Shown piece by piece: positions 1 to 64,000 of a DNA stretch of 64,000 bases. The DNA comes from Podarcis bocagei (taxonomy: Eukaryota), in the NCBI GenBank assembly GCA_964188305.1, contig OZ076896.1; one strand, written 5' to 3'. Both the position numbers and the translations under genes were made by a program. Each line of letters begins with the position of its first letter. Position 1 is the first letter of the stretch. The notes under the pieces were generated by a model, which was not told where the DNA came from, did no database searches, and worked only from the letters and a program-made list of their open reading frames with translations.

Positions 1-652
1 ACAAAAACCGACACCAGAACCAGAGGCACACAGAACGCCATCTCCAATCAACCACACCAGACCCAAACCCAGACCCTCTCCACAGATAAATTACAGACAC
101 CATCCAGTAGCCAAACCATAGTGGCACCTCCGGATGCTGCACCCCCCTGCAATCCCTACACAGATCTGGCTGGCACAGGGCACAAAACCACAGCTCGCCC
201 CTATACACGAAGCCAAGCCAGAGCACAACTAAGTGCAGTACAGCCATCTTCTCAGAAAAACTCTTCACTAGCTCAAGAGGTCAAGACACGAAAGCTTTAG
301 CAACTAATCCACACCTAATGACCCTCCTAAGTGGTACTCAGAATATCACTCAAGTAATCACTCAAGATATCCCTCAAGTAATTAATGAACAAAAGAAGAA
401 AAGGCACAATAACCTGGGAACTTCCTCTCTGCCCAGAACGTTGGAGGCTATACACCACACCCCTCAACAGTATTTATAGGAACTCAAACACTGAGATCCT
501 GCTCTGTTCTAGTAACAAGAAGCCGAAAACACCAGCCTGAAGATGACGAGTGAGACCTCGTCGAAACGTCGCCTAGACACCCCAACTCTTACACGGGAAG
601 ATACCCGAAGACACCAAAACCTGCATTCCTGTACCCGTGAAAATCTACGAAA

Positions 653-655
<3 letters not shown>
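1..655 (+). mobile_element. Penelope-like retroelement 3' end / pseudo-LTR (5' part outside window)
   Basis: Contains CTGAAGA-stem-GAAACGTC hammerhead-type core at 537-570 and ends in CCCGTGAAAATCTACGAAAGC before a microsatellite, resembling reptile Penelope termini (recalled, not searched). Confidence 0.65.
531..576 (+). ncRNA. Minimal type I hammerhead ribozyme (Penelope-associated)
   Basis: CUGAAGA core 537-543; stem II GACGAG (545-550)/CTCGTC (557-562) with 6-nt loop; GAAAC 563-567; GUC cleavage triplet 568-570. Confidence 0.65.

Positions 656-730
<75 letters not shown>
656..730. repeat. Compound (AT)n(AC)n microsatellite
   Basis: Read directly from sequence. Confidence 0.97.
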
Positions 731-896
731 GAAACGAAATTGCTATAATCCACTTGCTATTCTTCTTTCAAGGCAATAGGGGGCAGAGAATCAGTGCACC
801 AGCAACATGTGGTCAGTTTTCATGTTAGAAAGGAGTGAGGGATCCTCTTCCTTCTCAGAGGACAAAAAGGCAGTTAAAGCATTAAGAATCCTAATA

Positions 897-1122
897 CAGT
901 GGTACCTCGGGTTACATATGCTTCAGGTTACAGACTCCGCTAACTCAGAAATAGTGCTTCAGGTTAAGAACTTTGCTTCAGGATGAGAACAGAAATCGTG
1001 CTCCGGCGGCGCGGCAGCATCAGGAGACTCCATTAGCTAAAGTGGTGCTTCAGGTTAAGAACAGTTTCAGGTTAAGTATGGACCTCCGGAACGAATTAAG
1101 TATTTAACCCGAGGTACCACTG
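897..1122 (+). mobile_element. Tc1/mariner (pogo/Tigger-like) MITE, family A
   Basis: TIRs CAGTGGTACCTCGGGTTA / TAACCCGAGGTACCACTG flanked by TA; similar copies at 10547 and 51137. Confidence 0.88.
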
Positions 1123-1592
1123 TACACCAGCCAGAGTGTTTGAAATTAGCCAGGCGCCAAGTGAAGATGTGCGAGTGCCAGGAGAGCACCTGACATCTCC
1201 ACTGTCTGGAGGTGCATGCCTGGAGATCACTGCAACTTGACTGTTTCCACACACTAATACCACATCCTGTAGAATTCTATTGGCTATATTTTATCTGCAC
1301 AATCAGAATGAATTTCAGGAACCAAAATGCTTTTTCTGGGCAGCCTGAGGAGAGGCAGTAAACAATGTTATAGTTAATGGTTGTAGGTTGTCTTCGCTTA
1401 CCCCACCCCACTGCCTTGCTCAGTTGTGAAGTCGTCTTACATTATGAATGGTCTGTGTCGCCATTAAGAAAAAGGGGCAGGAATAGGCCAATATACATGT
1501 GGACTGCCCCTGGATAAAATGTCTTCTCTTTTTTTAATTTCTTAAAGCTCTTAACCTAGCTCATGAACTAGCCAGATGTTTAACTGATAATT

Positions 1593-1990
1593 AGGTAAAA
1601 GGGTAAAGGTAAAGGACCCCTGGACATTTTTTTAAAAGTCTTTCTTGTCAAAGGTGACTATGGGGTTTGCTGCTCATCTTGCTTGTAGCCAAGGGAGCTG
1701 GCGTTCGTCCACGGACAGCTTTCCGGGTCATGTGGCCAGCATGACTAAACCACTTCTGGCGGAACGGAACACCGTGATGGAAACCTGAGCACATGGAAAC
1801 GCAGTTTACCTTCCTGCTGCAGCGGTTACCTATTTATCTATTTGCACTGGTGTGCTTTTGAACTGCTAGCTTGGCAGGAGTTGGGACAATGACAGGTGCT
1901 CACCCCATTGCGCGGATTCGAACAGCCAACCATCTGATCGGCAAACCCAAGAGACTTAGTGGTTTAGATCACAGTGCCACCCATGTCCCT
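1593..1990 (-). mobile_element. Sauria SINE, full length
   Basis: Minus strand starts GGGACATGGGTGGCACTGTG and ends in ACCTTT-type tail; TSD ACTGATAATT at 1583-1592 and 1991-2000; homologous to copies at 33138 and 37501. Confidence 0.88.
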
Positions 1991-2054
1991 ACTGATAATT
2001 GCCTGATATTTTTTTCAAATGATGGACTGACTGTGATTAAGACTTTGGAATCGT

Positions 2055-2278
2055 AAGAAAAAAGGAGGTTATAAATTAGATAAAACTAAGAGTAAGGATT
2101 TGTTGAAACGAAAGTTTCAAAATGGGATGCAGAAAGGGGAGGTATGGGGAAGTCGGAGAAATAAGTTATAAGAAAACAAGGATATGAAATCATACTTATT
2201 TGTTTTTGTGTTTGTTTGTGTTGTTCTGTCTGTTTAAAAAATTGGTGAAAATTGAATAAAAATTTTATATATAAAAAA
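2055..2278 (+). mobile_element. 5'-truncated L1-type retroposed insertion (3'UTR fragment with polyA signal and A tail)
   Basis: 16-bp TSD AAGACTTTGGAATCGT at 2039-2054 and 2279-2294; AATAAA then A-rich tail; TT|AAGA target resembles L1 endonuclease consensus. Confidence 0.75.
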
Positions 2279-2445
2279 AAGACTTTGGAATCGTTTTGCC
2301 CCCAAATTACTACTAGACATTCCGTTTTGGCAACTGAAGCCTTGGTTTCAGGAGCTATTGGGCACCTAGCTTTTATATCTTGAGTTTCTAACACTGCGGC
2401 CACATACCAATGACACAGAAGAAAATATAGCATTTTTGTGTTAAT

Positions 2446-2566
2446 ATAGAATCACAGAATTGTACAGTTGGCAGGGACCCCGAAGGTCATCTAGTTCAAC
2501 CTCCTGCGATGCAGAAATCTTAACTAAAGCATCCATGATAAATGACCATCTAGCCACTGCTTAAAC
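2446..2566 (-). mobile_element. CR1 LINE 3' end fragment
   Basis: ATAGAATCACAGAATT...GGTCATCTAGTTCAACC is the reverse complement of the CR1 3' stem-loop/ATTCTRTG tail; boundaries approximate. Confidence 0.7.
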
Positions 2567-2972
2567 TAGTCCTCTTTACAGAGAAAGCATGGAAAAACAA
2601 ACTTGCATTGCCTTATGTTAAATACAAACTGACAGTTTTACCATAGCCAAAAAAGATAGAGGACACCACTGTTACAGAGAAACTGAAGAACAAGCGTGAA
2701 TAGCCAGACCACTGCAAAAGAAAACTGATTTTTGGAAACATGGGCCAAATTCCTAAAGTACACTAGAAGTACAGGAATTGATTCTATCTTCAAAGCAACA
2801 CAGTAGATTAAATTAACTGGGAAAGTAAACAGAAAAAAAAAGTTTAAGCCTACAGTGGGTTACTTTTGTTTCTTGTTATTAAAGCAAACAAGGAATCTCC
2901 CTCATGTTAGAGTATTTCAGTCAAGAAGGCCACCGACAACTGTAACTTACTCGGAGTATTAATTGAATGTGT

Positions 2973-2978
2973 TTTATT
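2973..2978 (-). terminator. SUB1: Candidate SUB1 polyadenylation signal AATAAA
   Basis: TTTATT on plus strand about 225 nt beyond the stop codon; more distal sites may also be used. Confidence 0.55.
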
Positions 2979-3202
2979 TTACACCCTGATGTGAGAACAT
3001 AACACCTGTTTAATAAAAGTATACACATTTGTAACTTCACCCAGAATACACTTTTAATGCACATTAAAAAAAGCGCTCATCTTACAAATTGTTTTGCAAT
3101 CCAAATATACAATAGCTTGGAAAACAAATAGTTTAGAAAATGAATGCCAATGTAAAAAGACTACTGAAACCTATAACAGTAGAGTTTCTGTATGGCTCAT
3201 CT

Positions 3203-3282
3203 TTACAGTTTTCTTACTGCTTCATCAATATCAGTAATCTGTTCCTTCAACTGGCTCCACTGTTCTGGATTTAGAGAGATAC
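3203..3282 (-). CDS. SUB1: SUB1/PC4 exon 5 (last coding): [26 protein letters not shown]
   Basis: Acceptor tttag at 3283-3284, phase 1 matches exon 4, TAA at 3203-3205; matches the PC4 C-terminal helix. Confidence 0.97.
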
Positions 3283-4631
3283 CTAAAGTAAACCAAAACA
3301 AATCCTTGGAGGTTATTACAAATTCACATTTATGCTATAAACACACTTACGCAACTGCAGAATTCACAATGCAGAGATGCTTCAAGAGAACCTCAACTTT
3401 TGTATTAAAAAATGCAGATTTGAGGACAAGGAACTTGAAAGGTAGGATCTCAGAAGAGTTGGGGGGTCAAGGGCAATCAGCGCCTCTATGATCCAAGTCA
3501 AAATTTATGCAGTACAAAGTAGATAATCCCTCTTCAGGAATTCTACCAAGCCAAGTATTTACGCAAGACCAGAGAAACAAGTTACCTGGAAGTCACTCTT
3601 GACATGGTTCACTTGTAACATTATACACAGCAGAGCTTGTTGTAGTTAAGACTTCAAACACTCATCAAAATGTTACTTGCAGTTTCTCAGCCCAGTTTAA
3701 AAGTGCCTAGATATTAACAGCCACAGAATATTAAAGCAGATACATACCTAAGCCTCAAAGGCCTTAAAAGCTGGAGGGGTTGTGACATGCTGATTCAGCA
3801 CACTGTTACCATCCAAACAACAGACTGAAAGATTAGTAGGACCAGTACTGACAGTACAATCCAAACAAACGGCTATTCAAGGAACTTTGTCTCCTTTTGA
3901 CCTACTTGTTTCCTGCTCTTTGAATGGAAACCACACAGAGTGCAAACAGTATGACCAGGAAGGGCATACAGGACAGATATGCAAGTCAGCCTGCCCATTT
4001 ATTTGCATTCTATGATCAGAATCATTTATTTATTTTTGTATTTCAGTAGGCATAGCTAGAGCACAGATCAGCTGAAAGTCTTGCACAGACAGTTTAAGGA
4101 TCTACAAGACTGCATGATGTTCTTTCCTTTCTCACCTGCTCAGGCCTGGCATCACCTAGGATTTCTGTCAACAGGATCAAAACAAAACAAAACTGAACGC
4201 AGCTCAAAATTCACTTTGAGAACTTTGAGTTATATGCAATGCCAAAACATCATTGGGTGGGGATGCAAGGGAATGTGTGCAAAATGAGAGGCAGGTAAGC
4301 CAATAACCTAACAAACCTGAATGGGCACCAGAACTGCTGGGGCCAGAGAAACAGGAACCTCCAAATAGGTCTATGTCCAACCTGTCTGTATCTACTTTGA
4401 GGGTAGGCAAACCAAGAGCAGGGAAACAAAGGAATGTTTGGTTGCGTTCAGATTGGCCACTTCACACAAACTAGTTAAATATAGTGTGACTGAATGTGAA
4501 AAAGGACAGAATCTGTATGCCTTTAGGAGCTGTGTAGAACAGGGAATTTTGGTAGATGTGTCTTGCTATGTCGTGTCTGGTATATCTAAGTAATACTGAT
4601 GATGTGGAAGAATGGACTGTACTCCCAATCC

Positions 4632-4745
4632 TTTATTATTCTGTTGGGAGCCGCCCAGAGTGGCTGGGGAAACCCAGCCATATGGGCATGGTATAAATAA
4701 TATATTATTATTAATTATTATTACTACTACTACTATTATTACTAC
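4632..4745 (+). mobile_element. L2-type LINE 3' terminus with (TAT/TAC)n tail
   Basis: GGGAGCCGCCCAGAGTGGCTGGGGAAACCCAGCC...GGTATAAATAA matches the 3' ends of elements at 36496 and 38150. Confidence 0.7.
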
Positions 4746-4853
4746 ACCTAGTTACCCTGACTTAGATGTTTAGGTATGGGGCCCAAGAACTCATTATAGT
4801 GCATAACGTATTAGCAAAAACTGTAGTCACCATGCAGACAACATAAGAATTAC

Positions 4854-4962
4854 CTTTTCTGCCAGGTTTCATTTCACCTTCTTGATCCATCCAGTATTCT
4901 CTAATATCAATTAGGACTTTACCTTTAAAATCACGAACACTGACATATCTCATTTTACCAAT
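4854..4962 (-). CDS. SUB1: SUB1/PC4 exon 4: [36 protein letters not shown](G)
   Basis: ssDNA-binding PC4 domain; gacag acceptor, AAG|gtaatt donor; 109 nt. Confidence 0.98.
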
Positions 4963-5540
4963 CTGTCAACAAATTAGAGAACTAAATCATTATTTCACCA
5001 AACACATGATACAGCTCTTCAAGCACTATTAAGGTCTTGTGTATGATACAAAGACTAGAGTTTATTTTAGAGATTATGGGATCAAATGTTTCTTCTCAGT
5101 GAAATCTCTTACAACTAACAAGCAATGACAGCTCGAAGAGACAGGAGAAGCCAAATCTTTCTGCAGAAGTTATTGCTAAACCAAACTGATTTATTTCCTT
5201 TTTCTCAGAAGCGTGCTTTTTTAATAGAAATATTGTCAAGGAATATAAAAAAACCTCAATCACCTTCAGCCCTTTACTAATGAGGACGAAATCATCATCC
5301 TAGCCTTGGGCTTTCAGAAATATGAATCCACATTCAAATTGAAAAATAGGGTAGATACGCACAAGTTCAGTAAATTTTGATCTTCAAACTTATGCATATG
5401 TGAGATTATGATTAGCATCTGGAAGTAACCTTAAATGAAAGGCAATTAAGCTGATTTCCATTTCACCAAGAACAGCAAGGTATGAAAAAAGGAAAAACAT
5501 ATACATTACATTATTAGAATATGCTATTGTAAACCAAGTA

Positions 5541-5762
5541 CAGTCGTACCTCTTTTTGCGTCCGAGATCTGTTCCGGAACCCCGGACACTTGACGAAAGG
5601 GATGCTCGACAGAGCGTCGCTCTGCGCATGTGCGAAGTGCAATTTAGCACTGCTGCATGTGTGGCAAACCCGGAAGTAACCCGTTCTGGTACTTCTGGGT
5701 TTGCTGCAGACGTTCGATGAAATGGACCCTAAACGGGGCAGACTCAAAATGAGGTACAACTG
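5541..5762. mobile_element. Tc1/mariner (Tigger-like) MITE, related family
   Basis: TIRs CAGTCGTACCTC / GAGGTACAACTG with TA flanks on both sides. Confidence 0.8.
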
Positions 5763-7357
5763 TACAGTGAAAATGTGCTAGGCTCCAACTAGAGGCCTAT
5801 ATTTAGCTTAGGACACCAAACCATTATGCAAGCAGTTTCAAGATTAGTGTTCAGGTTGCACCATCAAGAGAAAAAAAGATTCCGAAAGCATTAAAGCAGG
5901 AAACTGCAGCCTGCAGAACGCTAGTTAGAAAAATTGATAGCAGCTGATACTCTCAGAAGCCTAGCTCAAAAAGAAGTACAGTGAACCATATTTTTAAAAA
6001 ATATGGTGCAACAGTTTTGGTCAAGGATATTACACTAAGTGCACCGAGATGCAAAAGCACCTTCCTATAATTCTAAAATTACTAAACTGTCTGAAGACCC
6101 CAAAAAATGCCATACATATTTGCAGGATTGAATAGCTTCTGTATCTGTTGTATTTCAAAGGATTACCAAAATCTCTACCACTGAAGATGTCAAGAACATC
6201 TTGGATGTGCCTTGGCTATCAATAGTATAATCTTAATATATTTTGCAATGCGAGGAGTAACATCTGAAATGTTTTTAAATGTTGACTCCTATGTGCTTAA
6301 GAGTTTCAACATAGACAACTAAGTTCCATTAGCTCAGGCCTCCTCACTTGCTATAATCTTCCCTTTTCTGCATGCAGCAACATCTCAATCCCATGCAAAT
6401 GGCCCATGACCACTGAACAGGACTTTGAAACACACAGTTCCTGCCCATAGGCAAAATTTCCTACACGTAGCCCACTACCTCCACTTCTCTAACCCGCCCC
6501 CCCCCCCGTCTCTGCTCCTTATTTGCCATCCTCACCAGCACCCCCAGACACTTCAATTACTTTCCACTCTCAGAGTAAACATGTAGAACCAATGGGGGAA
6601 AAACTCCATGCAAAATGTTATTATAACAGTAATTTGCTTAAGATCACCCAACAAGTTCCTAGTTCTACTGTAATTTGAAGCAAAAAGTTCCTGGTTTAAC
6701 CAGAATACTGCTTGTCCAAAGTAGTACAAGAATGAATAATTACAAAATCAAGCTTTCTAAACTGCATACCTTTAATTAAGAACACTCTTCAACCTTTCAC
6801 GCTTGCTGCATAAGCAACTATCGGATCACACTACAGATAGTAGTGTTAAACATAACACAGACCATCTGGGATCCAGTAATCTTCATTTATTTGGCAACAG
6901 ATCAGATGTACCATTCAAGTACGATTTTCAACATTTCCTTTCGGATTAAAGTTCAGTATAGTTTTTGTGTGAGCATCGCACGGGCATGGACTAGTTCCTC
7001 AGTGAGGCAGAATTTAATGTGCTTTCTACTCATGTCATTCATAGACAAGCTAAGATGATTTGACATATCTGTGCCAGTCAAATTAAAATTGCTCCCATCT
7101 TTCAGTCCAGTAGCTCCCAGCAAGCAAGGCCACCAAACCCACAGACAGGAAAATACTGTTGCTTGGGGAAGTTCAGCTTCCTTCCTGACCCGCTACTGAC
7201 TGATCCTAAACAAAATCAATTTTACTTCTCCAGCTCTCCTACTTCACACCACTCCCTTTGTGTTACTGACGCTGACTAGTAGTGGGAAAACTGTTTCTGC
7301 AAGAACATAAAGCTTCTGAGTCCATATAGCTTTTCTTTAGATGAAGGTCAGTATACT

Positions 7358-7410
7358 AATATAATATAATATAATATAATATAATATAATATAATATAAT
7401 ATAATATAAT
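7358..7410. repeat. (ATAAT)n pentanucleotide microsatellite
   Basis: Read directly from sequence. Confidence 0.95.
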
Positions 7411-7643
7411 AAATAGCAGTTTAGGAAAGCTACAACTAAATCTGTTTGCCAATGCTTGTGTACTAGATGCTTGTAAATGGGTTTAGCACACTGTCGTCTT
7501 AAGGATTCCAATCTTGCAAAGTTATGAAAACAGAACACTGGCTTTATTTATTTTCCTGATGATGACAGGTAAAATTAATGTACAACCCACAGCACAAGAA
7601 CCGGGGATCCCACCAACTACTCAAAGTAAGAGCCACTAGTTAC

Positions 7644-7763
7644 CTGAAACATATTCTCATCTCTGTTGCTACTTTGCTTGGAGGAGGCGGCACCTTTGGA
7701 GCTTTCACCAGTCTTCTGTTTCTTCACAGGCTTTTCAGGCACGGCTTGTTTTTTCCTTTTCAC
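7644..7763 (-). CDS. SUB1: SUB1/PC4 exon 3: [40 protein letters not shown]
   Basis: Lys-rich region; tcaag acceptor, CAG|gtaact donor; 120 nt, phase 0/0. Confidence 0.97.
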
Positions 7764-9799
7764 CTTGACATTTAAAAATCAAAGTGAATTAAGAACCTAC
7801 TGGAGAAGTAGTAGTTTCAAGTTTACACCAATATGTCTCTCCTCCGTCCCCCACAACAGTGTAGGAAGAGTGTTCAAATGTACTCAATATTTGATCAGAG
7901 AAAGCCCCAGAAAACCATTTAACAAAAAAGTACCCATGTTCACAGGGAAGACACAATACTGACATACAAAGAACAATTTTACTAAGTAAAAGCTACATTT
8001 TTCTCATTGTGGGAAACGAAACCATTTTTTATCAAGGTTTGATGCAGGCCTTAAAAGGAAAAAGAAACCTTATTTGCATCACTGCATACTTACAATATAA
8101 CCACGTTAAAGTTGCATCTACAGAAGGCCAGATAAAATCAATGTGAAACTGCAGCAAACTCTCAGAACAGTCTTGAATGGGGTCAATTGGCTTTGCTTTG
8201 TATTGTATTGAGAAACTTCCTGAGTTTGTTTACTCCAGTATCTCGCTCTAGATAACTTGGGCTTTCCATCTCCACCAGAAACTGTGTAAATCCAGGAATT
8301 CCCTTAATGTTTGGCAAACTGTCTTGGTAAACAATAGGCACTTCCCTTCAATAGAAGTGTTGTTTGTACCAGCAGCTAGGATATCAACTTACAAATGAAA
8401 ATGTAAACTCCCTTATGATTAACTGGATCAAAGAGATGCAAAATAACATTGCAAAATAATGTATGCAACTTTCTACAACATAATGTATAAAAGACTGAGG
8501 GCTGGCAATACCAGACTCGACAGCACTTGAAACCACAGCTCAAAAATGTTGCCCTTTCTGTTCTATCTTCTGTGACAAAGGCCAAACCAAGATCCCAATT
8601 CATTTGTGCTCAAAAGCTCCTCAAGCTATTTGACCCCGCCCTGATCTATGCTGCCAATCCTGAATACCTCAAGTCCACAAAAAATGGGCCACTAACCAAA
8701 AGAATATTAGTTGCAGGTACATAGGGAATTGCTTAAAAAATATTTAGATGAAAAGCCAAATTCACCTAATTGCAAAATTCTGTGGCCTAGGGGCAGAATG
8801 AGGGGATTTGAATGCATAGCCTGGTGCACTTACATTCTACTGGTACAACAAAAACACCTTTGTGAAATTCTCCAAGTACAGCCAAGTAGCTGAGAGAAGA
8901 ATCAGGCCATGGGCGGGATGGAATCCTGCTCAGAGATGACATTTCAGGACCAAGCTAGATGTTGATCATTTGAACATTAAGGTTAACAGTTTGCTGTTCA
9001 GAACATTTATCTGCAAGCTAGAGGGATCCATTCTTTCCAAGATTTAGTGGTAAACACTTCTATATCAGTTATGCTTCTCCATTTCCCCTCATCAGCAAGT
9101 GGGTAAAGCACCACAAATTAGTAAATATGCAGATGGTAAAGTTCTTTAAAATGTGAAGTAACTATACGTCAACATTTTGAGAAACAGCAACTGGGCTAGT
9201 ACTTACCCCTTAATCACCAAAAAAAATAAAAAATCCCTGAGAGATTCATTCTTCCCCCACTTTACTGACTATGCTTGCTAAAAAAAGCATTCAGCTACAA
9301 GAGAGCTATGCAATCTTCTACATGCTTAACTAGGTCCTAAATACCAGTTTAAGTGGAACTTGAAAAAGAAAAGTGCCCAGAATTGTGGGTGTACTTGAAA
9401 TGAAAAGTCTTAAAGGGTCATTGCCTTAAAATAGGTTGATGTATTTAAAAAATACAAACAGAATAAAAAATGAACAAGTGCTGATCAAGATATCCATTCT
9501 GATCCAAATATTCCATAACTTTAAAATGAAATAAAAAATCATGAGTAGCACAAGTATGCCCTCAAAAGACTGACTCAATTCAAGAGAAGTGCATTTTAAT
9601 TATCTTTTTAAGAACAAGGAAAGTAGATTTGTAAAATCAGCTCCCCTGTAAATCTATTTATTTTATACCTTTATGGCTTTTTTAGGCATACATGCAAGTC
9701 TTAGCCATTTATATGGCTCTCTGTATAAGTAGAAAGCATAAACTCTAAAATTAGTTTCTGGGTGGCTTATGCCACTGTTTTATTCTTGCTCAATATTTT

Positions 9800-9825
9800 G
9801 TGTGTGTGTATATATATATATATAT

Positions 9826-9856
<31 letters not shown>
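9800..9856. repeat. Compound (GT)n(AT)n(AG)n microsatellite
   Basis: Read directly; lies just inside SUB1 intron 2 near the donor. Confidence 0.95.
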
Positions 9857-9871
9857 ATGAGAATGAATCAC

Positions 9872-9943
9872 CTTTTTGTCAACTTCACTGTCCGAATCAC
9901 TGGCAGATGAGCTTGAAGACACAAGTTCTTTTGATTTCGGCAT
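9872..9943 (-). CDS. SUB1: SUB1/PC4 exon 2, first coding: MPKSKELVSSSSSASDSDSEVDKK
   Basis: ATG at 9943-9941, one nt after the ttag acceptor; AAG|gtgatt donor; total CDS 72+120+109+80=381 nt = 126 aa plus stop. Confidence 0.97.
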
Positions 9944-10546
9944 TCTAAGAAGGAAAGAAATGTTGTTGTTTTAAAAAAAGCTTCATACACTAAGTGATTG
10001 TTAGAATTTCACACCCCCTCCCATCAAGCAATCTCCTCCATCATTGTCATTTCACACACAACTGCTCTGAAGTTCCACTGAAATTAAATGGGCTTCAAAG
10101 TAATATTTAAGAATTGGGATACGAGCCATATCTTGGCATTGGGCTTACCATTGGGGAAAAGTGGCAGTAGGGATACATAATAAATGACTATGGAGAGAAA
10201 CACAAAATGCTTGGTTGTTAGGTAGCTTCGATTTTAAATAGGGTTAACTGATGTCCTCTCTGCTTCTGAGACAGTGAATGAGACCCATATAGGATGTTAC
10301 TTTATCTGAAATCAATAGTATTAACACCTTGCAATCCTATCCAACTGTTGTTTGAAGCATATATACTGTTATAGTCTGATAGAGCTGAACTTATTCTTCT
10401 GTTAGAGCAAAGGCAGAGAGATGGATATGACTTGCATGGAGAAACAGTAGGGATCAGGTTACTTTAGACCTTCTGAAACAACGTAGCAAGTAAGAGACAG
10501 CAGTAGGTAAAAATGTATTTGTTTTAGAAGAGAGCAAACGCCTGTA

Positions 10547-10748
10547 CGGTGGTACCTCGGTCCGTTCTTAACCTGAAACTGTTCTTAACCTGAAGCATCA
10601 CTTTAGCTAATGGGGCCTCCTGCTGCCGCCGCGCCGCCGGAGCACGATTTCTGTTCTCATACTGAAGCAAAGTTCTTAACTCGGGGACTATTTCTGGGTT
10701 AGCGGAGTCTGTAACCTGAAGCTTGCTAAAAAACCTGAGGTACCACTG
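10547..10748 (-). mobile_element. Tc1/mariner MITE family A (inverted, small internal deletion)
   Basis: CGGTGGTACCTCGG / GAGGTACCACTG termini with TA flanks; reverse complement of 897-1122. Confidence 0.85.
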
Positions 10749-12872
10749 TATTTTCAAGGATTGTGAGGAAGCTGCTCCGCCTCACAGGTGGTAAGGTTTA
10801 ATAGTAAATAATGCACTCAGGCAAAGCTGGGGTGTTATGTACAAATCCTAACAAGATGTGGCAGAGTACAGAATGTATCACACCTTTGAATAAATGCTTT
10901 TGCTTATGAGTGAAGCTGAAAAAATGTTCTACAAAATCTAAGTGATAATTTGTAAGTGGCTTGACAGAACTGATGGATATGTTCTGTGAAATACCAATTT
11001 GTTATTCCAGTTTCAGAATGAAACAAAATGGCTGTGTTCTAACTCTACCGCTGGAGGCAAGATGCCTCTGAATATAAACTGCAAGGAAATTCATCACAAG
11101 TGCATCAGGTGCTGCTTGCGGTTTTCCCACAGGCATCTGGTTGTCCACTGGGATAACAGGATACTGGGCTGGATGAGCCTTTGGTCTGATCCAGCAGACA
11201 TCACCTTATGTTGCCCTACATATATCAGTTATCAGGAATTCTTCCCACTTAACCCTTTAAAGAACCTCTGGCTCTCTCTCTCTAGGCAAGGCGTTGGCTT
11301 CCGATTCCAGCTCCAAAAGATAACACATGGGAGAAAAAAACAAAGCAGTTAAATATGCAGCTTCATCAGAGATCATACAGCTTTTCTCCAGGTAAGTATA
11401 TTTGCTTGACCATACCACACCAATGACATGTTTAACTTCTCAGAAAAATTAAAACAAGCAGGCTTCAGGTGCTTCACTTGGGCAATTAAGGGGAAAGGCA
11501 TTTATTATGTTTATTATATCCAACCTTTCTTCCATCACAAATTTATTGTGGTATAAATTTGAATGAAATATAAGAAACATAGGAAATGGCAGGTGGAAGT
11601 AATAATAATAATAATTTATTATTACGGTCAGACCAGCTTGTAAGGAATAAAAAGTAGTAAAATAGCCAGAGCCCAGCAGTTTAAATGCAAATGGGAATAC
11701 CATATCAAGGCAATTAAAATGGATTAAAAAATAGGAAGAGACAAACACTAGAAATAAAGATATGGAGGGCAGTATAAAGAAGACAGGTAGATCCCTGGAT
11801 ATTACAAGGGAGGAGTCCTGGGGGCAGGAAGATTAACAGGATAGGCATACTGAGAGAAGAGGGTCAAGACTGAAAAATGCAACTGGTATTCTTGGGAGGG
11901 GGGAGATGCAGAGTATAGGGTTATGTTTAACAGAAACCTACCCACCAATGTCTGGGATAGCACAGCCCCGTCATTAATAAATACCTCTGGTTTAAGAAGA
12001 AATCTGCCAACCTATGTTGCACCACTACAGGCTTTCACACTAGCTTACCCAACTAAATAAAAATCCCCGTATTTGTTGGCCTCGATTTATTTGCAGAAAC
12101 ATCTGAGACCCACCCCCATGACGACAGAATGTCTGTAAGTAACACGCTTGTGTTACATCCCGTCTTTCTGGATTCAGAGGCATGTGCTACAGCCATACTG
12201 TATATGAGTTTCTCTCACTGTATGAACTGTGAAGGTACAGTGAGAACTTTACGTGCTGTTACCATTTAATTCACCAAGATTTTCAAAAGAGCAAAAGGGA
12301 AGAGAATTTGGGAGGAGAGAGGTGATGGCAAGATGAGCATATAGACCTGTGTCTATAGACTAAAGAGGAGAGGGAGCCAACAGATGTAGTGCAGCTCCAT
12401 GTGTAAATGTAGAAGGAAAATGAACTTGGAATAGGCTAAAATGTGACTAAGCCCATGGTTACAAGCAATACATCATTACTGTATGTAGAGTGCCATCCCA
12501 CACCTTATGTTCTGATACTGCTCCAAATTGGGGGCAACAGACCAGGGGGCAGGCTTGGCTCTGCCATTGACTTGCTGAGCTTCTTGGTGCCTCAAGTCCT
12601 GTGCCACATGGGGCACCCAAGGGACAAAATGGCCACTCAAGAGGCGGAGGATTGAACAGGAAGGTGAGGCTACAACACAGGAAAAAGCAGATGGCGGGTC
12701 ACTTAAAATGCAGAGAGCGCGTCACTGTTGGGGCCAAGGTATCCTAGAAGGTGCCATGGTTTTGTTGGGGGGGGGGTGTCCCTTCATTTGAGCAAAAGGA
12801 GAGACAGTGCAGCCCAAGGCCCCAGTAACACCCATGGAGAGGAAATGCGGGAGAGGAGCAGGTTGCCAGAAA

Positions 12873-12976
12873 ATCAGAGAACCGTTTGGTTGCAAGGGAC
12901 CCCGAGGGTCATCTAGTCCAACCCCCTACAATGCAGGAACCGTTTTGCCCAGCGTGGGGCTCGAACCCACGGCCGT
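12873..12976 (-). mobile_element. Degenerate tRNA/CR1-tail SINE fragment
   Basis: GGTCATCTAGTCCAACCCCCTACAATGCAGG followed by the reverse complement of a B-box-like GGTTCGAGCCC. Confidence 0.55.
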
Positions 12977-13049
12977 ATCGTGCTCTGCCGACCGAGGACC
13001 CGTAACCAGCCAAGATGAAGATGGGGGGGAAGAGAGAGAAAGACAGACA

Positions 13050-13810
13050 AGACCACAGTATGGAGGACCAGAGACGGCGGCTTTAAGACAGCCGTGTAGA
13101 TGAAGCCCGGGGGGGGAGGGGAACCTGGGCCAAGGCGGTGAGGTGGGAATCCCCCCCAGGCCAAGCAGAGCTGGGGAGCGGTTCCCAGCCGCCATTTTCT
13201 CCCTCCCTCGGATGCTTTCTCTGCCCCCTCCCTTCCCCAACATGGCAGCCTCTGGGCTGCTGCGCCGCCTCCGCCTCTTCCCTCAAGTTTCCCTCCACCC
13301 CTTTTGAATTAGGGAATGGGGAGTCCGAGCACGACCCGCACCGATAGGGAGCAGTTATTTGTCCCATGGCTCCCTCGCTTCTCAGGGGTGAGCGTCGCCG
13401 CCGCCGACTCCTATTTCAGGGACTCGGGTCCCGAGGAGCCCAACATGGCGGCTCAAACCGTCGCGCCGCGCGCGCAGGCGACAGCGAGGGGCGAGAGTTC
13501 CATTCGAAGGGCCCCCCCCCCCGCAGAAAGAGCCACGGGAAGAGGGATGGGGAGCGCGCGCGAGGAGTAACGGAAAAAGCGGCACTCACGTTCCACTCAG
13601 AACCCTCTGCTCTCACTGCCTTCCTCTCGGCTTGCCTTTTCTATCCCCGCCCCACGCCAATGCAAAAGCGGAAGTGACGTGAGCTCCGGCGGCCCGCCCA
13701 CTCCAAAAGACCGCGTGAGGGCGCGCGCACGCCGTGCGTGAAGTTAGCGCGCTGGGCGCGCGAAAGGCGAGAAGCGTTTTAAGCTTGTGGGTGACTCGGA
13801 CGTAGAAATG
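13050..13810 (-). promoter_or_regulatory. SUB1: SUB1 CpG-island promoter
   Basis: CpG-rich; ETS-CRE composite GCGGAAGTGACGT at 13668-13680; CCAAT 13657-13661; GC boxes; YY1-like AACATGGCGGC at about 13442. Confidence 0.85.
13590..13640 (-). other. SUB1: SUB1 non-coding exon 1 (5' end approximate)
   Basis: Strong donor AAC|gtgagt (ACTCAC at 13584-13589 on plus) inside the CpG island; exon 2 has only 1 nt of UTR, so an upstream exon is required. Confidence 0.75.
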
Positions 13811-16800
13811 CGTGTAGCATCAACCATCTTAAATAAAAAAAAAAAATCGAATATTTCATTTATTAAATACATTTTTCAAACCCTCAAAAAAACACACGAT
13901 AAAACTGAGAAAAAAAATCACAGCACTGATTTACAACATACAACGGTTAAAACATTGAAACTGGTTTAGGTCGCCTCAACTTTATAAGCTTCTGGGTAGG
14001 CTTGTCTATAATGATTCCAGCAGGCGTGGAAAGGAGTATAGCGCCGGTTTGATCTTAATACAATAGACAGGGAATTCCAAAGTGCAATGTGCTGCCACAT
14101 TGAAAGTTATTACAAATGTGGAGTGGGTAGTATGTGACACTTGTATGTTCAAAGCATGTGACTTGTATTCTATGAAAGTTTATCATCACCATCATTCTAT
14201 ATTTAAAGTAAGAACAGCTACAAACATGGGAATGCAACCATTAATAAACTACCTGTAATTACCGGGTAAACATTGTTATAATTAAAACTTATATTTTAAA
14301 AATCTATTAATAGTTCCTGCTATAAAAAGTTGTTCGTCTTTTGAGGTGCTGCAAGACTCCCTTGTTTTTGCTGCAATAGGCAAGCAGAGCTGCCACTCTG
14401 GAATGGGATATGAATGCCCCTTGCTCCAGCCTCAGGTTGAGAGAACATGAATAAATAGAGGAGCCTTCAGACTGTATTAGTCAGTGCTTTGTTTTCTAGA
14501 AAAAGAGATGCCTGTACTCTGTAAGTGCCACACTTTTTAACAAGAAAAAGAGGTGCTGTACTGCATACCATTGAGTACCCCTGAAAAAATAGTGTTTCAT
14601 TTTCTGCAACTTTTAAAATTAAGGTCTGTAGGAGTACCTGAAGAACAGCATACCTGAGGTGTTGACTCCTAGAGAATCACAAAGCCAACAAAATGCAGCT
14701 TGTAAAATGTTCAAAAGTTGGGAGAGAAACTGGGTCATTCATTGCCAACAATGCCATAGAGAATATCCCCTAAGTGCCAGTATTGTCAATTTACACCCTT
14801 GATGTGTGCTTGGATTTCCCATCTTAGAAGCAGAGCCAAAGAGTTGTCCAGCAGCATTTTGGCAAGATGCAATCGCTAGGAAATCATCTTCACAGAGTGA
14901 CATGGAATTGAGTAAAATGAGGTGTTGCAATATTAAGTGCCAAATTAAGCAGTTTTATAGCTGTCTTTGCTGTTCCACCACCTGCTTCCTTTTACTGCAC
15001 CCTATCCAGAGCACATACTAGTTTGTTTCCTTCTCCTGAGTAGGTTCAGGGTGGGAGGCTTTGTGGTATCAGACATGCACGGATCATCCTGATCTAGACT
15101 TCTGCTCTAAATCACCACTGTCTCTACACTGTGGGTTAAGTGTGGAATTTCTGGAGCTTATATGAACCAGTTAAAACATGGAAATGTTTGAATCTGTAAT
15201 CATACCACATTAAGCATCTTCCAGGGTGTAGTCTCAGGATGTTTGGCAAGCTCCACTAACTCCCCTTACTCCCAGTACTGGGCCTGGTAATGGGGTTCCC
15301 CTGCCCTACAGTGTTCTGGCTCCAGGCTGGTGCTGACTAGAAGATGGCAGATTATTGTTGTACACCACAAGTGGCTCAGCAGTGGGGGCATAAGGAAAAA
15401 CCACATTATGATTTGCAAGCTGGAAAAAGAACAGAACTGTGAGCTTGAAGAAAGGTCCTTGAATCCCACACAGCAGCTTGGTAACAATGGCACAATTATT
15501 ATTCCTGGAGAGGCTGCAAGGGAATACTGATGTGCAACTGAAGTGGGGAGTTGGATATTGCTGTCCAATAACAGTGTTATAGCCATAATACTGTAATAAG
15601 AGATCTACCAATAACAATTAAATTTATCAATCATATGCAATTGTTGTAAACAAAAATATGCCCTTTTCCCTTATGGGGTATCCAAGAGCCCATATAGAGT
15701 CCTTACATAGGTTCCCTATTGGTAGGAGAAAATAACAGAGGCCAACCAGAGAATATTGAGAAGAAAAGCAGCTATTGATCTGTTGCAACAGGGTGCTCCC
15801 CTCACTCGCAGGAAAGGAGGAGGACCCACAAAAATGCTGTGCAAGGGCTTATAAAGACTTTTGAAATTCCCATCCTGTAGATCAAGACCACCCCCAGAAA
15901 CATTATACATGCATCACAGAAGGGATGTAACCTAAGACCACCCCTCAGATACATCACAGAAAAGGCGGTCTAAAACAGAACATTTGCATTTTGTTTTTCT
16001 CCTGTCGCTTGTTTATTTCCTGTCTGGCAGGTTACTTGATTGGATTGCCTGAGGAGCCTGGCCAGTCTTTCATAATGATAATTATGAACCCTTATTCAAA
16101 CCCTTATTCAAACTCAGACTTACCCTTAAGACAGGATTTGTGAAAGAAAAGACAATGGAGAGGTTTTTCCACTTTGACCATGCAGAGAAACATTTGCTCA
16201 GTTTAGGAATCAAAAAATGACTTCAGGTCAGTCTTCCTGTGCTTGATCTATGTGCGTGCAGTTATGAACATTACCATATACCTAGACCTCAAAATTCCTA
16301 TCACACAATGTATCTGAGAAACACAATTTTAGTCCTACTGACCATATCTTTATTAGAGCACTAAATTGCAAAAATGGGTCACAATTCAGCAGAAGTACGA
16401 TATGCTTACTTAACCCACTGGTATCAATGGCTTAAACAACGCTAATTCTGCACTGGATTGTGGGCTTCTCATCGTGAGCACTTTTGGGTCAAGTTTCTTT
16501 CAAACAAGTCTGGAGTGTCTCCATGTGATTTTACTAACACAACACAGTGCACTCCACTTCGTAAAAGGCCGGGTAAGGAAAATGCACTGGAATGAGAAGA
16601 AACCGCGCCCTGGCCAAAAACTACGTTTCCCGGCAGCCTCCGCACGCCTCGTGCGCACGCGCCGAAAGTCTCCGCCCGCGTCACGTTCCTGCCTCGCGGC
16701 GACCAAGAGAAACCCAAGAAGGACGGCGGGGGAGGAAGGAGAAGAACTACATTTCCCGCCGTCCCCTCTCCCTGTTTTACAACCTAGCAAGTGCCGCGCA

Positions 16801-17072
16801 TGCGCCACGGAGAGGCCTGGCTCCTCAGTTCGCCCGTTGAATCCTCGTAGGTCGGTCAGTCGGTCGGCGGGCGGCGTGTGGGAGGGGAGAGCCAGACGAG
16901 CCAGCGACCTGCGCGCCTGCCTGCCTGCGACGGTGGTGGCGGCGGCGTCGGAATCAGTGAACCCGGAGCAGCAGCTGCAGCAGCAGTAGTAGCGGCGTCG
17001 TCCTCGGAGCGGGGCGAGCGCCGGAGGTAGAGAGTGTGTTTCCACCGCCGCCATTTCTGTCAGCCCGGACTC

Positions 17073-17340
<268 letters not shown>

Positions 17341-17839
17341 TAAAGAGGAGGCGGGCGGGCGGGGGGGTGTTTCCCCGGCCCCCCTTCTTCCCTGGCGCAG
17401 CGGGCGCCGTCGGGGGAGACCTTGGAGAGGAGATGCGCGCAAACGCCGGCGCGTGTTCGTTCTCGTGCGGAGGTGTTGCTGCGTGTTGTGTGCCGCGACG
17501 GGGGGCGGAGCCGGCGGCGTCAGGCCTGCTTCGGGTCGTGCATTGGAATAAGGGCTCCCCGTCCTGCCGTAGGGCTGGATCCGCCTCCTCCTCCCCTCCA
17601 GCCTGGTTATTCTGCCGCCGCCTCTCCACTCCGCCCTTCCAGCCCCATCCTGCGCATGCTAATGAAGAAGACTCTGGTAGCGAGAGCTGTACGGCAATGG
17701 AACAGACTCTGCTGGAAGGATTCATTCGCCTTCCTTGGAGGCTCTTAAGCAGAGGTTGGAGCATAGCTGTCAACTTTTACCTTTTCTTGCGAGGAATCCT
17801 ATTCGGAATAAGGGAATTTCCCTTAAAGAAAGGGAAACG

Positions 17840-17952
17840 TTGACAGCTATGGGTTGGAGGGCCACCTGTCATGGATCATCTTGCTGAGGTTCCTGCATTG
17901 CAGGGGGTCGGACTAGATGACCCTGGGGATCCCTTGCAGCTCTACAATTCTA
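17840..17952 (+). mobile_element. CR1 LINE 3' end fragment
   Basis: GGTTGGAGGGCCACCTGTCATGGAT...GGACTAGATGACCC...ATTCTAT; boundaries approximate. Confidence 0.65.
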
Positions 17953-19236
17953 TATTTAGGTATCCCCAGATTGTTCAGTGAAACTTGCTTTCCAGCAAAC
18001 AGACACAGGGTTGCAGCTTTAAATGCGTTCTGCAACCACACTCCTTCCCTTACTCTCCACCGCCAGGCCTTGGAAAACCTGTATTTTCCAACTATATTTC
18101 TTCCATTACATACTGACTTTTGTGTTCTGTATGCATTCAGTATCCTCTAAACGGATTATTGCTCCTGCCTCCCTTAAATATTTGGCTTCCAAAACCTATT
18201 TCAGAGTTCTGTGGTATCTTAGACTAATTTTTAATATTCAAAATAAATAAGATAAAATATAGGCAGGCTGTAAGGACTGATGGCTTGTCATCCAGGGCTT
18301 TGGATCCTAAAATAAGTTAAGGAAGTTCATGGAAGAAGTTCCCGCCTCTCCAAAGCCTCCAAAGGGTAGCTTGAAAAATAAAGAGGGCGTAGGAAAGTTT
18401 CATTTCTGGAACTTCCCGAATGAATGTTAGAATCCAACCCCAGCTGAATATTTGTGCCCTGCTGTAAAAAAATGGAAGTTTGTTATTATTTATTAAATTT
18501 CTATTCCACCCTTCATCCAAAGATCACAGGGTGGTTTACAATATAAAGTTTACAAAGACAAAGGCTATAGTCTGACATACTCATTATTAAGAACTGACAG
18601 TGTTTCCTTTAGGCCCCCTCAGTGCAGACTTTAAGAATTCATGGCTTGTGTGATTCAGAGCAGCTTTCTCATAGTATATTATGTGCCTCGTGTATTTTAC
18701 ATTTTTGTAAAAGATGTATGTTGTTTTGTGATGACTTGGCTCTAAAAACTATAAATACGTACACTAGTTTAAGAGTTCCCCCAAAATAAGTGTTCAGTAT
18801 GGTGTGGTTGTGCAATTTTTCATAATTTCGGGAACAGGTGTTACCAAATGAAACTTGAAATGGAATGATTTTGAAAGAGATGATAAATTTCATAACTTCT
18901 TAATTACATAACTTCAAAATAGCATGCACATACAGTACCTCGCTTAGCTGAAATTATCCACAGTGAAAGGAACATTTATTACATCTGAAAGACAGTCTAT
19001 CTCCTCTTTAAGAATCTGGCCATTTTGTTAAATTGTTTTGTTTACTGTGTAAATACCTCCAATTTAAAACAATTTGTATTTTTGTCAGATTTTGGCATAG
19101 TGGAGATAACTGTAATGACAGCACTACTTTATATATAAATTTACTTAACCAACTTTGTGACCTCTTGTATAATTAGAATGTCTTAGAGGTAAACCTTGAA
19201 CTTGAAAACTTGTCAATTGATGGCAATTGTCTAATC

Positions 19237-19372
19237 CAGGCATCCCCAACCTGTGGCCCTCCAGATGTTTTGGCCTACAACTCCCATGATCCCTAGCTAA
19301 CAGGACCAGTCGTCAGGGATGATGGGAATTGTAGTCCAAAACATCTGGAGGGCCAGAGGTTGGGGATGCCTG
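19237..19372. mobile_element. hAT MITE (URR1-like), long TIRs
   Basis: CAGGCATCCCCAACC...GGTTGGGGATGCCTG with 8-bp TSD GTCTAATC (19229-19236, 19373-19380). Confidence 0.9.
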
Positions 19373-20123
19373 GTCTAATCATTCTCTTGCTTCAAATGAA
19401 TATCCACATAGAATGCTTTTATTGTTTCAGGATTTTTTACAGCTGCTAGGTCATACCTACACCTCTTAGGTTTTAATAATTGGAACTGTATTTTATTAAC
19501 TAAAATCAGTTGCTTTTTCATGGTAAACACTTGCATATTTCATGGCACAGTCTTAAAAGTGTATATTTCTGATATAAACAGAGGCTGAGATCCAAAGAAC
19601 TGCATGTGCAAAGCTATTCAAATCTGGGGAGAGGGCTAGGGGTGCTTCCTCCTTGTGAAGTGGTTTCCTGAAATTAGAATGGCTTTTCGAAATGGGGAAA
19701 TGTGCATCTGCATGTATTCTGCATGGTGCTTGAGATCTTGTCCATATTGTTGGAAATAACATTTTTGAAAGGTATGTAGCCAACCTTCAGTTTATTTCGC
19801 TTGATACCGGCGTTTTACATACTACAGCAGAAATATACTTTACAGACTTCTCCATTGTTTGGTCTTGAGTCTTAATAATAATGCATGGGTATTCTGTTCC
19901 CTGTGTAAGATTTCTAACGTGATGGAATTCTCTCTAGCCACAGTGTAACAGTTGTACTTGCAGACTTGCCAAATCTGCCTTTCCAATGTTCCATTTGAAG
20001 AAGTACAACTCTGAATTGTCGAAAGCCCAAATAGATTTTCCAGTTCTGTAATTACTGGAAATAATATTGTTGCCACTTCTCAGAAATTCACTGCTCATTT
20101 CTTGCATTTTGTTGACTCTATAG

Positions 20124-20332
20124 CAGGGGTCGGCAACCTAAGGCCCATGGGCCGCAAGCGGCCCACGGGGGTCGATTAACCGGCTCCCGCCCCGCCCCCA
20201 ACCAAGCCACCCACTTGGTGAGTCTCCGCACGCTGCACTAAACCAGCATGGCACGGGGACTTGCTTCCGCAGTGCTGGAGATCACGTCAACGCAGATGCT
20301 GGACCAGGCAAGGTTAACCTTGCTGACCCCTG
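20124..20332 (+). mobile_element. hAT MITE, family B
   Basis: CAGGGGTCGGCAA / TTGCTGACCCCTG TIRs; 8-bp TSD CTCTATAG on both sides; related to 32562. Confidence 0.9.
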
Positions 20333-20599
20333 CTCTATAGCCTATGGAAAACAGTTAGTGCCTCATACAAAACTTATTTGGGTGGCATATATAACAAAAA
20401 GCCACCCTCACCTTTAACAATAAAACAACAATATAGAAAGTATTTTATATTTGTTTATATATTGTCCACTCAAATAAAATAGCAAGACAGTGCGGAATAT
20501 ACTGTTATATGTGAATACAATAAAACATCATATACTGTAGAAACAATACAAAATTATCTCAGTAATGATTAATACAAGAACCCTGAACCTGGCTCTATG

Positions 20600-20910
20600 G
20601 CCTACAAACAGCTGGTGTAGAATTTTTTATAGCAAGGCTGTCGCATGCTGTCTGCTGTCCTCCCCCATCACGCAGCATTGCCATTTCATTCTACTCCAGG
20701 TTAAGTTTCTGGACCAGGGCCATGGGAAGCCCCACGTAGAGCGTATTATAGTAATCTATTCTCAAGGTTAGCAGGGCATGTACTACAGTGGCCAGGTTAT
20801 CTTGACCCCAAGATGACTGTAATGGCATGCCAAATAAAATTGGTGAAAGGCGGAGAAGTATTTCATTAGGATATTGAGGTCCTGAGCTGTATAGGGCTTT
20901 GTAAATCAAA
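20600..20910 (-). mobile_element. Degenerate L2-type LINE ORF2 C-terminal fragment
   Basis: Minus-strand translation LATVVHALLTLRIDYYNTLYVGLP resembles the L2 'LVHALVTSRLDYCNALY.GLP' motif. Confidence 0.65.
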
Positions 20911-23900
20911 ACTTTGAATGACTCGGGTACATTTTAAAACAAAACCTATCTGTTGGGACTTGGTTTTTATTCACTGGCAAAATAAAAAAATCTGGGCTGT
21001 TATATTTCTTATCCAGATTTTACTATATGTCCAACATTCTCTGTATTTTAAGTAAAGGACATTACTTTTTATTTGAAACTCTGAAGGAATATAAAATTAC
21101 TTATTTTTCTTATAAGAGATCTAAACTTCATCACAATTAATTAGAATACTTCTTTGGAAGAGCTTCAAATACAGCAAAGATACAGCAAAGTTTTAGGTAG
21201 AGGATGGAATTACTTCATATGCAGAAATAGTGATTAGAACAGAACAGTTGCCTCCATTCTGTCAAAACTTCTCTAGAGTTTAGCCATGCTTTAATACAGC
21301 TATAAAGAAGAGCATCAGAAATTATTTTACAAACTATGAATTACCATGGTATTATAGTGATACAAAATGTTTCTATGACAGTGATAGCTTATTGCTAATA
21401 AAAATGACAGAGCTACTGATTCCTATTAGAAAAGGGGGGGGGACACACACAACTTCCTAGGCATGATCACAGATGAAAAGAATCTCTAAAAATGTTGATT
21501 CAGTACTAAATTATGTATGTGTGGGGGGATTAGTAGAAGAATGGAGTCAACAAGGAACAGGCTATGCATAGATCAGTTGTCATGAGAAATTATTCAGACC
21601 AAAGAGAAGGGAAGAATTGGTGGTTTGAGACACTATTTTAACTGTCTCCTTTTGCACACAGTTTCTGTTTAAAGGAGATTAGCAGAAGTTACTAGTTCTT
21701 GCCAGTGTGCCTCAGAATACAAGGTTGAGGGAGGCCTCTACCCAGGAGGTAGGAGGTCAAATCCTACAATTTGTAAATTCTTGCAAACTCGATCACTGGC
21801 TCTGCGGGTTGTGGCAGACGCAAGGGGAACAGGTTTGCTAAAGTAAATGTGGTAACAGAACTATACCAGCCTTAGAAAGAATAATGTTAAGGCTGTTCAT
21901 TCTGTGCCATAACAAAATACATTTTCTTCACATGAAACATTTCAAATATTTCTAAATGGTATATATACTTTTGATTTGCTGCTTCATCATTATTATAATG
22001 AATGACATTTCACTGCCTGCCTTCTCAAAATAAAGAAAATGTTGGCTTCACTTGCCTAAAATCACTTTTTAAGCATTCTGTGAGCCTACTTATGTTTTGC
22101 ATTTAAGCATTTTGTGGGGAGAGTGTATGCACAATTATGTTGCTACTTTGAAACTTTTCTTCAAAGATGGCATTAAAAAAAAAAATCCTTTGGGGGTATT
22201 TTCTTGGACAATTCTTGCAAGATAAGAGTTGTCATTTGAAGGTTGCTAGAATGATTGTTTCATGAAGTATATGTTGTTTATTATTATTTTCTTACTTTCT
22301 CTGTAGATTCAGCTGAATCTTCCTTTTTTCCTAATTATACTATCATATCATATATACACTTATACCAGTTTGTTTTTGAGTGTTTGAGGTTATGTAGTCG
22401 CAATTGCTCCACACATGCATGAGGAAGGAGTAACCAAACACATGTCTCTGATTAACCCCAAAACTACAAAAAAGGACCCCTTCCCCCAAACAGCCTATTT
22501 AAATGTCATCAGAATAGAAGTAAGAGCTGCCTCTAGAAATCAGTGGAGAAAAACAGTTTTTTAATGTAGCTGACTTTGACACTAGTGTGCTCACCCCATT
22601 CTGCCCCTCACCCCTGAATAGCCCAATTAAAATAAGATGTTCGGTGGACCCAGGATGCTGGATAATGGTATGGTCAGAAATGTGAGTGGGAAGGAATTGA
22701 ACTGCACTCAACATTGCTATGCTTGTAATACAAAATAGTGCACCTAAAATTACTAAATGCTATACAAGAATGAAAATGGTCCCTGCCTGCAAGTTGACAA
22801 TGCACTGCCTTATTGTGGCCTGTTACGAAATTCCTAGCCTTCTATCCTGGGATTCAGCTCCTGCCACATGTTCTTTTCAGCCTGTCAAAGAGCTGTTTGT
22901 CAGGCTGCAGGGAACACAGTTTATATGGATAAGAAGATGCACAGGGATCTTCCTTCACTTACAGTTGTTCTTCCCACAGCATGCTAAACAGCTGTTTGAT
23001 GGGCTGGGGGTGGAGGAAGCTTGATTTTCAGTGCCAGTCGGCTGGGGAGCATGAGAGACACATGACGGAATCATGTATCATCCCTCCTTACCCTCTATCT
23101 GTGTGCGGGGGAGCGTTAATTTGTACATGGCCCTCAAACAAATGTGGCCCACACAGCTATCAAGGTTGCTTACCAGTGATCTAAATGTTTATAATTACAT
23201 GAATATGGTGCTTACATGACTTTTCTCTGTATGTGTTAGTGTAGGAGATGAAAATACTTTCCCATGAAGGAAATTAGCTGCAAATACATTTTCAGGTGTG
23301 CTTTTTTGAGGCTTTCCATTTCCTGGGAGCATTCTAGGAATCTATGTCTGACTCTGTATCTTTGGTTCTATTGCACTGCAGAGTGTTTGGAAGCATTTAC
23401 TCCACAGTAGTTGTTTTATATAGAGGTTGTGAAATCGTAGTTTTCTTAGATGTACTATAGCTATAAAACCAAGTACCTGACTGATCTATACATGTCTTTA
23501 AAGCAGGTGTGGGTAAGCATTTCTAGCCAGTATCTCCCTACCTGTCAAATCAACTGATGTTGCACTGTCATTAGGTTACGCTGGTTTGAAGCCCTGGTTT
23601 TCAGACTTTAAAGCACAGTGTGGGCAATTCGAAAGCCCTTTTGCAGACAGCCCTCTCTAAAAGTTCAAACATCAGGGGTTCAGAGAGCACTGTAAGGTTG
23701 CTTGCAAAAGGATTTCAAGTGTGTGGCTTGCCCCAAACTACATCGGAACCAAATGGGGATTCCTGGTAGGGCAGGTTTGGCCTGTGGGTTGGAGGTTCTC
23801 CACTTCTGCTTTATGTAAGTTTGTTTTACATCAAAAAACATTCTCTCAAAATTATATTTTGTTAAAAATGGTTCATTGGTTAAGGATGCAATCCTGTGCA

Positions 23901-24273
23901 CTTTCCTGGCAATTAACTCCTGGTGAGATTTACATCTGATGAGTATACATGCATAGGATTGTGCTCTAAATTATTTTGCTTTAGAGTAACATTAATGTTC
24001 AGTGCCGATTTCGCTAACCTTGTGACGTTTGCCAGATGTTTGTGCAACTGAGCTTTTCCAAGATCATAAAAGTGAAAGGCCCCATTGAAAGGTTTGGAGA
24101 AATGGGAATTCCACGACTTATTTAAACTCTTGGTCACTGTGCTTGTGTTTCAGACTTAATTTAGCCTTTTTTTTAGCTACCCTTAAACTTGGACAATTTA
24201 AGCAGCTTTGCTATTAGGCATCTGGCTTCATTACAACATCATCATATTTCTTGTGTTTGTCTTTCTATTACAG

Positions 24274-24556
24274 CCAGCAGCCAGCTTCAGGTGTAGCCTA
24301 TTCCCATCCAACTACAGTTGCAAGCTACACTGTCCATCAGGCTCCTGTAGCTGCACACACAGTTACTGCTGCCTATGCCCCAGCAGCAGCAACGGTTGCA
24401 GTTGCAAGGCCTGCACCAGTGGCTGTTGCAGCTGCTGCAACAGCGGCAGCCTATGGAGGTTACCCAACGGCACATACAGCAACAGACTATGGTTATACAC
24501 AGAGACAGCAAGAAGCTCCCCCGCCGCCACCTCCAGTCACTACACAAAATTACCAG
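24274..24556 (+). CDS. ZFR: ZFR exon 3 ([12 protein letters not shown]...TTQNYQ)
   Basis: tacag acceptor, CAG|gtactt donor; 283 nt; matches ZFR. Confidence 0.97.
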
Positions 24557-25799
24557 GTACTTAATGGATAAACCATAATACTTGTGAAATTGAGTCTTTT
24601 ACCTTCTAAAACATGATGGGCGATAGAATATGTTAAATATAGAGTAAGAATGTGCATGTATAACTGTTCTGTAGTTTAGGTCAGTTATTCACAGAACAGA
24701 CCCTGACTGAGTAACGGTGAAATGTAATAGGGTAGCAGATCTACCACCACATCTTCAGCCCTGTCACTCATGCTGGCAGGGGGCATGGGGACAGGCAAAT
24801 TGCTGTGCCAGCCTGACGTTGGTGCAGTGATCAAGATAAATCAAGTCCAGTAACAACAGTGGGTCTGGGTTAAGATCCAGCACATCCTGGACTGGCTCAG
24901 CTCCATCTGCCCATGGAATGGCCTGTTGGGGGACTTCCTGTGCTACTGCTGTTGTAGATGCCTTCAGTGGTACTTCCATGCACCCATATGTTTGGTAAGA
25001 CAGTACAGAAATCTTTTTTCCCCTTTAGCTTGATCATCGCATAGTCAAATATATTTTTAAAAACCTGAGGATAGCACTATAACACCTAGGGGAAGAAATA
25101 TGTAAAACATTACTTAATGTGGAAAGTAACAATAATTTAAGTAATTATTAGCCACTGAACATTCCTAGCAAATTATTAACTGTAGCATAACCACCTCATC
25201 AGCATGCTGCAGAACTTTTAATTATTTAGCACTGTACATGCCTGCAGGCTACAACATATGTGAGATATTAGTAGATTATTATACACAACCTGAGATAAAA
25301 GGCAGTTGTATCCCAAAGAGAGCTCAGTTTCACAACAATCTATCAGCATCTCTACCTGCTCCGCACTTGATGTCACATATGGCACCTGGTATGGGAAAGG
25401 TGGGTGCAGTCTGGGGAAAACTTTTTATGAGATAAATTTGGCCTGCAACACTGGAGATTCTCCAGCCTAATGTAGAGGTTTGTGCTTGGTGTCTTGTGGG
25501 TAAAGTGATGGTGATACAGCATTTTTAAAAAAATGTAGGGGGAAAGGCTGCTTAACAGGACATTAACATTTGTTTCTTTAATGCAAGATGTCCAGTACTA
25601 GCTTCATTTAATCTAGCAATCTTAGGCAAAAAATACATAGTTTGATCCTCAAAAATGTAGCTTATCAATTCTGTAGAATGTTTCTACTATTTTAAAGTCT
25701 GATTAATTAGAATAATCAAAATAATTCAGTAATAGTCCATATATTTAATGGAAAAACTAATGTCCATGTGTTTTCTCCCCCACTCCCATGCTTCTTAAG

Positions 25800-25944
25800 G
25801 ACACCTATTCATATGTTAGATCTACTGCCCCAGCTGTAGCTTATGACAGCAAGCAATACTATCAACAACCCACAGCCACTGCAGCTGCAGTGGCAGCTGC
25901 TGCCCAGCCACAGCCTTCTGTGGCTGAATCGTATTACCAAACAG
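25800..25944 (+). CDS. ZFR: ZFR exon 4 ([11 protein letters not shown]...SYYQT)
   Basis: ttaag acceptor, CAG|gtgagt donor; 145 nt. Confidence 0.97.
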
Positions 25945-27023
25945 GTGAGTTGCAAGCTTTAAAGAGAACTCCAGCTTTTTTGTTGTGATATAGTTCACAA
26001 ATGTGTTACCATCTGCAGATGCTCAGAATCTAGTAAATAAAATAGTTTGTTAATAGCTTGGTTTTCAATGGTTAACTGTTCGGTGGTTAAGTTAGTATTT
26101 GTAAAGCAGTTAGGGCCCAGATATGCGAATATTAACAATCCCCTAGCTTCTAAATGCTCATTTAACTGCTTTATTCAAAGAAAGATTCTAACATGACTGC
26201 ATCACAGAGTGCATGCCGTATTTTATCTTCTTAGGACTTAGAGGGTCTGCTTCCTAGGTAAAACATTTGGCCATTCTGAACTTTTAAGTTCAGAACAACC
26301 TTTGAAGAACAACCTTTTTTGTGACTGCCCAAAAAAAAGGTCAAAGCTTTTGAGAGTGTCACTCTAATGTATGCTCTTGTGCATATGTAGCCTCATGTGG
26401 CTTGACACTGTTTTACAACTAGTCTACGCAGATGGGGAGCAAACTGCTATGTGTGAAGGAAATAGGAAAGGAGATGCTTTAAATTGTTGCAGAGTAACGG
26501 GGGCGGGGAGTTAACTGCTTTTAACGAGAGAGTTTTTTTGGTATAACTCAAATTAGTTTATTTTCTGGACATATCTGTATGGTGCGTTTTATAATGGAGC
26601 CAGCCCCATTCTAACTGGGAGCTAATCACCTCTTTTCATTAAACCAGATGTTGGTGGGAATTTTTTTTCATATAAATTGGTGGATAAAATATTAGATAGG
26701 AATGTTGAATAAGCATACATTTAGCCACTATTACATGTGTTCAAAGAATGTGGAGGTAAACATGTTAGTTTAAGTGTTGTTGCACTGAAAGTAAAAGCAC
26801 AAGCTTTAAGGTGCCGATCCCATTATTATTGTGATAGTAGCAATTTTATAATAGAAGTTCCAAGTGCAGAGCTTAAACTGTAGTGCGAGATTTATTCCCA
26901 TATTGTCTGCCTTATTCAATAATAAGATAAAGTGAAAAAATTAAATGAAATTGGTTTTTAAATTACAATTTTTTACATGATTTTTAAAAGATTCATGTAA
27001 TTTTGCTCTTTTGTCTTAATTAG

Positions 27024-27242
27024 CTCCAAAAGCCGGCTATAGCCAAGGAGCAACTCAGTATACTCAAGCCCAGCAAACTCGTCAAGTGACAGCCATAAAA
27101 CCAGCCACTCCAAGCCCAGCTACTACCACTTTCTCCATATATCCTGTATCTTCCACTGTGCAACCAGTTGCAGCAGCAGCTACCGTTGTTCCCTCGTATA
27201 CCCAAAGTGCTACATACAGTACAACAGCAGTTACTTATTCTG
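27024..27242 (+). CDS. ZFR: ZFR exon 5 (APKAGYSQG...AVTYS)
   Basis: attag acceptor, CTG|gtgagt donor; 219 nt. Confidence 0.97.
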
Positions 27243-27880
27243 GTGAGTATTGCTTGAAGAAAGGATATTGGAGGCTAGAAATGACTATTTAGATGCCTTT
27301 GTAAGATCAAAGGTACAAATGCTGTGCTGAACATGTCTAGATTTTTCAAAGACAGGTTCTGTACTCAAATTACTTCTTGGGAACTTTTGCTTTGTCAAAT
27401 GTGCTGATTGTGTGCAGGTTTACTCAGAAGTAAGTCAACTACGGCCAGTTGGATTTACTCTGAGGTAATGGTAGGATTACAAATTCAGACTCTTTAGAAC
27501 AGGTGAAAAAGAGTCTTGATGGCAGACTGTTGGTGTAGAGCAGGTATCATCAACCTTTTCAGGCACAAGGTGATGCCTTACAGATCTATGTTGGACTGAT
27601 TGTACAGGTTTGCTGTATGTTTGTGGATGTTGGCATTGCTCCACTAGAAAAAAAATGCTTTTTAAACTTGAAATAAACTCCTCTTTTCTGGCTGTTTAGC
27701 ATTGCTAGGATATACAGATTGAGAATATGGGTTTTACTTTTAAGTACAAGTTTTGTGCATCTATGTTAATGCTGAAATCCTCCTTAATTAAGTGACACTG
27801 GTGTGCACTGTGCATTTATTACATTTAGATTTTCAAACTTTAACGTGCTTATAACTTACAACTTTTTTTATCATTTAAAG

Positions 27881-28128
27881 GTACATCGTATTCCGGCTAT
27901 GAGGCTGCAGTATATTCAGCTGCATCATCTTACTATCAACAGCAGCAGCAGCAGCAGAAACAGGCGGCGGCAGCAGCTGCTGCTGCTGCTGCGACAGCCG
28001 CCTGGACAGGGACCACCTTCACGAAAAAGGCACCATTCCAAAATAAACAGTTGAAACCAAAACAGCCTCCCAAACCACCCCAGATTCATTATTGTGATGT
28101 TTGTAAGATCAGCTGTGCTGGACCACAG
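27881..28128 (+). CDS. ZFR: ZFR exon 6 (poly-Q/poly-A tract, start of zinc finger 1 [13 protein letters not shown])
   Basis: taaag acceptor, CAG|gtattg donor; 248 nt. Confidence 0.97.
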
Positions 28129-28474
28129 GTATTGCTGCTTTCTGATTATGAACTTAATTGCTTCGTAAAATGAAACAATTAGTATATGCCAAATATTCAG
28201 GGAAGGGTCAATAAGTTTTTGGCTTCAGGGTTATTTCAGTTTAAAATATTCCAATTGCACTTTGGTTTTCAAACGTTTTAGAAGTCGAACGGACTTCCGA
28301 AACTTACTCCATTTGACTTCCAAGATACGACTGTATAATTATGTGGAGGAATGTATTTTCTGCATACATTTCAGCAGCAAATCAGCTTCATGTTGGTTAT
28401 CTCTTGCACTTTGCTTTTCAATGAACAGAATAATATGATAAATGACCTAAAGTATCCTGTTATTCATGTGGTGA

Positions 28475-28747
<273 letters not shown>

Positions 28748-29052
28748 TGAATGGTCTGACAGGCAGGCAAAATTCATCACATTTGATAGAAAGCTGAGAC
28801 TGCCCACCTTTCAGTTACCTGACACAGTATGCCTTTAGGTAATTCAGCCTCAAATGAATGAATTGTGCTCTCAATTTGTCCTTTATAGCTATGGCTTTAA
28901 TTCAAGCGAGGGCTTCATTCAGCAGTAAACGTGAGCGCCACCTTAGGCAGGGTTTGGTTGCACTTGGAGCTCCTGAATTGCGCCTATCAGAATAAGGCTT
29001 TCATTTGGAGCGAGGGAGAGAGAGGAGAGAGAATGATAAGTCTCTCTGATCT

Positions 29053-29187
29053 GAATCATAGAGTTGGAAGGGGCCTTGAGGATCAACTGATCGAACCTCC
29101 TGCAATGCAGGAATATACAGCTGTCCCCTACAGGGATCAAAACCTGCAACCTTTGCATTATCAGCACCACTCTAACCAACTGAGCTA
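29053..29187 (-). mobile_element. tRNA-derived SINE with CR1-like tail (Squam/POM-type)
   Basis: Minus strand begins TAGCTCAGTTGGTTAGAGTGG (A box), then a degenerate B box and a CR1-type 3' end. Confidence 0.7.
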
Positions 29188-29597
29188 CAACACATTAAAG
29201 AATCTGCAAACACACATCTCTACATAGTGTCCCATGTACTAGCTACCAACATGGACACAATCAGATCTTCATGCACTTGAGCCTCTTTTGGTGTCTCTGA
29301 AGGTGGCAACAGGGGCAGTGTCAGAATGGTGCCAAATGTAAAAGGCACTGAATGTTAGTACCTCTTGCAGAGGAACAGTTGGGAGTACATCAGTTGTGTG
29401 GCTGGGGTGCAGTTGCATGCAGTATTTCATGTGTGTATTAGACTCCATTAAGTTTCCCCTCATGAATTCTGTGAATTCTTTTGAAGGTCCCTTGAAACTT
29501 ATACTTTCAAGCTCTTAGAAGTACAGACAGGATTCTAAATAGACGTTGGAACAGTTTTGTAGATTCTGCTATTAACTTTCTTCATTGGTGGTTCTAG

Positions 29598-29880
29598 GTG
29601 GTTAAGCTTCATACTAAACTTGGCAAACCCATTCCTTCAACCGAACCAAACGTCGTGACCCAGGCTACTTCTGCAACATCTGCTTCCAAACCAACTGCTG
29701 TCTCTTCAAACATTGCAACTAACAGCAGCACTGTGAATTCTTCCGTTTCATCTTTGGCAGTGAAAATTCTTACTCCTTCCGCCAATGTGCTACTTAGCAC
29801 AACATCCAACAACAAGGCAACAATGGTTCCAGCTAATGTTGCTGTAAAGAAAATATCCACACCCAAAATTAACTTTGTTG
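29598..29880 (+). CDS. ZFR: ZFR exon 8 ([13 protein letters not shown]...PKINFV)
   Basis: tctag acceptor, TTG|gtaagt donor; 283 nt. Confidence 0.96.
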
Positions 29881-30556
29881 GTAAGTACTGAAGTATTTTA
29901 GTGAGAAGTATAGCAAGATACACTAAATAAGCTTATGCAAGAACAGGTTTAAAATGAGTGTCTGCTATGATTTTAACAGCTACTGGAAATTATAATTTTC
30001 TCTCTGCTTGGCTGCATGAAGCCCATCAAACCAAGCATCTGTTTGCAGTTCTAAGCACTGTCTCTCTCATGGCAATGTTTGTCTCATGCACACAAACTGC
30101 TACTCAAATGGTTTAGGAAAGTATTATATCAACACTACTCTGCTCCAACACGCCTTTTATTAGAGATTACAATACTGAACATGGGGCTACCATGGAACAC
30201 AACTCCTAATGTTGTATATGAACAATGCATTTTCAATAGCTGTCATAGAGTTTTGTTTGGTCAAGGCTCAGCATGTTCATGTCTTGCACCCAATTATCCT
30301 GTCCTCTTGAACGTCCCGGGCCGTGCTGTCATTATTAAAACAAACCATACAGTTTATTTGAACTTGTATTTTATTTATTTTAACTGTTGAACATTTATGT
30401 TACCTGTTCTTTGTGCTATGGCTTGCTTGCTTGTTTATTATTTACAGAATATCCAGGTTTTTAAGCAGTAGGCCAGCATCTCCTTGGTTGTGGCAAGAAA
30501 TGTGACTTGAAAATGTAATGAAAATTAATATTCACTTGTGAAATGTTTCATATTAG

Positions 30557-30753
30557 GTGGTAACAAGCTACAGACAACAGGAAGCAAAGTGGATGAATTA
30601 AAAGCAGTAGAAAATATAAAAACTACTCCTTCTGTTGCTGCAGTGCAAACACAGGAAATTAAGCCAGATATGTCTGCTGAATCGGTAACATCTACAGCTC
30701 TTGCTGCTTTGCAAAGTGAGGTCCAACCAGTGGGTCATGACTATGTCGAAGAG
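30557..30753 (+). CDS. ZFR: ZFR exon 9 (GGNKLQ...PVGHDYVEE)
   Basis: attag acceptor, GAG|gtattc donor; 197 nt. Confidence 0.96.
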
Positions 30754-30931
30754 GTATTCATTCAAAAACTATGTTCATTAAATGCAATTAAACAAAACTG
30801 CTGAATTAATGTGTTAGATTACTTTATATGGCTCAGAAGTGTGAAATCATGCTGATAATTAAATTAGCTTCATGTCTCTGTGTGAGGAAACTACTTGACT
30901 ATTTTGTCTATGAAAGAATTTGCAGTGGAGT

Positions 30932-31090
30932 ACGGCGTTTCCGTGCGCTGCTCTGGTTCACCAGAAGCAGCTTAGTCATGCTGGCCACATGACCCGGAAG
31001 CTGTACGCCGGCTCCCTCGGCCAATAAAGCGAGATGAGCGCCGCAACCCCAGAGTCGGTCACGACTGGACCTAATGGTTTACCTTTTTAC
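30932..31090 (+). mobile_element. Sauria SINE, 5'-truncated
   Basis: ACGGCGTTTCCGTGCGCTGC...TGACCCGGAAG...ACCTTT homologous to the 3' half of the 33138 copy. Confidence 0.82.
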
Positions 31091-32561
31091 TAATAGCATT
31101 GCTGCTGACTTCACAGCCTTTGTCTTCAGGTAAACTAGAGTGTGAATACTGAGACTGTCTTAACAATTCTGATCACTGAGGACATGGAGTGTCCTTCAAA
31201 ACTGACTGTTCAGAGTTCCAGCTCCAAAGGAACAGGTAGTGGGAATCAAGCGTTGACACTGATTTTGAAATTTTGCAAATCTGGAACAGTGGTTACATCA
31301 ATATAGTGTGTTGATATGTTGCACAGTTGCACCTACACTGTAGTGTGCCATCAGTATTACTGATGAATTTGTTCTTTTGCAATCACAGCATTACTGAGTG
31401 TCAGCTTTCACTCAGTAAAAGGAAAGACAAGAGATGAACATGCAGTAGCCTTCCACTTAGTGAGGATTCTTAACTTTCCTAACTATTGTTTTCCCCTGCA
31501 TGCTGCTCTGAAAATGTGCTCAGAGCAAATGTAGTATTAGGGAATAGTGTATTGCTTGATAGCATAGTTCTGAATGATTTACAATAAATAGCATTTTTAA
31601 CAAATCTGAAATATCACCTTGGAATACCTCATCAAAATTCAGACAGTTAAGAATTAAACCAACAGTTCTCCAACTTATTTGTTTAATGAATTCAGATGTA
31701 AGCACTCTGAAATAAAGTGGTTTTTGTCTGTTTCCTGAAAGCCATCAGGAAAGAAAAGGAGTTAAATGCCTCTGCTGGGAGCTTCACAGATGGGGCAAAA
31801 TTTGAGAACATTGTAAATTTAATAGCTACTGACCTTAAATGGCAGAGACACTCACAAGTGACCTTCCTCAGAAGATCTGAGGCTCAGGGCAGGATAGATG
31901 GACATTCTTTCAGGAATCCAGGTCCCATATTGTGTTGGGGGGGGTGTCTCATAGGTCTAACACAGGTTCTGATTAGGCCTTTGAAACCCTTTCCCCCAGA
32001 CCATGGCCAGCTGCCACATGTGTTACATATGTGACAGCAGATGAGAGGCAGGTAAGGACATGGCTCCAAAGGAACAATCAGGAGCTTAAAGTGAGGGGCA
32101 AATCCACACCATAAATTCAAAGCATCAAATGCATATTTAAAGTACTTGGCTTTCCCCAATAAATCCTGGAAACTGGTTTGTTATGGGTACTGGGAATTCT
32201 GTCTCTGTAGAGGGGAAGTACAGTTCTCGGGATTCTTTGGGAGAAGTCATGTAGCTTAAGTGTGCATTGTATTTGCTTTAAAAGTACAGTGTTTATTTGC
32301 CTTGAGTTCCCAATTGTTCCTTTGCAAGCAGGGCTTGCTGACAGAGAGTTCCACTAGGAAGTTCCCCATCCGGGATCTAGTTCTCCAACCTTAGTGTAGG
32401 GTTTTCAAGGTCATAATCAGCATTTTGAAGTGAGCCTAGAAATGCATAGCTAACCCCTGTAGATCTTTCAGGACAAGCGTTACATGCAGGGTATAGATCT
32501 TTCAGGATCAATATCCTACACAGTTTGCTCTGTTCAAAATTCTAGTCACTATGCTCTGGAC

Positions 32562-32848
32562 CAGGGGTCAGCAACCTAAGGCCCATAGGCCGGAAGCAGC
32601 CCATGGGGGTCGTTTGACCGGCCCATGAGCCGCCCCCAAACTGAAGTGCCCGCTCGCGCGCTGTGCTAAAGTGGCGTGGCGCGGGGACTTGCTTCCTTGG
32701 CACCAGAAATCACATCTGTGCAAACGCAGATGCCCCAAAATGCGTCTGCACATGTGCAGACACTGAAAATCACGCGCGCGATCCAGCCCATGAAGCGATC
32801 TCCGCGTGACCGATCCGGCCCAGGCAAGATAAACCTTGCTGACCCTTG
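32562..32848 (+). mobile_element. hAT MITE, family B
   Basis: CAGGGGTCAGCAA / TTGCTGACCCTTG TIRs; 8-bp TSD CTCTGGAC (32554-32561, 32849-32856). Confidence 0.9.
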
Positions 32849-33134
32849 CTCTGGACTGTAGCTTCCAAACTGCCTTCAAAGACAGCCCGATTCAAAACAC
32901 CTTAGTAGTTACTGTGCTTGCTCTGGTGTTTAGAAAAGATTTTAACAGTGAAAGGACATCTATAGAACGGTGTTTTGGAGTAATAGAGTGTTCTTCAGCG
33001 ATTGAGAATAGTGCTTCAACACAGTGTTCCAAAGTAGAACTATTGCAAACTTGCTCCAGGAAAATCCAAGGGGGGTTAGAGTGGCAAGTTACCTTACTTA
33101 AGGAGGTGTTTTAGCAGCTGTGTATAGCAGAGGC

Positions 33135-33500
33135 GCAGGGACGCGGGTGGCGCTGTGGGCTAAAGCCTCAGCGCCTAGGGCTTGCCGATCGAAAGGTCGG
33201 CGGTTCGAATCCCCGCGGTGGGGTGCGCTCCCGCTGCTCGGTCCCAGCGCCTGCCAACCTAGCAGTTCGAAAGCACCTTCGGGTGCAAGTAGATAAATAG
33301 GTACCGCTTACCAGCGGGAAGGTAAACGGCGTTCCGTGTGCTGCGCTGGCTCGCCAGATGCAGCTTTGTCACGCTGGCCACGTGACCCGGAAGTGTCTCC
33401 GGACAGCGCTGGCCCCCGGCCAATAGATGTGAGATGGGCGCACAAACCCCAGAGTCTGTCAAGACTGGCCCGTTCGGGCAGGGGTACCTTTACCTTTACT
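33135..33500 (+). mobile_element. Sauria SINE, full length, young
   Basis: GGGACGCGGGTGGCGCTGTGG head from 33138, B box GGTTCGAATCC, (ACCTTT)n tail; 12-bp TSD TATAGCAGAGGC (33123-33134, 33501-33512). Confidence 0.93.
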
Positions 33501-33889
33501 TATAGCAGAGGCATTTGCTATATGAACTAGTTCAGGGGCGCAGGATAGATCTAGATTTCTGAAAGAGGTGCTCGCATGGGTAGAAGTGCTTTGTTGGCTA
33601 TGAGAAACAAAAAGCTTTGCACTTGATCTGGAACACAACAATTAACTTGGAAAACAGGTAATTCAACTTTGATATTAGACAATAGCAAAGGTAAGAATAA
33701 ATATTTGGGTCAAAGTTGTGTTTTTTTTTAAACCTAATGGAAGTCTGCTATAGCTGGTTAATACAGGTTCTCTGTCTCCACAGTTGCATAGATCTTATGC
33801 CAGAACATGTCTTTGTGTGAAAAATTGACAAAAATCAGTTCAGTTTCTTTATGAAACCAAATTGTGTTAAATAACCATTTTTATACTGA

Positions 33890-34033
<144 letters not shown>

Positions 34034-34415
34034 TGACTAGCAGCGTAAATGGTCTAGTTCTGTCTCTTTCAGTAAATCTGATGGTGATTGAGTTTTACTT
34101 GGTCTCTTCTAGGATGAAACCTAAGCAGGTAGTACATCTATTTTGAGCACCAACTGTTCCCTCCCCCAGCTGAACTATGGTAGCCATATAGTGTTTGCTC
34201 CACATATTAAGCTACTTATATGTATTGCAAGTGAAAGTATTGCATGAGGAGGGATGATGCTGTAACTTACTGTTTGTTCCTCATAATATTTTTTAATATG
34301 AAAGATTGTGTCTCTGACTGAATTGCAGTTTTTGCTTGGTGAAAATAAATGGATCTGACCACAGAGAATAAATCTTACAAGAAAATAAAATGAAAATTCT
34401 CCTTCTCTACAACAG

Positions 34416-34561
34416 AAAAAAGTAAACCCAGACTTGCAAGTAGAAGTGAAGCCGAGCATCCGGGCAAGGAAGATCCAGGAAGAAAAGATGAGGAAGCAGA
34501 TGCAGAAAGAAGAATATTGGAGAAGACGCGAAGAGGAGGAACGGTGGAGAATGGAAATGAG
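34416..34561 (+). CDS. ZFR: ZFR exon 11 ([13 protein letters not shown]...RWRMEM)
   Basis: aacag acceptor, GAG|gtaaca donor; 146 nt. Confidence 0.97.
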
Positions 34562-34933
34562 GTAACATGTAGACTTTAATAGCAACCAGTGTACATTTTG
34601 TAAAACTGAATTAGTTTCCATTCTGTGTAATTATATTCCTATGAAAGCTTGCCTTGGAAAACCTGGATTAATTTTACCTTTAAATAAATAATTGACAGCA
34701 GGCATAGAAAATATTTATAAAGAGTACGAATGGCCTTTTATGGGTGTAATCCAGATCCTACTATGAATTCTGTAGCGAATACAGAATTATTGAACCTACA
34801 GCATCCAATATCTTTTTTAACATTTGAAGTTCCAAAAATTAATTTTGGCGGGACCTGAATTATTGAACATAACGTCAATAAAAGGTATTTCTGGATCAAC
34901 TGAAAGCATAAGTGATTTAATTCATATACTTAG

Positions 34934-35096
34934 ACGCTATGAGGAGGACATGTACTGGAGGAGGATGGAAGAAGAGCAGCATCATTGGGATGACCGCCAC
35001 AGAATACCTGATGGAGGATATCCTCATGGACCTCCAGGACCTCTTGGACTACTTGGTGTTAGACCAGGAATGCCACCACAGCCCCAGGGACCAGCT
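34934..35096 (+). CDS. ZFR: ZFR exon 12 ([10 protein letters not shown]...PQPQGPA)
   Basis: cttag acceptor, GCT|gtgagt donor; 163 nt. Confidence 0.97.
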
Positions 35097-35904
35097 GTGA
35101 GTACTGTTCGCATAGTCTCTCTCCTCCTGATGTATTTGGTGCCACAGACTGGGGGTGGGGGGAACCTAGTAAGTCAATCAGGTCTGCAAATTATGCCTAG
35201 GCTTAGTAGCTAAGCATTGGCTTCTGCTAACCAACTGTGAAATCTAGAGCCATCATGATGGCACCATCATATTACATGCGTTATCAGGACACTTATTCCA
35301 CCATCGTCTTAATCAGAGCCCCATCAAATGAAGGAAGGAATAACATATGTGACTGCAGTCTTTTGTTTCCATTTCCATTTCTTTATTTATGGTATTTGGT
35401 CCCTTGCGGTTCAGGACCATAGCTTACAGTGCCAAAAAGTGCCCCCCCCCCCCCGGTGATTACAAGGCGTTTCGGACCTAAAAAGAGAATCATGCTCTCC
35501 TTTATTTGCCCCGTCTTAATTTTTAAACTCAGACAAGATAACTGAATAAGGATTCTCTTACAGTGTGACCAGTTGAGATTCAGATTCCTGTATCTTTACA
35601 TATCTTTTGAATTTGATGTAATCTGCAACAAATAATCGTAAAACTTTGAAAGCCTTCCTAAGTCTTGGTCTGTATCACCCCATTTATTTTCCAGAGCAGG
35701 GAGAGCCTTTCTTTATCCCTGGTGTGTGGTTTTGATGCCAACCAATTCTTAATTTACATTTTTTTAAGATCTCGTTTTCTTTATGTGAGCTCTCTTAATG
35801 CACTTTATGGGGGGGAACTTGATAATTTTAATAAAATAGCAAAGAACAGAAAGCAGGAAAACATAAAATGTATCTGATTTTTAAAATCCACTTTCTGCAT
35901 TCAG

Positions 35905-36110
35905 CCTCTTCGTCGACCAGATTCTTCAGATGATCGTTACGTAATGACCAAACATGCTGCTATCTATCCAACTGAAGAGGAACTCCAGGCAGTACAGAAA
36001 ATAGTTTCTATCACTGAGCGTGCACTGAAACTTGTATCTGATAACATGACTGACAATGAAAAAAACAAGAGCAAGGAAGGAGATGATAAAAAAGAGGGCG
36101 GTAAAGACAG
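35905..36110 (+). CDS. ZFR: ZFR exon 13 ([17 protein letters not shown]..., start of DZF domain)
   Basis: ttcag acceptor, CAG|gtatgt donor; 206 nt. Confidence 0.97.
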
Positions 36111-36430
36111 GTATGTTTTATTGCCATTGTTGCCTGCAATCATTGTGCTTGGAGAGGGACTAAGAGAAAATGGAGCATTTGCCCTACTTCATGCCAATTT
36201 CTTAAATTTCTGCGCCCAGAAATAATGGATTCTGTTATCAGACTAATGGATCCCTCATTTTCACCAATGAAAGTTGTCTGCTTAGCAGGCATTCTCCAGA
36301 AGCAACTAGGAACTGCATTCTTTCAGCAGCAGCTGCACTTTGTTCATATGAAAAAGTCCTTCAGCTGTGCAATAGATTCTTAGCAGCACTTCAGACTACT
36401 TTTCCTTGGCTGAGGCTTTATCCCCTTGCT

Positions 36431-36436
<6 letters not shown>

Positions 36437-36495
<59 letters not shown>
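36437..36495. repeat. (AAT)n microsatellite, tail of the adjacent LINE
   Basis: Read directly from sequence. Confidence 0.95.
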
Positions 36496-36496
<1 letters not shown>

Positions 36497-36826
36497 TTAT
36501 TTATACCCCGCCCATCTGGGCGGCTTCAAAAAAATAATAATTAAAATACTGTAATAGATCAAACATTAAAAGCTTCCCTAAACAGGGCTGCCTTCAGATG
36601 TCTTCTAAAAGTCTGGTAGTTGTTGTTCTCTTTGACATCTGGTGGGAGGGCATTCCACAGGGAGGGTGCCACTACCGAGAACGCCCTCTGCCTGGTTCCC
36701 TGTAACTTGGCTTCTCGCAGTGAGGGAACCGCCAGAAGGCCCTCGGTGCTGGACCTCAGCGTCCGGGCAGAACGACGGGGGTGGAGACGCTCCTTCAGAT
36801 ATACTGGACCGAGGCCGTTTAGGGTA
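36496..36826 (-). mobile_element. L2-type LINE 3' fragment
   Basis: Shares CTTCCCTAAACAGGGCTGCCTTCAGATGTCTTCTAAAA with the 38150 copy; (TAT)n tail on minus strand. Confidence 0.78.
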
Positions 36827-37053
36827 GAGAAGGACTAGCCCAGAACTCCACCCAGTGTGAGAAATGCCAAACTTTTCATTGCACCTCTTTACTGTCTGGA
36901 TCTTTTTTTCAAAACTTTGTGCTTTCCGCATAGAGTTAAAATGTACACTATGATGTACGTAGAGAATGACAGAATGCACACCGTCCTCACGGGGGTTTAG
37001 GGTAGTGTGTTGCACGTGAAGGGCTCTCCCTGCATTAGACTTGTTTTCTTTGA

Positions 37054-37431
<378 letters not shown>

Positions 37432-37499
37432 TAATAGGAATGCTCCTAGCCTCTTCACGGCTGTAGGAAGGCTGGAATAAGAGCCTTGTAGTACTCCTT

Positions 37500-37866
37500 A
37501 GGGACGCGGGTGGCACTGTGGGTAAAACCTCAGTGCCTAGGACTTGCCAATCGTATGGTCGGCAGTTCGAACCCCCGCGGCGGGGTGAGCTCCCGTCTTT
37601 CGGTCCCAGCTCCTGCCCACCTAGCAGTTCAAAAGCACCCCTAAGTGCAAGTAGATAAATAGGTACCGCTTTGTAGCGGGAAGCTAAACGGCGTTTCCGT
37701 GTGCTTCGCTGGTGCCGGCTCGCCAGAGCAGCTTCGTCACGCTGGCCACGTGACCCGGAAGTGTCTCCGGACAGCGCTGGCCCCGGCCTCTTAAGTGAGA
37801 TGGGCGCACAACCCTAGAGTCGGACACGATGGGCCCGTACGGGCAGGGGTACCTTTACCTTTACCT
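37500..37866 (+). mobile_element. Sauria SINE, full length, young
   Basis: Same head and tail as the 33138 copy; TSD TAGTACTCCTT (37489-37499, 37867-37877). Confidence 0.93.
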
Positions 37867-38149
37867 TAGTACTCCTTGAGGATGGGGAAGACGGAAAGAA
37901 AAGAACACCTCTCTTCCCAATCTCCTTAAAACTCCACATTGTGTTATATAGTGCTAAAGAACACTGGTAGGAGATTGGCTGCCAACCCCAAACTTGAGCA
38001 TTTTAATGTTGTATAGCAGGTGCAGCGACCTCAGGCCTGGGGGCTGAAGGAAGCCCTCCAGGCCGCTCTGGCTCTGAGGACTCTCCCCTGGGCCACATGC
38101 CTCACTAGCCCTACTTCTCACACCCCTTGAGGGTAATAATAAAAAAATT

Positions 38150-38430
38150 TATTATTTATACCTTGCCCATCTGGCTGGGTTTTCCCAGCCACTCTGGACG
38201 GCTCCCAACAGAATATTAAAAACACGATGAAACATCGAGCATTAAAAACTTCCCTAAACAGGGCTGCCTTCAGATGTCTTCTAAAAGCCAGATAGTTGTT
38301 TATTTCCTTGACATCTGATGGGAGGGCATTCCACAGGGCGGGCGCCAATGTAGGTCTTTCAAGACCGGTGTTATATGGTCTCGGCGGCCAGTCACCAGTC
38401 TAGCTGCTGCATTCTGGATTAGTTGGAATG
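38150..38430 (-). mobile_element. L2-type LINE 3' fragment with internal deletion
   Basis: Minus-strand translation QLIQNAAARLVTG...DHITPVLKDLHW is typical of the L2 ORF2 C-terminus. Confidence 0.8.
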
Positions 38431-38971
38431 TGCCTTTGAACTCTTCTAGTGCTTCTTGCTTGCCTGGAAGGAGAATGGAGAGTGGTGTGAAAGTACGTCT
38501 AGAAACTAGCCTGCTAATTAGGTAAAAAATGCACCTGTTACTCGACCCATTTTTCTCTCTGGGTCCTCTCACAACTGGAATGGGCACACCCCCAGGCTAC
38601 CCAGAAAGGAATGTTAGCCCACTTTTGCTATATTCATTCAGGGAGCAGGGTGGATTATGCACAGTGGGGAAGCAGAACTTTATTTTTTCTTTCTCCCATC
38701 CTAAAACCTTCCAATATACAATGGGAAGGCCTTAACCTTATAATGGCCACCTGCTCCTTCCCTCCAGGATACTGTAACTTTGTTACAGACTCAAGTAAGC
38801 TAGTTCTCTCTCACATCTTACTATCCTTTAATGTATGAATTCATGATTTAGTCAAGGTACAGTACAAGGTACCTTGGCTAAACTCCCAAGCAACTTGTGA
38901 TGAACCTCCGGGTATTTTGGACTAGTCCCTTTTTGTGTGAAAACATTTAGCTTCTTATTTGCATTCTTTAG

Positions 38972-39113
38972 GTAATAAGTCCTGAGAAATATGAAATAAA
39001 GTGTGCAGGACAAGAAGCATCCATCATTTTGAATTCCTGTGTGGAACCTAAAATGCAAGTGACCATCACGTTGACATCACCAGTGATTCGGGAAGAGAAC
39101 ATGAGGGATGGAG
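38972..39113 (+). CDS. ZFR: ZFR exon 15 ([10 protein letters not shown]...REENMRDG)
   Basis: tttag acceptor, GAG|gttcgg donor; 142 nt, ends in phase 1. Confidence 0.95.
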
Positions 39114-42100
39114 GTTCGGAATCTGTTAAAAAATGCTCTATTTTAATTGGCTTATTCATTCTGTCATAAACGGCATTAAATCCTGGAAGGCAACATGCTG
39201 GCATGTGATACACATTTAATGGCAATTCATAAATCAAGCAGTCTTGTGTGTTTTTCCAAAACCTATTTTAGACTTATTCACTGCAACCAACAACCTCAGA
39301 TTTCTGGAAAATGTAGGTGTTTTTTTTAAATGTGCAAACCTGTCTTTCTTTGGAAAAAGTTAATGTTTATGACTCAAATACCTGCAAGTTGATAATCAAG
39401 AAGGCTTCCTCCCTAAGGGAGAAACTACACCAGGAAATTATATTGTATGTTTGAAACTGGATCAGTCTTAACCTTGACTTATATGGCACTTAGTTAATTT
39501 TTAAGTTCAAAGTGATTCTGGCTTTGTTTGGAGCAAGATGTGTATTTTTTTCCAGTTTTTTGAGGTTGGTTTCTGGACTGGAGTGCAAGACAAAGAGCTC
39601 CTAATATTGAGGTTGGAGTGTCTTAATTAAGCAGTACATTTGCAGTGTGTTTATAGTAAAGAGTGATAGCTGAGTTCAGTTAAGTAGATGTTGGAACTTT
39701 AAAACTCAATATGTATTTATGACCTGTGCGATCCTACTGGTGCCAGCAGTGTTGCTTTAGGGTCTCTTCTATAATTCTTTGAAAGCTACAAATGTTTTTA
39801 AGCCAGCAAGCATGATAATTTAATGTCTGCAATATGTTGGCTCTATTTAGAGGTCAGATAAAATGAACTTTCTTTTCTTTTGTCTTGTGTTGGTCAAAAT
39901 AAACTTTTTGCAGGCACAGTGGTATTGCTGGCTAAGAATACATAAGCATAGGAAGTAAGGCTCTATTTAAGTTCTTGTTAGTGTAGAGTGAGTGTGCTTG
40001 TGTACATACAGCTGTGGAATGAATTCTTAGCATTATGCTTTCAATATTTGAATAATTGCTTATGTTATTTTTTAAAAGTATAACTATTCTAGAAGCAAGC
40101 TTTCTTAAAAAAACAAAGCTTGAATATTAATGTACATAGGATTTTTCTTCCTGGTTTTTAAAACACTGCTTAAATTTACATAATACCATTGGCTTTTAAA
40201 TTCTGAAATAATCATAGATAACTTTGCTTGATTGCCCTGAGTTCTGTTTATTTATTCATCTTTACCAAACAACAGAATGAATGTCAGACATCACATTTGG
40301 TTATATGCAACCCGTAAAGATTTGGATAGAAAATTGCACAACTATTTTGAACACGATCTTGATGCCATTTCACTGTGCCAGTTAATTTCATGATCTGACT
40401 TCAAAAGGAAATAAAGCTCAATTTTTTTGTCTGACCCAAACATTAATTAGAGTTGCCATTCTAAGTTTGATAATACTAAGTTTGATAATATTAATAGAGG
40501 AAAGCAAAGCTTTTAAAATTTTTGAATCATTTCTTCAAGACACTGAGCAGCTTAAAATGAAAATGTGAAAAAGTTTACCTCTGAAATATGTGGTTTAACT
40601 GCAAATTGCAGTAAACAAGACTTTTATAAAGATCATTGTTTATGTGCTGCAAAAAAAAGTATACTCTTAACTGCAGCTCTTAATGCTCGGTGTCTTAACT
40701 TGGTTGATGGAATCTAGCTGGCTTTTGGGAGTTGAATTCAGGTGGCAAGGAAGGCTTTGCTGGAAGAACCCAATTTTAAGTAGATGTATTTCATTTGCTG
40801 GTTGAATAACATCTTATGTAATCCTATTCAGTTGCAAACTGAAGGGGAAGGGGAAGGTAAACACAAAACTGTTAACCATGTAGGATTTTGTTTCTTTACA
40901 GTTTTGTGCACTTAACAGTTAAATTTACAGAATTTGCTCTGGATATAAAGATTCTGTAACCCATGCTGCGGAATGTATTTCTTCAGCAAAGTGTATATGT
41001 TTATGTTTTTTATCCTTAGCTTATTAGCCCCGGTCCAAAGCCTTCTAGCAGAGACAATTGAATCCTGTCAGGGATTGCTGCCAAGACATCGGAAGGATTT
41101 TTGACCAAGGTTTTCTAAAGCTCAATGTCACACCTGCCATATTTTTGAGGGGGTTTGGTTGCATAGTCCTAGCATTTACTGTTACTTTTGTGTTTTGTCT
41201 TTTTTTCCCTTCTTGTCTTTGTCTCTCTCTTCTCTAGAATTAAGCAGTGTTCACACTAGCTTTGAAACAGTTGACTGGGTAATACTTAATTCACACCTGG
41301 AATTGAAAGCGCATGTCATACCTGTTAACTTTTTAATAACGAAATAGTGTGGACACAGCATGTCTTATTGAAGATTAACCCCTTATTTTTAGAATACAAG
41401 AAAAATAATCTGCAGTTTAAAAAAAAAAACTATGGTTGAAGCTAAGAGGGCACACTTGAATTCTGATTCATTTAATTTTAGGACCAGTTTTTAAGGGGTT
41501 AATCCACTTGGAGTCTTTATGCAAAAATCCACATATAGGAAAGTCTTTTAAATGGATATCCAGCCCAGATAAGTTCTCAATTTCTATAGCTGCTTCAGCA
41601 TCTTCTGATGGCTTCAAGGTTGATTCGCAATGGGTACACTCTATCTCCCACTGAGGTCAATGACAAATCTCAGCTTAATAGAGCTGGATCACCCACAATC
41701 TTGCTTGTCAGTTGTATATGGGTCTCTGGATCATTGCATCATATTTTTTTTAAAAAAGCAGTGCTTCGAAATACAAGTGTTTTAATACCATTATTTAAAT
41801 AATAATAATCCAGGACTTCAGTGATAATTAAACTGAGTCATTAACGCTATTTTCTTGCAAGTATTTTTTAGGAGAGTATAAATAGTTTTTATGAAACAAA
41901 GCTTGCTCCCACAAGCTATATAAAGTAGAATAAACTCTCCCTATTTTGTCAGAACTGTGAACTGAACTTTAAATGTGTCAATTATCAAATCGTACTGCTG
42001 ACTTTGGCCTCAGTTGACTCTTTTCCCTTAAATTTTCTCTCCTTTCACTTGATACATCTATAATCCTAATGTCTTCTTTCATTTGCTTTGAAATCTCTCA

Positions 42101-43533
42101 CTAATGTGACTCATTTTTCACTTCACTGTATCTGTATAGCCCATAAAATTCACCATGTTAAAATGGCATAAATCCCATTGCTAAAATGTTTTAAGACTTT
42201 TATATCCCACTGGTAAAATATTAATATAAGCATAAACAAATGAATTTCCTATGAGAGGTGTACAATTCAGGCATAGCATACTAAATGAAATTGAAATAAT
42301 TCTGTGCACAGCGGAAGTGTCATTTATATAAATTCTGGCTTGCATTCTCCTGACCTGTTTCTCTTCATTGATGGCTGACCTTCAAGCCAAATCTGTTAAT
42401 ATCTTGGTTTGCGTTCTTTTCCTAGTTGGTGTGTTCCATGAGTCTTTGATTTGCTGTTATGAGTATGTTTGCTTAAATTAGACTACATTTTAATGTCCCA
42501 TCTGCTAAATAATCCAGGCAAAGTCTGGTTGCATTCAACATTTATTTTAACAGCAATTTTGTATTAGCAGAAAATTAAAAAATATCTAGAAATACTCTTG
42601 GCTGCTCAGCAGGCAGTTACAACATATTTAGGAACAGTAATTATAACTGACACAGAAGCCTTGTTTGGAAAATAAGAATTTACCAGATGCAGTGTTGTTC
42701 TTTCTATCACTGCTGTTGCTTCTGCTTTTCCTGGTTTTGATTTTTCCTCTACTTCCTTCTCTTAAGACCCCTCTTTCTTGTTTTCTTCTGGTATACCCCT
42801 GGATGAAATTGGGATGGATATACACAGCATGCACCTTGGTGCAATAGGAGCCTAGAGGGTTTAAGAAATACAAAAATGTACAGGTGCTCTTGACTTGAAT
42901 TTTACAAAGTATTTCACATCCCTTCAGACTCCATAAAACCAAAAAATCTGGATTGTTTCTATAAGTATAGTTTTACCTTACCTTAATGGGAGGTATCCTA
43001 GTACATCATGGGTCTTGACTGCTCAGGAAGAATTTTGACCCATTAACTAGGACTAAGACTAAGGTAGCATGCGGCCATTTTAGGTTGTCCCAACAAACAC
43101 AGGGCACAATCCACTGCGAAGTTATTCTGCACAAGCACCATTAAAATGGATGGGAACTTAACAGAAATGCCCATTCAGTTCAGTGGGGCCCACACAGAAG
43201 AACTTCACAATAGATTTTGCTCAGAGTTTGTTGTAACTTTTGCTTCATTCAAGTGGATTTTTGTGTTCCTTCTGTCTTGTGTTTCCTGTGCTGGTGCACT
43301 GTGTCCAACCATTCTTCCTTCAACATTTTAATTTTAGGGGAAATTTATTTTTCCAGAGGATTTTTTTTCACAAATAGATGGACATAAAAAAAATAAGATT
43401 GAGAGCTAACCTTGCATTATGCTCTTGATTACTTTTTGTATTGGGCTCAATGACCACATACAGATTAAGGGATTATTACTACTGAATACGAATACATTGG
43501 AGATAGGGATTGCAATATAAATGGCACGTGTGA

Positions 43534-43745
43534 NNNNNNNNNNNNNNNNNNNNNNNNNNNNNNNNNNNNNNNNNNNNNNNNNNNNNNNNNNNNNNNNNNN
43601 NNNNNNNNNNNNNNNNNNNNNNNNNNNNNNNNNNNNNNNNNNNNNNNNNNNNNNNNNNNNNNNNNNNNNNNNNNNNNNNNNNNNNNNNNNNNNNNNNNNN
43701 NNNNNNNNNNNNNNNNNNNNNNNNNNNNNNNNNNNNNNNNNNNNN
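43534..43745. other. ZFR: 212-nt N-run, inferred to hide ZFR exon 16 (about 98 nt)
   Basis: Exon 15 ends in phase 1 and exon 17 starts in phase 0; the recalled segment [33 protein letters not shown] was not found in readable sequence between them. Confidence 0.8.
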
Positions 43746-44526
43746 TAGCCTTATGAGAGAGAGTAGTTCAGTTGTTCGGTTGGATGTTAAACTATGCGGA
43801 AAACTAAAGGTTGCCCATAGTAAATATGTGTATATATATCTATTATGTGTACTCATATATAAAATTAAATGACATGGGGGAAATTAATTCATCTTGGAAG
43901 ATCTGTATAGAAGAACTGCTTTATGCCGTTCTTGCCAATTTGACGTCAACTTGTTTTTCTGGCCACTGAGATAGCGAAGTTGAAAGCTTGACTCGCTGGG
44001 GGAAATCGTATGTTTTGTATTGGTAATGTGTTCCATAAGGCTGCAGAGTAACTTTGCTTTAAATAACAGAATGTGTGTTTAAAGCTTTGTGTGTTAGATG
44101 TAAGACTTTTACCCTTTATTTCTTGAAGCTTATTAAGTGTAGGGAATGAAAGGTGAGAAACTATTTGGTTTGGTGACTTTGCACTCCAGCAAAGGTACGA
44201 CAGAGAAACCAAACAGATTCCCATAGCCTTTCAGTCTCTCTACTTGTTAGCTCTTTACTCCTGTATTTCTATTATAGGAAGGTAATTGTATTTTCTGTAC
44301 GAATGAACCAAAGTGTGCAGGAATTCAAGGGATATTAGTCTTGTATAACCTGTGCACCTTGACTTCTCAATTACTAACCTTGGCATAAAATGCTTCTGTA
44401 AATGGCAGCTCCTGGAATGTTTCATGTGGCTTGTTTCTTTTCTGTGTCTGAGCTTCCATTGAACAGTGGTGTTTTAGCTTCTCTAAGAGGCCTATATTCT
44501 ATTGGTGCTGGGATTGATTAACTTGA

Positions 44527-44685
<159 letters not shown>

Positions 44686-47323
44686 TGAAGCATCTCTTAA
44701 GTTATTTCACAATGCAATAAAACAATTTCATACATAAAAACAGTTGCAAAACCAATACAGATACTGACTAGGACAATAATCTGCTTAGTAGCCTTGTTGA
44801 AAGAGGGAAATATTCAACAGACACCAAAATGACAATAGAGATTTCTGGTCTCATTTCCTTAAATTTATTTGAAGGCATTCATTTGTTTCAGAAGTGAGGG
44901 TATCCATAATATCAGGACAGGGCAAAGCAAAACATTTTGAAACACATTTTCCTCCAAAGAACCATGATATAAGGCAAACGTGTGAGAGAGCTTCTGAACC
45001 AGAAGGCCTCATTCTCATTTTTTAAACAAGGTTTACATACCATTTGATTGTTGTGAAACTTATAAGTGATTTACAAGAAATATTAAAGTATCAATAAAAA
45101 TGATTAAAAAACCAATCAAACATTTAATTGCCGATTCTCTGTGTTCTCAGAATTATGCATGAAATTCTTTTGAATATCCTTGCAACTTTGGAATTTTATA
45201 CTTCACTTAAGCAGCTGGATTTATTTGCTGGCCGCTGTGATGCCTCACAGCTTCAGTCCAAAGAGCTCCTTGTGCTTATACAAGACACACATGTTGATTA
45301 CGTAAATCTGTATTTCCCGTAATTTTGATTCTGTCTTTTTAAGGCATTTGGGCTAAAGAAGTATATTTCCCTTTTTATATGCAGAGATCCCACTGACGCA
45401 AAATATTTCTGCCTGATTTAGGGTAATTCCTCCCTCCTCTAGTGCCCCCACTTTTTATGAAGAGTCCTTTACCCTCTAGATGCAGTTTATGGGACATTCA
45501 GCAAGAGGCAGGGGAAAATATGATACCTTGGGTACCCTAAGCCTAGTCACTTGGATTTTCACAAGAGACACTCTTAGCACTGCTATATTCTCCTGTGGTT
45601 CATCATCTGTCAATCTTCAGTATGGCAGTATCTGCACTTTTTTAATGTACTCCCAGTGAACATCAGGCAGGTGCCTACAATATTGTCATTTAGGTGCCTG
45701 CTTAAAACTTATTTGTTCACCCAGGAATTCCTGGGTAAATAGCTGTATTGATTTTGCACTTGTAATAATAATAATAATAATGTTATATTTTGTTCTTAAT
45801 GTTGGCAGTATAGAAATGCTTGTAAATTATTAAACAAGTTGGTTAAGCAAGCTTCCCTTTGCTTACCCAACTATTGGATATAGCCAACATATTTTAAATT
45901 GCTAATGCTGTCCTTCAGGGGCAATTACAAAACAGTGCACAAAATAAGTATTAATTTTGAAGAATTTGAGGGGAGCCGGATCTTTCTAATGACTCTTGCA
46001 TTCCTTTTATTTATGAAAATTTGCAAGGAGTGTGGGCTCTACAGAAGATGTCCCTGTAAGCTCTGCATCTAATGCACAACACAGGCCCTTCACCTGTGGA
46101 ATTCAGGGTTCTGCTATGAGAGGCATTCCGTCAGCAACAAGCATTTCAGCTGTCCAGGTGGAACGATCTCCTCCTCCACAGCCATTTGCTCTTCTGGGGG
46201 GTTCTCCTGACCCTGCAGAGCAGATTATGGAGGGAAAGCACTCTTGTACTAAAGGGATTCCAAGTTGAATCCAGCCCATGTTACTGATAGGGCTCCACAG
46301 ATTCTTGCAAGCCTTGGATATGATCATTCTTTATGGTAACCCCTGAGCTACTCCCAAGGCCCCTGGTATGTGCAGAAGTCTTAGGAGAGGAGGGGATAAG
46401 CCCCTTATTTCTCAGTAGGCTTCAGAGATCCTCGGAAGCTGTGAGTTTCTTGCTTGTTTTTTCTGAGCATCTTCAAAGTCTGGTATGAAGTGAGAGACAG
46501 TCATTTCTTTCCCCCCAAGTTCTCTGCATATGCACCCAGTATGGGCTAAGAGACTCCTCTGAGTTCTCTGCAGTGTGCAGATTTGTAGTTTTGTTTTGTA
46601 TTACCAAGGCTAGGTGGTGGTATCTGATAATCACATATATACCCCTGACTATTGAAACTGTATGCAAACATTTGTGTGTTTTGCCTTTGGCTTGGATTCT
46701 AATTTCTTGTGAATGGAACTTGGTTGATGCTCCTGTTGGCACAAGGGAGGCAATGTTCACCAATTTCCCTCTCCAGCCCCTTGCCCCCACCATCTGTTAT
46801 GGAGGATCAGGGGGCTCTCTGGAATGGCACGGGGCATTGGAGAATACGTGGGAAAGGGGAAATTAGTGAAAATCTGCAGAGGGGCAACTCACAGTCCAAG
46901 CCTTTTTCATATTTTTGCAGCACAACTCTTTTATGCAGCAGGACCCCATTTTCATGCCAATATTGCATCTGATTCCAGCCTGCATTCATTTCCTTTGTTC
47001 ATTTATAGCTTAAGCATATTTTTAATGAAAAAACAACAACATTAGACTCTATCGTGGCCTCCACTGAGAGAAACATGGCAGTGTGAATTGATATAGGCAA
47101 CTCCTTTTTTTTTATTAAAAGGCTTTCTGCAGGTGTCAACAGTTGCTGTATTGGTTTAAACTTGCTTATATTTTCTGAGCTGCAAAGTTTTAAGACTGTT
47201 AACAGACATCCATTGCTCATAAAGTTATCATGTGCTACTTACCAGCTGATGGCATTCTACATTTCGTGTTTTAAATTAAAGTGTGGATAGTGGTTTATTG
47301 TTACATCTCTTTGTTTTATTTAG

Positions 47324-47440
<117 letters not shown>

Positions 47441-47596
47441 TAGCAGTCATAGTCCACACTTGAAATACTGTGTTAAACTGATTGGTTTGTCTACTTTACA
47501 CATTATTTTGTTACAGTATAGGAAGAATGAAATAATACTATCTTCATGAAATTAGTAAAAAGAAAAAGAAAATAAAGTTTACTTTTTTGTTTATAG

Positions 47597-47694
47597 GTGG
47601 CCCTGGCCTTTTGGATCCCTGTGAAAAAGATCCTTTTGATACACTTGCTTTAATGACAGATCAGCAACGAGAAGACATTACTTCAAGTGCACAG
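47597..47694 (+). CDS. ZFR: ZFR exon 19 ([12 protein letters not shown]...DITSSAQ)
   Basis: tatag acceptor, CAG|gtaatg donor; 98 nt. Confidence 0.97.
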
Positions 47695-47940
47695 GTAATG
47701 AAAAGTTCTCATAAAATAGTTAATATAGTGAATATGTGATACACAAACTCCAAAAAAGAAAAAGAACCATGATCTGAAAAATGAATTTGCTGCCTATATG
47801 CTGTAGTTTAATTCAGTTTTCAATTTTAATTTTGTATTAAACATACTAGGCACTTAACAGGTCTCCAGGCAACTTACATTGAAGAACATACACAAAAATA
47901 TATCATGAAATAGAAAAGGGGGAATGGGAATCATATTAAC

Positions 47941-47944
<4 letters not shown>

Positions 47945-47994
<50 letters not shown>

Positions 47995-48013
47995 CTCTCT
48001 ATGTGTGTGTGTG
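47945..48013. repeat. (CT)n(GT)n microsatellite
   Basis: Read directly from sequence. Confidence 0.95.
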
Positions 48014-49002
48014 AGCCCCTCCACCATAGCAGTTATAACAACGCTGGCAGCACAGTAACAGAAACAAAAATTATACTCCCGCCCAGTAACCAGCACAGCC
48101 CACCTCCCTAGTCCCTGTTGGAGCGGAGGAAGAGTTACCAGGGTCTTTTACCAATTTTACAAATTACTGCTTTTCATCTTAAAGGATGTGAAGAAAAAGG
48201 AAATGCTATATCAAAAATAATACCAAATTCACTATTTTTAAAAACTGGTTGAAGTAATGATAAAAATCAGGAGCAATATTGATAGTGGCTAGTGGGATAG
48301 TGGGAGGTACAATTCAGGGTGACATATGGAAAAAGCTCAACCCATGTTATAGACCAGGGTTGGAGAACCTTTTTGGCCAGTGGGACAGATCTATCTCTCC
48401 GCACCCTGCAAACCAACATTAACAGGTGCTTGGTTGGGGGGAGATAGTTATCAAGCAGGATTCAACTCCCCATGCATCAGCTGATGCACAACAAATTCAT
48501 TCCTGCTTCCTGTAGGATTTGGGTGCACCAACACACCTGATCTGGTTTACACACACAAACCAAGCAGGATTGAACTCTGTGCTTCAGTCCTTTCCAACTG
48601 CAGTATGCAGCCATGTTTTTACCTGCCCAACAACCAGTGTCACATGTGAGCCACCTGTGGGGCAGCTGGATGACAATGGTTTGATAGGCCAAATTTGGCC
48701 CATGAGGCAGAAGTTCCCATCACTCTTCTAGATAGTTTCACTTCTGAAGGCAGAGGAAATACAGCATTTTGCAACATATTCTACACAGGGACCAATTTTG
48801 CTTCACTATACAACTAACATTTTGTTTTCAGTAAACTTTCAGAAGCTATATCATTAACAAAAATTTGGTAAAGCTGTATGGTGTATATATAGAAGAGTTT
48901 TAAATACTCATACGTATGGTCTTGAAAGTGTCTTACTAAAATGAACATTCATCTATTTTTGGAAGTTTGAATAATTCTGATAACCTTTTTCCTCCTCCAC
49001 AG

Positions 49003-49182
49003 TTTGCATTGAGACTCCTTGCATTCCGTCAAATACACAAAGTTTTAGGAATGGATCCCTTGCCCCAGATGAACCAGCGCTTCAATATTCACAACAATCG
49101 TAAAAGGAGAAGGGACAGTGATGGAGTTGATGGCTTTGAAGCTGAGGGGAAGAAAGACAAGAAAGATTATGATAACTTTTAA
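49003..49182 (+). CDS. ZFR: ZFR exon 20, last coding ([20 protein letters not shown]...[10 protein letters not shown])
   Basis: cacag acceptor, TAA at 49180-49182; with a 98-nt exon 16 the CDS totals 3201 nt = 1066 aa. Confidence 0.98.
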
Positions 49183-50389
49183 AAAAAAGAAAAGAAAACT
49201 GTGTTTGGTGTTAACAGAGGCCATTTGTTCTCTGATTTTTTTCTCAATGTCTGTTAAATACATCCAAAAAAGTTAGAAAAATTACTTTTTGTGTGGCATT
49301 CACACCATTTTTTTTAGGATGTGCAGACTAATTATGGTAGAAAGAGATCACAAATGGAAACTATTCTGACTTCTAGCGGACCCCTCATTGTTTAGTTTCT
49401 AACTTCTAATGTATGATTCTTGTTTTCGCTTCTTTACGTTAAGTAGTACAACGTATACTTAAATTCCACTGTATTTAATACAGTGTTTTGTGCTTCAGTT
49501 GCTTTGTGTATTTTGCTCTTTTATTTAGAATTTTAAGTTACCATTGACGCAAGCTGTAAGTTGCTTTGTATTAGAAAATGGTAAATACAGTCCTTCACTT
49601 AATATTTTATAGAAGAACACTTTTTGTAAAGTGGGTCTGCAATATTATTTCTCCTAAATGTGAAGCGTTAACACAAACTTATCCTGCTATTTAAGTGCTT
49701 TCAATTAAATGTTTCCGCCAAATCCATGGCATTTGTCTCTTTAGTGATATAATGGTGTACTTAAGACAGATTTGTGTTACTCTAATCAGGTTTGTTGTTA
49801 GTTATGCATTAGCAGTATAAATGCTGAACATACACAGTTTGGATTTGCTGCAATTTTAGCAACTGCATAATTGATTTTAAAAATTGCATGACTTTGTTTT
49901 TAATAGAAGGGCTTTAAAAAAGTATCAATTTAGGTTTCATGCCTAGGTCTTTGTATGATTGACTTTGATATAGCAAGGCCAAAAAATAAATTTCTGAAAT
50001 TTTGCCGAAAACATTAAGAGGGCATTTTTCCCTTTGGGAAAGAGCTGGCTACTTGTTTTCAGAGAGCTTATCAGTATGGTAGCTCTGAATTAAAATAATT
50101 GTTTGCTATATCAGTGCCTGTGAGATTGCTCCTTTTGCTATTTCCTTACCAAATTATTCAGTAACTTTCATTTTAGGTCTACAACCTGAACGTAGATACC
50201 AATATTTCTGGAAATTTGAAGGTTGTAAAAGAAAATAGCAGAAAATTATTTGTGGCCATAGTGTATGCTTATGTCTCCTTCAAACAACTAAATATTATAG
50301 CAGTGCTGTAATTCAGGTCTACATCTGGCTGTTGATGTATGCTCTGGTACACAGATGTGATTTGTTACAACACTACAGTGGAGTCTGCA

Positions 50390-50395
50390 AATAAA
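50390..50395 (+). terminator. ZFR: Probable ZFR polyadenylation signal AATAAA (another at 49985-49990)
   Basis: Ends an AU-rich, repeat-free 1.2-kb 3'UTR; repeats resume after about 50600. Confidence 0.6.
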
Positions 50396-50609
50396 ACTAA
50401 AATCTATTAAATGACTTAACGTTCATTATACACTGAGAACATGCACTTTGCTTTGTCTTTCTGAGTGGATTATGCTAGTTTTCAGCACATAGATTTAACA
50501 CTGGCAACCAGTGGTGTCCATCCGCCAATGGAATAGATTTCCACAGTGGCAGCTTCCCTTTCCTCCCTTCCTCCCCCCAAATCTGCTACAGATTCATCCA
50601 TCCGAACCA

Positions 50610-50840
50610 ATTACAAGAAAGGAGATTCTGACTAAACATCAGGAAGAACTTTGACAGTAGGTGCTGTTCAACAGTGGAACAGACTCCCTTGTGAGGTGGT
50701 GGACTTTCCTTCTTTGGAGGTTTTTAAGCAGAGGTTGGATGGCCATCTGTCATGGATGCTTTCGTTGAGATTCCTGCATTGCAAGGGGTTAAACTATATG
50801 GCCCTTGAGGTCCCTTCCAACATATAAAATATGATTCTGT
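50610..50840 (+). mobile_element. CR1 LINE 3' fragment
   Basis: AAACATCAGGAAGAACTT...GGAGGTTTTTAAGCAGAGGTTGGATGGCCATCTGTC...CCCTTCCAAC typical of the CR1 3' end. Confidence 0.8.
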
Positions 50841-51136
50841 AGGGTTGAGGGAGACCCTCCAGACCAGACTGTAGAGGAGGTTGCAGTAAGTGGGCACCCA
50901 CGTGATATTTATGTTGCCCAGTGTTCTTAAAATTTCTTGAGAAATAGGAAATTGTAAATGGTTGCCTGATTTAATCAGAGACTGCCATGTTCTGGCGCTC
51001 TTCAATTTTTGATAATTGCAAAGCCTTCAGGCTGTATTTGTTCTAAATTCTTAACATTCATTAACAGACACGTAAGTGCAATATATTGTACAAAGGGGGA
51101 ATTATCAAAGCTGAATCTTTTGAGCCATTATGACTA

Positions 51137-51351
51137 CAGTGGTACCTCGGGTCACAGACGCTTCAGGTTACAGACTCCGCTAACCCAGAAATAGTACCTC
51201 GGGTTAAGAACTTTGCTTCAGGATGAGAACAGAAATCGTGCGGCAGCAGCAGGAAGCCCCATTAGCTAAAGTGGTACCTCAGGTTAAGAACAGTTTCAGG
51301 TTAAGAACGGATATCCAGAACGAATTAACTTCTTAACCCAAGGTACCACTG
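51137..51351 (+). mobile_element. Tc1/mariner MITE family A
   Basis: CAGTGGTACCTCGGG / AGGTACCACTG with TA flanks; close to 897-1122. Confidence 0.88.
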
Positions 51352-54300
51352 TATACCTAAATTATTAAATTTTATTCTCATTTAAGATTTGATGCATCAT
51401 ATTTGCTAGCAGATTGTTGTGAGAGTACCTGGACGTAGTCAGTTTTGGTAGCACAGAGACTTCAAATGCTGCTGGTTGTGATCTGAGTGTAAGGGGACTG
51501 GGATGTTTTTAGAAGCGCACCCCTTTTCTAATCATGGGGCATTTTTCTATCTTAGGCCACATAGCATGTTGCTACTCTTTCCCCCCCCCCCCAAAAAAAA
51601 AAATCTGTGGTCACATATTTCCATGTCTTCACATTTCTCTTTTCAGCCTTCACATTATCCTGTGTGCTGCTGCTTCAGCATTGTGACAGTGGAAGAACAT
51701 CTTTAAATGATTTTTTCCAACATTCATGCACTATAATAATACATGCAGGTTGTAGTGTGTTTTTATGCACAGCATTTGGATTTTAGGCCAAAGTTCTGTT
51801 TATTTTTAACAGAGTATGCTAAACATTGGCCCATCATTTAAGACAGTGTTGGTAACCCGAGCAAGAATTAACAGTGCAATCTTCTACATGACAATTTGGG
51901 GGGAAGTCCTATTGTGCTTAATGGGCCTTGCATTCCTTCCCATGACTACCAGTCTGGGTAGGCCAGTTGTGCCAAAGGCACTTAAGTAGGTTGTCACCAC
52001 TCCTGCTTGGGCTCCCTCTACCCCCAGATGGGAGCATTTTTATGAATCTGAGGCAAATACTTAGGAGGGGAGGCTGAAAGCACCCAGCCTACCTGGCTGT
52101 CCCCTGAGCCCAATGTAGCTTGTTTTTACTCTGTCACCCCCCCCATAGCATGAACCAAATCATTTTAGGCATTGGGGGGGGGATGTCAACTGAGGGAACA
52201 TACCCAAGACTGCAACAGCCTAGTTTATGATGAAAAAGACGGAACAAACAAGAGGAGGCCAAATGTTGCTTCAAGAAAATGCAAAGAACCTATACTGTTG
52301 CATCTGCTTACAAAAACTTGTGGTCTCATGTTGCAGAATAGATGGTCAGCTGAGGGACTTTGGAGGACAAAGGACAGTTGGGCAGTGATCATTGAAATTA
52401 TTTCTGATCCAGGTGGGGAGACTGAAACCTTTCGGAGGTTAGGTGATGGACTATCAAGGTGTTAACTACTGCATCTTCCTGCGAAATGGAGACTATTCTG
52501 TGCTTTGTATATTCTAGAGGAGATGTTCTCTGGTATACTCTGGGTTCACCTCCAGGTAAGGGTACAGGACTGTAGCCTAAGTTTTAAGTACGCTGTTTCC
52601 AGATTCCAGTAGAATGAGAACAAGATTTTCAAGGTGATAAACATTTTTTAACTGCTGGAGAAATTTCTCGTTAACCAGACCTCATCTGTTTTAAGTAATC
52701 CTACCTGAGTAAAACTTTGACTTGACTTACTTGCCAGTTTAATAAGTCAATTTCAGACATAATGGCTGCTGTTCAGGAAACAAAGGCTGGACATCTGATA
52801 ATATTACAGTGCTATTATGTACTGCTTGATAAGAGGCACTATGGTGCAAGTCTTATCAGGGTCATGTTCTGTGATGCAAAAGCTTTACCTGTTGGAGGGA
52901 AAGGCATTTTGCATACATTCAGGTGTATTACTGCACACATTCCAGGACTGAGCTCTTGGTACTCGTGACTCAGCTTAAGATTTATGATTTCTGTTATTCT
53001 TCCTAGTGCTACTTAGGATCAGATTGTTATCCAACACAAATGTCTCCTCCCAACAAATCCTGAACCACTGTTTGTACTGCCAGCAGAGACAGGCAGTATC
53101 ATGTTTGATAATACCATTTAATAAACTACATGAAACACCCAGCTTTCCCTTAATATATTGGGCATCATGAAATCACTCAAGGGACCAAATTATTTAAAAC
53201 TTCTGTTATATGTCTTCTTTTTTCCCATGATTGTTCTTACTTTATAAGTATTTCTTCCTGTTCCCATAACTTCCTAATTGGCTCTTTCTTGGTTGGTTTC
53301 TTTTTTAACTCTTCCAACGTCTGGCATACAAATTCCCTGCTAGAGTTAAGTATATAAAGCAGGCGTGGAAAACCTTTGTTCCCCCAAATGTTGTTGAACT
53401 ACAATTCCCATCATCTGGCCATCAATGAGAGACATTGTTATAGATGGCATAAGGTTGGGGAAAAAGAGAAGTAGGGAGAGAGAAAGTGAGAGAAGGTTGT
53501 GGTAGCAAACATTCGTTCTTTTGCATAAATTGATAATTTGTTTTACAAAGGCTCTTTGCCAACAGGGTGACATTCAGTCTTTGTATTTCTAATTAAAAGT
53601 GAAAACATCTTACACATCCTATCCACTCCCAAACAGCTGAAAGTCTCTCAAACAACCTTCTAAACAGCTGGGGCAATTAATTCAAAATTAATCAGCTGCT
53701 GAGCTATTAATTGGGACCAGGTGTTACAAACACATCTCACCTGGGCTAGAAGACTTCTGTTTCAAAGCAGAATTGATTTACTTACCATTAACCCCCTAGA
53801 TTAGGGATGGAGAAACTTTGACCTTTGAGGTATTGTTGAACTACAGCTTTCCATAATTATTGGCCATACTAGCTGGAAGCCCAGCTGATGGCAGTTGCAG
53901 CCCAAGAATCTTACAACCTGAGTAGTTGAATGAGCACCTGCAATTATCAACCTGTCAACACACAGCATTAAAATCTTAAAGAGGCCCCCTTCTGAGTGCT
54001 TTACATAATTTTTTCAACTGGCACTTTACAGCAGCGGGGGTGGGTGTGTGCGCGCGCACGGGGTGGGGGGTGGGGACGGGACATTATTTCCTCAGTTTTA
54101 TTATTGTAAAGTGTTCATTAGTTATTGCAAACAACCCTGGAAATACTTGTATGGAAGAGCAGTATAGATATCATTAAACAGGAATGTAGTAGTTGTTGTT
54201 GTGTGTGTTTGTTTGTGTGTGTGGTTTTGTTCTTATTGCTTTGATTTGCATCCTTATTGCACCCTTATTGCACCATAAGGCTATTCTACCTCCCCTGCTG

Positions 54301-54384
54301 GTGTTCACAAGTGGCGAGAATGCTTTTGCACTCACAATGTGTTTGTGGGCTTCCCATAGATGTTGGTTGGCCAGCCTGAAAAGG

Positions 54385-54695
54385 GAGAGTTACAAGGGAC
54401 CACAAGGGTCATCTAGTACAACCCCCTGCGATGCAGGAATCTCAACTAAAGTTTGCTCCATCCTCTCTATGTGACAGCCCTTCAGATATTTGAAGATGGC
54501 CATTATATCTCTTCTCAGTCTCCTCTTTTCCAAGCTAAACATGCCCAGCTCCTTCAAACATTCCTCCTAAGGCTTGGCTTCCAGACTCTCGATCATTTTG
54601 GCTGCCTTCCTCTGCACACGCCCCACCTTGTCAATATCCTTCATCATTCGTAGCGCCCAGAACTGGTCACAGCACTCCAGTGTGGTTTGCCCAAG
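54385..54695 (-). mobile_element. CR1 LINE 3' fragment
   Basis: Minus-strand translation QFWALR..KDIDKVGRVQRKAAKMI resembles the CR1 ORF2 C-terminus. Confidence 0.78.
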
Positions 54696-54929
54696 GCAGA
54701 AGGATACTAACATTTCCCATAACAATTTAAAACAAACACTTTGCATCTGATTTTGGTTTTGGGTTCCTGGAAATTTTATAGTCGCACACAACTTTACAAA
54801 CCGTGCAACTTAAATTTGCATTATGATAAACTAGATTTGCGTGCGGCGGCACTACAGTTAATACAGCTCAGATTTCCAGGCGGTGGGGGGGAGGGGGACA
54901 AGGAAATCACCTCTCCTTTTAAGCCGTTC

Positions 54930-55620
54930 CGTCAGTCATTTGCTGATTGGGTAACGTATCTGTCGTTCAGCCCTCGGATTTTTTTATTTATCTAATAAAT
55001 ATTGTGATTGGTCTCATGACACTTTTCCCCACCCCTTTTTTTATGTGAACGACCATTCCCTGCAAAGCGAGCGAGAAAGGGCGGGGCGAATAGGCGGGAC
55101 CTATTCCTGAGATCGACCTCCTGCCGGCCCAATGGCGGCGCGGATGGCTGGGCGGAGCTCGTGCATTAATAGGGCGGGGGGAGAGGCTCACGTGCGCCGC
55201 CGCCGGGACTGTGGGCTCTTGCCGCTCGCTGCGATGGGAGGGATTAACTACGTGAGGCGAAGCAGGGCGGCGCTGGAGGACGACGACGACGCCGCGGAGT
55301 CCTCCTGGGAGGAGCTGCCGACGCCGCCCTCGCCCGCCGGCACCGGCCGGAGCCCTGGCTGCGCCGCCGCTGCCGGGAGTTCGCGGGGGCCAGACATGCT
55401 GGGCGCGGGGGGCGGCGCGGGGGCCAGGCCGGCCAAGCCCTCCTTCGTCTCCTATATCAGCCCGGAGGTAGGTCGGGCACTGAGGGGACCAGGCGAGGCG
55501 GTTGGTCTGAGAGGAAGGGAGGGCGCGCGGGTGGGGCTGGCTGGCTGGCGGCGCGCGGGACGAGGAGGGAGTGAGGAGGAGAAGGCGGCGAGGTGGGCCG
55601 GCGTGGGAATGGGGTCCTCC
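54930..55620 (+). promoter_or_regulatory. MTMR12: MTMR12 CpG-island promoter
   Basis: CpG-rich; inverted CCAAT boxes (ATTGG near 54946 and 55007), CCAAT at about 55129, several GC boxes. Confidence 0.85.
55396..55467 (+). CDS. MTMR12: MTMR12 exon 1 conserved coding part: MLGAGGGAGARPAKPSFVSYISPE (possible in-frame extension from ATG 55234)
   Basis: Resembles the recalled MTMR12 N-terminus MLG...KPSFVSY..PE; GAG|gtaggt donor; synteny with ZFR. Remaining exons are apparently outside the window. Confidence 0.9.
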
Positions 55621-56051
55621 AGGGCTATTTACAAATATATATAGAAGACCCGAGATGGAGAAACAAACGCCGGTCTAAGCTTTTGTGGAATAAATAAGGA
55701 CGTCTATTAAAAATAATAATAACGGAAAATAAGGATTGAAAAAGTATTAATAGCGTTATTAAAAGTGCGCTTTGTCAGGAGCAGACACTCTCAAGGTGTG
55801 TGCATGTGTGTGTATATATATATATATTTGTAAATATCTCTGGAGGACCCCATTCCCACGCCGGCCCACCTCGCCCCCTATATATATATATATATATATA
55901 TACATATATACACACACACCCTGACAAAGTGCACTTTTAATAACACTATTAATATTTTTTAAATGCTTATCTTCCGTTATTACTATTTTTAATAGACCTC
56001 CTTATTTATTCCACAAAAACTTAGACTGGCGTTTTTCTCAGTCTTGGGTCT
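55587..56051. repeat. Crossed inverted duplication A-B-a'-b' with (TA)n junctions
   Basis: 55587-55643 is the reverse complement of 55821-55875; 55646-55779 is an imperfect reverse complement of 55920-56051. Confidence 0.88.
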
Positions 56052-56193
56052 CGAAACCCATGACAGATTAATCTTCAGGTCTCTTAGAAGAGTTGCTTCT
56101 TTCAGGTGCTGCGAAGTTGGGTCGGTGGTCCCTGCTTTATTTGCAGAGTATGTGCCCCTCACAAGTGAAGTTTTTTTTATATAAAAAACAACC

Positions 56194-56320
56194 ATAGAAC
56201 TATAGCGTTGGAAGGGTTCCTCCCCCCCCCAGGGTCATCTAGTCCAACCCCCTGCAATGGAGAAGTAGGCATGTGGCCCATTTGGGGATTGAACCCGCGA
56301 CCTTGGCGTTATCAGCAGGA
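56194..56320 (-). mobile_element. tRNA/CR1-tail SINE (Squam/POM-type), 5'-truncated
   Basis: Similar to the 29053 element; GGGATTGAACCCGCGACCTTGGCGTTATCAGCA. Confidence 0.65.
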
Positions 56321-58381
56321 CGAGGCTTCCACAGAAGTCTAACCATGATAATAAACCTTGTGTTGGTGACGCCTCAAGACTTTTGCTTTTTAGGATAACA
56401 ATACATTGCTTTTTCCTGTTTGTAGGTTAGTGTACCTGCTGTGAAGTTCGGTCAGTGGTGTGCTTTCACTCTCACAATCCCTCCCCACTGTTTTGCGTTG
56501 AGGGGAGGAGGGTGGGGCAGTCACCAAGTGTGCAAGGAGGAGAATTTGTCAGCATGTGTGGTGCTTTGTACAGTGAAAGTCCCTGCCGCAGGAGCTTAAA
56601 AGCTTACTCGATGGGAAGGGGGGGGGGGGAGAAGGTAACAGCAGTGGGAGGAGGAGAAAATGGGAAGAGAATAAAAAGGATAAATTTAGTTTTTGATGAT
56701 GTTAAATTACTGGGGGTTTTGATATATATTTTTTAACTGCACAAAACTAAAAGCATTGAAACCATGAAATATTTTACATCTTGATAGTAGCTGGTCATAT
56801 CTATGCTCATGTTGGTGTGTTTCCAACAAAAACAAGTGTAGTCGTTGAATAATAATAATGGGTTTTAAAAAATACATTGGGTTGGTGAAGTGCCCCTGTT
56901 GAAGCTTCATATTTAACCATTAGCTTGATACCAGCTTTCCTACTGTGGTCGAAGTAAGGCCCTGCCTAACTATGTGTTTACTCAGTACCAAGCTCCCCTG
57001 AGCTCACTGGGACCTACTTCCAGGTAAGGCTGCTTAAAGGGTTGTAGCCTTACTGTCCAAATATTCTTTGTTGATACAGAGAGGCTAGTTTCTCCCTGTA
57101 ACTCTTCATTTTAAAATATGTCAGCCTTTATATACTTGGGATGAAATAAGGTCAATTTTAAGTTTGCATTTTCTGAATGCTGCCAAGGTATGTCAGAACA
57201 GTTTAACTTTGGTGAAGTGGTGTGACTCAAGCCTGCATGGGATAGTCTTGCATTTTGTTCCTTAAGGGATGTTTCCTGCTTTGCTCCCTCCAAGCTCCTT
57301 AAATCTGAGTTGGGTGCAGGCTAAAGTAGCATTGTGAGGAAAGGACTTCTATATGCGTGTAGTATATTGATTTGTAGTTACAGTAAAGCACCTGTTGCTG
57401 TGACAAAAGTAGGTGAGGAAGGAAGCCTTGTCTAGTGCAATGCACTCAGTGGGCTTTATATTTCCACTGTCAAGAGGAAGTCGGCCAGACTTTGCCATCA
57501 TTGTAAAAATAGCAATTTTCTATTTCCCATAAGAGTGAATAGCAGCCATTAATTACTATAAGGGGAATATATAGAAAAGGTGTGCACCTCTGATGGGAAT
57601 TAAACCTGCTCTCTGCCTGTGATGACCTCTGCCATTACAAATCAAATCTATCTGCAAAACTGCATTCTTGATTGTACTAAATATGATTGCATGTAGGACA
57701 AAAAACCTAATTAAAATTTTCTCTTCCGCCCTTCCCCTTTTAAACAGTAGCTTGGTCAGAGATGGGTGGTGCTATGTAGGTGTGGTTGGGATAGGATTTC
57801 TGAATATTCTCACCTCACATCACTAGGTGTAAGGCAGATGTAATTCTGTGGACTCCCTCTCAGAATTGCTTGGTTGCAATTAGGTTTGAAAGAAGCTTTG
57901 TAGGCATTTTTTCAAGCCTAATTGTGGCAAAGGGGGCTTTTTGTGGCGTAGAGAGGTGTGAAGAAAATAAGCTAACGCCTTAACCAGCTGTGCTCCTCCT
58001 GCCAAAAATGTCACCTATGCTACAGCTTGGCTTGAAAAAAAGCCTTCTGTTGGCTACAGTGCTCTTCCCCTGCTGCAATTAGGCTTTAAAATTCAAAATA
58101 AGTCCCAGTCCCGCCCCCATTCTTGAAGGGAGATGCTCTTCCTGTTGTTGCAATGTCCTTGAGGATTTTTCAGGTTCCCAAATGTGCTCACTACCCCCAA
58201 AAGCTGATATTTGGAAGTGTATGACAGAGCCAATGAAGAATGGTGTGAGAGTGGAGTGTTGAAAGCATTTCCTGCTTTTTAAAAAATGCCTGAGGAGCTT
58301 ATCATTAGGTAGACAGGTGTGCTGAGGGAGTTTAGTGAATTGAGGAGAGAAGGTTGTCTTTGGCAGGGAATTGTCTTTGGC

Positions 58382-58653
58382 AGAGGTGACGCGGGGCTGT
58401 AGAGGCTCCTGCCATAGCCGCGCGTCACCTCTCCAGCCGGGAGAGCGCGCGCGGGGCTAAAGCAGCCCCCCGCGACCCTCTCCCGGCTGGGGAGGTGACG
58501 TGCGGCTATAGAGGCTCCTGCCATAGCCGCGCGTCACCTCTCCAGCCGGGAGAGGGTTGCGGGGCTATGGCGTCTTCGCTCCATAGGACGCACACACATT
58601 TCCCCTTCATTTTTGAAGGGGAAAAAGTGCGTCCTATAGAGCGAAAAATACGG
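58382..58653 (+). mobile_element. Tc1/mariner-type MITE family C, one end missing, palindromic GC-rich interior
   Basis: Ends GTGCGTCCTATAGAGCGAAAAATACGG-TA, like 61794 and 62720. Confidence 0.8.
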
Positions 58654-60534
58654 TAACTTGCAACAAACTATTAACTACGTACGGAATCAAAGAGTAATAG
58701 GGGAATAGATGGTTTCAGATAACAGCTGCTGATGTAAGTGCACTGTAGGATTTTCCATCTCTTCTCAGACAGAGGCTGTATGTATTTTTGCTCAAAGGCT
58801 CATGGTATAGATTTATGTGTACAGCAATGTGTAGTAACTGCAAGCCTGTGACTTGTGCGTCTTCTAGATTACCTTTGTGAAGGGAGAATTGGGATTTTGT
58901 GCATATTGCTGCTTCCTGATTAGGCAGGTAGTGAGCCAACTGGTTTGACTGTGCATAGGAAAACATTTGCACTGAGAGAGTGTTAAGCGTGAGGTGGGTT
59001 TTAATAGGTAGGAAAGGTTATATTAATTGCAGTTTATCCCTCCAGGCCCCCATGTGTATGGGTTGAAGAGTTCTAAAAGTCCTATCCTTAGCAGCAAAAT
59101 TGAAGCATTTGGGTATTGGGCTGTAAAACCTTGTTTAGAGCAAGTCTAGTCATGAAGCTGGTTCTCCCTTTATTACCCCACTTAAAAAAGAATCGGACAG
59201 CAACTTATAAAGTAAGTGTAAGAATAAGATTTATAATCATGCAAAGGCAACAGTAAAAGCTATGCAGGCAAAATGCTTATATTTACAGTATAACCAGCCT
59301 CAGGCATATACCTAAAGCTGAGGCATGACTGCATCCAATGCTGGTCAAAGGAATAGAGAGAAGAGAGAGGAAATGCCCCTTCTCCACAGAGCCCTCCTTA
59401 CCATTGTATTTCTGTGGTCTGAGTATTTGCCTACAGCTCTGTGGTATTAGTTAGGTTTGGCTGATAATCTCCCACATTAAGCAGGTGCCAGTTAATCTTG
59501 TATTCCAAATTTAACAGCTAATGAATGACTTGTGACAGGTACCGGTATGTAAAGTTCCATATGGTGCTGTTGTGTACCAAGTGTGGTGAAGCTGAATAAT
59601 CGTCAGGAAAATATCCCTTGTTTCTTGCCAGAATACATTGAAAATTGCAGAGTTTAGAGTTATGGAAGATGTTGTAAGAAGCTACTTTTAAAAGAAATGG
59701 TGCCATGCTTCCAATTTGACGGGGGAAGAAAGCAGAAACAATGCTTTTACTTGCCAAAGTAATGAAAGCAGATACTTGAACTTGCCCTTCCGGCCAGTTC
59801 CATACTGGTTTTACTTGTTTATAGTTTCATTCTGCTTTGGCGTTAACTGAAGGACATTAAAAATGATTTGACTATCCCAAATAATTGTTATAAAAATACA
59901 ATTATCATTGTGCAGCGCTATTAAAATTTGGTGTTTGGGTTTGTTGGTTTAGTTATCTCCATGTTAATTTATACTGGAACAAAGACTAAATAGGAAACAA
60001 ATTTGGATAAAGTTTCCTAGTATCTAGTATATTGTATTTTTTTGGGGGGGGGGGTCAGGTCCTTCAGAGATAGCTTGCACAAAAGTATCATAAGCCTCAG
60101 ATGAGCTCAAAGTTATCCTGGGGGGAAAGTTCTATTTTCAGTTTTGTATGTACTGCAGGGAAAATTCCAAGGTTAAGTTGCATTCATTAAATGGGAGCAA
60201 GGTGGTGCTTGGGGAAAATCCCTGGGATAACTATGTTGTCAGACAACTCTTGTCAGGACACATTTTATGTTAGTTTCTAATGGAGTGTGAACTGTGGAGC
60301 ATTGCAAGCAATATGGCAGCTCCATTGACCTTGGGTACATTTTAAGATTATATGCTACTTCCATGAAGGCACATATGGTTTCTCCTGCTCTCATTTTATT
60401 TTCTCTACAATATCATTACAATTTTTTAGGCTTAGAGAGTGATCCTAGCCCAAGGTCACCCAGTGAGCTTCATGGTTGAGCAGACTACTCAACCCAGGGC
60501 TCCTTGTTCTAAGCCAAATACAGTGGTACCACCA

Positions 60535-60731
60535 TGTGGTGGGCTGGACTATATTTTTTGGAGGGAAATGAATGAATTCCTATGCCCCACAAATAATCCA
60601 GAGATGCATTTTAAATAAAAGCACACATTCTACTCATGTAAAAACACGCTGATTCCCAGACCGTCAACGGGCCAGATTGAGAAGGCAATTGGGCCGCATC
60701 TGGCCCACAGGCCTTAGGTTGCCTACCCCTG
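60535..60731. mobile_element. hAT MITE fragment
   Basis: Ends GGCCTTAGGTTTGCCTACCCCTG, complementary to a CAGGGGTAGGCAA-type TIR; other end not found. Confidence 0.6.
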
Positions 60732-61793
60732 GTCAAAACCAATGACATTACCAGGGATTACTGATAGCCAGGGTTACATATTCAAGATAGTTTCCATTAT
60801 TAGCTAAACACCTGGTTGGCATTACCCAAGTTAAATGGTGGGTGAAAGGATATGTTTCATCAGTTTTGCATTTCTGGTGTTTTATAATTCTAGTTGCAGA
60901 AAGACCTTATGATAAAAGTACAGTGTTTTTGAACTTACTGTTGCGTGTTGAATCTCAGCTACTTGTGAAGTAATGTCATTTCATCTATGAAAGCTAAACT
61001 AAGTGTAGGGAATTTCACATCCCCTGGAGTAGATACTATTAACTGTAAACACTCAACATTTTCCCACAATAAACAGTTCACTGCTATGCAAAGTTTAGTC
61101 TTTGCTGCATCTATATTTGGCTGATTTCCTGCTGCTTTGCAGCTTGGATTATGTCAAGGATTTTCTTTCTCTCTCTCTGGGTGTGGGTGTTTGCAGAGTA
61201 CCAAAATGTTTTAAAAACCAGCTAGAGCCTTCTTGCCAGGTAAAGAGAAGCTGATGATGCTGGACAATATTGACTTCAGCATGTATTGCCTGTCATGGCT
61301 TATCTTGCATTCTATTTATGATCTCTAAGGAGAATGTCTATATTTATGTAGACAAAGCAGTAGCACCTCCACCCAGGGAATTAATCATAGAAAACCAGGT
61401 TGGAGGGGCGTGGAAGTTAGTGCATGGAAAAGAAGGAAGAGACTCTAGCTATGAAGTATAAAGACAAAATCGGACTGCATAGGCCACTTCCTGCTTCATA
61501 CTGAAGCTATTTTAAAATGTTTCCGGGGCAGAGGTGAGAGCTGCCCATAAAAATAACGGAGAAATCCAAGATTTTAAAGCAGCTTTGGGATTTGTTATCC
61601 ACCCCAACCAAAATAACTGTGCAAGAGATAGCCACAAAGAGCTCTGTTCCTTCTCACTTTCTTAATTAGAATGAAACCCTTTAAATTAGAATCCTACTAC
61701 TGTAAATTTCAAAGCATGTAAAGTTTATTATATTACTGGTTTGAAGAAGCTTTGGATAGGAGAGAGTGCTTTACAACAGCCCTGCACTATATA

Positions 61794-62139
61794 CCGTATT
61801 TTTCGCTCTATAGGACGCACCGGACGATAAGACACACCTAGTTTGGGGGGGAGGAAACAAGAAGAAAAAAATTCTGAACCCCAGAAGCCAGAACAGCAAG
61901 AAGGATCTGGCTTCTCGGATAGCCTCTTGTTGTTCTGGCTTCGGGGACAGCCTTTGAAGTCTCTGCAGGGCAGCCACCCCCAAGCTAGAACAGCGAGACA
62001 GAGTGCTGTGCTGCGCTCCGTCTCCCTGTTCTGGCTTTGGGCTTAGCCGCACAGCCTGCAGTCGCTCCATAAGATGCACACACATTTCCCCTTACTTTTT
62101 AGAAGGGAAAATGTGTGTCCTATAGAGCGAAAAATACGG
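61794..62139 (+). mobile_element. Tc1/mariner-type MITE family C
   Basis: TIRs CCGTATTTTTCGCTCTATAGGAC / GTCCTATAGAGCGAAAAATACGG with TA flanks. Confidence 0.9.
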
Positions 62140-62719
62140 TAGTTAATACTGCAGCTCAGTCTGAGTGGTTTACAACAACCCTGCAGTATATTTTTGTAAG
62201 GATTGGTAAATGGTTAGCCTTTAAATCTGCAATACATTTATTTCTGCCCCTACTTGTAGTGTGTTTGGTACAGCCCAGAAGATGTGTAAATTGGATTTGC
62301 TAGCCACTTGTTAAATGCACTCGGAATAGCAGCTGTTTTCAGAAAAGGGAACTTGGAATCCAGATGTGTATTTATATATTTAAAGAATTTATGCACTTCC
62401 AAAAATGGATTAGTTATCTGATCATATATTCTGTTGCCTAATAGAATATGCATTCAAAGTTCTTGTCTTTTTGTTGGCTGTTTTTTAATCGGCTCCTGAC
62501 TATTGGGATGAATAACTCCACAATGTGCAAAGCTGACTTATGAACATCTAGAGACTGCACACTCGCTCTTTATGCAACTGCACATCTCAATATTGTGCAA
62601 CTTATTGTTTCAGCTGTCCAACTCTGAACCATTTCAGTCTTAGCAACCTGCATCCTGTTTTTCTTTGAAGCTTTTACCAATGCACCTTTTAGTTAAGGGA
62701 TCAAGAATATTAAGATTTA

Positions 62720-63278
62720 CTGTATTTTTCGCCCTATAGGACGCACTTTTTCCCCTCCAAAAATGAAGGGGAAATCTGTGTGCGTCCTATGGGGCGAATA
62801 CAGGCTTTCGCTGAAGCTTGGAGAGCGAGAGGGGTTGGTGCGCACCAACCCCTCTCGCTCCCCAGGCTTCAGGAAGCTATCAGCAAGCCTGGGGAGCCCG
62901 CGGGAGTTCCCGCAGGGCTCCCCACGCTGCGGATAGCAGCCTGCTGCACGGGGCGCGCTGAAGCAGAGCGCCCCGTGCTTCGGGCAGACATCGGCCAGCC
63001 CCACAAGCCTGGGGGACAGCAGGGAGGCGCAGCGCCGCCATACCGCTGTTCCCCAACCTGGTTTGGAGGCTGGCGCTTTGGAGAAGCGTGCTTCTCCCCA
63101 GCGCCAGCCCCACAAGCTCGGGGGACAGCGGGGAGGCGCAGCGCCGCCATACCGCTGTTCCCCGACCTGGTTTGGTTTCCCCGGCCTGGTTTTTTTTGGG
63201 GGGGGAATAAAGGAAAACATTTTTTCCTTTATTTCCCCCCCATAAAACTAGGTGCGTCCTATGGGACGAAAAATACGG
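62720..63278 (-). mobile_element. Tc1/mariner-type MITE family C (opposite orientation), hairpin-rich interior
   Basis: CTGTATTTTTCGCCCTATAGGACGCAC / GTGCGTCCTATGGGACGAAAAATACGG termini. Confidence 0.88.
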
Positions 63279-63522
63279 TGTTTTCAAATGACGTGTTTAA
63301 TTTTCATGCTACCTTTCATGCCTAAAGAGTGTCTAAAATATTTTTGCCCCGTTCTTGAGCTTAGGCTGTTCAGTTATATGACTCAAGTTCTTGCCTCTAC
63401 TCTTACTAGCTTATATACAGTATATGCTTTAACATGACATGCGTAAATTGACACTAGTAAACTTCTAGCTATACTTTTCTGGTACAGCTACAGCTCTTCA
63501 AACATGAAATAATACTCTAGCT

Positions 63523-64000
63523 CAGTGTTTCCCAACCACTGTTCCGCGGCACACTAGTGTGCCGCGAGATGTTGCCTGGTGTGCCGCGAGATGTTGCCTG
63601 GAGGGAGGCGGGCGAGTCGGGCGGCGAGAGGCGGGGCGGCGGTGGCGAGGAGAGGCCGCCCAGCGCGGGGCTCTCGCCGTCTGCCTGCCTGGCTGCCTGC
63701 GAGCTCGGCGGGCAGCGCCTCTGTCCGCAGCGCCCGCCTCGCGGCTCTCATTCCCTGCCCCTGCCAAAGCTCACCCAGCCAAGCCGCGCTCTCCTTCCTG
63801 CCTCGCTTTGCTGCCTCCTCCCCCCCTACCCCCAAAGCTTGGAGGTTCCCCGGCAAGGGGGAGGGAAAAAAATTGAAACTTACACTTTCGTGCGTCCCTC
63901 CCGGCGTGACGCTGCGCGCTGACGTCACCGGGCTGTAATGGTGGTGTGCCTCGAGATTTTTTTCATCAAACAAGTGTGCCTTTGCCCAAAAAAGGTTGGG
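63523..64000. mobile_element. hAT (Charlie-like) non-autonomous element, truncated by window end
   Basis: CAGTGTTTCCCAACC left TIR; window ends in GGTTGGG, the start of the matching right TIR; GC-rich interior. Confidence 0.8.

Follow-up and report, generated by a model that had tools for sequence, protein, structure and literature searches.

The window analysed here, a 64,000-nt stretch of the Podarcis bocagei genome, contains exons 15 to 18 of ZFR and the introns between them (Table 1). Exon 15 ends in phase 1 and exon 17 starts in phase 0. Exon 16 would lie inside a run of N bases; the stretches opposite this run in Varanus, Crotalus and Antechinus are also 212 nt long and contain a 98-nt exon 16 bounded by AG and GT. 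The exon has this length in five orthologues, which were used only for its length, its boundaries and the position of stops. It encodes residues ∼877–909, the end of the Pfam domain DZF_N (716–913), and in this part of the protein Lagopus and four other amniotes do not differ at all (100% identity). The exon 15 donor (GAG/GTT) is conserved and weak, with a T at +3 in all nine species compared and position-weight (PWM) scores of 3.4–4.9 bits. The exon 17 acceptor is likewise weak and conserved.

Within intron 15 (4420 nt) lies a 41-nt exon-like segment, which had been put forward from this single genome as a micro-exon with a very strong 3′ splice site. Its anatomy is as described: the 48 nt at 41186–41233 are 90% pyrimidine (87% over 41176–41235), the acceptor AG is in the top 7 of the 4322 AGs of the + strand (12.6 bits on a simple position-weight score), and the reading of the segment, including the G carried over from exon 15, is open (ELSSVHTSFETVDW) and ends in a TGG/GTAATA donor. 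This donor is weak, and 19% of all GTs score as high (2.8 bits). Two downstream GCATG motifs of RBFOX type had also been reported; both are present, although the second starts at 41358 and not at 41359. They lie ≤85 nt from the segment, a density found in 0.5% of 100-nt windows. Neither extends to a full TGCATG, and no TGCATG occurs between 40000 and 43000. The second motif is kept in all species and overlaps one arm of a helix described later in the text (box Y).

The segment enters in phase 1 and exits in phase 0, as exon 16 must, and the consequences originally drawn for the reading frame were borne out. If it replaced exon 16 (41 nt against 98 nt), the protein would be ∼19 residues shorter, and the reading is open when the segment is joined straight to exon 17. 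Joint inclusion with exon 16 would shift the frame: exon 17 is stop-free in the +2 frame, where the first stop is the TAG at nt 14–16 of exon 18, and in four orthologues the first stop already falls at nt 4–6 of exon 16. The premature stop comes no later than exon 18, with exons 19 and 20 following, and so lies more than ∼50 nt upstream of the last exon junction, as expected of a poison exon.

Table 1. Features of the ZFR exon 15–18 region in the window
Feature	Position	Strand	Remarks
ZFR exon 15	38972..39113	+	ends in phase 1; conserved weak donor GAG/GTT
Pyrimidine tract upstream of candidate acceptor	41176..41235	+	87–90% pyrimidine
Candidate 3′ splice site AG	41236..41237	+	PWM 12.6 bits; kept in 7/9 species
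Exon-like segment (micro-exon of the original prediction)	41238..41278	+	41 nt; 28/41 columns invariant; indel-free in 9 species
Helix H1 5′ arm (box X), inside candidate exon	41244..41258	+	pairs with 41345–41359
Candidate 5′ splice site GTAATA, weak	41279..41284	+	PWM 2.8 bits; GT in 6/9 species
First GCATG	41311..41315	+	restricted to Podarcis, Varanus and Crotalus; Lerista, birds and mammals lack it
Helix H1 3′ arm (box Y)	41345..41359	+	invariant except mismatch position; 41358–9 begin the GCATG at 41358
Helix H2 5′ arm	41373..41385	+	perfect 13-bp complement of 41492–41504
Helix H2 3′ arm	41492..41504	+	complement of 41373–41385
Long-range helix H3 5′ arm	41520..41532	+	11 Watson–Crick + 2 G.U pairs with 43253–43265
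Long-range helix H3 3′ arm	43253..43265	+	invariant in 9 species; 1.7 kb from 5′ arm
Box Z, alternative partner of box Y	43299..43307	+	9 perfect pairs with 41350–41358
N run, 212 nt	43534..43745	.	98-nt exon 16 inferred at ∼43619–43716
Helix H4 5′ arm, directly after N run	43747..43755	+	9-bp perfect complement of 44034–44042, 9 amniotes
Helix H4 3′ arm	44034..44042	+	complement of 43747–43755
ZFR exon 17	44545..44640	+	starts in phase 0; weak conserved acceptor, 4.9 bits
TAG in shifted frame, exon 18	47337..47339	+	exon 18 nt 14–16

An acceptor and a donor of such quality come together about once per 9 kb in the window. Moreover, each of the seven + strand acceptors this strong has an equal or better donor within 250 nt, and a matching phase with an open frame would be expected in about one case in six. 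The anatomy of the segment alone is within chance, and could have been that of a pseudo-exon in an ordinary intron; its conservation in amniotes is, however, beyond chance. The ZFR loci of eight other amniotes were compared with that of Podarcis, in which positions 41062–41124 were masked, giving a set of nine species that includes the squamates Podarcis, Varanus, Crotalus and Lerista, the birds Lagopus, pigeon and a third species (L001), and the mammals Antechinus and a eutherian (L002). The latter was judged to be a non-primate, as the product of its exon 12 differs at 3 of 58 residues from horse, dog and hyena and at 5 from the primate cluster. The block around the segment is 74–81% identical over ∼270–450 nt in snake, monitor, skink, two birds and the marsupial, and 67% identical in the eutherian contig; a 13-nt core of the segment is invariant. 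A chance pseudo-exon is refuted by this conservation of the block across amniotes, and we give that explanation practically no credence. By this comparison the segment is a real, selected element, kept since before the split of reptiles and mammals.

Conservation of exon length and of the AG/GT boundaries had been named as a check on the micro-exon, and the result was mixed. The length of 41 nt is unchanged in all nine species, with 28 of 41 columns invariant. The AG is kept in seven and lost in two of the four squamates, Lerista (CG) and Crotalus (GG), where other AGs occur 7–9 nt downstream. The GT is kept in six species, all of them among the seven sauropsids, with scores of 2.8–4.3 bits; it is replaced by AT in the bird L001 and in Antechinus and by TT in the eutherian. 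One or other splice dinucleotide is thus lost in five of nine species, and both are less conserved than the core of the exon. AG, GT and length are all intact in Podarcis, Varanus, Lagopus and both pigeon copies, and four of the nine species combine both splice sites with an open frame. The upstream tract varies in length by indels, and its last 40 nt stay 78–93% pyrimidine in the nine amniotes.

According to the original prediction, the segment could act as an isoform switch, that is, as an alternative coding exon that replaces exon 16 to give an in-frame, shorter ZFR with a remodelled DZF domain. The phases do match, no stop interrupts the reading when the segment is joined to exon 17, and the frame of the segment itself is open in seven species. 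However, the other two carry in-frame stops, and codon positions 1, 2 and 3 have nearly equal numbers of variable columns (4, 4 and 5, respectively), with nearly all changes nonsynonymous and the core invariant at all three positions. From this even spread and the stops in two species, the segment is under no coding constraint. The two exons would share their phases as a mutually exclusive pair, but their lengths are unlike and the coding sequence of the segment is unconstrained, whereas the residues of exon 16 that it would displace close the DZF_N domain and do not vary among the five amniotes compared. Consistently, peptide words of the segment are absent from all 390 ZFR proteins fetched. 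Motifs of both exon 15 and exon 17 were found in 89 of the proteins; 86 of these have the two motifs spaced by 35 residues, and the three exceptions are intron read-throughs in gene models. Together with the splice sites lost in more than half of the species, these observations speak against the switch, and we regard an alternative coding exon as highly improbable. Neural microexons, which are 3–27 nt long, in frame and SRRM4-dependent, resemble the ZFR segment in their shortness, the long upstream pyrimidine tract and the conserved flanks. Unlike them, the segment, at 41 nt, is longer and not a multiple of 3, its peptide is unconserved, and there is no UGC beside its acceptor.

The conservation is not confined to the segment. 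Introns 15 and 16 align between Podarcis and Crotalus over 100% of their length, with identities of 70% and 86%, respectively, and between Podarcis and Varanus over 96–100%. Against two birds, 43–51% of intron 15 and 80% of intron 16 are alignable, and the marsupial locus has the same conserved islands. Most other ZFR introns are alignable over 1–20% in squamates and 0–5% in birds, a few short introns being the exceptions, and exons 15 and 17 mark the limits of the conserved zone. A search of 41125–43533 against Rfam gave only two sub-threshold chance matches.

Several of the invariant boxes in these introns are complementary to each other. Helix H1 joins the core of the segment (box X) to box Y by arms of 15 positions each, ∼100 nt apart, through 13 Watson–Crick pairs, one U.G pair and one A.A mismatch (duplex ∼−19 kcal/mol). 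It is found in every species with sequence and is present in the minimum-energy fold, and the sole variable column of its 5′ arm is the mismatched A. Both arms of H2 are invariant, and its loop differs in sequence and length between species. In the long-range helix H3, one G.U pair is replaced by A-U in Antechinus. Box Y can alternatively pair with box Z, where a substitution in Lagopus retains a U.G pair. Both H4 boxes are also found in gar. The box network is amniote-invariant, and H4 extends to ray-finned fish.

Among 22 invariant intronic runs (259 nt), we counted three perfect reverse-complement pairs, of 13, 11 and 9 nt. In 1000 shuffles the mean was 0.004 such pairs and none reached three; control matches among the runs comprised no direct, no reversed and one 9-nt complement-only match. 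Each helix is intact wherever a species has sequence. In the main set of nine species the helix arms carry three substitutions, each of which either affects a mismatched or wobble position or leaves a pair intact or improved; a second pigeon copy has one further change, which breaks the outermost H1 pair. Moreover, the U.G pairs of H1 and H3 fit the + strand only. No double compensatory changes were seen; since the arms are invariant, there is no true compensatory covariation. The fold of 41125–41520 (396 nt) as a whole is no more stable than shuffles (z = 0.06). As judged from these comparisons, we have shown that the boxes are conserved and mutually complementary beyond chance.

An intronic cluster of invariant non-coding blocks is a typical mark of developmental enhancers, and the blocks in ZFR could accordingly be a DNA-level enhancer cluster for ZFR or a neighbour, with the exon-like frame and the complementarity as by-products. 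The unremarkable thermodynamic stability would agree with this. However, an enhancer predicts neither reverse complementarity between invariant blocks, nor substitutions that avoid paired positions, nor wobble pairs that hold for the sense strand alone, and the confinement of the conserved zone between exons 15 and 17 also argues against it. We consider this explanation improbable.

The reading that we favour, with moderate confidence, is that the 41-nt segment is a conserved structural or regulatory element of the ZFR pre-mRNA, exon-like in its lizard copy, and probably not a coding exon. Its core would serve as one arm of a helix whose other arm lies ∼100 nt downstream, and would belong to a set of invariant complementary boxes that extends across introns 15 and 16 and flanks the near-invariant exon 16. 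The boxes would fold in the sense transcript, and the folds may tune the splicing of a poorly defined region, which has a weak donor at exon 15 and a weak acceptor at exon 17. This would probably result in a balance of productive splicing against retention of introns 15 and 16 or loss of exon 16. The AG and GT that frame the core in the lizard would then be largely incidental and would allow, at most, rare and unproductive inclusion. Products truncated just after exon 15 are known in other vertebrates (Anolis sagrei X2, Rhinophrynus), and 15 assembled transcripts share a tail that is exactly the intron 15 read-through of the eutherian locus. The tail of a caecilian isoform (AFQLLSKVF) was not found in the nine loci. 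The conserved weak donor of exon 15 and the read-through products are hints of regulated splicing around exon 16.

A genuine weak cassette of sauropsids, acting as a poison or decoy exon, is a possible alternative, which we hold to be doubtful. By one route, occasional inclusion together with exon 16 would lead to frameshift and nonsense-mediated decay; by another, the strong acceptor would be engaged non-productively, resulting in retention of intron 15. The helix and the downstream GCATG would in that case modulate use of the segment. The intact splice sites in Podarcis, Varanus, Lagopus and both pigeon copies, the tract present in all species, a length that is not a multiple of 3 with an early stop when exon 16 is included, and the products ending after exon 15 are all in line with a cassette, as is a setting like that of published decoy exons (PMC6097662). 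However, the donor is weak where it is present, and one bird and both mammals lack it; Lerista and Crotalus lack the AG, the splice dinucleotides evolve faster than the core, and the peptide is in no annotated product. In sauropsids the segment would be, at most, a weak cassette of the poison or decoy type, and not an isoform switch. Against the reading that we favour, the kept tract, the AG in 7/9 species, the fixed 41-nt length and the GT in 6/7 sauropsids are equally expected of a real weak cassette.

Decoy exons are cryptic cassettes, short (29–56 nt) and conserved, that lie within large retained introns of RNA-processing genes; the introns are themselves extremely conserved, and examples occur in SF3B1 intron 4, OGT, ARGLU1 and DDX39B (Parra et al. 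2018, PMC6097662). The ZFR locus likewise combines a short exon-like block (41 nt), a good acceptor and a host intron of >1 kb that is highly conserved and belongs to an RNA-processing gene, and read-through products of this intron exist, here in relatives. In decoy exons, however, the two splice sites are both conserved and required, junction reads emerge once decay is blocked, and U2AF is bound (PMC6097662), whereas the donor of the ZFR segment is weak or missing in several lineages. The locus can also be compared with the ultraconserved poison exons of splicing regulators (AS-NMD; 10.1101/2022.06.15.495552): ZFR is the gene of an RNA-binding protein, conservation extends into introns, and inclusion would bring a premature stop. 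In those genes the poison exon and its splice sites form the conserved unit and their use is documented, whereas in ZFR conservation is highest for exon 16, a constitutive coding exon, together with its introns.

A further parallel, which touches the reading that we favour, is offered by conserved complementary regions that occur in pairs and by long-range pre-mRNA structures that compete with each other (Kalmykova et al. 2021, PMC8052449; ATE1, PMC7797038; BRD2/BRD3, PMC10789245). The ZFR boxes are similarly invariant, intronic and 9–15 nt long, could pair locally and over 1.7–1.9 kb, and adjoin an exon whose loss would be unproductive; as in ATE1, box Y could pair with either of two boxes, X or Z. 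They differ from those regions in showing no compensatory double changes. ZFR is not named in the main text and supplements examined of the complementary-region catalogue (PMC8052449). What began as a micro-exon guess in a single genome becomes a concrete map around the near-invariant exon 16, comprising ∼5 conserved helices, the exon-like block and a weak donor that is itself conserved, and it illustrates that an exon-like frame in a conserved intron need not be a coding exon.

ZFR itself is a dsRNA-binding regulator of alternative splicing, and many ultraconserved splicing-factor genes have unproductive isoforms under its control (10.1101/2022.06.15.495552); no paper on its regulation through its own introns was found in the literature searched. 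The box network (X-Y, Y-Z, H2, the 1.7-kb H3 and H4) could be the dsRNA sensor of a ZFR autoregulatory loop, an idea that we consider unlikely. ZFR and its DZF relatives, as dsRNA binders, would read the helices of the pre-mRNA, and this reading would shift productive splicing of exon 16 against intron detention or unproductive splicing, with the exon-like block as a competitor arm or decoy of the switch. Finally, we noted that read runs X1–X12, presumed to be RNA, contain a fraction of 0.70–0.73 of the words sampled from intron 15.

The candidate, a 41-nt exon-like segment at 41238-41278 in intron 15 of ZFR, was originally predicted to be a micro-exon, and the anatomy ascribed to it is present. 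A 48-nt run (41186-41233, 90% pyrimidine) precedes an acceptor AG at 41236-7, the segment has the open reading ELSSVHTSFETVDW with the G carried from exon 15, and it ends in the donor TGG/GTAATA. Its phases are also right, as exon 15 leaves phase 1 at 39113 and exon 17 begins in phase 0 at 44545. Two GCATG copies, regarded as RBFOX-type motifs, do lie at 41311 and 41358, a density of two per 100 nt that only 0.5% of windows reach; the longer TGCATG is matched by neither copy. Splice sites were scored with a simple position-weight matrix using textbook frequencies (approximate values). The acceptor proved very strong, as claimed: at 12.6 bits it is among the top 7 of the 4322 AGs on the + strand and exceeds three real ZFR acceptors scored. 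The donor reaches 2.8 bits, a score matched or bettered by 19% of all GTs, and such a donor is found within 250 nt of all seven top acceptors. The AG/GT anatomy alone is thus a chance expectation, with about one site per 9 kb.

The ZFR genes of pigeon, rattlesnake, Komodo monitor, ptarmigan, a marsupial, gar and a skink were compared, with searches made by single exons and with places 41062-41124 left out of the sequence comparisons. Among protein representatives, exon 12 alone matched a fish ZFR and short products from two assembled contigs that carry exons 12-17, L001 and L002; word searches from the fish protein led to annotated ZFR proteins across vertebrates. L001 behaves as a bird, and L002 appears, judging by its exon 12 product, to be a non-primate eutherian, for which reason it was not taken for human. 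In pigeon, the exon 12-15 region is duplicated (28216-31430 and 37789-40815 of the pigeon locus L003), which is why the pigeon ZFR model has 1254 residues; in the second copy, a stretch of N lies over the region of helices H1 and H2 (see below).

Lizards and birds are separated by roughly 280 million years, and sauropsids and mammals by roughly 320 million years. Among the nine amniotes aligned, the exon length is constant (41 nt without indel in 9/9), and of the boundaries the AG is present in seven species and the GT in six. The AG is replaced by CG in Lerista and by GG in Crotalus, both with other AGs 7-9 nt downstream, and the GT by AT in the bird L001 and in Antechinus and by TT in the eutherian; wherever a GT exists, the donor is weak (2.8-4.3 bits). 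The pyrimidine tract varies in length and stays 78-93% pyrimidine. Beside 28 invariant columns of 41 (alignments A1 and A2), pure chance, which would suffice for the AG/GT anatomy, is scarcely credible as an explanation of the segment. The two splice-site bases that vary (A in the AG, G in the GT) do so more often than the segment's 13-nt core, which has no change at any codon position. The frame is open in seven species, and the two with stops also have no GT. Variable columns are spread evenly over codon positions 1, 2 and 3 (4/4/5), and changes among intact copies are nearly all nonsynonymous (E>D, L>F, S>R, S>N, F>L/V, T>I). Taken with the invariant core, these patterns mark a constraint on nucleotides and not on the peptide.

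The effect of including the segment depends on exon 16. The sole N run in the window (43534-43745, 212 nt) covers the place that this exon has to occupy. Opposite it, Varanus, Crotalus and Antechinus have a stretch that is, from its coordinates, likewise 212 nt, and because of this exact agreement the run looks like masking rather than an assembly gap. Within the orthologous stretch is an exon 16 of 98 nt, bounded by AG and GT; by orthology, exon 16 would lie at about 43619-43716 in the window. Orthologues were used for its length, boundaries and stop position only. Exon 16 codes for residues ~877-909, the end of Pfam DZF_N, and its product is identical in five amniotes (Lagopus against four others). 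This speaks against an in-frame isoform switch in which the candidate replaces exon 16. The frame would indeed be kept, but the peptide is unconstrained across the nine amniotes; it was found in none of 390 ZFR proteins, and the spacing of the exon 15 and exon 17 motifs is 35 residues in 86 of the 89 proteins having both. Three proteins with other spacings were rejected as variants, being intron read-through in gene models. We regard such a switch as very improbable. Inclusion of both the segment and exon 16 would add 41 nt and shift the frame, as predicted; the window then has a stop no later than exon 18 (TAG, 47337-9), and Varanus, Lagopus, Crotalus and Lerista meet their first one at nt 4-6 of exon 16. 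A tentative reading, second in rank, is that in sauropsids the segment also serves as a weak cassette, a poison or decoy exon: its acceptor and frameshift would suit this role, and one of its boundaries is lost in each of Lerista, Crotalus and the bird L001. The apparent end of exon 18 is AAAG followed by GCAAGT (47432-47442), so that the intron would be of the GC-AG type, its donor perfect in all other respects.

Introns 15 and 16 (39114-44544) stand far above most other introns of the gene in conservation. Against Crotalus they align over 100% of their length with 70% and 86% identity, against Varanus over 96-100% (78% and 90%), and against two birds over 43-51% and 80%, respectively; for most other ZFR introns the aligned share is 1-20% in squamates and 0-5% in birds. 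In the other squamates and the birds of the comparison, intron 16 keeps 79-90% identity over ~800-900 nt. The same conserved islands are found in the marsupial, where about half aligns, and gar keeps intron 16 (64% identity over 637 nt) and one intron 15 block. One island covers about 40.4-41.4 kb, and the candidate lies at its 3' end.

The exon 15 donor reads GAG/GTT, with T at +3, in 9/9 species and scores 3.4-4.9 bits, which makes it a poor 5' splice site, though a conserved one; weakness and conservation are found in the exon 17 acceptor too. ZFR products ending directly after exon 15 occur in Anolis sagrei (isoform X2, P0311), a frog and a caecilian, and the tail of P0318, a cluster of 15 assembled transcripts, is an exact intron 15 read-through of L002. 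The short tail of the caecilian product differs from it and was not found in the nine loci searched. The weak donor, the weak acceptor and the truncated products hint that splicing around exon 16 is regulated. Twelve small runs, X1-X12 (~100 million letters, three studies), which are guessed to be RNA, contain 0.70-0.73 of the words sampled from the mostly intronic stretch 38900-43533, not far below the 0.76-0.77 of four large related-organism runs (1.3-2.0 billion letters, taken as whole-genome). If X1-X12 are RNA, intron 15 would be abundant in transcripts. ZFR itself is a dsRNA-binding protein that controls splicing in other genes, acting on exons of the cassette and mutually exclusive types, on detained introns and on ultraconserved poison exons (10.1101/2022.06.15.495552). 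An alternative promoter in exon 13 gives rise to its known short isoform (PMC5861047); no literature on its own introns 15-16 was found.

Aligning exon 15 to exon 17 in the nine species gave 22 invariant intronic runs of at least 9 nt (259 nt in total), among which three pairs, H2, H3 and H4, are perfect reverse complements. Shuffled runs gave a mean of 0.004 perfect pairs and reached three in 0/1000 trials; controls gave no direct or reversed match and one complement-only match of 9 nt. The minimum-energy fold pairs the arms of H2 and also those of H1, boxes X and Y, one arm of which is the exon core. In H1, 13 positions are Watson-Crick pairs, one is a U.G and one an A.A mismatch (about -19 kcal/mol), and the helix can form in every species with sequence. 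Box Y also has an alternative partner, box Z.

Coordinates of ZFR and of the splice sites and paired boxes around exon 16
Feature	Length	Position	Description
ZFR		exon 1 near 17290 to stop at 49179	+ strand
Exon 15 donor		39111-39119
Exon 17 acceptor		44523-44544
H1 (boxes X/Y)		41244-41258 / 41345-41359	paired in minimum-energy fold
H2	13 nt	41373-41385 / 41492-41504	perfect reverse complement of invariant runs
H3	11 nt	41522-32 / 43253-63, 1.7 kb apart	perfect reverse complement of invariant runs
H4	9 nt	43747-55 / 44034-42	perfect reverse complement of invariant runs
Boxes Y/Z		41350-58 / 43299-43307	alternative perfect pairing

Across the main nine-species set, helix arms carry only three substitutions: two on the mismatched As of H1, one of which retains U.G in Y-Z, and one turning a G.U of H3 into A-U. 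The second pigeon copy has one additional change, which breaks the outermost H1 pair. As the arms are invariant, no compensatory covariation was seen in the nine species. The region gave no Rfam match, and its overall folding stability did not exceed that of shuffles (z = 0.06). Both H4 boxes are present in gar; those of H1-H3 were not found there. A DNA-level enhancer would be one source of conserved blocks, but it leaves the complementarity unexplained and is unlikely; the wobble pairs are compatible with the sense strand only. The best supported reading, which we hold with moderate confidence, is that the candidate is a conserved non-coding RNA element (helix arm plus pyrimidine tract) within a structured module around exon 16, and that its lizard AG...GT frame is largely incidental. 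Among systems already described, it comes nearest to decoy exons in conserved retained introns (PMC6097662) and conserved complementary region pairs, including competing structures (PMC8052449, PMC7797038).

The H2 arms read TTAA-CCCC...GGGG-TTAA, resembling the ends of a TTAA-inserting transposon; if this is their origin, the ends have since been invariant across amniotes and the interior has diverged. A further invariant box pair, 39740-39748 / 43289-43297, would allow 9 pairs, including two G.U, over a 3.5 kb span, and its 5' box is also present in gar.

Follow-up and report, generated by a model that had tools for sequence, protein, structure and literature searches.

The ATG at position 55234 of the window, the 64,000-nucleotide stretch of Podarcis bocagei DNA that we analyzed, is likely a genuine ancestral start codon of MTMR12. 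Judging from its conservation, this start, which we call AUG1, would lengthen MTMR12 by 54 N-terminal residues, and this long isoform would have a probably disordered regulatory tail carrying a candidate docking motif. Translation and selective maintenance of the extension appear very likely. Its most conserved element, SSWEEL, is put forward more tentatively as a candidate ATG8-family-binding motif. The targeting of myotubularin phosphatases to autophagic membranes is poorly understood, and the catalytically dead subunits, MTMR12 among them, may be what provides it. The extension offers a short, sharply conserved and easily mutated candidate motif, for which birds, crocodilians and mammals supply a natural 'loss' series.

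An in-frame ATG upstream of the canonical MTMR12 start

Positions 55132-55467 are 98% identical to the N-terminus of Podarcis muralis XP_077792568.1, which identifies exon 1 of MTMR12 (3-PAP). The Pfam domains PF06602 and PF12578 are present in full-length MTMR12 relatives. The exon sits in a CpG island (55000-55620; GC 0.70, CpG observed/expected 0.95), and an Rfam scan of 50000-64000 gave no matches. Elsewhere in the window, a run of N occupies 43534-43745. The features of the exon 1 region are as follows.

55129..55133, + strand: CCAAT box in the CpG-island promoter of MTMR12; the window shares GCCCAATGGCGGC unchanged with a gecko, a snake and Zootoca
55132..55233, + strand: upstream open frame of 34 codons, probably promoter/5'UTR; annotated as coding in Podarcis models
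55211..55233, + strand: minimal 5'UTR, the most 5' transcribed bases, from the spliced RNA contig of run X1
55234..55272, + strand: extension start codon and conserved N-terminal block MGGINYVRRSRAA; MGG[IV]NY is near-invariant in squamates and turtles
55273..55296, + strand: variable acidic linker LEDDDDAA; always acidic, always a multiple of 3 nt
55297..55329, + strand: conserved short linear motif ESSWEELPTPP with core WEEL at 55306-55317; W, L and P29/P31/P32 are invariant in the alignment
55330..55395, + strand: fast-evolving Pro/Gly/Ser/Ala-rich linker to the canonical Met; omega ~1.2, poor alignment
55396..55467, + strand: canonical MTMR12 start and remainder of exon 1 (MLGAGGGAGARPAKPSFVSYISPE); matches orthologues in all amniotes examined; omega 0.15
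55468..55469, + strand: GT splice donor of intron 1, phase 0; the RNA of all four runs leaves the genome here

The sequence agrees with the original prediction that ATG 55234 (GCGATGG) lies in frame and stop-free 162 nt 5' of the canonical ATG at 55396 (GACATGC). AUG1 has the context GCTGCGATGGG, with G at -3 and at +4. The 54 codons between the two starts translate to MGGINYVRRSRAALEDDDDAAESSWEELPTPPSPAGTGRSPGCAAAAGSSRGPD without a stop and run on into MLGAGGGAGARPAKPSFVSYISPE; WEEL occupies the predicted positions 55306-55317 (W25-L28). Between 55234 and 55396 there is no further ATG in any frame. In the 5' direction, the AUG1 frame is open as far as a TGA at 55108 and takes in two extra in-frame ATGs, at 55132 and 55144.

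On its own, the openness of this frame is weak evidence of coding. The prediction had cautioned that GC-rich UTRs often lack stops by chance, and 35% of dinucleotide-preserving shuffles of the 162-nt extension were indeed stop-free; all three frames are open downstream of 55253. Both observations would suit an untranslated, lineage-restricted, open GC-rich 5'UTR with an accidental WxxL. Against this, ATG, frame and motif are all conserved in Squamata as well as Testudines, as described below, and we regard chance as a very improbable explanation. Base composition is more telling than openness. G+C at codon positions 1/2/3 is 0.69/0.70/0.87 in the extension, 0.62/0.67/0.96 in the canonical codons and 0.76/0.71/0.71 in the 123 nt upstream of AUG1. 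The extension has a canonical-like GC3 periodicity, beyond chance, that begins exactly at 55234.

The extension is conserved in squamates and turtles

A word search with the exon-1 peptide led to two genomic ORFs in public read assemblies, one from a gecko (L001) and one from a snake (L002). Both read MGG[IV]N..RR..SSWEELPTPP..MLGAGG..KPSFVSYISPE and diverge from the window immediately past the splice donor, after SPE. A profile search across 1.84 billion representatives also recovered Varanus, Crotalus horridus and one remoter ORF. Word searches with full-length Varanus MTMR12 returned models of squamates (including Crotalus tigris) and turtles that start with MGG[IV]NY and carry [ES][SA]WEEL. 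The in-frame N-terminal extension claimed for MTMR12 is thereby found conserved in 14 squamate genera (geckos, skinks, lacertids, an amphisbaenian, iguanians, a monitor and snakes) and three turtles. Squamates recovered by profile and word search were Varanus, Phrynosoma, Rhineura, Sceloporus, Anolis sagrei, Zootoca, Pogona, Lerista, Crotalus, Hemicordylus, Erythrolamprus, Paroedura and Podarcis; the turtles were Lepidochelys, Chrysemys and Emydura. This census was reached mostly via ORFs and gene models whose frame was already open, so it is biased towards intact extensions.

The consensus is MGG[IV]NY.RR.RA, a variable acidic linker (from ~6 to ~25 residues between species) and [DE]-S-S-W-E-E-L-P-x-P-P. 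M1, W25 and L28 are invariant across the squamates and turtles with the extension, and the acidic/Ser-Ser-WEEL element to which the prediction drew attention is its best-conserved part. Zootoca has WEQL (SSWEQL), and the turtles have EEAWEEL, EESWEEL and SESWEEL. The residues before W (E-S-S, D-S-S, E-E-A, E-E-S or S-E-S, and E-E-P in one bird) include acidic or phosphorylatable ones at -1 to -3. Among the squamates and turtles compared, we found no frameshift and no loss of the ATG, either of which would have told against the predicted extension. The lepidosaur-archelosaur split lies ~280 My back, and the alignment indicates that lizards, snakes and turtles have kept the extension for ~280 million years.

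Gene models of these animals disagree on the start. RefSeq Varanus X1 and Tiliqua and the UniProt entries of tuatara and Sphaerodactylus begin at the canonical Met. The Zootoca RefSeq protein changed between versions, from 739 aa starting at the canonical Met (.1) to 793 aa starting at MGGINY (.2, XP_034956247.2). For reptile MTMR12, MGG[IV]NY is most likely the real start, and reptile models that use the canonical Met instead are probably truncated.

Two blocks of the extension evolve as protein-coding sequence

Across 10 loci, the extension measures 162, 171, 192, 186, 162, 156, 180, 111, 117 and 183 nt, and all 10 lengths, that of alligator included, are multiples of 3. When the window is aligned with Zootoca, the extension contains indels of 3, 6 and 3 nt; in the flanks they measure 1, 2, 2, 4, 7, 8 and 9 nt on the upstream side, and in the intron 4 and 7 nt.

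We estimated omega with a GY+F1X4 codon model on a fixed accepted tree of 7 taxa (six squamates and a turtle). In two conserved blocks, which were picked post hoc from the alignment itself, omega was 0.31 in frame (LRT versus 1, P = 0.0014) and 1.48 and 1.40 in the shifted frames; this dN/dS comparison among relatives, a check called for by the original prediction, came out in its favor. The 24 canonical codons gave 0.15 in frame (P = 1.2e-6) and 4.6 and 2.3 in the shifted frames. For the whole ungapped extension omega was 0.64 (P = 0.046 versus omega = 1). Outside the blocks it was ~1.2, not significantly different from 1, as in near-neutral evolution. The codon alignment of the first block contains I/V, R/K and S/N exchanges together with synonymous GGA/GGC, AGG/AGA and CGA/CGG changes. 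Frame-keeping indels, together with a dN/dS that drops below 1 solely in the claimed frame, indicate purifying selection on the protein sequence of the two blocks.

The codons of the motif are nearly invariant within squamates (six lineages), third positions included, and more so than the canonical codons. Because of this third-position invariance, some nucleotide-level constraint may be superimposed. Such constraint would be the whole story if the blocks served regulation at the DNA or RNA level, for instance as a downstream promoter element near GATGGGAGGG or through the palindrome TCCTCC-TG-GGAGGA, and protein began at 55396. The near-identity of the motif codons at all three positions would fit that reading, as would the low cost of a stop-free frame in the shuffles, the retention of GATGGG in alligator, passerines and marsupials even without peptide conservation, the raw reads of two RNA runs that start 3' of AUG1, and the several annotation pipelines that begin MTMR12 at the canonical Met. 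However, the same alignment columns give the low omega only in the claimed frame, indels are all multiples of 3 inside the extension and not in its flanks, and the GC3 periodicity sets in at exactly 55234. The conservative and synonymous exchanges in the first block also speak for protein, and turtles alter the palindrome (GAGGAGGCTTGG) but keep acidic/Ser residues followed by W-E-E-L. We therefore consider purely regulatory blocks improbable and favor a translated extension.

The motif decays in archosaurs and mammals

Nine of the 10 amniote loci keep AUG1 with G at -3 and +4. In alligator, an in-frame MGGVSD... begins 37 codons 5' of the canonical start; there is no W motif, and the gene model leaves the extension out. 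Passerine sequences open with MGGVGSVMRI... and lack WEEL. A contig from a non-passerine bird retains EEEPWEVVPPP in frame with GAG in place of the ATG. MTMR12 proteins of primates and other mammals were also among the search hits, and of these a few non-human N-termini and C-termini were aligned; marsupial models start MGGVNGV... and only W...PPP is left of the motif. This vestigial W plus PPP reads RWEPPP in Melospiza and WGWAEPPP in Sarcophilus, both without the acidic features of an LIR. Mammals, alligator and most birds are annotated as starting at the canonical Met.

AUG1 is probably ancestral to amniotes, as crocodilians, passerines and marsupials have it in common. From the same comparison, the motif dates at least to the squamate-turtle common ancestor, with subsequent decay in archosaurs and mammals. 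That mammals, birds and alligator manage without the motif is a point against a functional reading, and since it has no mammalian counterpart, its wider impact is limited.

RNA 5' ends lie on both sides of AUG1

Four RNA runs from one closely related species were aligned to 1041 bases of the window. In run X1, a 4552-nt spliced contig covers 55211-55468 and continues into exon 2; its 5' end is 23 nt upstream of AUG1. Because this contig starts at 55211, at least some mRNAs include AUG1 with a 5'UTR of at least 23 nt. The contig of run X2 starts at 55256. In the stranded raw-read runs X23 and X24, reads begin at ~55295 and depth climbs from ~55300; none of their 27 reads taken together falls over 55230-55264, which leaves AUG1 uncovered, although 5' ends are always under-covered. 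Many transcripts may therefore begin 3' of AUG1. The prediction's demand that transcription start upstream of 55234 is thus borne out by one spliced contig and left without support by the two raw-read runs.

Reads at MTMR12 exon 1 are on the + strand. Past 55467, the RNA of all four runs continues with GAGGTATATGTGAGGGAAGCC..., which encodes EVYVREA(TVK), the start of exon 2. Relative to the window, the RNA carries variants at 55360 (Cys>Ser), 55371 (synonymous) and 55393 (Asp>Asn), and run X2 has an in-frame +GCT insertion after 55362. The pattern of 5' ends could reflect a broad promoter in the CpG island that initiates both 5' and 3' of AUG1, a view we take with reserve: the ramp in depth is steep, though under-coverage of 5' ends is normal. 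The long isoform may be minor or tissue-specific.

Further upstream ATGs lie in or beside a CCAAT box

The CCAAT box at 55129 lies 105 nt from AUG1 in the window, and the ATG at 55132 falls inside it. In the window, gecko, snake and Zootoca, the distance from box to AUG1 is 93-112 nt, with differences that are not multiples of 3; across loci the CCAAT-to-ATG spacings are 105, 112, 93, 104, 133 and 121 nt. The interval differs between the window and Zootoca by a net 7 nt, which shifts the upstream frame. The frame of 55132..55233 is shifted in the snake as well and is without codon-position GC periodicity, and the bulk of it lies 5' of the RNA contig start at 55211. Podarcis gene models of 829/830 aa, members of the 90% cluster of the Zootoca protein, nevertheless begin at the ATG equivalent to 55132 and are 96-98% identical to the window's N-terminus.

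We rejected the ATGs at 55132 and 55144 as the true start: they lie in or beside the CCAAT box, their frame is broken even in Zootoca, GC3 periodicity is absent and RNA begins downstream. Positions 55132..55233 are probably promoter and 5'UTR, and the Podarcis models that start there are probably too long. A TISU/YY1-type element has AA at -3/-2 and GCGGC following the ATG. The AUG1 sequence GCTGCGATGGGAGG has neither, and this candidate was set aside.

SSWEEL resembles a phospho-regulated LIR

The extension contains 70% disorder-promoting residues (GRAVY -0.78), a composition that suggests disorder. An AlphaFold2 model of Zootoca residues 1-300 from a 26-row alignment was poor throughout (mean pLDDT 37.6), so its unstructured residues 1-98 are uninformative. 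One stretch of the extension spanned by a tryptic peptide is AALEDDDDAAESSWEELPTPPSPAGTGR, and the tryptic peptide A12-R38 includes SSWEEL.

W25-E-E-L28 matches the core [W/F/Y]-x-x-[L/I/V]; the first residue is always W and the last is L (V in one bird). The xLIR pattern (PMC5119064) is present in the window, in 13 of 14 squamate models and in two of the three turtles, and is lost in Zootoca (SSWEQL) and Lepidochelys (EAWEEL). The cLIR pattern, which needs D/E at -2, is absent from all squamates, where -2 is Ser, and occurs in Chrysemys and Emydura only (ESWEEL). SSWEEL also matches the FIP200 FIR consensus [DEST][DEST][FWYILV]-x-x-[ILV], with its -1 Ser in a CK2 context, and acidic or phosphorylated residues before the LIR core are important (PMC7615515). 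S23 and S24 are both S-x-x-E (CK2-type) sites, and T30, S33 and S40 are each followed by Pro. At the other end of the protein, a C-terminal DE[FY]VDL fits xLIR in most amniote MTMR12 proteins checked; in human MTMR12 it is an ELM-predicted LIR (PMC11878207).

Two further motif classes were considered and rejected. The kinesin light-chain W-acidic motif is [LM]-[DE]-W-[DE], and SSWEEL, with S-S at -2/-1, does not match it. N-myristoylation by PROSITE PS00008 calls for Gly2 and, at position 6, one of the small residues S/T/A/G/C/N. Gly2 is present, but squamates and turtles carry Tyr at position 6, the gecko ORF Gln and alligator Asp; Gly2 had been called only a weak myristoylation candidate, and Tyr6, which breaks the usual pattern, confirms this.

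It is quite possible, if short of probable, that the extension is translated and conserved and that WEELPxPP serves a role other than ATG8 binding: as an EVH1 ligand, a ligand of the FIP200 Claw only, a proline-directed or CK2 phospho-switch, or an intramolecular or MTM1 contact. Class I ligands of ENA/VASP EVH1 domains follow the ELM pattern [FYWL]P.PP, which LPTPP fits. P29, P31 and P32 vary no more than W25 and L28 in the alignment, and the W plus PPP vestige persists in Melospiza and Sarcophilus without acidic LIR features. The FIR match and the Pro-directed T30, S33 and S40 point the same way. LIR-like strings are, moreover, common, often non-functional and frequent false positives; the specificity of LIR patterns is discussed in the iLIR paper (PMC5119064). 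For an EVH1 role, the turtles are the difficulty. LPTPP/LPPPP is found in all squamates and Emydura, but the pattern is broken in two of the three turtles, Lepidochelys (WEELVLLPPP) and Chrysemys (WEELVPPPP), where W-E-E-L and the preceding acidic/Ser residues are kept. The mismatch to the W-acidic pattern argues against kinesin light-chain binding. The changes seen at -1/-2 (S, E, A, P) and at +2/+3 (E, Q, V; L, V) are those tolerated in LIRs, which speaks for an LIR over the non-ATG8 roles.

A model for the long isoform

In the model that we favor, the tail would consist of a conserved cap, a variable acidic linker, the conserved short linear motif and a fast-evolving Pro/Gly/Ser linker to the canonical Met. 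The CpG-island promoter would start transcription within a few tens of nucleotides of AUG1, so that mRNAs with and without AUG1 would coexist. With no AUG between the two starts, leaky scanning could also give the short form. The motif would be a putative docking site, for which a CK2-type phospho-regulated LIR/FIR is the best match. Together with the C-terminal DE[FY]VDL, it would allow the MTMR12-MTM1 PI3P-phosphatase complex to bind ATG8 proteins or FIP200 on autophagic membranes.

The idea of an ATG8 tether is coherent, and its basis is motif resemblance and conservation. An LIR role is the leading hypothesis for the motif, although binding to ATG8-family proteins is less likely than not. 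The fullest form of it, in which squamate and turtle MTMR12 would be a bivalent ATG8/FIP200 adaptor with a CK2-switchable N-terminal SSWEEL and a C-terminal DE[FY]VDL, and in which start choice would decide phagophore recruitment, we consider rather doubtful. If it were true, loss of the N-terminal site in birds, crocodilians and mammals would amount to a lineage-specific rewiring of the coupling between PI3P turnover and autophagy.

Comparison with known systems

The extension itself is not new to databases, since RefSeq/GenBank models of many squamates and turtles, among them Zootoca XP_034956247.2, Podarcis muralis XP_077792568.1 and Lepidochelys kempii P0020, already include it. These public models are automatic predictions with inconsistent starts, at the 55132 equivalent in Podarcis, at MGGINY in most and at the canonical Met in others, and the motif goes unremarked in them. 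Our literature search found no paper on the MTMR12 extension or its motif. MTMR12 itself stabilizes MTM1 (PMC3688503), and MTMR12 variants change the autophagic clearance of the alpha-1-antitrypsin Z variant (PMC11407773).

Genes with dual starts resemble MTMR12 in having an in-frame upstream AUG in good context near the transcription start site, with no AUG between the two starts; in MTMR12, RNA 5' ends fall on both sides of AUG1. Unlike in those genes, the two protein forms of MTMR12 are predicted here. Because the context of AUG1 is the stronger of the two (-3 G, +4 G), leaky scanning would be modest unless the 5'UTR is very short.

Among phospho-regulated LIRs such as those of NIX/BNIP3L, BNIP3, OPTN and FUNDC1, the closest parallel is TEX264. 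Its SSFEEL and the MTMR12 motif both consist of two Ser followed by aromatic-E-E-L in an acidic segment, probably disordered in MTMR12, with S-x-x-E sites. In TEX264, CK2 phosphorylation of both Ser is essential for ATG8 binding (PMC7615515). The two differ in the core aromatic residue, F in TEX264 and W in the MTMR12 extension. LIRs of the TEX264 type belong to ER or mitochondrial membrane receptors, whereas the MTMR12 candidate lies at the extreme N-terminus of a pseudophosphatase adaptor and is limited to squamates and turtles, apart from a relic in one bird.

The AIMs of Atg19 and Atg34 are WEEL and WEEI, that of Atg19 at the C-terminal end of this yeast cargo receptor. Atg19 shares the same four-residue core W-E-E-L with the MTMR12 extension; there is no homology, and the likeness is convergent at most. 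A further comparison is with the C-terminal LIR predicted in MTMR12 and also in other catalytically dead myotubularins (PMC11878207), which belongs to the same protein and the same class of predicted motif. DE[FY]VDL is C-terminal and pan-amniote, whereas SSWEEL is N-terminal, lies 5' of the mammalian start and occurs in part of Sauropsida only.

Gene models and transcripts at the MTMR12 start

The Podarcis MTMR12 models XP_077792568.1, XP_053264449.1 and CAI5787724.1 (829-830 aa) begin upstream of the 54-codon extension, and their start ATG lies inside the conserved CCAAT box.

55132-55233: 34 upstream codons in the Podarcis MTMR12 models, frame-shifted in Zootoca

The ATG at 55132 and most of this interval are upstream of the RNA contig 5' end at 55211. 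The models that start at 55132 are probably over-extended.

When RNA runs from a sister Podarcis were compared with the window, we observed T>A at 55360 (Cys>Ser), a synonymous T>C at 55371 and G>A at 55393 (Asp>Asn), the last of which is also position -3 of the canonical ATG. In one of these runs an extra GCT at 55362 lengthens the Ala run without disturbing the frame.

Unusual starts and junctions in other reptiles and a bird

The Crotalus horridus model KAL7989106.1 (P0004) fuses extension residues 1-33 (up to SSWEELPTPPTT) straight to exon 2, omitting the canonical Met and KPSFVSYISPE. This junction reflects either an alternative donor within exon 1 or an artefact of prediction. In residues 1-80 of Anolis carolinensis XP_008116818.2 (P0019), the N-terminus ending GLLRLLHQPE corresponds to the KPSFVSYISPE exon read in the +2 frame; this is a frame-shifted model. 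A normal extension is present in Anolis sagrei. In the non-passerine bird contig L003 (SRR33714321, 3277-3522), EEEPWEVVPPP is retained and shares the reading frame of the canonical start; GAG replaces the extension ATG, and further in-frame ATGs lie 51-111 nt upstream of that GAG.

Repeats in intron 1 and database oddities

Within window positions 55583-56000, intron 1 contains a (TG)n(TA)n microsatellite lying within nested long inverted repeats.

55583-55643 and 55819-55879: inverted-repeat arms, 61 nt, 95% identity
55699-55779 and 55920-56000: inverted-repeat arms, 81 nt, 90% identity

Zootoca also has the left arm of these repeats. One possibility is that a palindrome was inserted here; another is a microsatellite prone to forming hairpins. 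The window holds a single run of N (43534-43745, 212 nt). In the databases, a 52-aa JGI/IMG protein labelled 'heme/copper-type cytochrome/quinol oxidase subunit 2' (P0127) is clustered at 90% identity with Zootoca MTMR12 (P0011), which looks like a clustering oddity.

A second LIR-like motif at the C-terminus

We compared the last 30 residues of MTMR12 protein models including those of Zootoca (P0011) and Lepidochelys kempii (P0020), P0014, P0028, P0053 and others. Together with the N-terminal SSWEEL, the C-terminal DE[FY]VDL would give the reptile protein two LIR-like motifs. DE[FY]VDL is conserved in most amniote proteins inspected and fits the published xLIR pattern.
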